A DNA stretch of 64,000 bases from Eledone cirrhosa (taxonomy: Eukaryota), in contig OZ024740.1 of the NCBI GenBank assembly GCA_964016885.1, positions 127,100,001 through 127,164,000 of the forward strand, read 5' to 3'. The notes below the pieces were generated by a model. It did no database searches. It was given only the letters and a program-made list of their open reading frames with translations, and was not told the origin of the DNA. The position numbers and the translations under genes were made by a program. Below, one piece after another: positions 1-64,000 of this stretch; within the stretch, counting starts at the first letter, position 1, and each line of letters starts with the position of its first letter.

Positions 1-147
1 TATTTCAGAATCCACGTTTGCGGTATCCTGGCAAAAGCTTTTTTTGTAATTGATCCATGTGGAACTGACATTTCTTGGGCTTGTTATGATAGTTCTCAAG
101 GATCATACGATTAATCAAGAATTGATCTTTCCAACCTCGTCGACACA
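1..147 (-). pseudogene. Non-LTR retrotransposon RT fragment (R4/Dong-like, frameshifted)
   Basis: Minus-strand translation gives CRRGWKDQFLINRMILEN..., then after frameshifts STWINYKK.FARIPQTWIL. This resembles the motif GCKDQLLINKMILE...AWIDYKKAFDSVPHxWI. Confidence 0.55.
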
Positions 148-251
148 CTGAAAATTATAATGAATTTCGTGTGTTAACTGGCTTACTATTATATACAGTG
201 AATTTATTTGCCTTATAACGGAAGCAATACTGAAGGAAAAGGAAAAGCAAT

Positions 252-252
252 G

Positions 253-312
<60 letters not shown>
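252..312. repeat. (ATA)n microsatellite
   Basis: Perfect trinucleotide run. Confidence 0.98.
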
Positions 313-314
<2 letters not shown>

Positions 315-867
315 GAGGAGGAGGATGATACATGAGTTCGAATTAAATAAATATGGAAAATCGAATGAATATTCTCTTACTCTGACATAATATGAATAGT
401 AGCGAAATATTCGTTTGTGTTCTGCGCTAACTTTCCTCAGGTACAATTTATTTCACATTTATATCAGTAGCATTTATCTAAAATCAACTTGTTGGATACT
501 TTCTCTATTCTGAAATTAATATAAAGCAACTGCTTCTGGTTTTCAATAAGTCAAGAGGAGTTTAAATCCCCACATGTTAACAGCTGTCATTAATACTTTC
601 TTTATGTAAACTTGTTTAAATGGATATTTTATAAGAAACTAAAAACAATTGAAAATGAGGAAATTGCCACCTTCATCAGTTATAGAAAACATTAAGGCGT
701 AGGTTATGTATACGTCATGATAAAGTGTTTTTTTTCTACAGTGAATATTAACATATTAATCGCAACTTCCGAACCAGTAATGTTGAGCTTGCAACAAAAA
801 ACGTATCCCCTCTGTGCACAAGGCATACATGGGGACAAAACGACTCGTTATAATACGAAAGAATATT

Positions 868-1053
868 ATTGGATTGGCAGTATCGGTAGAGGGTCGGACG
901 CCTTGCTTTCCAGCATAGTTACGTCCCTTTACGATCTGAGTTCAAATCCCGCCGAGGTTGACTTTGCCTTTCATCCTTACGGGGTCGATAAAATAAAGTA
1001 CCAGTAATGCACTGGGTAATTGCTGGCCTTATGCCTAAAGTAGAAACAATTAT
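868..1053 (+). mobile_element. tRNA-derived SINE (family S1)
   Basis: A-box-like TGGCAGTATCGG, B-box GTTCAAATCC, conserved body GCCGAGGTTGACTTTGCCTTTCATCCTTACGGGGTCGATAAAATAAAGTACCAG. Further copies occur in the window. Confidence 0.85.
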
Positions 1054-1148
1054 TTTAAAATCAAACTAACAGCAATGATATTCTAAAGTATTTTATGTAG
1101 ATTGCATTTCGCCACAGCTGACTAAATGAATCGTGGAATGCCTATATG

Positions 1149-1176
<28 letters not shown>

Positions 1177-1182
<6 letters not shown>

Positions 1183-1530
1183 TTCGGTGACAACCATCTT
1201 TGTCTGTGACCTCTTCATGATTCCAGTTCCTCAGTGAAATAACAACCCAACCAGGAACTGGGCATATCAGAGTATTGACAAAGTTAAACAGCTCAACAAC
1301 ATGTGTACTCGTCTCTACCACACTAATTCGGACTGCCTGAAGAGGTCACAGCCAAAGATGGTTGTCACCGAAATATATATAGCAGTAATAAACGAAGCCA
1401 AATTTAAAACATTTGACTTATTTATTTTAGTTTATTTTACATTACTCCGGAGTAACCAAACCAACCTGCGCACCACGTCGAGTGCTCCAATCTGCATACT
1501 GATGTGTTGTTATACAACCAACATATACTA
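1177..1530 (+). mobile_element. Non-autonomous PLE-type HHR element (family A) with short inverted 5' arm, between (TA)n tracts
   Basis: 1177-1218 is the reverse complement of about 1338-1380. Homologous to 47960-48280. Confidence 0.8.
1332..1386 (+). ncRNA. Minimal type I hammerhead ribozyme
   Basis: ACTGC-CTGAAGA-GGTCACAGCCA(AAGA)TGGTTGTCACC-GAAA-TATAT-ATA-GCAGT. Stem I 5 bp, stem II about 10 bp, palindromic stem III ATATATAT, AUA cleavage triplet. Confidence 0.85.
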
Positions 1531-1539
1531 AAAAAACAA

Positions 1540-1582
<43 letters not shown>

Positions 1583-1583
1583 A

Positions 1584-1618
<35 letters not shown>

Positions 1619-3051
1619 CTCTATATATATATATATATATACTCTATATATATATATATATATAGTTTATATAACATTTTTATACACTTGAGATGTATGT
1701 GTGACATCAGGTGTTAGGGTTCCGTGTATGGCCACCACTGTATATAGTCGAGCCTTTCTAAAATTGGCTTTTCTTCTCAGGCGCAAGGATAAATTTAAAG
1801 AAAGATCTATACGATACGGGTGATGCTCAGAATTCCTGAATAGATCCATTCAAAAATAAATGTGACATACACCCCCCCACCCCACCCCACCCCACCCCAC
1901 CCCACCCCTCGCCCAAAAAAACCAGAACACTCTCTTATAACATTATATCACTATATGTACAGAGAGATGCATGCAATTTGCTTTGATTCGGAGTGTACGT
2001 ATATATGCGTAACAATTTTCTTAAAGGAAATCGTTACGGATAATGTATGGATAAAGCCCGCATATCGTAAACTATTCGTCTTTAAAATGCCAATGAGGAA
2101 TTTTGGCGTAATAGACGAACAATTTAAGCTCTGATTTACTAGATTGGTATATATATATTGAGAGGATGAGTAATATAATGCCGATGATCTTTACCGGAGG
2201 AAGTGATTCAAATGCTTACACCAAAATGGACTGTGCTAAAGTCATTCAAGAACATGGTGTTCCTGTTAACCTGAAGAAGGAATTTAGTCCACCTTCCAAT
2301 TAACCACCGGGTGATTTGACGTAAGAAATTGAGTGGCCAAAACAAATGAAACAGTTACCCACATAAGAGATACTAACCTGTCTGTCAATCTACTTTCCTG
2401 ACCATCTTCGTTATTTTAAATTCCCTGAAAAGTCAAAAGCAAGTTTATCTCAGCATTCACGCATATTTTTGTATATTTTTGCAATGTAAAACTATAATAT
2501 AAATAAAACAATAAGCAGGATTTGACGTATTCTGTAATATTCTGATACGGAACAACGTAAAGAAAGGAATTGAACGCAGGAATAAACTGCATATCACCAA
2601 GAATAATATAAGTTTAACCTTTCTAGTAGGACACTTCAAGCGATTCTGGGTAAAGCATTAGTCTACTTTCAGCTTTCAATGTATTGCTCTCGATAAGTTA
2701 TTTACGAAATTGTTTATAAAATACGAGTGAAATTGGCATGCTTATTAGAAATTAGCTCAGAATGCTTAGCGTTATTTGTTCCTTCTCTCTGCACTTAGAA
2801 TTCAAATTCGGCCGAGGTCAACATTGTTTTTGATGACTTTACGTGGACTTTAGAATAATGAACTTGAACAGGAAAGCGGTGTGGCAAACATGTCATAGTC
2901 TCGAATGTGGGTCTCTATTCTATTTGCTTTGGTCCCTCATCTTCTTCATGTTGCCAATAAGAAACACACGCACCAGTTGCTTTCACTCCAATTTATTATA
3001 AATTAAATTTATAAATTTAAGAATTTATAAATTTCAGGCTGGTTGGTTGGT

Positions 3052-3082
<31 letters not shown>

Positions 3083-3240
3083 GATTGTTTAAGTATTGAG
3101 AGAAAGAAAACAAAGAAAGAGAGGAGATACATATATTTAGTTGCCAATAGTTTGTGCAAATATGCTTAATACTTGTGCCTACAGGGTTAGATATTAGAAA
3201 CGTCAATATTCAATGGGCGAGAAAAAATAAGCAGAGCGAT

Positions 3241-5651
3241 TATAAAAGAAGTGAATACAAGGAGTATAAACCGTTAAAACATGTTTATATAACAATGCAC
3301 CTACGTACGTTTCGCCCAGAATGGGCTTATGAAGGGCATGGAAAACGAAAAAATGATCAATACGCGACCCACGAGGGGTTTTAAGGTTAAATTCACATCA
3401 GAGTTCATTCTTCGCTTAAGTGCATGTGCTGTTATTACTGCAAAGCAGGGGGAGTAACTCCGGCCAGTGCTCGAACAATCTTGTCCCACTTGGTTTATTT
3501 ACCCATTCACATGATGGTGTTTTGGTTTATTATTTTATGGGTGCTGTTTAACTAATGCCAGTTGAAGCCGGGACTGGGATGCACATATGTTATCTTGTGG
3601 GTGTTGCTTTACTAATGCCTGTGCGGGCAGGGTCTGGGATTTACATTTGGTTCACAGATGTTTGTTTACACCGCTTGCCCACGTAGTGTTATGGTTAGGA
3701 CAGAGGGACCCAGTTTATAGTTTTCATGGCGCAGTCGCTTCCCACGCGAACTGCCACGCCTGCACTCGGTGCCTACATTTTATGACTGATTCCGCTCTGC
3801 TGTTTATGAGCTCGTCTTATGATGTAGTAAAGCTCCATGAGGCAAAGCTGACAATTCTTCTATAAATTTGTAGGGTGCAGCCCTACCGACAATATCCCAG
3901 TGTGAGGAGAAGCTGATGTTGGCGGCTTTTAATGTAGTGACGTAATTCGCAAGTGACGTGGAGTGCCTTATTTTTTTGTTCCTGAAGGAGTGGAGATGTG
4001 TTCTAAATCTCGTTTTGAACTGGCCAGAGGTGGCCCCTATATAGTGTTTAACTCCATTATGGCTAGTTACGGTGCACCTATAAATAACCTTATCTGTCAG
4101 ACAGAAAGGCGCGCCTAGCCGAACATAAAGTAAAGATGACGTATCACTAGCTACAGCACAGTAACAACCGTAAGTACAGCAAACTAGGAAGCACAACTTG
4201 TAGCAAACACACGGTAAAGCGAAAATGCCACTGTAATCTCCTATAGTTACACCCCCACACACGCCACTCTCGGAGTGTGGCCTCCGATCTACCGGGGATA
4301 TTCTTCGAAGCCTTACAGAAGAATGTCCCACCCAATCATAAATACTGGAAAATACTTAATAGGAACAATATCAAAATATCCTTCTCTACAACCCCCAACC
4401 TACCAGATCACAATAATATCACCAAAACACGGCATCTTAGCACAGATATATCTAGACCCGACAGCAACACTAATAACCTTAACATCTCCCTAACAGCACC
4501 CATTAGTGTCGGTGGCAGCCCCAGCAGACGAAACCGACGTAACCAAGGCGAGACTGGGGAGTATACTGCTGACCCGCACGGGTCACCCACCGGCAACACA
4601 ACGGGCTGCGGCGTGCGGAAAGACAATGGTACAACACCGCACGCCTCGAGATATAACAGTACCAATGACCGAGATAGAGACAGAGATAACAACAGGTAGC
4701 AATAGTAATAGCTTTACCTCGGGAACTAGGAGCGACCGTGAAAGAAAATGCAACTGTCGTGACAGGGGAGGCTGCCCTCTCGGGGGAAACTGCCTGACAG
4801 ATAAGGGTATTTATAGGTGCATGGTAATTAGCCATAATGGAGTTAAACACTATATAGGAGCCATCTCTGGCCAGTTCAAAACGAGATGTAGAATACATCT
4901 CCAGCCTTCAGGAACAACAAAAATAAGGCACTCCACGTCACTTGCGAATTACCTCACTACATTAAAAGACGCCAACATCAGCTTCTTCACACACGGGGCT
5001 ATTGTCGGTAGGGCTGCACCCTACAATTTCAAGAGGAAATGCTAGCTTTGCCTTATGGAGGTTTACTACATCATAAGAGCACCCCACGAGCTCATAAACA
5101 TCAGAGCCGAATCAGTCATAAACTATAGGCACCGAGTGCAGGCGTCGTACTTCGCCTGGGAGGCAACTGCGGCATGAAAACTATAAACTGGGTCCCTTTG
5201 CCCTAACCATAACACTCTGGTGGGAAATCGGTGTTAACAAACAACTGTGAACCAAATGTACATCCCAGACCCTGCCCGAACAGGCATTAGTAAAGCAACA
5301 CCCACAAGATAACAAATGTGCATCCCAGACCCGGCTTGAACTGGCATTAGTGAAACAGCACCCATTATTTAATAACACAAAACACCATCATGTGAATGGG
5401 TAAATAAACCAAGTGGGACAAGATTGTTCGAGCACCGGCAGGAGTTACTCCCCCTGCTCTGAAGTAATAATTGCACATGCACCTAAGCGAAGAATGAACT
5501 CTGATGTGAATTTAACCTTAAAACCCCTCGTGGGTCGCGTATTGATCATTTTTTGTTTTCCATGCCCTAGATAAAACCATTCTAGGCGAAACGTACGTAG
5601 GTGCATTGTTATATAAACATGTTTTAACGGTTTATACTCCTTGTATTCATT

Positions 5652-5660
<9 letters not shown>
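3241..5660. mobile_element. Fold-back PLE (family B): 5'-truncated + copy (about 4105-5660) preceded by an inverted copy of its last ~860 nt
   Basis: Arms 3241-4104 and 4790-5660 are reverse complements with scattered substitutions. Both encode GIY-YIG sequence. The right end runs into (TA)n. Confidence 0.92.
4275..5180 (+). pseudogene. PLE linker plus C-terminal GIY-YIG endonuclease (CNC..CPL.G.CL type, probably Nematis-like clade), disrupted
   Basis: PPNHKYWKILNRNNIKISFSTTPN, then KCNCRDRGGCPLGGNCLTDKGIYRC...HYIGAISGQFKTR...TSLANYL...RAAPY...C*LCLME, with a frameshift and a stop. Confidence 0.88.
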
Positions 5661-5706
<46 letters not shown>

Positions 5707-5711
<5 letters not shown>

Positions 5712-7736
5712 TTAGAAACACACAGATACATGCGGACACACACATATATACATGAATGCATCCGCACCCAACTGTGAGTTAAGGGTGCCAACTTCACCGA
5801 TGTTGCTCAATGAATGACTGGGACAGACCAATTCAGTTTGAACCAGACTGAACCAGTATCAGAGTTAAAAATACATTATGAAGAGAGAAGAAACATTTAG
5901 ATATAATTAGTAATAAAATGTATCATACCTAAACTGTTCCTAAATTCCTCGACTACGTAGTTTCGTGGCAAAAACAAAAACAATATATCAAAGATATAGA
6001 GTCCTTGCGAGGTCTGCCGACTTATCAAGAGGATACCTCATTTTACTAGTCTCAAGAACGCGTCTACACGACGTGAGAAAGAATCCCAAAGGCGGAGGGG
6101 GAGATAGTCACGCGATATAACGGTCGAGAAACAGAGCTAAGCCTCTTATAACCACGAAAAAAATACCACGGAGGCGGAGGGGGTATTCATATCGAGGCCG
6201 TAGAAGAGGTAGTGAAGAAGGCGAGAAGTATGAGTAATGGAAGCTTTCCAGTTGTCCCCACACCTCAAAGATTGCTCTACCAGAGGGAGTTATTAATACA
6301 TTTAGAAACACACAGATACATGCGGACACACACATATATACATGAATGCATCCGCACCCAACTGTGAGTTAAAGGTGCCAACTTCACCGATGTTGCTCAA
6401 TGAATGACTGGGACAGACCAATTCAGTTTGAACCAGACTGAACCAGTATCAGAGTTAAAAATACATTATGAAGAGAGAAGAAACATTTAGATATAATTAG
6501 TAATAAAATGTATCATACCTAAACTGTTCCTAAATTCCTCGACTACGTAGTTTCGTGGCAAAAACAAAAACAATATATCAAAGATATAGAGTCCTTGCGA
6601 GGTCTGCCGACTTATCAAGAGGATACCTCATTTTACTAGTCTCAAGAACGCGTCTACACGACGTGAGAAAGAATCCCAAAGGCGGAGGGGGAGATAGTCA
6701 CGCGATATAACGGTCGAGAAACAGAGCTAAGCCTCTTATAACCACGAAAAAAATACCACGGAGGCGGAGGGGGTATTCATATCGAGGCCGTAGAAGAGGT
6801 AGTGAAGAAGGCGAGAAGTATGAGTAATGGAAGCTTTCCAGTTGTCCCCACACCTCAAAGATTGCTCTACCAGAGGGAGTTATTAATACATTTAGAAACA
6901 CACAGATACATGCGGACACACACATATATACATGAATGCATCCGCACCCAACTGTGAGTTAAAGGTGCCAACTTCACCGATGTTGCTCAATGAATGACTG
7001 GGACAGACCAATTCAGTTTGAACCAGACTGAACCAGTATCAGAGTTAAAAATACATTATGAAGAGAGAAGAAACATTTAGATATAATTAGTAATAAAATG
7101 TATCATACCTAAACTGTTCCTAAATTCCTCGACTACGTAGTTTCGTGGCATAAACAAAAACAATATATCAAAGATATAGAGTCCTTGCGAGGTCTGCCGA
7201 CTTATCAAGAGGATACCTCATTTTACTAGTCTCAAGAACGCGTCTACACGACGTGAGAAAGAATCCCAAAGGCGGAGGGGGAGATAGTCACGTGTATCTG
7301 TGTGTTTCTAAATGTATTAATAACTCCCTCTGGTCGAGCAATCTTTGAGGTGTGGGGACAACTGGAAAGCTTCCATTACTCATACTTCTCGCCTTCTTCA
7401 CTACCTCTTCTACGGCCTCGATATGAATACCCCCTCCGCCTCCGTGGTATTTTTTTCGTGGTTATAAGAGGCTTAGCTCTGTTTCTCGACCGTTATATCG
7501 CGTGACTATCTCCCCCTCCGCCTTTGGGATTCTTTCTCACGTCGTGTAGACGCGTTCTTGAGACTAGTAAAATGAGGTATCCTCTTGATAAGTCGGCAGA
7601 CCTCGCAAGGACTCTATATCTTTGATATATTGTTTTTGTTTATGCCACGAAACTACGTAGTCGAGGAATTTAGGAACAGTTTAGGTATGATACATTTTAT
7701 TACTAATTATATCTAAATGTTTCTTCTCTCTTCATA

Positions 7737-7741
<5 letters not shown>
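5707..7741. mobile_element. Retrozyme-like element (family C): 590-nt unit x2.7 in tandem (HHR on - strand) plus inverted arm 7293-7741, both ends in (TA)n
   Basis: Units start at 5707, 6297 and 6887 and differ at only 1-2 positions seen. The same 75-aa spurious ORF recurs on both strands. Confidence 0.92.
7580..7667 (+). ncRNA. Type I hammerhead ribozyme with U3-A8 core variant (minus-strand copies at 5946-6033, 6536-6623, 7126-7213)
   Basis: TCCTC-TTGATAA-GT(C)GGCA...TGCCAC-GAAA-CTACGTA-GTC-GAGGA. Palindromic stem III ACTACGTAGT, GUC triplet. Confidence 0.75.
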
Positions 7742-7770
<29 letters not shown>

Positions 7771-7773
<3 letters not shown>

Positions 7774-7871
7774 GCAATGAAATATCTATGATCATCGGCA
7801 AATCACTGATGAGGGACTTATTTTATTACATGTTATCCATGTGCTACCAGCAGTATTTTTCTCCCCATTTT

Positions 7872-7875
<4 letters not shown>
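7771..7875 (+). mobile_element. Short diverged fragment related to the family at 58431-59552, between (TA)n tracts
   Basis: GCAATGAAATATCTATGAT...TCACTGATGAGGGACT aligns with the reverse complement of about 58432-58490. Confidence 0.55.
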
Positions 7876-7941
<66 letters not shown>

Positions 7942-8088
7942 TATATGTATATATATATATATATATATATTCATTAGTTAAGCAAAACAAGACCACACAT
8001 TTCACAAGGAAGACATTATTAAAAGACTGTCAACATATTTTAGTTTGATGTAAGGAATGTAGAGAATATTCATAATAATATTAATAAT

Positions 8089-8272
8089 TGTTTCTACTTT
8101 AGGCACAAGGCCACCAATTACCCAATGCATTACTGGTACTTTATTTTATCGACCCCGTAAGGATGAAAGGCAAAGTCAACCTCGGCGGGATTTGAACTCA
8201 GATCGTAAAGGGACGCAACTATGCTGGAAAGCATAGTTATGACCCTCCACCAATACTGCCAATCACCGCCCC
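8089..8272 (-). mobile_element. SINE S1 copy with putative TSD TATTAATAAT (8079-8088 and 8273-8282)
   Basis: Reverse complement of 868-1053. Confidence 0.85.
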
Positions 8273-8299
8273 TATTAATAATAATGTCCGTTTACAATT

Positions 8300-10612
8300 G
8301 TTTCTCTACTCCATATAATATTTCTGGATCAAATGATTATAGATCATTATTGATCTGGTTCAGTTGAAAAGAATTAAGTTAGGTAAAATTAGAGCAGCTA
8401 ATCGGAACTTCAAAAGGAATATAAATTAAAATAAGGAAAGAATGTTACATGAATGTAATGTTCCATATATTGGTATTTCACTATGGTGTCCTCGGTATAT
8501 CTATTGTCTGCCATAGTCGGGCAGTATTCTTCTGTCGAGGCTGCATTGTGTGAGCTCTGCCTCTGGCTAAGAAGATGGCCGCCAGTGGACATATTTACCT
8601 TACTAATTAGAGGGTGGTTTCAGGGTATGTAACTCCTTGTGAAATTAGAATTTGTGGGTAGTTTATAGTTAAGAAGTGCTAATTTCTTTTATTTTTTAAT
8701 TGAGAGAAAATGTAAGGGAGGTAACTTATAATTATCTAAGTTAGCTATAACTATTTAACTTATTAGCTACAAGTAAAAATGGGGCTAGATGCATATGTTG
8801 GGTCATATTCTGTTGGCGAAGGAATTAGCCCTTCGATGTTGACAGCATATAGTTACCTCCGTTCTATCGTTAATCGGTAGAGGTCGTGATAGAGTTATGT
8901 AATAGGCTTCAGTAAGACAAAGGTCACAAGAGTTTCTTCGTCCATTGAACGGTTGGGCCCTAGCCAAGATATTCCATGTTAGTGAGTGTTCAATGTTGGT
9001 TAATTTAAGGTTTTTAATGAGCCTAGCTAGAGATGTCGAACATCTGTTGTTAAGGTCTCGGAAGGAAAAAGAGTGCGCGTTATAGCGTACCTTAAAAGGG
9101 TTAGTGGTAGAGCCGATATAGGAGCTGGTATGCGAAGCAGTTTTAACTGTGCACCTATAAACTATATTGGGTGTCAGGAAAAGTCCATTTAGTGTGCATG
9201 CATTAGGGTAACGGCAGTTGCAGTTACTTCTGCGGTTAGTGAGAGTTGGGTTGTTTAAACTAAGCGGTTGGTCACTGCTAGAAAGATTAGATGGGGGAGG
9301 TGTGTACTAAAGTAAGTATTGGTGTAGTGGCGTGCTGTATTTGATGGGGGTGATGGTACCGCTTTGTGGGAGTTATGCTGTCTTAGTTTATGATAGTTAC
9401 TGAATGCGATGTGGCTAGCTAGGTTACGTGTTGTGGAGAACGAGATGTTAATGTTTTTATTAAAGAGATTGTAATATCTATGGTTGGGGGGGAATGTTTA
9501 GATAGGATTGAGAAGAAGCGTTTAGGGATATTAGTGGCTAGATTAGATGAGAATGGGGGGGGGGGTTAAGCCAGGTGATACTTCTAGGCCTATTCCTTCT
9601 AGGGGTTCTAGTGGAGTTGGTAGGGGCCTTCATAGTGTTATTATTACCTGGGAATTTGGTATTTGTCATCCCATTGCTCATTCCTATTCTAGGGTTGATT
9701 TTTAGTTTGCTACTTGGAAAGGGTAGCAGGCCACTGCCACCATTAAGGTTCCCTGTATAGGTGGTGTTACTGCTAACATTCCGGCGAATCTGGCTATATG
9801 CTAAGTTATTTCTAGTTCTAGTGTTAAGCTTATTATGGTTGTGGTGAAGTGCTATCTGATGGCATTTAGGTATGTAGTAAATGGACTGTTCATAACCAGA
9901 TTCAGAATGAGCCTTATTATAATATGCCGCATGGTTTATAAATATCTCCTCATTTTGGTGATAGCATGGAGATCCTATACGAGATAGATTTGATTACTGC
10001 TCTGATAACTGTCGGTGGGTGGTTAGAGTGTGGGTTAATTATATGTAAGTATTTCACCTGGTTTATGTTAAGGGTAATATATGTTATTGTTAAGATCTAG
10101 GGTAACGTCTAGGAAGTTTACTACTTTATGGTTCGGCTCGATGTTGATAGAGAGACCGTTATTTTCAAAGAATCTATGTAATTGTTTTTTGAGCAAGTCA
10201 ATTCCTCGATTAGTGCAATTGTGGACTGCAAATAGGGCGTCATCCCTATATATTCTGCCTGGCAAGTGTTGGATTTCAGCTCTGATGTTATGTAATAGGT
10301 AAATTCCAACTAACTCGGTGATTTGCGCAGTCACTTGAGTCCATAGTGATGTGAAAGTTGTCTGTTCTGTCTTTTCTAGTCCAGAGTGCTCCGTTGAATT
10401 CAATGATGGTCTGCCTAGCCATAAGTATGATGCCAATCTCATTATTGGTTATGTCAGATTTGGTGCTGGCTAGGGCTAATGATTTGTTGGGCAGTGGCGG
10501 GGTTATTGAAGCGTAATAACTGTCAATTTCAAACTGGAGGAACCTCATAGATTCCTTGGACCTTAGATCGGAGAACCATCTAATGACTTGGCCGGTGTTG
10601 GACCACACCTTT
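8300..10612 (-). mobile_element. 5'-truncated decayed PLE: RT (about 10608-9850), linker, GIY-YIG (about 9230-8803) and 3' UTR
   Basis: [11 protein letters not shown]...FLQFEIDSYYASI...ELVGIYLL...IYRDDAL...VNFLDVTLDL. Endonuclease: CNCRYPNACTLNG...IVYRC...SYIGSTTNPFKVRYNAH...CDLCLTE. The 3' boundary is approximate. Confidence 0.9.
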
Positions 10613-10764
<152 letters not shown>

Positions 10765-11727
10765 GAAAGAGATAGACGGGTAAACATTGCAAAATGGACT
10801 GTAAGATGATGTGACAAAAAGTAAAAGTCCCTTCTTCAGGGTTGTAGGAACATTTTGTGGACAATGTTCCAATGTCATCTCTTTTAGATTAATTTTGATT
10901 TTTATTAAAATATATATATACGGAAGAAAGGGGTTAATTTTTTTTCCGAAATCCATCGGTTGAACGTCTTCTACTAATATCAACAAGAAGTTGCTTATTG
11001 GCATACACGATGCCTGAATGTGGCCAGTATGCCAGAAAAGAGGGTCTTTAAAATTGTTGAAAAAAATACGTAATTAAGCGCTCGCTGAGAATGAAGCTAC
11101 CACAATTTTTCACAGAAAATTTTTACGTAAAAATAAAAAAGAAATTAAATTGAAAAAAATTCACAAAAATCTGTTTTTCTCTTTCATGGTTGCATAGTAT
11201 TTCAATTTTTAGTTAGAGTCGTCTTCTTAACGAAGTTACTGATGGGTAAATATATTATTTCAACAATTTTCTCATTTGTGTTCATACTGGCGGTAAAATA
11301 GTTAATAAATAAGTAGAAGAAATAAATACCTAAAATCATTATTGAATTAGCGTATAAATAAATAACGAAATTTACTTCAATGAAAAAATATAATGGCTAA
11401 TTTCATCAGATATCAAATAAGATTAAATTCTATAATTTCCTGATATTTAAGTCTGCATGAAAGTATTGCAGTGAAGAAGCAATTTAGATTCAATGAAATA
11501 AAATATATGAGAAAATCAGTTATTCAACGAAGAGATTATTTCTAATAAAATATTAACTATTATGCATGTCAGAATGAAAGAAAGAATGCATTTTCGTTTT
11601 AAATCCTATTTAGGGAAATCAACAAAGTTAGATATGAATGAGAAAGTAAGAAGTTTACATTATATTATTCATAAATCCTGACACCTTTCATCGATGTGCC
11701 AGTGGTGATGCATGCACATACAGACAC

Positions 11728-11729
<2 letters not shown>

Positions 11730-11758
<29 letters not shown>

Positions 11759-11828
11759 TGTATGTATGTATGTATGTATGTATGTATGTATGTATGTATG
11801 TGTATTTATGTATGTATGTAGGTATGTA
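11730..11828. repeat. (ATGT)n microsatellite
   Basis: Tetranucleotide run. Confidence 0.95.
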
Positions 11829-12351
11829 TTATGCATAGAATATGCACAGAAATGTAATTTCCTGCAAAATTTTATCTAGATAATAAAATATTATAATGTT
11901 ATGGGTGTGATACAATAGTTTGTGACACACGTTCCAGATTACTGCGTTTGTAGTTCAAATCACGCCGACGTGATTGATAGGGATTGATAGAGAATTGGGT
12001 GTGGAATCATCCTGTTTCTTCTATAGTACGTCCATTTCAGAATACTAGTAAAAACGAATGGGTATATAAGCCCATTAAATACGCGTTTCCTTGTGGTTGT
12101 TTGAATGATATACACGCATTGAGATGAAGGAACATCTAGGACCGGAAATAGATTATGGGTATTTATATTGTTTTTAATTTAGAGAGAAATTCGTATTTTC
12201 TTGCATGATTACAACTGTGGATATTATATACGCACTTGTGCTATTTCAGTTACGCACACTGTATATATTACGGATATCATTTTATCATACACTTCGGCTG
12301 CTAACTCAGTTCTTAATACAAAAACCACGCAAGAAACACAAACACACACAC

Positions 12352-12405
<54 letters not shown>

Positions 12406-15400
12406 TTATGTGTGGGTGTGTGTGTGTGTGCGTGTGTGTGTGTGTGTGTGCATGTGTGTGTATGACTAGATGATTTAGTGAATTACTGTTTGTGGTACCA
12501 ATATGAGCACTCGACGCACTGGCAGGGCTTTTATTGATTATCGACCCATTACGCGTGTTTCACATAAAATTTCTTCATGGTCATTTATGGAAGCTATGAC
12601 CTGATTCCAGCATCAATCTGCTCCTCAGATTTGGTGTTTCATCAAACGATTAAGTGTATGTATCAAATAACTAAGTATGTATGTGTGGATGCATGTTTTC
12701 GTCTTCATATGTGTATTTTTTGTGCGATCTGGTAGTTTTATATATTGCCACCAAACAGTCATTATTTCTAAATAATATGCATCACTTTCTAAACTCGCAA
12801 GCTTTTGAATCGTATCTCTTTTCAATTTACTAATTATTCGGACATTTGACGTATCGGATCAATATATATATGTACATCCAAATATGAATATTCATCAATA
12901 CAGACGTATTTAATTGGCTGCCAGAAAAAGAAAACTGAGCCACACACTCATTTATTTATATGTTAAAGGAAGAGAACAGGCTATGTTTCTATCTCATGGT
13001 AGAATATATCATTCCCATATTAACTGTATAAAACTTAAGAAAGGAAGACTAGCATTTATTGTAAATGGTCTTACAATATAGATGAATGTATACATATTTT
13101 TGGTGAAATATATTACTACATTTCAGAAAATCACAAATATTCGTTTATTGGATGTGGAGAGTAAATTGTGGAACATTGTACAGACGATTATTCTATTCTC
13201 AATTTGTATATTTCAGTCTGTGAACGATGCTGTTAAAGTATTGCGAGTTTCCTACATGAAAACTGAATTATTTTTCGAATCAAAATTGAAGAATGTGTAC
13301 TGCATTTCTAACTTTTGCTTTTTTATATATATTTTAACAACAATTATATGTAGGTATGTTTGCATGTATTTATATTTGTAAGCCTGGGGTCATCTTTTCA
13401 TTTAAGCCATTCAATATCAACAAAAAAAGTACCAGGCTAGTAATTGGATTGATTCTTCCTCTATGTCTTATTTTCACTTTCATTTTACTCTAACCTTCTT
13501 CCAGAGAATTCTGCTGTATTCCGATAAAGCGAAGAGAGGCTTGTAAGAAATGAACACTAGAAACTCTGTATGGTTCCCCCAGGAGTTACACTTCCATACA
13601 TAGGTGTATGTAAGTACTGGTCCATACATCTCCCTCCTGGACGAATTCGTTTCTGTGCAACATAATTCACAATTGCAGATATTAAATCTGCAGTGTGAGA
13701 AAACTACGTATTATCAGTAGATATTCAAGTAACCGGGCAAATTGTACGTCTTCAGCATCCGCTCCGAATCACTGTACCACCATTCTCTTATTCACGCACG
13801 TGACTTGAGGGTCCGTGTTTAATGCCCCTTTGTCCCCTGTTCCTTGTTCGCCGTTTGTATACCTGCTTTTGTATATATGTATAAACTTTGTTCCGTTTGT
13901 TCCTACGTTCTCCATATGTGTACCTGAATTTATATCTATGTTTCTTTTTGTTCGTATATTCTATAACAACAGTTCACTTCCACAGACTGGCAGCCCTTTT
14001 TGTCGAACATGGTTGCCACCGTTGTTAGTATTAATAACAATGTAGTTACAACTGAAGAGTATTGTGGTTAATTATTATTCAGCAATATGATTAGTGCTGG
14101 CATTGTGCCATAGATTGGAAGCGATAATTGTCATGATTATTATATTAGTGTAAGGATTTATTTACAGCGACCTGCACCACCAGGCCTTTTTGTTGCTGTT
14201 GCTTGGATCTCGGGTAGGAATGCACTCATTGGCATTAGCTGCGTACTAATATCACTACTACTGCGACGATCTGTGTGGGCGATAGGCTGGTTTTCCCTTG
14301 TTGTCGTTGTTGTTGTTGTTGCTGTCGTTGTCGCTGATGTCTCGAGGATGGATGTCATCAAGTGTGTATATCGGCCTACCTTAGAGTTCCATTTATTGCT
14401 GTTGTTGTTGTCGTCGTCGTTTGTTGTTATCGTTGTTGTTGCTAGCTGGGTATTACTATCACTACGACTGCAGCGGCCAGTGTAGGTGACGTTGGTTGGT
14501 GTTTGCTATTGTCGTTGTTGTTGCTGTTTTTGTTGTTGTAACTGTTGCCTTGAATGTGGTTGTCAACAAAATGTATACGTCACCCTCCCTCAGAGTTCCG
14601 TTTATCCCTTCCACTATCTACTACATTCTGGCTACGCATGAACGTAGATGAACACAACATATTTGAGGGGTTACCCATTTGCGGATTTACGACCCCAATT
14701 CCGTGGGGGATGCATGAATCCTGATTTCGCTAATTGACACGTGATAGCATTTTACTCCAGTAAACATGACGGCTGGGAGAACCTTTCAGGAACTCATATG
14801 TCTGCGGGACGCACGAGCAAAAGGACGTGAGTTTTTTTTCCTGCCGGCGGCATATTACAAGACGGATTTCATCTGAGGATACCTTTCTCATAACAACAAC
14901 AAATACATGAATTACATCTTGATTGCATGAGAGAACAGTTGTAATAATTATACGGAATAAACCATTTATGTAACATCAGTATCTTTATTAATGTTATTAT
15001 ATATATAAGAGAGGGGTCCGATCAGTGTTATGAGTATGTAATCTCTTGAATAATTTCCATTGATATTATGTAAAATGTGGTGTTTTGCTTGCATTGGTAG
15101 AGCATTAGAAAAGTTGTTTTTCAGAAATTAAAACAAGATGATTTACCTTCTTGTTGCACATTCATTCTTTATCATGCATGAAATAAACTACCACGAGGAG
15201 TCGATATAATTAACGTTCATCTCCCCACATTCCAGATCACTTTTCAGTGTTAGAAAGTCATTACCAATTGTATAACACAGAAGGATAAACATATACATCC
15301 ATATCTAAAACTAATTGTTTTAGCTAATAATAATGTGGTCAATGGCAGCTTCTGTAGTGCAGCTTACTACTAAGATTTCATCGCCGCTTTCTTCCTTGTA

Positions 15401-15687
15401 AAATTCACAATATAGTGTAAAATGTTAGACATTATGATGACATTGTACACGGTGCCAAGTCTTTTACGAACTTCGTTCAATAATGGACCATATTTTTTTA
15501 AAGTGTTTTTAGACGATTATGTTGATGGAAATACTTGTTTTCAAGTCCGACACTTATTATATCGATATCGTCCGATTAGCTAAATTAGGGGGCACAATCA
15601 ACACCGAAAATTACACACAAGCCCTCACGTATATTCATACACACAAATACGCGTGTGCTTGTACATGTCTGCTTGCGTGTATGCGTT

Positions 15688-15735
<48 letters not shown>

Positions 15736-15887
15736 CATGCATATGATAATGCGTGTGCGTGCGTGTGTATGTGAATGTATCAATCAACGTATCTATTTTA
15801 GCATATAACGGCAGAACTGTGCACATTTTCTGACTGACTTCTCTTTTGAAACCAACATATATTGGTTATCCAGAGGGTGTAACAGAA

Positions 15888-15975
15888 GATTTGTGCCTAA
15901 TGTGTTACAGATTGACCTGAATCCGAAGCAACATGGCTGTAAAGCGAACTTCTTGACCACACAGCATTGCCTGTA
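15888..15975 (-). mobile_element. Degenerate tRNA-SINE head (second SINE family)
   Basis: Minus strand reads CAGGCAATGCTGTGTGGTCAAGAAGTTCGCTT...CATGTTGCTTCGGATTCAGGTC, with A/B-box-like spacing. Resembles an octopus SINE head from memory. Confidence 0.45.
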
Positions 15976-16477
15976 AGTATGTTAAGATAGAGTAGTCAAT
16001 ATTGCGAAACGTATCCTGCGAAAGTGTTAAGGTCAGAAAGACCAACAAAGCAGAACACTCCGAACACATCATCATACAGCAAAATCTGACCTACAAGTTC
16101 GGGTTGAACCATTGGGAATACACATTGTCGTTCGATATATCAGTTGATAAATACATGTTGATGTGTGACTGAAGTTGTATCTGTCTTTACGCAAAACAAC
16201 TATTCGAAATTACGGTCATGAATGAAGTACCAAATATAATATAGCATATTGTCTGGCAGTCGAACCGTATGCGTACAACATGTCATGTTTTACAGGCATT
16301 TGAATAATTTCATATTTGCAGTAATGAAGAAACTACAAATCCAATAAATCTTGAAGTATTCGAGAACGATGTATGTAAACATACACATATGTACAGACAT
16401 ACAAACATAATATATACTTATACACACACACACTCACACACACACATACACACACACACACATACATATATATATAT

Positions 16478-16516
<39 letters not shown>

Positions 16517-16525
16517 TATACATAC

Positions 16526-16593
<68 letters not shown>

Positions 16594-17229
16594 ATGAACA
16601 TAAAATGTGAAACAATAGTTTTACGACGCGTCTGGAATTTATAAATTTTGAAAGTATGTTAGCTTATTGTAAGTTGCTGCAACGCAGAATTAACTATTAA
16701 ATAGTCGAATTAGTTAGGTATATAGAATATTAGAAATGGAAAAAGTGGAGATCCCACTTCTAAAATGGTGGTGTGACTAACTGGCATACAGTATGCGAGC
16801 TCGTTTCGTGTGTCCGAATATGTGTAAATGTTTTCGTCTCCATGTGTTTATACACACAACCTGTTCGACATTTTTACAAAGCACACACACACATACATAT
16901 ATGTATATATATATACACGTACATACATATATGTATACTTAAATATATCCTCCTTCTCTTTCGGTATTCAATCGTATTGGACTATGACCTGGTGTTAGAT
17001 ATTTATCAATTTGTTATAGTTAATCAATGACAAAACACTATCCAAGATGCTTCTCTCTTTCATGACACAGTAGTACAATGTCAGTTGCACATGTGCGCAA
17101 ACAGATACAGCAGAATACAGCGAGGAGTGGTAGAATGGTAGATCTTGTTCTGAATCCCTCTCATATCTTTGTAGTTTCTTTTATATTTGATTCAACTTTC
17201 TTTGCAGTTCCTTTTACATTTTCTGCGCC

Positions 17230-17500
17230 CAATCACCGCTGATTTTCTATTTCACCGTAATGAAGTCATCTGCTGCACTGATTTGATTTTTAATGAAATA
17301 TTTATACGAGAGGTGTTGGCATCCTCTTCAACGGCTTCTTCAATTCAGCTTACTATAAAGTACAACCTCCAGGCTACTAGTGTCTTCGATACGGATTAAA
17401 TGTTTAGCACATCGTAGTTGGGACTCCAGCAGGCTGAACTCATTATTAAGCATATTTTCCCACTGCCCACCCTCTTGAATTGAGATCTAGTCTTGCAGCG
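17230..17500 (-). pseudogene. RTE-clade LINE C-terminal fragment
   Basis: LLESQLRCAKHLIRIEDT..LEVVLYSKL..RSR.RGCQHLSYK resembles QLRWAGHVxRMxDxRLPKxLLYGEL..GKR..GGQKKRYK. Confidence 0.5.
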
Positions 17501-18084
17501 AAATATTCATTATGGATCATAGTGGTAGCCATACTTCACTGGGCTCGTTTGCATTTTATTGACAGTTTTGTGACACGTCATTTATACAGACAACCGTTCA
17601 GCTTTTCCAAAGCGACCACAACAAACTGGTTGATAGATTTGGAAGAGAGGTATTATGGAACCTGCTCAAAATCTATGTATGTCCCGAATAATTGGTGAAG
17701 ACATTCAGCCAGTTGCGCGATGATATGCAGCTACAATCACACTTCAAAGTGTCAGGTCAGCCAAATTTCGGATTGTCCACGGAATAAAGCAAGACTATGT
17801 AAACGCGCCACCTCTGTTTCCCTTATTCTGGAGTAATGTGTTCGAAAATATGGTAAGCGCTCTCACATCTGAAGTTTATAATCGCAGAAGAATTGATAGT
17901 GGACTGCTAATATCCTCTAGAAAGTTTTGTGAGCTGCTTATTGCTGTTGACTCAGTTCAAATGGCTGGGGGTATACAGAAAAGAATATATCATTTCAAAT
18001 GTACTCCGCTAATATTCGGCTACACAATTAATGTAAGAAGGACTGAAGAATTATAACAGCCGCAATGTAGTGTTGATGTTCACC

Positions 18085-19030
18085 TACTAAGCATTTCCAG
18101 CTTCCACACAGACCTCAAATTAAGACACACCACCCATGCTTTGCTCTTCTTCTCAGCTACATCATACTCTGTGGTCCTAATATTTGCTCTCAGATACAGG
18201 AAGTCCTCAACCAAATCTAGCATCTTCCCGTCGACATTCATAATATTATCTTGCTCCCTTGATGTTCTCTACTAGATATTTCAAGGAAAAGCATGAAAGC
18301 AGGCAAGATCCTTGCCTTAGCTCACTCTAGAATATTCCTCAGCATCAGGATGTGACCAGTGGTTGTTCTTTCCTCTCTGAAGTCATTCTGGTTGTTCCTA
18401 AGCTTCTTCTCTAACTCAGATCCTGTTAAGAATCATCCTGTTGAGGATCTTTGCTACAAGTGACGTCAATGAGAAGCCCCTGTACCTTTTGGTGTGAGAT
18501 CTCCGTACTTTGTTACTGGTACTTATTAATCCTCCTCTGATATTTACCAACTGCTTTCTCCAGTGTCTGGTTACTGAACTCCAGGATGATATCAAAATTA
18601 CACAACTTCATCACATCTAATACCACTCCATCTTCTCCGAGAGCCTTACCACCTTGATCTTCAGCTTGGCTCTCTGGAACTCCTCTGTGGTGAAGCGCCC
18701 TGTCTCAATATCCAGTTCCTCAAACAGCTCTCTGATCTAACAGGTGTCCTGGTCTGTCGAAGGTGGATCGTAGGGACTTTAAATGATCCAGTTACTTCCT
18801 ATTCATATACTCGAGACTGATTCAAACTTCCTCTCTTTTTCCTTGTGATGTCAACCAGCTCTCTTTACACTTAGATCTGTCTACCGATATTTCTACACTT
18901 CTGCCCATGTCCATCAGCACCTAATCTGGATTAAGTATAAATGGAACAGAGTTCTTCCTTCCTCACCTCCACATTCTTCTAGGGTCAGCATGGATTTGGT
19001 CCTTGGAAGCTCTCAGGTAATCTCTGAGTT
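18085..19030 (-). pseudogene. RTE-clade LINE RT fragment with internal deletion
   Basis: GKALGEDGV...PVTKYGDL...YRGFSLTSLVAKILNRMILNRI...LRNNQNDFREERTTTGHILMLRNILE, then a jump to LVEDFLYLRANI...SKAW. Confidence 0.75.
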
Positions 19031-19591
19031 CACATAACTTTACCAGTTTAAGGATTGCACAATTTTTAGAACGGTTAAGCGTGAAGTAAAGATATAGAGC
19101 AATTACGTCACTACCTTGGGTCTGAGACGGCGTTCAAAATGTCATTGATGGAAAATGCCTTAATCACTTTAAATGATCTGTTTAAGATACAATTTGATTG
19201 GTTGAGGAAGAGCACGTGATTGGGCATAGCATTTTCTTAGTTTTCAATTTCCTTTCTTTATATACACAAAGGCATACTCACACACGCAGACATACACATA
19301 CACACATATACAAACACTATCATATATATATATACACATACACACATGCCTCTGTGTTTGTGTCTCTCTAAGTGGGTGTATACGTTTCTGTGTCTATGTT
19401 AGTGTACCGAAATTGATACAGCTGAAACTCATTATGATTTCATACTCTCTAGAAGAATATGTACGCAGAGATAAACTACAGAAATATATACTTAAGCTTA
19501 AGTGATTAGAAAAAAAAAGAAATAATAGTACCTATATTATAATAACGTAGGTTGAAATGTATTTTACATACTGACATATGAATAGTGTATG

Positions 19592-19611
19592 CATATATAT
19601 ATATATATATA

Positions 19612-19656
<45 letters not shown>

Positions 19657-19670
19657 ATATATACATATGC

Positions 19671-19764
<94 letters not shown>

Positions 19765-19821
19765 GTATGTGTGTGTATATATACATATGCATGTATATAT
19801 GTGTGTGTATATATACATATG

Positions 19822-19860
<39 letters not shown>

Positions 19861-19902
19861 ATGTGTATATATATGTATGTATATATATATATATATATAT
19901 AC
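19592..19902. repeat. Compound (TA)n/(TG)n microsatellite
   Basis: Direct reading. Confidence 0.95.
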
Positions 19903-20049
19903 ATAGATATTCTCTATTCTAAAGCAAATGCATATATTTATTGTAATTCTTTCAAAGCACGAAGTAGATGCTGATTTTCATGCAAAATATGAAAGTATTG
20001 TAGCATTATCATAAATTGAAGGGAGCCCGTTGCATTATTTATGAATACT

Positions 20050-20053
20050 AATA

Positions 20054-20099
<46 letters not shown>

Positions 20100-20159
20100 T
20101 AATAATAATAATAAGACTAATAATAATAATAATAATAAAAATAATAATAAAAATAAGAC

Positions 20160-20193
<34 letters not shown>

Positions 20194-20215
20194 CATAATA
20201 ATAACAACAACAACA
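20050..20215. repeat. (AAT)n microsatellite
   Basis: Interrupted trinucleotide run. Confidence 0.95.
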
Positions 20216-20650
20216 CCAGCAATGACAACAGCAACGAAATTACTACAACAAAAAGTAACAACTGCTACTACTCCACTACTACAACTACTTCGATTAATAT
20301 TACTACTACTACTACTCTTACATCAAGAACATAAACAATGATATTAAATATAATATCACTAATAATTGCTCTCATAACAAAACAATGGCAAGTATGCTTG
20401 CAATTTCAAAACAAGAAGTTGCTACTTATGAAATTTGTCAAGTCTTCCATGCTATTTTGAAGAAAAATAAGATAAATCTGCATACATTCTTCCGTTGTTC
20501 AATTTTCTTTGGTTATTCCCATAGAGAAATACGTAACCTGAGTCTCTCACACATATATAAACATGCACACACAAGAGTTCATATATATATATGTATTTAT
20601 GTATATACGTATATATATAGAGAGAGAGAAAGAGATAGATATATAGATAT

Positions 20651-20685
<35 letters not shown>

Positions 20686-20830
20686 TATAGACATTCATTC
20701 GTCTGTTTATTTATGTATATATGTACATTATCATTGTTACACATTGTGGAAAAACAAATTTCAAAACGTTCTTTTAGTCACAGGAGTGGCTTTATGGCTG
20801 TAATAAAGCACTCACATACATATACATATA

Positions 20831-20998
<168 letters not shown>

Positions 20999-21226
20999 TA
21001 TACATACATATGCATATATATATGAATGTATACGTAACATTCAAATTCTATGTTCATCTTTTTACACGGGTTTATATGTTAAAACATATTTGAGGAGCTT
21101 CTGATTCCAGAGTAAGCTTCGATCTTTTAGAACATTTCTCGGGCTGATCGATAGTGAAACAGTTAATGTGTAATTAAATATCTATATAATGCAACACTGA
21201 TGCCGTGTTCCTCTATACATTAATTT

Positions 21227-21260
<34 letters not shown>

Positions 21261-21419
21261 CGTGTGTGTGTGTGTGTGTGTGTCTGTATGTGTTTGAGTT
21301 TGTGTGTAAGTGTGTGTGTGTATGTGTACCTATATATGTACATTCATACATATACAATGTCCATTATGTGTGTTTGAAAATCGTATACCCACGATATATA
21401 TATGTGTGTGTGTGTGTGT

Positions 21420-22964
21420 GTATACGTACATACACATATGTATACAGACGTACAGTAGTATGTATATATATACATACATGCACACATATATATATGTGCA
21501 CGTGTCGGTTTACCGAACATTTATTATAATGCTCGGTTTGTTTGTTTGTAAACAAATAAACAACCCTAATTATGCCGTACAGTGTTTAGTCAACCACGTC
21601 ACCTTTTTGTTCAACACTGACACAGGAACGATGTACTAGTTTCAAGCTTATTAGCTATCGTCAGCATCGTATACCTTCCTGCCAGATGGTTGAACGTTTG
21701 AAAGTATATACTTTCCTTATGCATATTAACGGCTGAGTAGCCTAATTTGCATATCGAGTGAGTTTAGTCGGCCGGACGCACCGAAAACGATAAATGGAAT
21801 AGAATGAAACGAAATTTCATTTCTCACTCTTAGTACGGCAGTTACTTAAATGTAATTATGTATGTATGTATACGTACATACACATGTGTATACAGACGTA
21901 CAATAATTTGTATATATATACAAACATGCACATATATATATATGCACGTATCGGTTTACCGAATATTTATTATAATGCTCGGTTTGTTTGTAAACAAACA
22001 AACAGCCCGAATTAGCCGTACAGTGTTTAGGCAACCACGTCACCTTTTTGTTCAACACTGACACAGGAACGATGTACTAGTTTCAAGCTTATTAGCTATC
22101 GTCAGCATCGTACACGTTCCTGCCAGATGGTTGAACGTCTTAAAGTATATACTTTCCTTATGCTTATTAACGGCTGAGCAGCTTAATTTGCATATCGAGT
22201 GAGTTTAGTCGGCCTGGCGTTCCGAAGTCGATAAATGGAATAGAATGAAACAACATTTAATTTCTCACTCTTAGTACGGCAGTTACTTAAATGTAAGTAT
22301 GTATACGTACATACACATATGTATACAGACGTACTGTAGTATGTATATATATATACATGCACAGATATATATATGCACGTACCGGTTTACCGAACATTTA
22401 TTATAATGCTCGGTTTGTTTGTAAACAAACAAACAGCCCGAATTACGCCGTACAGTGTTTAGGCAACCACGTCACCTTTTTGTTCAACACTGACACAGGA
22501 ACGATATACTAGTTTCAAGCTTATTAGCTATCGTCAGCATCGTATACCTTCCTGCCTCACTCGATATACAAATTAGGCTACTCAGAGTTTAATATGCATA
22601 AGGAATGTATATACTTTCAGACGTTCAACCATCTGGCAGGAAGGTATACGATGCTGACGATAGCTAATAAGCTTGAAACTAGTACATCGTTCCTGAGTCA
22701 GTGTTGAACAAAAAGGTGACGTGGTTGCCTAAACACTGTACGTCGTAATTCGGGCTGTTTGTTTGTTTACAAACAAACCGAGCATTATAATAAATGTTCG
22801 GTAAACCGATACGTGCATATATATATATATGTGTGCATGTATGTATATATATACATACTACTGTGCGTCTGTATACATATGTGTATGTACGTATTCATAC
22901 ATACTTACATTTAAGTAACTGCTGTACTAAGAGTGAGAAATGAAATTTCGTTTCATTCTATTCC

Positions 22965-22970
<6 letters not shown>
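21420..22970. mobile_element. Retrozyme-like element (family D): ~432-441 nt unit x2.6 (HHR on - strand) plus inverted arm 22556-22970
   Basis: The HHR block recurs at 21628, 22069 and 22501. The inverted arm ends in (TA)n and the left end in (TG)n. Confidence 0.92.
22648..22690 (+). ncRNA. Minimal type I hammerhead ribozyme (minus-strand copies at 21628-21670, 22069-22111, 22501-22543)
   Basis: ACGATG-CTGACGA-T-AGCT(AATA)AGCT-T-GAAA-CTA-GTA-CATCGT. Stem I 6 bp, palindromic stem III ACTAGT. Confidence 0.85.
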
Positions 22971-23046
<76 letters not shown>

Positions 23047-23089
23047 ATATATATAATATAATATAATATATATATATATATATATATAT

Positions 23090-23296
23090 AAGTAGTAACA
23101 CAACAGTTAGTTCACCATACCGAGAACAATTGGTTCACCTTATGCGGATCTTCATGCCGGACTCAGAGAACCGAAGATCCGCATAAGGTGAAACAATTGT
23201 TCTCGGTATGCTGAACCGTCTTTTGTGTTACTACTTCTACCAACTCGTCCCATGGACTGACTGCTCTACCACTACGGATATTACACTCTAGTGTTA

Positions 23297-23300
<4 letters not shown>
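23090..23300. mobile_element. Short fold-back element (family E) with HHR-like motif, between (TA)n tracts
   Basis: Arms about 23090-23152 and 23173-23237. Motif CCGAAGA-TCC(GCATAA)GGT-GAAA-CAATT-GTT, with stem I out of register. Confidence 0.65.
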
Positions 23301-23344
<44 letters not shown>

Positions 23345-23442
23345 ATAGATCCGAACTAAGCCAGTAGGCTTAGTTCGGGTCTAGCTGTCGAAACTGCCGG
23401 AGCTCATATGTTTTATATATATATGTATATATACATATATCA

Positions 23443-24183
23443 AAGGCTAGAATGTTGGTATTCCCCGTCACAATTAATATTGCGAAACAGTATTATCAAA
23501 ACTGTCCGGGAGATTGGTAGTTAGCACAATTCTGGTTTTTATTTATCTTTCTTGATTTATTCTTAAATTATGTCAAGCAAACCCTCTTGTCTGTAATTAG
23601 CGAATCTGGTCACTTGAGATTTGAATACATATATGTATATGTCTGTGTTCGTTTTTCTTTTTTGTTCAGTTATATTATACGGCTTGGAAAAACCTCTTTA
23701 TTACTAATTTTATTGTAAGAGACTATTTTTAGTTTTAATAACTCAATGCACGCCTTTGATATATTCGACTCTGTTAATTCATGGAGCTAATTCAAATGTC
23801 GAGTAAACCCGGTTGCTATTTTTAGTAGCCTGAGTTCGCGAAACACGCCAAATACTGGCACCATGCGCGTTATATATACGCACACTATCCAGTTTTTTAA
23901 TAAACTTAGAAGTGACTAGGATACTAATAATTCTTCACCCGCTGATGAGCTAGAATTTTTGTATTCCTCTTCACAATTAATATTGCGAAACGGTATTATC
24001 AAAACTGTCCGGGTGATTGGTAGTTACCACAATACTGGTTTGTATTTATTTTTCTTGATTTATTCTTAAATTGAGTTGAGCAAACCCCATTGTCTGTAGT
24101 TAGTATTCTTTTCACCTTAGCGAATCTGGTCCCTTACGAATTGAACACATATATGTCTGTGTTCGTTTTTATTTTTTGTTCAG

Positions 24184-24186
<3 letters not shown>
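23443..24186 (+). mobile_element. HHR element (family G): 503-nt period, about 1.5 units, 3' end in (TA)n
   Basis: About 23446-23676 repeats at about 23949-24188 with small indels. Confidence 0.85.
23935..24016 (+). ncRNA. Canonical-core type I hammerhead ribozyme
   Basis: TCACCCG-CTGATGA-GC...GC-GAAA-CGGT(ATTATCAAA)ACT-GTC-CGGGTGA. Stem I 7 bp, true stem III, GUC triplet. Confidence 0.88.
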
Positions 24187-24273
<87 letters not shown>

Positions 24274-27200
24274 ATGGAGGAAGAGAGAAAATGTGTGAGT
24301 GTAGTGTATCTGGAAATCAAAATAGCTAAATAGAGGTACACAAATATTTTACTTTATTTGTATATTATTCTGCACCATATTGCCACCATAATCACATAAA
24401 GAAATTGTATGGCAAACATATTCAACATCCATTCTTTATTAAATTTATGAATTGAAAATATGTTTAGAAAAAAGAATCATATATTCATTTTATTTTTACA
24501 AATCTATGCAAAAACTTTATCTTTCCATCATCTTTGTATAAATTCCAGCTCTATACTTTAACAGATGAACTGAAATATTACCAAACATATAATAACATTA
24601 TCCTTGTAGAAATAAGATTTTTCCTAAATAATCTCCAAATTTTGCACGGTAGCTTTTCTAAACAGAATGATATTTTAAAACTGCATGTTTATGTAATTCT
24701 ATTACATAGTTTGTACTTCCCCAATACATTTGGTTTTATATATATTGTAGGACTTCTATTACTTTAATTTGACTGGCCAATACAAAATATAATTCCCCCA
24801 GACACAGATATGATTTTATTGTTAACTTTATTAGTCATATGCTCATTTGATCGAAGGGGTAGGTGGTCCCTTATAGTGTCATCATTTGATCGCTTCTCAT
24901 ATAACTATTTGGTTCGTATTGTTTAACATCAGGCCGGTATTCATCGCAAAAATACACCCATTAAATGTCCCAGCTGCCTGTATTCCGAAATCTTTTTTTT
25001 TAGCAGCACTGCTCCTAGCCTTACATTATCCGATGTATAAATACTTTTCATGATGAGATGTAGTGATAAAGAGACCATTAGGTAGTGAATCTCGAATTGG
25101 CTAGATTTTGATGTTGTTTCTTAACCCATTGATCTTTCAAATTCATGATGACATGTATGAAACCGACCTTCCAATTGTTTTGACGGGAGTGATGGTAGGT
25201 CTTCCTTTGAAACTATGTTTAATCAAAATTTTACAAGTGAAATCAATTGATGAAACAGTCAAATAGCATTGTTTAGAATTCTACATAAGAGAACCTAAAA
25301 TGTAGTCTTCAATGATGTCATTGTGTGCTGATAATTAGGATACACCCATTTACATTGTATTTCTACAAAGAAATGCTTCTTTATGATTTTATCATACGAA
25401 TTAATTTACAGGTTCTAAAACACGATTTATTTTCTTATCATTTTCTAATATTGCATAGAATCATTTCTCAGTGGTACAATACTGGCTTTATAATTCTGAG
25501 CTCCAAAATTTCTGTATATTACTGACTCTGTGAAAATTATCTAATGACATTCATATCAACAAAATGTAACAATGCAGAAATCCCCAATTTCCAATTGTTC
25601 CAAATTTAACACAAATAAGTTCATGTAAATTACATTATTTATCGATTATCACTGTGATGGGGAGAGGAATGGGAATGGACCGCTAACGCATTCGAGCAAG
25701 AGGGATCTAGTTCTTCATATGATAACATTCTTGTCGAAGATGTGAGGGGTGTCATACCAGTCAAATTATTATATGACTAACCGCCTCTCTATTATCTGTA
25801 AGGGTTGCTGTTTTCCTCTAATTCTACAAAGCATTTCTGAATGAGCTACCTAGCGAACTTAGATATGGATGCCACCAACTAGACATGCTATTTCTATATT
25901 CACTGTAAAAAGGATATTCAATAGAGCAGATTCTCATTTCCTTTCTTCAAAATAATTGAAGCGACATAGAAAACATAATTAGCACCTAATAAAAAATTTA
26001 GTAGGAAAGATTATTTTTTATTTTTTATTTACGATTTGACACAGTTGAATAATATGTTTGTTTCTAAGGCTATCCTTCTTTTATGGACATTTCTCTTGAT
26101 ATATTATCCCCAATGTAATATATTTTGAAAATATGGGACTTTGTGTTTAGGTTGTTTGGCTTTTGATCCTAAGGTTGCGACTTCGAATTCCGACGACATG
26201 TTTGGTCTTTGGGGAGGACCCATTATATTACTTGCACAATTTGTCAGACAAGATGCCACATACCATTTCCTCAAGAACAATATTACGATTACAATATTAC
26301 AATATTACAATTCTGTAGCATGCTCAGTTTTTTGCACCTCCATTTCTTAAGAAGCCGCTCGATAAATAGATTTACATTAAAAGTTTGTCGTCGTAAAACG
26401 GTCCTCCAACACATACCAAAAGAGTGACTTCCCGTAGAAGTTTAATTCGTTTATTGTGTGCTTAAACAGAAATTAAAACGGCTTGTGTGATGTCTTATCT
26501 TATATTACTGCCATCACTACATTGTTCTGTCACGTCTTCGCAGATCGCAAGTAGAAAACATTATTTATTCTCATTAAATGATTCTCACAGTAACAAGGGA
26601 TTTGTTAAATGATATTTTATACATTACATTAATGCATTATTACGTTTATATTATGTATAATGTTTTCATGGTAGATGTTTCAACTTTGGGACCGTTTCGA
26701 TTTCAAATTGTAAAGAAATATCTTTATTGCAGTTTTGGGTATTTTGTATAAATAGAATAAAAACATCGCAAACAATAAATAATTATTCTTCTATATTTTG
26801 ATTCGTATTCATTTCTTTCATTATCCGTCCATTTCCATCTAAATACAAAACGTTTCTCTCTTTAATGAATGTAATATCGTCATTAAAGACGGTTTTCTCT
26901 TTGCTGCATACAAGCATCACTATGTCCCTTGAATATTCCAACAGAAGATTATCTTTACGTTCTTTCTAATGTGTCAATTAATAGCGGAAAACAATTAGCA
27001 TCCATAAAATTGTCATTTATCTATTTGATACATGTCTGGCATTATTTGTTTCTTAAGATGTTTCATTGATAGTGAGTGGTATAAGATGCATAAATAATTT
27101 TGCCCAGCACCACAAAAAAAGTTGATAAAAAAGTATGTAAGTGATAAACAAACACAAGATAATCATTGAAACACACATATTGTGTGTGAGTATATGTGTG

Positions 27201-41520: not shown

Positions 41521-42477
41521 TGTGTGTGTATGAGCATCGGAGATGGAGTGTGTGTGTATGCTGCATAAGTAGATGTATATATATATATATGTTTGTGCGT
41601 GTGTTCTTGTGTATTTTGCATTGAACACTACATTAAATATAACAATAGTTATATTAAATATGTATTATGTACTAATTAACATTTACTACTATTACATATA
41701 TAATAGACATTCTTTCCCTGTCAGGTGCGGAAATCGCCGGTTTCCGATGGCAAGCATGACTTACATAAAACTCAAGTGGAGATCTGTTCCTTTATCCCGG
41801 TGATTTGTTGATGCAGATATCATTGTATCAGATACAATAGGGAAATGTAAGTATTTTAACACTTAAATAATTGTCAGAGGCATATATCCTCACAAATATC
41901 AAGTGGAATCAAGAAGCTACGAATCAGTTAGAAATTGTTAATACGACATCCCGAATGAAAATCTAGTATGCTATATGTCTCACTGCTGAATCTGTAATTT
42001 ACGATCAGTGAGTCAACTTATATCTATTAAATAAAAATATCCCTTCATTGTAGCAATAATCACTCAAACATTTGAATGTCATCGTAACCAGCTCGGTATG
42101 TATACTACTATATTTGAGACAATACAATCAAAATTCGTAGAAATATTGAAGTACTGTTTCCATTTCATGGTGAAATACTTTAGTTATCGATAGTATGTGG
42201 TGTAAACAAGAGAGATTATAAAGTATGCGATGTTTACAGCATCAAAAACGTTAGTTAGGAACCTCTACATATGATCCATATTCTTCTCATATTATTCCTG
42301 CTTCTCTCTTGCTGTGGCAATCATATCCATTGTTCCACTAACAACGGAAAACACTCTACTATTCCGGAGGACATCATCAGCAATAAACACACACACCCAC
42401 ACGGACATACATTAATATATTGTTATATTTGGGGAGGGTCAAACAAATTCATCGCCTATATATATGTATATATAGAA

Positions 42478-42600
42478 ATTAATAAAAACAATTAATAAAA
42501 ACAAAGAAACAGTTCCTTATATTAACAAATCCATCATTTTACGATCGTTTCTAGGATACATATGTGTATGATGGTATGTATATCATGTAGATCTATGTAA
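42478..42600 (-). mobile_element. 3'-end fragment of the PLE family at 60.1 kb (half HHR)
   Basis: Aligns with about 60093-60218, including CATTTTACGATCGTTTC. Confidence 0.75.
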
Positions 42601-42614
42601 TATATATATATATA

Positions 42615-45229
42615 TATATTGGTAAAAGGAAAAGAAAATGCTGACAAATTGTTCCCAGTGAAAAATTAGTTTAATTAGGAATAAGTAAAAATTAGTAATA
42701 AGTATTGGTTAGTATTCAGTTTTAGTTTTAAGTTTTTACCGGTTGCGCATTTCTAATGCTTTTCAAAAATAATTTTGAAATAGAGCGCCCGTGATGTTTG
42801 CTCTAATCTGATTAGTTTTGGAAATTCTACCTGTTTTATGTGAAAAAGGTGGCTCCAGAGGTATTAAAATAAGTTTCGCGCGAATTCGTGTTGCAAAAAT
42901 TCTTGTGGTCAAAACAATTTTGATTGGTCGGTAGAGGTCACGTGAATGTTAAACATTGATTTTGCGCCAAATGTAGGTTTGTCGAAATGGGATCAACACG
43001 AATATTAACTTTACGATGGAATACAGCCATCAACAACTCCCATTCCTCGATATCCTCATTAAGATTCATAACAAAAAAATAGAAACAGACATATACTACA
43101 AGCCCACAGACTCCAAGCAATACCTCCCCTTCAACTCTTGCCACCCTAGACACGTTAATATTAATATTCCCTACAACTTAGCCTAGAGAATCTGTACTAT
43201 AGTCTCCAATAAAAACACCTGTTACTTACGGCTACAAGAACTAAAGGACACACTCATAGGCAGGGACTACCCCTGCATCACTAATTGACAATGGAATCCA
43301 ACGTGCCCTAAAACTCAGTACCCAGGACCTTAGACACCCTAAAGTAAATCAACCGAAACTAAAAGCTATTCCATACATCTCCACACACATCCCCCTCAAC
43401 AATGAGGCCTTTGACACCATCCTCCAGAACATCCCTGTGTTAAAAAAAGACCATAGAATGAACCAAATCCTTCGAACACACGATATCATAAAGAGCAAAA
43501 GACAATCTAAGTCAATGAAAAACATCCTAACACATGCCAAAGTACTGCCAACCACAACAACGAAACCCGCAGTAAAAAAATGCGATAGACCCAACTGTGG
43601 CATATGCATCAACCTAATAGAGGGTTCGGAATTCTATTTCAAAGAAGGACAACGTTTTATAGTAAAACACAATTTCACATGCGCATCAGAAAATCTAATA
43701 TTTGTATTGACTTGCTCAGGTTGTCGAGAACAACACATAGGCCTGACCAAAATCAGCCTCCGCCAACGCATTACTGTCCATAGATCCCAAATTAAAATAC
43801 GGGAATACAGGAAAATACCACTGAGTGAACACATTGATACCTGTGCCGCCCCAAATCATCCCAACTTTATATTCTTTCCCCTCTACAAATTTAAAGATAA
43901 TGCCACCCACACCCAGCGCATCAGCAAGGAATTTAACTTTATTAACAAATACGGACCCCGTCTAAACACTTCTCCTTAAGACGAACCCACAACATACACA
44001 CATCAACATACATACCTACATCAGTATACATCCTACATACATCTCTATCCACATATAAACACAATGACATACGTAAACACACATGTTCTATGGTGCAACA
44101 CAAATATACACAAATTTGCATACATTTTGATGTCTATAGATATAAACGTGCCGACACACACACACATACATATACGCACACATGCATTGCACACTGATGG
44201 GCACATACATATTTGTACACAAGTATTCCAATACGGCAGGGCCTAATGGATTCCCCTTGCAGTACATACAATATGGACACTCACACACACCTTGGTGTTA
44301 TGACAATACTATATATCATTTCACACCTTTTATGATTAATGTTTTTGATGTTCTTTTGAGAGAATCGTTTTTACTGAAAATATCGAATATGTACACCATT
44401 TTTACTAGTATCACAAACATACTGCGCCCCCCCCACCCTCACCCACACCCACACACACACATATACACATACACACACACATATACACACACACTTACAC
44501 ACGCGTACACTGATATACAAAGAGACATATGCACACACATACACACACTTCTCTGTATAAGACAAGAGCTGAAATATATCTTTCAACATGTTAAAATATC
44601 CCCCACACACGTACAGACACATTCCTACTGACCGATCCCTCTACCACGAATTACTCTGCTACACACACACACACACATTTGTCTTAATAGGCACCTGAAC
44701 AGTTGACCTTTCAACATGACTCCAATTCACACACACATCCCTACTGACCATTATCACAACAATGAAATTCTTTACTACACACACACACACACACACACAT
44801 ATTTGTCTTAAAAGACTTCTTTTTCGGGAACTTCTCAATCAGGCGAAAAAGAACGCTCTTCGACAAACCTACATTTGGCGCAAAATCAATTTTTAACATT
44901 CACGTGACCTCTACAGACCAATCAAAATTGTTTTGACCACAAGAATTTTTGCAGCACGAATTGGCGCGAAACTTATTTTAATACCTCTGGAACCGCTTTT
45001 TTCCCATAAAACAGGTAGAATTTCCAAAACTAATCAGATTAGAGCAAACATCACGAGCGCTCTATTTCAAAATTATTTTTGAAAAGCATTAGAAATGCGC
45101 AACCGGTAGAAACTTAAAACTAAAACTGAATACTAACCAATACTTATTACTAATTTTTACTTATTCCTAATTAAACTATTTTTCACTGGGAACAATTTGT
45201 CAGCATTTTCTTTTCCTTTTACCAATATA
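42615..45229 (+). mobile_element. 5'-truncated Neptune-like PLE with ~370-bp inverted terminal arms (42615-42986 and 44859-45229)
   Basis: Arms are near-identical reverse complements. The interior encodes RT thumb and GIY-YIG. Confidence 0.9.
43030..43979 (+). pseudogene. PLE RT thumb, Cys-knuckle linker and GIY-YIG (Neptune-like)
   Basis: ETDIYYKPTDSKQYLPFNSCHPRH..NIPYNLA*RI; KKCDRPNCGIC...FTCASENLIFVLTCSGCREQHIGLT..LRQRITVHR...PRLN. Confidence 0.88.
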
Positions 45230-45327
45230 TCACAACTCGTGTGTTACACCTCTATTCTTTTAAATATATATATATATATATAAATATATATATCTAAATA
45301 TATATATATAAATATATATATATAAAT

Positions 45328-45404
<77 letters not shown>

Positions 45405-47389
45405 AACACCCAGCTACACGCACAAATACAAACATACATACATACACACATACATATATATATATATATTTATACATATTCACTGTCAAATACATACTAT
45501 CATACATCATATTCATTGACTTCATACTTTCCTTCTACTTACCATAGTTACTGCCATTTATTTTTTACATTCAGCCTAAACTTTATCACGCAATACAAAA
45601 ACAGTATATTAGAGATATAACGCTAACAATATTTCCATCACCACTATAAAGATTACAGTAGATGTGCCAGTAACGTAGTATGGAAAATATCATCCATTCT
45701 GTGAGAAATAGCAGACAATTATTCACACCATCTTAAATATATAGATCACAATAGCTAATTTTAAACGCTGCCCACTATGTTTAGTAAAGGAAAGATGGCA
45801 TATTAACGGTTTCATTACTTGGATTTAAGATTACACAACCAGTGTCAATTTGAGTCTAAACATCACCAGAAACAAAAACAAATGAGTTAAATTAATTGCC
45901 TAATTGATTATTAAACTCTAATACGTTAACATAACACTGATGGTTTCCACGAAAGAAGTTGAATGTGCTTTAACACGTATTTGAGGAATAATTTATATAG
46001 AGGCTTGATGTCTCAAGAATATAGAAATTAGAACATTCTATATAATATTAATCTTAGGCTTGTAGCTTGAGCCTTGATCATGATCCTAACATAACGAAAG
46101 AGTGTGATCTACAATAACTACGTTTTGACGAAAGTTTTGACAATGAAATTTAGAGAATGGTAATATGTTCAATATAGCAACCTATGGTTTAATTCAGTAA
46201 TGGGTTAAATTGCACCTTATTTTTAAGTATAGCAGTTTTCTGTGTTTATCATTTAAACCATTCTCTTCTGTAGTTTTAACATTTGATAGTTCCGGTAATT
46301 CAAGGCTTCGCTACTGATCTATGATAAGATCACAATATGCCCAGTCTACACTCAATTTTCCTTAAATCGTGTAACCGGATTGATTACACTTTCTTACTTG
46401 AAAAGAATAAATGCAACTATGTGTAAAATTCTGGATCACTACATCTTTATCTTGCATTCTGTCTATCTTGCAGCAACTATCTCTGCGAATCTTTGGACAA
46501 TCATCATATTATGAACAGAGTAGTGTTCAGCAATCGTTGCAGTTTAGATCCCACATGCCAAGCACATCTTTGCATGATGTGCTAGTTTAAGCCATGTCTT
46601 TTGACGTATGTTGCTTATGCCAACGCAAAACCATTAACAGCATATATTCTCGCGCTTCATTCTCTGAAATATCGAGTTTATTTTTCTTGTCAAAAGCGAA
46701 ACGTTATTGAGATGCACAATACGGTACAATACAATATGAGATAAGCAAGGAACAAAAGAAAACGTTGGGATGAGCTTTTGTTTCTGTTTGGGATACATGA
46801 TATGATTTATATCGGAAATTCTCTGAATGAATCATGTCCATCTCACACTCCCATTTTTTTTCTTTGTATATATTACAGTTGCTTACTCAATACGCATAAT
46901 TACTTGGTATCAAATTGTTCTGAGTATTCACTTAAACTTTAATAACCTCGAAAACAGGATGGACATTCACTACATCCCATTTCTATTAAAGTCGAGTCGT
47001 TGTCATGTGTGGTGTGGATGGGTTAATGTATTATAGTCTTTTGTTTAGAAAATAAAATTATGAAAATTTTACGATTGTACCGTTTGTAAAATAGATTTCA
47101 TCAATGATAACAGAAAAAACATACACAGAAACCTATAATTATCATCTTTGATGTATTAGACACACAGGATTCCCTATTTAATTTGTTTGCCACCTTCATT
47201 TTTATATTTATTGCAATGATATTTTGTAATATTTTTCATTATTTTTCGTTTTGTTTTTATATTATGTCTCCATGATTAACAGCTTACGTTTCTCTTTCAC
47301 TTGGCGTTATATCATGAGAATATACGGTGCTATTAACTAGCCGTTTTACGAAAGACAATGAAGAAGTAAGATATAAGTGGAAAAGAGTC

Positions 47390-47426
<37 letters not shown>

Positions 47427-47862
47427 TTGTGGGTGTGTGTGTGGGTGTGTGTGTGAGTGTGTGTGTGCATACATATATACACATCAATATATATATATAT
47501 ATATATAATATATATATATATATATACATATATATAGTCATATATATATATGTATATATACATAAACACATATACATACATATACATATATATTCATATA
47601 TTACTTGTATTTATTTATGGGTGTGCGTGTATGTAGGAAGGCATATATTGTATTCCGTTATTTTATGAACATCCGTTAGAGAGTGATATAAATCTACTGT
47701 CACTTTCTGTTACTTCACTACGTATTTCGTCCATATGTTGTATGCTCCCTCCATTTCGGAGAGATCGTTGTCTCTCTCGTTCACTTGTTTCGTTCCGTTT
47801 TACCTGGAAATTATTTGCATCTTTTTCTGTCAACTTGTCTCTTTACAGGAGAGTATATTGTT

Positions 47863-48280
<418 letters not shown>

Positions 48281-48359
48281 ATATATATATATATTTTTTT
48301 TATATATATATATAAATGCATGTGTCCTAAAATAACGTTCGCACCCTGTATATATATAT

Positions 48360-48568
48360 AACGAAGAAAGTGTAGTAAGGAACCAGGTGGACCATAGCGT
48401 ACCAGAGTACTCGATACTTTGGTAGTAGAGTGGGTAATAAGAAAAGAGTGAGGACCTCGACGGCAGAGCTCAAGCCGTTTCGACGGCTATTTCTGGACTT
48501 TCCAGAAATAGACATCGAGCCATCGAAACGGCTTGAACTCTGCCGTCGGGGTCCTGACACTTTTCCCA
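48360..48568. mobile_element. Family F fold-back element, TA-flanked
   Basis: Homologous to 34138-34337. Inversion point near 48500. Confidence 0.8.
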
Positions 48569-49373
48569 TATATATATATATATATGTGTGTGTATGTATA
48601 TATATATGTATGTATGTATTTATGTATATACTCATAACCCAAAACACACGCACACACACATATATAGAGATATACAAATTCACAGACATTTGTTTATATA
48701 AATCCTAGTCACAATTTCAACCTTTAGTTTGTTTTTTTTTCTTTTCTATAACTTTTCTTTATTTTTAATACATTTATTTTATCTCAACCCCCAGTAAATC
48801 AGAAAATGCAAAATGTTTAGAGTTTCAGCATATTTATATCAAAACGTTTCTACTACATAGAGTCGGAAACCCGACGGTTGAGCTCTTGCCGTTTCAACAG
48901 TTAGTTCTAGACACATTGCGGAAGGCTTGGTGATTAACTGGCTGTATCATCAGTTGCTGTGTGTTGTCCAAATATGGGCATACTTTATTTATCCAATTGT
49001 ATATTCTCTTCAATTAAGTGAGTGTTTTATATATGGTTAAGGAGTAGATGTGTCGATACCTGGATTAGTGAGTGTTTATATGTATGTGTGCTACTATGTT
49101 TGCAACTGCATGCATCTGTCTGGTCAACCTGAGATACAATAATCGTAGTGAGGATTGGAATTATATTTATCGAATAAATATATTAGAGTTTGTTTGTGTG
49201 AATGTCTACCCACAGCTAAGTCTGTCGAGACCTTCACACAACAGATTAATAGAATTGGAGTCATGGTTAAGAACAGATTACCCACCTTGGTAGGAGCGAC
49301 CAGCAATAATACTGTTTGGGTCAGAAGTCGTTTAGTGTTGACAAATGACATATTAAATAGTATAAATATTAAT

Positions 49374-49560
49374 TGTTTCTACTTTTTGGCACAAGGCCAG
49401 CAATTACCCAGTGCATTACTGGTACTTTATTTTATCAACCCCGTAAGGATGAAAGGCAAAGTTAACCTCGGCAGGATTTGAACTCAGAATGGCAAGGGCC
49501 GTAACTCTATGCGTCAAAGCATGGCGTCCAACCCTCTACCGATACTGCCAATCCACCGCC
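49374..49560 (-). mobile_element. Full-length SINE S1 with perfect 22-bp TSD
   Basis: ATTAAATAGTATAAATATTAAT at 49352-49373 and 49561-49582. Confidence 0.92.
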
Positions 49561-49733
49561 ATTAAATAGTATAAATATTAATGCAGGAAAGGAGGTGATG
49601 TTACAGTCATAAGAAAGCGTCCGTTGTTTTCAAACATGCACGGGGTTTAAAATGTGTTTGATATATCACATTTTGTTCTTAGGATGGATGTGGTGAGAGG
49701 GTGGCAGTCATGTGGGTATGTGATATATATAAT

Positions 49734-49924
49734 TGTTTCTACTTTTTAGAACAAGGCCAGCAATTCACAGAGCATTGCTGGTACTTTATTTTATCGACTC
49801 CGTAAGGATGAAAGGTAAAGTTAATCTCGGCGGGTTTCGAACTCTGAATAGCAATGCGTCAAACTCTATGCGTCAAAGCATAGCGTCTGACCTTCTACCG
49901 ATACTGCCAATCTACCGCACCTTA
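49734..49924 (-). mobile_element. SINE S1, more diverged, imperfect TSD TGATAYATATAAT
   Basis: Homology to S1. Flanking repeats at 49721-49733 and 49925-49937. Confidence 0.85.
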
Positions 49925-50476
49925 TGATACATATAATAATTGATTATGCGCGAGAACGTTCAATCCTGAGCAAATATGTATAAAGTAAATGTTTTTAATT
50001 CAGTATATCGCTAATTGCTTTATTGACGTTTTTGTAAACTTAAATGAAAACATCTAAAAATTGTTAAATATATATAATTATTTTATTAACTGGTCTAATA
50101 CGGCAGATGATCTGTACCTACACATGTATGTAGTAATCTTATCCTTCTGTATGAGTTTCTATTTTGCATCAGTCAGTTGCGAGGCTTGTCCTGTATGTAC
50201 TGTTGAATCCGGATTTTCAAATTGTGTTTCTATATACATACATTGTCGTTTGACTAACACTACGTACATCTTTGTTTTGCAGTTATAAAAATCTAAAGAT
50301 GTTATTTTTATATATATTATAAATATATATATATATATAATATATATATATATATATTAACATATATGTGAATGTATTTCTAAGGGCACGCACACATAGA
50401 CACACATACATACATCCATAATACATATTTACAGTCGTATGTAATCGATTATTGAAATATAATCATGTATACGTGC

Positions 50477-50584
<108 letters not shown>

Positions 50585-51114
50585 TACATATATATAGTCA
50601 TACATACATATAAATATAAAGATGATAGATAATGTTTTATTTAAAGAGTAACATAAATCTAATCTGATATAAACCCTAACGGCATTATCAATCACTGAGA
50701 TTGTTATCATAATCTAATAGGACATTTTATATACTTGTTATATTTCTATTTTGTTTGCTTTTCAGTATATTTTTCTACATTTGTTTTCCGAAGAGAATAA
50801 TAGTTCGTTATTTATATTTTCTTCCAGATATTAATATTATTAATATTACATTTTAATTTTAGTTTTCAGAAATTCTTTTAATGACTTAATATAGACAGTT
50901 AGTTGCAATTAAGCATGATAAATATGTTGCGTTTGTTTGATTACAAGACACAAATAGAGAGAAACACAAATGCCACGATCATCTACACACACATCATTCG
51001 TATTTCTATACAAACATACCTACGTCGTAAACATAATATATACATGTATGTCTGCAGATATATATATATACACACTCATACACAACACAGATATATAGAT
51101 ATATATAAATATAT

Positions 51115-51771
<657 letters not shown>

Positions 51772-53589
51772 CATCTATCTGCGTGCGTTTGGGTGTGTAT
51801 CCGAGTGTGTTTATACTTACTTTAATATATACATGCTTATGAAATAAAACTAGGGTGAGTAAATATTAAAACGAATGAAAGAATAATTAGTCAAATATTT
51901 TTTATTCGATATGCATATTATAGGTTTTGTTAATGTAATTGGCATTCCTATATTTTTTTTATAGTTTTCATAACATTGAAAAAAGATTTCTAACTAAATA
52001 GACAAACAAACATTGGTTGAATTATAATGTTTACAAAAATGTTTGATAATGATTTTATTTTCATTTGATTTTTCTTTTATCAATTATTATTTTCACTATA
52101 TTTATCTAGATATTCATTTATTTATTTCACTGTTGCTGTACTAATGTGCAAATGATTCTGACCACCAACTTCGCCATCACCACTCTCTTTTGTTTTACAT
52201 TACACTCTTTTAATGATGTTGCATCTTAGATAAGATTCGTAGTTGTGCTAATTATATCTGTTATAGCTGTTAAACTCAAGTACTATCTAAAATACGCAGG
52301 AGTGGGTCGGAACATCTGAGAAACACGAAGAAGGAATGAATGAAAGGTAGAATAATAGAAAAATAGAATGCGGCGATGGCGAAATTTATCATATGAGAAA
52401 TATAATTAGATATCAAAATAGTTTTAATTGGTCATCAAGAGCCACTTTCCTTTTTTCTCGATCATTTTTATTTGATTATTTTCGTTTTACAATATTTTCC
52501 CCTAATGTACATTCCAACACCATTTTGATGGCAAGTTGAAAGGTTTGTTAGAATTAGTTCATAGCACTGATTATTATCAGATATTTCATGAATTCTGTAA
52601 CAAACACCGATCTTTTTGTTGATAATAGTTTCACTTTCCTTCAATAAAAAAAAGATTCGATAGTTTCTTTTCCTTTTATCTCTTTCCCTTTTTTTTTTCT
52701 ATTATCAGATATTACAAAGCCTAATTGAAAAACAGATTCAGCCGTAGACATGGCAAATGGTTCCGCACTCAATTTCACTCATTCCTTTTCATATTATTTG
52801 TATAAAATAATATTGATAATAATAATAATATTAATATCGATGGTTAGTACATTAGCCACACGGGGTTCATATTAAGAGAACAATAAAGATGGTAGAGAAC
52901 GTATGTATAGGTGTGTAAACATATTGTAACAAACTAGAAAAATAAACATTTATAAAATTTTTTGGGATCACTCGTGGAGAAAGCTCACAAAAATTACGGC
53001 CAACGTGACAGCTGAGGCAACTCACTTATCCTTGTTGCAACCCTCATGTCTACAGGTGGTGTATACTCCGATTAGATCCGTTCAGTCGGCTCATGCCTTC
53101 CATATTTTCCAATCTAGAACCTCCCTTTTCATCACTTCAAGTAAACCTGAAAAAGTTAATTACGGCTTCTTCAAAGAGAACTGTGCTTCTTTTCAAACCG
53201 TTCAAACCCATTCACCACGCGACCTCTTTTGCTATGGCGCTTCGAGGAAGATAAAAAATGCTTGTCCTTCCCGCATGAAGGAAGACGGTTGGGCGATCTT
53301 CACATTGGACACAGTTGATAGCCGGATAATTCCTACACGTAATATCATGCTTGGTCATTCGATGGTTGCGTGCAGGACGATTTCTTCGTTCAGTGGGCAT
53401 CTCGAAATGGCCGGTTGACAGTTTGCTATGCCTGTAGAGGTTATCTCGAAATGCTAATGCTTCCCGGGAGCAATGACAGTCCAGATATTTATGAGAGTTA
53501 TCCATGGCTCTTTGGATGAATGCCCTCCGGAAAACCGTGGCTAACTGATTCTAGTTGCCACACATATTTTTCCGAAGAATGCCGTCGCT

Positions 53590-53830
53590 TTTACCCTCAA
53601 CTACCTTTCTTTTGAACGTCAACGTAGATTTTTCGTCGATCATATGGTCCGATTTTCTCAAGGGTATGAGCGCTTGAAAACGATGCAGCATCCAAGCGCT
53701 CCTTATCTTCGCTCAAAACGTTGTATGTTTCTAGTGATATTCCAGTAATCTTCATTTTTGCAGAACCTTTACGTTGCTGGTACTGAAGCTCTCCCACTCT
53801 GCTTCTATGTTTTTATTTTGGGTGAAAAGT
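53590..53830 (-). pseudogene. Highly decayed RTE-like LINE C-terminal fragment
   Basis: GELQYQQRKG...KITGISLETYNVLSEDK resembles GEL..G.R..G...GI...WE.LA.DR. Confidence 0.35.
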
Positions 53831-56800
53831 GATATGTTTTTTCCCTCAATCTCCTCCAAGAATGGCTATTACTTAGCCTTCACTCATGAATCTGCATTCC
53901 ACCTTCGATCTCATATGGCAACTTCTTTTCATGATTTTTGGTCCCTTCTGCCAAGCATTTCTAAGTCTTCTCATGTCTAGGGAATTTTATTAGCTTAGTT
54001 CTCAGGCATATATATCGAAGTATTCGTATGTAGTTTTCCTCACAGCAAACGCGAAATTTATGCACATTTTTTAAAGAATTTCGTGGGTTTTTGTTAATTG
54101 TTCCTTTACATATGCTATTCTCTCTACGAGTCTCACTACACTAAGGAAGGATTTAATCTCAACAGCCGCCATGCTACAGTGCTTGTTGCTGTGAAATCCG
54201 GTGCTAGCCACTACTCATGTAGTAGAGATGAGCTAGCTGATTACGTTTGGGGCCTAATTTTTGCTGATATGAGGGCGTTCCGGTTGTTAAGCTCGTGACT
54301 CTTTCACTATACCTGTTGTTATTGGTTAGTACTATCAATCATCCTTGAGACATTACTGTAATTGATGTTGTTGATGTTCTTGTCATTTCCACAGTTAGTT
54401 TATTTGATGCTTGTCGTTCGACTTGTCGCTGAAATGCAGGTTGTTTTTGGTTACTACAGTACATTTGATAATCAACAATGAACGTCGAACTTGTGTATGT
54501 ATTATCAATGGTGGTGTAGGGAGGGTAGTGACGTTGTTTGATTTGTTGTCGATGAGAGACTGATATTTTCGTTGTTAAAATTAGCAAAGGTGATATTCCT
54601 AGAGGCAAACACTTCCGAAATGCTTGATTCTCTTCACGTTTCCTTTGAACAAAATAAGGTTAATTCTTATGCTTATATGAATCTATCTTGTTGGAGATCG
54701 ACTGATAAAATTTTGTTTTTAAAGTATAATGCCATGAGTGCAACCACAAAGGAACAAAACATGTTTTTCCGTCCCTGTCGTTACTACTATAAAAAGAAAC
54801 ACAAAATTCATCTATAACACATGCCAAAGGGGGATGTATCAAAATAATCAAAACGAAGATTTAGATTTGGCTAAATATAATTTTCGGGAAGAAATCATTC
54901 GCGTTATGGTGTTGATGCATGTTTCATTAGCTGTGTCAGGGATATACATATTTCAATTACATCGGAATTAACAAATCTAGGATCTAATTTTGTTCAATAT
55001 TGAACATAGATACATAAAGAAAATACTAAATACCTACTCTAGCCTCCTATCTTGTCTCTTCTAATGCAATCACTTTTCAGCTTCTGCTAGTAATGTCACA
55101 TTCAGAGGAATGTATCTATATATATTTCTTTCATTTATATATTGTATTTCGATTCAAAAGAATCATCAAGGTAATCTTAATAAAAATTAAACAAATAATA
55201 TTTTTACAGCTTCTAAAAATGCTATATTTCCAAGCTTATATAGATCCTTATTATTTTTTTTTTGTCAGGTTTCACTGTATAATTTTATTATCACGAGGCG
55301 AACAAGAGAAAAATTATGTTCAAAACTATGTTTCATCTTAAGAATACAAACACATTCTCTGCTTAGTCTTGCTACGTAATATTCATTGTAGATTTCTTGT
55401 TTTCGATTATTTTTATTTCTGTATTTGACTATGAACTTTCTTCTGAGAGTATGTGGATGTATTAGAACCTAATTGAATGTTGAAGTAGTGTCTCTATTTT
55501 TTCTTGTAGGAATTTTATCTTTCTTATGGTTTTACACGAAATGTAATTATAATTACAGAAGTGGCCTACTTTATGAGTTCATGGTAAATACATTTTCTCT
55601 ATATCAGCCTTGAGTCATTATAATGTAAACACTGCTATGATTTTATTTGGTTTCTCTCTATACCTTCATTCTATTGTATTGATAACCAATTGCATATAAT
55701 TAATATTAAGTGTGAGTATCGAGCTTTAATAATTACTCTGGTTTACATTATATTACATTCCGATTGATGGAACAATTTAATCTGAATAACACTTGATAAA
55801 GTGGTGATCAAATGAAATTCCTCTCATTCAAATAGTTAGCTCATCTACATTTTATATGCTTTTCTTTTCAATCATTGGGAAGAGAGTGTTACACAGATGG
55901 AAAGAGATGTTATCATTCGGTAAAACTTCGAAGAACATTTTAAATGTTTCAAAGAGTTTGCAACTGCAGATGCAGGGGATTTGGAAATATCAAATACATA
56001 CAGATAGACAGAGAACATGTAATACAAGATTGTTTCTAAAATCTAAGGAATCTGTAAGTATAAACTAAATACTTATATATTGAGTATATCAAGAAGTTAA
56101 AATCCTCGTCCTAATTCTGTCTATCACTGGAATTTTCAATTGACGTCAGATATATGACTAATGAGGAGTAAACCTCATCCACTAGAAACTATTCACCCTA
56201 TAATACAAATTATAATAACAAACAACGCTTTTTGCTTCGTTCTACATTTGAAATACATGTCTTTGTGGCGTATATTTATCTTATTTCTGCCAAGGCTTGA
56301 TAACATTCCTTCAAAGCGAGATGAATAAATTATTTGTATCATCTTGGGTAATAAACGTTGTAAGTCCATGACTGGAACCAATTAACACAATATGAATCCC
56401 AGGAAACACTTAAAATGAATTTATTGAGAATATATTTTAGAGTTCGAGAAATGTATCCATATTGGTAGGCCCAGCCACATCAACAATATATTGAGATTTA
56501 CGCATCCGGAGGCTACGTAGACACCGCGTAACATCTGGCTACATAACGTAAATTAATATAACTAATTATCGCAATGTATTTTCAGTAACAGTACCTATAA
56601 CTGTGCTAATACAATTTTGTAAGATTTTTGGTGGGGGGATTACTAAATTTTAAGGCCTTTTAAATGACATGCATATTTTAACAATATCGTCATTTATTAT
56701 GTTTCGAACGTGTTAATCATTTTTTCAATGTATTTCCCATGCTGAGTATGTGAATGTGAATGTTTGGTCGTCTGTGCTGCGTCCGAGGTGAACTCTACAC

Positions 56801-57639
56801 TGTTCAGTAGGTTGGACTCGAGAATATTCCTCATATTTTTGCCAAGCACTTAACGTAGACATTATCAAGTTTTCTCTAGAATTAGAGCAATATCTTTCGT
56901 CTTGCGTTTTGCAATTTGAGATTACTGTTCCAGATTTCCAGAGATTCAGGCCACCTGAGAGACACGAGTGAGCCAGAAACTCCCTTCTCTAGTTAAGGCT
57001 TTTAACATCTCGAGTCGAGTTTCACCCAGCACAATGACCTGGATACATTGGTGCTGTTTCATTACGTTTATGACCGCCGACGCTTAGAGGTAGTCTTCGT
57101 CCCTAGATGCAGCACATATACATCAAATTTTGCGATTTAGAAGAACAAAAATGAATTCCCTCCACCTCACAAAGGCGCATCTTTCTGAAGAGAGAAGAAT
57201 ATTAGACGAATTTTGAATAGCTAGTGTAATGACGTGCAGGATACTACTCACGAGCAAGCCTGCATATGGTCAGCCTTATTAATTTACTGGTTGATGTGAA
57301 GTCATATTTCAACATAACCCATATTCCACCTATGTCTTAAGCTTGGACGCCCTAATTTTATCTCCTGGAAACCTTCGGGCCTACTTATACTGTTAGTGTG
57401 AGTACGAAGACCTATCTCCAATCCAAGATTATTTTTAGTTGTAAAACTTTCCTAGTGTTATAAAACGCCAAAGTTAATAAAAAATTGAGGTACTGTAAGA
57501 CACATCTGTCCAACCTAATCGTATGCGCATACATAGTTCTGGCCCCATCATCAGCCAACGCTTGAGTTTTTTTAACGTTAGCTAGTTCATATATTCGTAG
57601 TGATGCATGCCTTCGCGAAATCACTTGAGTATTGCAGAT

Positions 57640-58080
57640 ATATATGCTTGTTCCGTAGACATGGAAAGGGCACACGACTCATTTTCACTGGATTTATGTA
57701 AAGTTCTGCAGGATTATACGATCGATAGACAGCTTCTCTGGCATTTAATTCCCTATACGAATTCACTAGTAGTTGTCATCAGATAAATGTGGTAAGTCAA
57801 AAATATTCAATATAGATCGCAAATTTGGCAAATGGGTGTGTATTGTCACCTGTTCACAAACTTCATGAACCACATTGACATGGGTAACCGGATTCTAAAT
57901 AGTATCATGACAGCCGAATGTAGGATCAACCAGCTAGAATTTACTGACGGTATGCCAGTAGTTAACGCATACACTATACAAGTTTGCTGTTGAGTGCAAC
58001 AAAACAGGAATGAAAATTTGTGATGTGATGATCGAGATATTAATCATCTGAAGGAAGATTTCACAGGGTGATCCAAATAG
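57640..58080 (+). pseudogene. Decayed RTE-like RT fragment
   Basis: Across frameshifts: LCKVLQDYTIDRQLL..NSLY...GKSKIF...GCVLSP...FMNHI...FTD...KFAVECNKTGMKI. Confidence 0.55.
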
Positions 58081-58430
58081 ATCCGAAAACCTTGTATGTT
58101 AAATATATATATCAATATTTACAGACTGGTTAATTAAAAAAATATCAATGTATACATATATATATATATTAATACAAATATCAAAGTATACATATATATA
58201 TATATATATATATTAATACAAAAGCGACGTTTTGGCGGTGGCCAAGTTAACGAGATACAATTAGGTTTGTGCAAAGCACTCGATAAGTGTGTATCACCTT
58301 AGAGCAATTAACATACGTTAGATAGCGTGACAAATTGAAAACTGCGGTAAGCGGGCCGAGCCACATATTACACCAAAGCAAGGAAAATATATTCACGTTA
58401 GAAAAGATTCAGGGTATATATATATATATA

Positions 58431-59549
58431 TGAATAAATTTAGTCCTTCATCAGTGATCTTCCAACCATCATTGGTATTTCATCGCTTTAAAGAGCATAG
58501 ACCACCGGTTGGTGCGAGCAACGGCTAAAGAAAGTGGTTGGGACACGTAAATAAAGAGAAAGAGCGAGAGTCTAAACAAACAAAGATGGTAAAGCAGCGA
58601 AAAGTGAGGAAGAAAGAGTCCCAGATTTCCATGAATATAAGTTCGGTGAAATCGTGAACGAGAGAGAATAAAGACCATCAAACCTAGTCGAAATGTGAGC
58701 AAAGAAGGAATTCCGCACAGGTCAAACGGGAGGAAGAAGGACTCCAGTCCGTGAATTCGGTTAACATCAGTTCTGTGAAATCGTAGACGAAAGAGAGAAA
58801 AGGAGAACCAGCCTGGTCAAGCGTGCGAGAGAAAAGAATTACGGACAGGTCAAACGGGAGGAAGTAGGAGAGGTAGTGGCAGAGAGTGAGTGAGTGCAAG
58901 CTGGGGAAGAGGCTAACAGAGAGAGTGACTGTTAGAGAGGGTAAAAATACATAGAAAGAGGAAGCAGTAAGAACGAAATAGACGGGTCACAGCGGGGGGA
59001 AAATATATGTGTGAATATGAGAACAAACGTGCTGCGTGGTTGCAAATGGGTTACATATGAATAAAGTTAGTCCTTCATCAGTGATCTTCCAACCATCATT
59101 GGTATTTCATCGCTTTAAAGACCATATACCTCCGGTTGGTGCGAGCAACGGCTAAAGAAAGTCGTTGGGACACGTAAATAAGGGGAACGAGCGAGAGTGT
59201 AAACAAACAAAGATGGTAAAGCAACGAAAAGTGAGGAAGAAAGAGTCAAGTCCCAGATTTCTATGAATATGTGTTCGGTGAAATCGTGAATGAGAGAAAA
59301 TAAAGACCATCAAACCTAGTCGAAATGTGAGCAAGGAAGGAATTCCGCACAGGTCAAACGGGAGGAGGAAGGAGTCCAGTCCGTGAATTCGGTGAACATA
59401 AGTTCTGTGAAATCGTAGACGAGAGAGAGAAAAGGGGAATCAGTCTGGTCAAGCGTGCGAGAGAAAAGAATTAAGCTCAGATCAAACGGGAGGAAGTAGG
59501 AGAGGTATTGGCAGAGAGTGAGTGAGTGAAGGGTGAGGAAGAGGCTAGC

Positions 59550-59552
<3 letters not shown>
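58431..59552. mobile_element. Family K: 627-nt unit x1.8 direct tandem between (TA)n tracts
   Basis: The unit restarts at 59059. The copies differ by scattered substitutions and indels. Confidence 0.88.
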
Positions 59553-59609
<57 letters not shown>

Positions 59610-59679
59610 ATATATACATAGTAATAATAATAAATTTGAAGACTAAAATCTAAGAGAGATCGATAAGGATAAATATATT

Positions 59680-59948
59680 TCAAATATATAAGAACCATAG
59701 AGGAAATATTTATTAAAATAACAGATTAAAGTTTAAGCAATGAATCGCTGCTTTCACCCTTGACGGGATCTTCTGAAACTAAAAGCATCAATCTGTGAAC
59801 GCAGAAGTAAATATTTCGACAATCTGCGTTCAGAGATTGATTTTGTTAGTTTCAAAAGATCCCGTTAAGAGTGAAAGCAGCAATTATTTGCTTAAACTTT
59901 AATCTGTTATTTTAATAAATATTTCCTCTACGGTTCTTATATATTTGA
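59680..59948. mobile_element. Family L fold-back (arms about 59680-59805 and 59823-59948) with variant HHR
   Basis: Minus strand 59730-59780: AGTTT-CAGAAGA-TCCC(GTCAA)GGGT-GAAA-GCA(GCGATTCAT)TG-CTT-AAACT. Confidence 0.78.
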
Positions 59949-60049
59949 TATGTAGATAAATCTACCAAAATAAACGGTAGTGTCCAATCCGTATGAAGAT
60001 CTCAATGTAATCGAAATATAGAAGGTATCACGAACAGAGAAAATGCATT

Positions 60050-63000
60050 CAAAATTTAACGATAAAAATCATAGGAAAACAGAGTCAAGTTAAATTAATA
60101 AAAACAATGAAATAAAAACAAAGAACAGTTTCCTCATGTTAAAAAACATCATTTTACGATCGTTTCTGGGATATATATGTGTATGTTGGTATGTATATCA
60201 TATTAAAGATCTATGTAAATAATATTACAAATTATCAGAGGTAATATACATACCTCCACATATATGCCATCTTCAGAAATGGTGAAGTATGTTTATTGAA
60301 AGAAAGTATTAATACAAACATTATGTTTGGGGACAGGTTTTGAATTGATCAACAGTAAACAATTAGAAGTCAAATTGGTAGAATAACCGTAATAGAAACT
60401 TTATGCTAGGAGTGGAGGAATGTAAATGTATGCTTTGAATGAAAAGAATGGGGAAGAGAAAGGTAGGGGTTAAAATAAGGGCAAGTTAATGAGATAGGGA
60501 AGGATTCCACCAAACATTGATGTTTTTAAAGAATGTTGTTAAAAGCTTAAGGAACAGAATTTGTTTGTGTGATGAGAGTATTAGTGAGAAATACTACTCT
60601 TGTTTAAATTTTAAGGAACCTAGATACATAAAAGGAAATAAAATTAATTCATAAGGTATACTTACAGAGTTAAAATTATATTAATTATTATGGCTGTGAT
60701 AAATAAAGAAATAAAAAAGTAAAATTAAAAAAATAATTAATTATAGGTAAACAAAATTACAAATTTTTTTCAAAATTAATTATAATAATTTGTAAAATAT
60801 AAGAATGGTGTATATATTAATTAAGTTTATAGTATTTAAAGGTTTTTCTAATTCTATGATTGCATGATATAATTAATTTGTATCGCTTATTTAATAGGAT
60901 ATCATTAGATTTCTTGATTTCAAATAGTTCCTGGGAGCATACCCTACACTCATATCTACTATTTTGCTAAGGAGTGGCCCTTTTGAGTACGTTCCATGTC
61001 AGGTTGTAATCAATATCCTTTTTTCTATAATTATTAATTGCTTCAGCCATGGAGGGTGTATTAGCTAATGCGGCATTTTTAAAAATATGTTTGTGGGTAT
61101 TAAATCTTACTTTAAATTGGTTAGACGTAGCTCCTATATAGGATTGAGTGGAGTCCTTAGTGCTAACTACACATTTATAGACTATATTATTAATAAGACA
61201 ATTTCCCTTTAATGAGCAATTTATTTTGATTCTACAATTTCAGTCATTCGTAAATATTGTGTCAGGAGAGTTAATTGTGTTATCTATAGTGGTATTAGTG
61301 GTACTATGTTCATTAATGTATGGTTTAGAATGAGTTGTAATTAATTTAGTATGGTTAGACAGGTTGTTGGTGAGTGATAGCTTAGGGGGTGTGGAGCTAG
61401 TAGAACTCTGTTTGCTTTGGAAATTATTAGTCAAAGTTGGTGTGGAGTTTAGGTGAAGAAGAAGGTGGTTTGTTTAGGTTTACTTTAGTATTATTATGGT
61501 TGGTCTGATGTGTTGGTGGTATATTTATGGTTTTTTACACTTATATGTGTTGTACACACTTATATTGTGTTGTATATTCTTGGTAGTGGAGTAGGAAAAT
61601 TTGACAGTAGATCTATTAAAAAATTTGATGGTATTTACGGTTTGGTGGGAAATTTTTCTCTAGGATAGCATAGAATTTTTTTAGGGATATGATCTTTAAT
61701 CTGTAGATTCAATGGAGCATTATATCAAGTAACCCGTCTATTACGGTTTCGACATTGTTTCTTATAATTATATGATGTATCTGGAGTTTACTGAGAGAGT
61801 TACTATTAGTGATGTTATTATATATAGGTTTAGTTAGATCAATTGAAGTTTTAGTCTGAGTACTAGAAATTGTGTTAGTTATGTTGTGGACATATGTAAG
61901 AGTTTTAGGGTGAAGGGTTTTCTGAAAGTCATTATATTTTATGTGAGAAGAGGTAGCGATATTAAGTTTTGGGTTGGTGTTTTTAGGTGTAATATGAGTG
62001 GCGTTTAGATTTGACTTTTTGATTTGGTGTTTGTTGGTAATATTAGGTTGTATGTTTGAAATATTATTGGTGCAAGATATATAGACTAATTTGTTCTTAT
62101 GGCCGCTTCTAGCTAAAGCTTCATTATAAAAGGGCGCGTTTTTATCATCTTTTCCACACCTTAAAGGTGGTTTATATCGTGATGACTGTCTTCTTGTATC
62201 CACTAATCTTAGCCTATCGGAAATTGAAAGAAAGAAAAAACTTAGAACTTTCCTCAAAGACTATTATAATATCACTATTATATTTGAAAACACCAGTAAA
62301 ATAGTCAATTTCCTAGATATAACTATGGACTTATCTACAGGTGTCTACCAACCTTACCATAAACCTAACCAAAACTTGCATTACATACACTCACAATCTA
62401 ATCACCGTAAATCTATCCTTAAAAACCTAGCACTCAGAATCTCTAAACTTTCATCAAGTCATGATGTATTCGATTAAAACGCGCCCTTTATAATGAAGCT
62501 TTAATGAAAATAGTAACACTAATACCACTATAGATAACACCATTAACTCTCCTGACACAATATTTACGAATGGCTGTAATTGTAGAATCAAAAGAAATTG
62601 CCCATTAAAGGGAAATTGACTTATTAATAATATAGTCTATAAATGTGTAGTTATACTAAGGACTCCACTCAATCATATATAGTAGCTAAGTCTAACCAAT
62701 TTGAAGTAAGATTTAATACCCACAAACATAGTTTTAATAATGCCGCATTAGCTAATACAACCTCCATGGTTGAAGCAATTAATAATTATAGCAAAAAGGA
62801 TATTGATTACAACCTGATCAGGAGCGTGCTCAAAAGGGCCACTCCTTATCAAAATAGTAGATATGAGTGTAGGTTATGCTCCCAGGAACTATTTGAAATC
62901 ATGAAATATAATGATATCCTATTAAATAAACGGTAAATAAGCGACACGAATTAATTACATCATGCAATCATAGAATTAGAAAAACCTTTAAATACTATAA

Positions 63001-63761
63001 ACTTAATTAATATATACCGCGCTCATATATTTTACAAATTATTATAATTAATTTTAAAAAAGTTTTGTAATTTAGTTTACCTATAATTACATATTTACTA
63101 TAAAGAATTTCAGAATTCTATTTCCCTCTTGCAGCTCACTTTACCTAAAGTTATCTTTAACCTCGCTACTTCTTTTAACCGCATCCCCTATCTATACCAT
63201 TCAATACCTGGGATTAGTAAATATAATTAATTTATTTAATATTATGGTTGTTTTGATAGATACACTACGTTTTATAAAATTTCATCTATTTCTGTCTTTC
63301 TATATATATTTTTTATTTTTTTATTTTATTTTTTATTTCTTTATTTATCATAGCCATAACATTTAATATAATTTTAACTCTGTAAGTATACCTATCAATT
63401 AAGTTAATTTCCTTTTATGTATCTAGGTTCCTTAACATTTAAAGAGGAGTAGTATTTCTCACTAACACTCTCATCCAACAATCAAATTATTTTCCCTATG
63501 CTTTTAAAAACATTCTTTAATAACATCAATGTTTGGGCGGAATCCTTCACTATCTCATTAACTTGCCCTTATTTTAACCTCTACCTTTCTCTTCCCCATT
63601 CTTTTCATTCAAAGCATAAATTTACATTCCCCCACTCCTAGCATAAAGTCTCTACTACGGTTATTCTATCAATTTGACCTTTAACTCTTTTCTATTGGGC
63701 AATTCAAAAGCTGTTCCCAAACATACTTTTTGTATTAATACTTTCTTTCAATAAACATACT
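60050..63761. mobile_element. Large fold-back PLE: - arm (to about 62143) and + arm (about 62160-63761) of the same element
   Basis: + arm: GGLYRDDCLLV...VNFLDITMDLSTGVYQPYHKPN...SNH, and CNCRIKRNCPLKGN*LINNIVYKC...CRLCSQE. About 60286-61315 is the reverse complement of about 62505-63761. Confidence 0.9.
60150..60281 (-). ncRNA. Type I HHR with ~100-nt extended stem II
   Basis: CATTT-CTGAAGA-TGG(C)ATATATGTG...CACATATAT(ATC)CCA-GAAA-CGATC-GTA-AAATG. Palindrome ACGATCGT. Confidence 0.78.
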
Positions 63762-63782
63762 CTGACCAGTTCTAGTCCTATA

Positions 63783-63909
<127 letters not shown>

Positions 63910-64000
63910 TTGTGCGTGTTTTGCATTAAGAAAGAGAGAGTGACAGAGGAGATAGATGGAAAAAGAAAGAAAGATAAAATAATATAACGTTTTCGAGACT

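Follow-up and report, generated by a model that had tools for sequence, protein, structure and literature searches.

Paired, fixed 3′ ends and variants shared by all units in a large family of 590-nt hammerhead retrozymes suggest the copying of one RNA monomer from two starts

RNA circles and mobilization by Penelope-like elements have been proposed for the animal class of retrozymes (PMC7229834), and in the accessible text of the relevant reports the circle route stands as a proposal for both retrozymes and Penelope elements (PMC4209133, PMC7229834). Insertions of Penelope-like elements, for their part, are described in the available accounts as partial tandems with an inverted 5′-truncated copy and a tail of 30–40 bp that is “often” found at one end only (PMC8557442, PMC3846280), and the available text of one of these accounts states that the origin of the tandems, the inverted arms and the tails is open (PMC8557442). 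In vitro, a Penelope-like protein was reported to cut and extend both strands, to start reverse transcription at two internal positions of its RNA and to be predicted as a dimer (PMC11167929, accessible text). The same text reports that the ribozyme is dispensable for insertion in vitro, a result that counts against the model proposed below.

This report focuses on a locus in a window of 64,000 nt (the whole stretch of DNA that was analysed), which belongs to a genome of 3.0 Gb. The locus is genuine and holds a young member of a large family of retrozymes; its class is a known one, and its value is mechanistic. It represents an abundant non-coding animal retrozyme with two fixed 3′ ends, and we consider it probable that a Penelope-like enzyme cut (TA)n and, from two starts, copied a single RNA of 590 nt that was probably a circle.

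The insertion is made of two arms in inverted orientation (Table 1). Arm 1 shows 2 mismatches at lag 590 and has its 3′ end 245 nt past the cleavage site (site A), that of arm 2 lies 80 nt past the cleavage site (site B), and the outward ends of both arms consist of AATGTA running into (TA)n. The initial annotation, which had described near-identical non-coding units with one hammerhead each, an inverted arm, and outward ends at different registers of which neither is the cleavage site, is borne out on these points. Its count of 2.7 units holds for the assembled length but perhaps not for the moment of insertion: one unit of arm 1 was probably added later, by DNA-level duplication or by assembly, because three alleles absent from all other loci are confined to two adjacent units of that arm. 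These private alleles are transversion-rich, of the kind that arises at the DNA level. On the variants seen, 1.7 units at insertion are as likely as 2.7, and even with 1.7 units the cleavage site is crossed twice. The longest ATG-started frame in the unit has 75 codons and is closed by a stop, as read from the alignment, in a sister family of 73% identity; comparison of the unit with Penelope-like protein gave no match. The fold predicted for the 590-nt monomer beats those of 100 out of 100 shuffled sequences (z −6.6).

Table 1. Features of the insertion and of its immediate surroundings (positions in the window)
Feature	Positions	Strand	Remarks
Hydra-type Penelope-like element, separate, older, inverted	3083..5660		Endonuclease remnants in both arms
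Left (TA)n target tract	5657..5708		Also closes the neighbouring Penelope-like element
Arm 1	5706..7292	-	1,587 nt, 2.7 head-to-tail 590-nt units; 3′ end is site A, 5′ end is register 429
165-nt “tail”, interval from site B to site A	5706..5870	-	On the outward end of arm 1 only
Hammerhead copy	5946..6033	-	Predicted cleavage after 5951
Candidate duplicated stretch	5971..6963	-	Three locus-unique alleles, each twice, 590 nt apart
Hammerhead copy	6536..6623	-	Predicted cleavage after 6541
Hammerhead copy	7126..7213	-	Predicted cleavage after 7131
Arm 2, inverted	7293..7742	+	450 nt; 5′ end is register 221, 3′ end is site B
Type I hammerhead, U3-A8 core TTGATAA, palindromic stem III	7580..7667	+	Predicted cleavage after 7662
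Right (TA)n target tract	7740..7771

Each 590-nt unit bears one type I hammerhead, composed of stem I (TCCTC/GAGGA), the core TTGATAA, a stem II of 57 nt, GAAA and, as stem III, the palindrome CTACGTAG; the predicted cleavage follows GTC. The U3-A8 core is a variant known among the ribozymes of Penelope-like elements, according to the available text of PMC4209133. No hammerhead family of Rfam matched this ribozyme at the gathering or E-value thresholds, and the 111-nt ribozyme stretch alone did not fold better than shuffled sequences (z −0.6). The catalytic fold lies 1 kcal/mol above the best fold, and stem III is weak. The density of variants in stems I and III and the core is about a fifth of that in the rest of the unit (9/2,548 vs 684/40,256), stem I of older copies is changed on both sides (from CCTC/GAGG to CCCC/GGGG), and the core is kept in the sister family.

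Further, indirect evidence on cleavage comes from arms that begin at the cleavage site, which are first-pass stops in 18 of 23 loci (for a control register, 3 of 18; p 1e-4), a comparison of small numbers between imperfectly matched test and control patterns. All 25 matches of the cleavage-site set were examined, as were 21 of the 22 control matches, 18 of which proved to be true 5′ ends. By raw count, the 5′ ends that these genome-wide patterns place at the cleavage site (25) are not in excess over those at the control register (22), the cleavage-site pattern being blind to junctions with a T two bases upstream and the control covering about three registers. A second control register (33 ends) was flawed, because one substitution is enough to satisfy its pattern. 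Judged from these junctions, the ribozyme appears to cut at the predicted position, and the cut ends appear to give no later-pass excess.

The family is dispersed and mobile and has reached a high copy number, in the thousands. Exact matches in the genome number 6,528 for a ribozyme pattern of 32 nt (none for the reversed control) and 8,226 for a pattern of 14 nt (28 for the control). A first set of 79 distinct loci, from which 11 overlapping records had been dropped, was drawn from the best BLAST matches, from 20 loci chosen for their B end and from 30 chosen by the ribozyme pattern; 60 additional loci were obtained with later patterns. In registers that start at the cleavage site, nearly all 3′ ends lie at +80 (site B) or at about +245 (site A), with a spacing of 165 nt, and the 5′ ends of arms are scattered across all registers. 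Exact B-to-TA junctions number 1,848 genome-wide, and A-to-TA junctions number 1,088 on the forward strand alone, the reverse-strand count being inflated by a variable gap; the 133 matches of one A-end pattern stand for the youngest A variant only. Since the 3′ ends of the family fall genome-wide at A or B, the ends seen in the window are not the arbitrary priming positions that had been proposed for them at the outset: they are the two fixed ends of the family, paired A+B.

Both sides are flanked by (TA)n at 73 of 77 loci, and among the mapped loci the flanks and the 5′ junction differ from one locus to the next. The initial annotation had set against its own reading the finding of copies that share a fixed 3′ end and are attached to a Penelope-like open reading frame; fixed ends do exist, at two sites, and at none of the 79 loci does the unit continue into RT/GIY-YIG coding sequence. 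On the latter count, a truncated pLTR of an autonomous Penelope-like element was rejected as an identity for the unit. A protein match in the flank was found at 10 loci, the nearest lying 299 nt from the arm. A plant LTR retrozyme, which has type III hammerheads in its LTRs and a 4-bp target duplication, was likewise rejected on the type I order, the head-to-tail units and the (TA)n flanks.

Target-site duplications were sought at 76 loci, and a non-simple duplicated word was found in just 6 of them and was clear only in L014 and L026, where flank words of 28–43 nt are duplicated on either side of the insertion and represent long target duplications, present in a minority of loci. The 5′ truncations cluster at registers 354–413 (27 of 122, with about 12 expected), and a hairpin and TATA microhomology lie nearby. 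At registers of about 48–80 and 224–245, a predicted hairpin precedes each start site, as does the motif TATCT-NNN-TGTTTCT...AATGTA, which is common to A and B; this is a possible recognition signal. In the sister family (L092–L110, L035:5095-5390), the ribozyme core is unchanged and both ends, A and B, have their homologues; A+B pairing was just glimpsed in it.

The two ends are not combined at random. Among 69 inverted insertions resolved at an identity of at least 90% (2 more ran past the fetched stretch), A+B accounts for 61, A+A for none and B+B for 3, while an odd end is present in 5; in the first set alone, 45 of 47 are A+B. The anatomy of a non-autonomous Penelope-like insertion, with a partial tandem, an inverted 5′-truncated arm and a one-sided tail, is present in the family. 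All three B+B blocks come from the set chosen for 5′ ends at the cleavage site, and two of them (L208 and L221), which have one junction in common with an adjacent A+B block, appear to reflect a single secondary rearrangement; this leaves L206 as the true exception. Single arms of the first set end at A in 16 cases and at B in 16, with 1 odd end. Fixed, paired starts are demonstrated by these genomic sequences, and the interval between A and B is the “tail” of Penelope elements, four to five times longer here (160–165 nt vs 30–40 nt).

The variants carried by individual insertions bear on the nature of the template. At 37 polymorphic sites, the minor allele occupies all units at 175 locus-sites and is mixed at 7, and the two arms of one locus are concordant in 111 comparisons and discordant in 5; in L026, the arms carry different haplotypes at two sites. 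The mutation spectrum was drawn from alleles present at no other locus, in 94 loci with repeated cover. Sense A>G changes make up 12 of the 30 private alleles found in all units (T>C, 4) and 8 of the 17 found in both arms, as against 5 of the 122 confined to a single unit (T>C, 16); the difference between all-unit and single-unit alleles is significant (Fisher p 1e-6) and holds with looser rarity cut-offs. Because A>G is strand-biased and common to every unit, these changes point to an origin at the RNA stage followed by multiplication, and they likely arose on one RNA monomer that was copied over and over. As to their cause, A-to-I editing is a guess from general knowledge; neighbour preference of the editing enzymes and pairing bias at the A>G sites were not significant. 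Private variants found in some but not all units are transversions in 12 of 15 cases, like DNA-level changes. In the eight-unit inverted insertion L073, seven sense A>G changes occur in all 7–8 units, and its junction carries a short reiterated motif.

The cleavage junction holds 6 private variants per 2,101 bases, compared with 302 per 108,290 elsewhere, which amounts to no excess and no scars. In five loci (L202, L207, L214, L216, and L218), the stops of the two arms each lie no more than 10 nt from the cleavage site. We read these junctions as the occasional use of cut linear monomers, the majority template being endless at that point and most simply a ligated circle. Two loci, L081 and L085, have private variants in exactly one unit of each arm; these lie outside a monomer-circle model, and conversion between arms and a multimer template are candidate readings. 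Copying of a single monomer per insertion is well supported by the genomic variants, and the circle and the dimer are what we infer. Of the reverse transcription round an RNA that had initially been read from the locus, the repeated copying of one monomer stands, on the scarless crossing of the cleavage site and the all-unit A>G changes, and the arbitrary priming falls. Among the assembled contigs of four public runs, one contig of 621 nt corresponds to the unit plus 30 nt; it was set aside because a collapsed tandem yields such a contig as readily as a circle.

Other templates and other origins of the inverted arm have to be weighed against two coupled starts on one circle. Linear multimer transcripts of donor arrays, uncut or partly cut, could serve as template with no circle at all, a reading that we regard as unlikely. 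The weak stem III and a catalytic fold that is not the best one would favour it, as would the L085 variant, which by our own reading fits a multimer primed two units apart; in addition, uncut RNA is the dominant substrate in vitro (PMC11167929, accessible text) and 8 of 9 Xenopus retrozymes are reported without cleavage in vitro (bioRxiv 10.64898/2026.07.22.740005, accessible text). However, a multimer template predicts RNA-stage changes in single units, where A>G is in fact rarer than T>C (5 vs 16), and it lets arrays only shrink, yet arms of up to 7.2 units exist; later-pass run-offs at the cleavage site are moreover unenriched (5 vs 15 over about three control registers). Improbable, too, is a linear ribozyme-cut monomer on which the enzyme jumps from the 5′ end to the 3′ end, so that tandems arise without a covalent circle. 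Jumping predicts the same allele sharing as a circle does, and the five loci with both arms stopping at the cleavage site are evidence that cut monomers are sometimes used; it should nevertheless scar the junction, where variant density equals background, and the 25 stops at the site genome-wide have to be set against about 4,000 arm ends.

A very small probability is given to the formation of the inverted arm by fold-back self-priming of one cDNA (PMC3846280, accessible text) or by L1-style twin priming, instead of two coupled starts. Arm-arm junctions are mostly blunt or overlap by 1–5 nt, and 6 of 47 are near-palindromic where 2.5 are expected, both in favour of such events. Fold-back is, however, impossible for the 5 of 47 pairs in which neither arm is contained in the other (3 without any common sequence), and therefore is not the general route; arm lengths are uncorrelated (rho 0.08), both arms exceed one unit in 16 of 44 pairs, and twin priming on adjacent sites needs A arms that end within 175 nt, as only 7 of 44 do. 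Fold-back and twin priming are thus contradicted as a general route and may account for a minority of cases. A satellite-like expansion of short pLTR insertions at the DNA level, or an artefact of their assembly, is scarcely credible as the origin of the tandems. The duplicated unit at the window locus, the transversion-rich variants found in some units, and L038, where the whole locus is duplicated, are what such an origin would produce, but the all-unit variants have a different, strand-biased spectrum, the 5′ junction is individual to every locus, and arms longer than one unit are frequent (74 of 122, in a sample biased to long arms).

Coding elements of the same design occur next to the insertion and elsewhere in the genome. 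In the older element that adjoins it in the window (Table 1), one arm ends at about +59 and the other at +219, as counted from the cleavage site of the element's hammerhead (after 5599 on + and 3302 on −), and the B end of the element shares a (TA)n tract with the 590-nt insertion; both of its ribozyme cores are mutated, and copies of its family carry the core TTGATAA. A young related family includes a natural open frame of 927 aa at L171 (G000:C1:252655500-252664000), a locus with an inverted arm and both ends intact, and many genomic copies have identical endonuclease scores. In 20 fetched loci of this family, the inverted copies are A+B in 7 of 7 cases, with sites at +59/+219, and the ribozyme core is TTGAGAA, of the rare U3-A8 type also found in the 590-nt unit. 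The 927-aa frame has RWK, DRT in place of DKT, CxCX5C, CxxC, CxH, as well as GIY-YIG at the C terminus, is devoid of CCHH and is associated with a (TA)n target, and on these motifs it falls in the Hydra clade. Pfam detected the GIY-YIG faintly (E 0.09), and a PDB sequence search with the 927-aa protein gave no match. A Neptune label for the coding neighbour was dropped, its motifs fitting the Hydra clade as described in the available text (PMC8557442, section 11).

No alignable sequence is common to the Hydra-type coding element and the 590-nt unit, and the element therefore shows the kind of machinery involved and is not a proven partner. Among the fetched loci, no coding element has the ribozyme or the sequence of the 590-nt unit; in the search by endonuclease, 150 of 41,622 candidates were scored. 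A diverged piece in L035, considered as a partner, proved to be a sister retrozyme and not a coding element. A looser stem III pattern gave 10 more loci; 1 did not match the unit, and the 9 that did belong to older subfamilies or to the sister family. At about 8800–10600 (−) of the window lies another Penelope-like fragment, which is broken and contains pieces of RT and GIY-YIG along with cysteine motifs of Hydra-like type.

In the mechanism proposed here, tandem copies would be transcribed, cut by their ribozymes to monomers and ligated into circles, and a Hydra-clade RT/GIY-YIG protein, probably as a dimer, would nick (TA)n on both strands. Priming would occur at B from one DNA end and at A from the other, aided in each case by a TA-like microhomology of a few bases, and both cDNAs would roll round the circle over independent distances before being joined 5′ to 5′ as an inverted insertion. 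Alternatively, only one of the two cDNAs would be kept and would be joined to the flanking (TA)n, leaving a single arm, with A and B in equal frequency. Besides the in vitro result on the ribozyme, what weighs against this reading is the raw count of 5′ ends at the cleavage site, the three B+B blocks, the two haplotypes of L026, the non-significant editing context, the failure to find a coding partner among the fetched loci and the apparently duplicated unit at the window locus. For the complete scheme, a two-headed rolling-circle retrotransposition in which a dimeric Penelope-like enzyme would copy one ribozyme-made circle in both directions from both (TA)n strands, primed 165 nt apart, and A-to-G edits would be fixed in every unit of both arms, the chances seem to us evenly balanced. 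If true, it would explain jointly why Penelope-like elements in general have tandems, inverted arms and one-sided tails. The family supplies young copies by the thousand, a rule of pairing that is nearly strict and holds also for a coding element with an intact frame, and a mutation signature that points to single monomers. With a short RNA and a natural 927-aa protein at hand, the model is testable in the existing in vitro system, and the L171 protein is the natural candidate for such work.

The window holds other repeats as well. Another hammerhead-bearing family, with the core CTGAAGA and a TATATA stem III, is found at 1332–1386 (+) and 48107–48226 (both strands), and in one place forms a short palindromic mini-insertion. 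The type I hammerhead motifs at 23937–24014 (+), 35456–35521 (−), and 37802–37880 (−), which are single and differ in sequence, are probably the ends of other Penelope-like families. A short interspersed repeat of 151 nt is present at 904–1054 and 8083–8233, 97% identical and in opposite orientations, and also in the flanks of other loci. Finally, a 441-nt tandem repeat (2.6 copies, 91% matches) occupies 21407–22556, in which a hammerhead scan of the window detected no ribozyme.

As far as the accessible texts of the cited sources describe them, the closest systems compare with the 590-nt family as follows. Animal non-LTR retrozymes are the same in being non-coding tandems with a type I hammerhead per unit, a low GC content and thousands of copies (PMC7229834; bioRxiv 10.64898/2026.07.22.740005). 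The 590-nt unit is longer than the 150–450 bp first described; this length, which had initially been taken as unusual, is an ordinary one, because families of 51–972 bp are reported (bioRxiv 10.64898/2026.07.22.740005). In contrast to that class, the ribozyme here, with its U3-A8 core and long stem II, belongs to the Penelope type, and the two fixed paired ends and the genomic evidence for a single monomer are absent from the class descriptions available. MRC1 and other non-autonomous Chlamys elements are likewise non-coding, multicopy, head-to-tail and driven by Penelope-like elements (PMC8557442). The Chlamys clade is described without canonical hammerheads, and its elements resemble their partners at the 3′ end (PMC8557442), a resemblance not found for the 590-nt unit. 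With the Hydra clade (PMC8557442, section 11), the coding element found here has in common RWK, a DKT-like motif (DRT), CxCX5C, CxxC, and CxH, the absence of CCHH, the (TA)n target and a hammerhead, and an element of this clade is likely the kind of partner that the 590-nt retrozyme has; a non-autonomous hammerhead tandem is not among the features described for the clade in that text. For the near-strict A+B rule, the 160-nt tail and the all-unit A>G signature, no account was found in the literature searched, which comprised few subscription papers and the supplement figures of PMC11167929 and PMC8557442 as text only.

The nearest likenesses are with Penelope-like insertions themselves, whose anatomy, with a tail on one inverted arm and microsatellite targets, is the same (PMC8557442, PMC3846280, accessible text); the differences lie in a tail of 160–165 nt instead of 30–40, near-obligatory on exactly one side where those accounts have “optional” or “often”, and in a unit without an open reading frame. 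Likewise, the Poseidon element PAc of Anolis has in vitro two internal RT starts that define its tail, cutting and extension of both strands, an AT-rich target and a predicted dimer (PMC11167929). According to the text available, the start sites of PAc are adjacent, non-homologous to the target and without strand preference (PMC11167929), whereas those of the 590-nt family are separated by 165 nt, have TA-like microhomology at their ends and are used in a coupled way, with one on each side.
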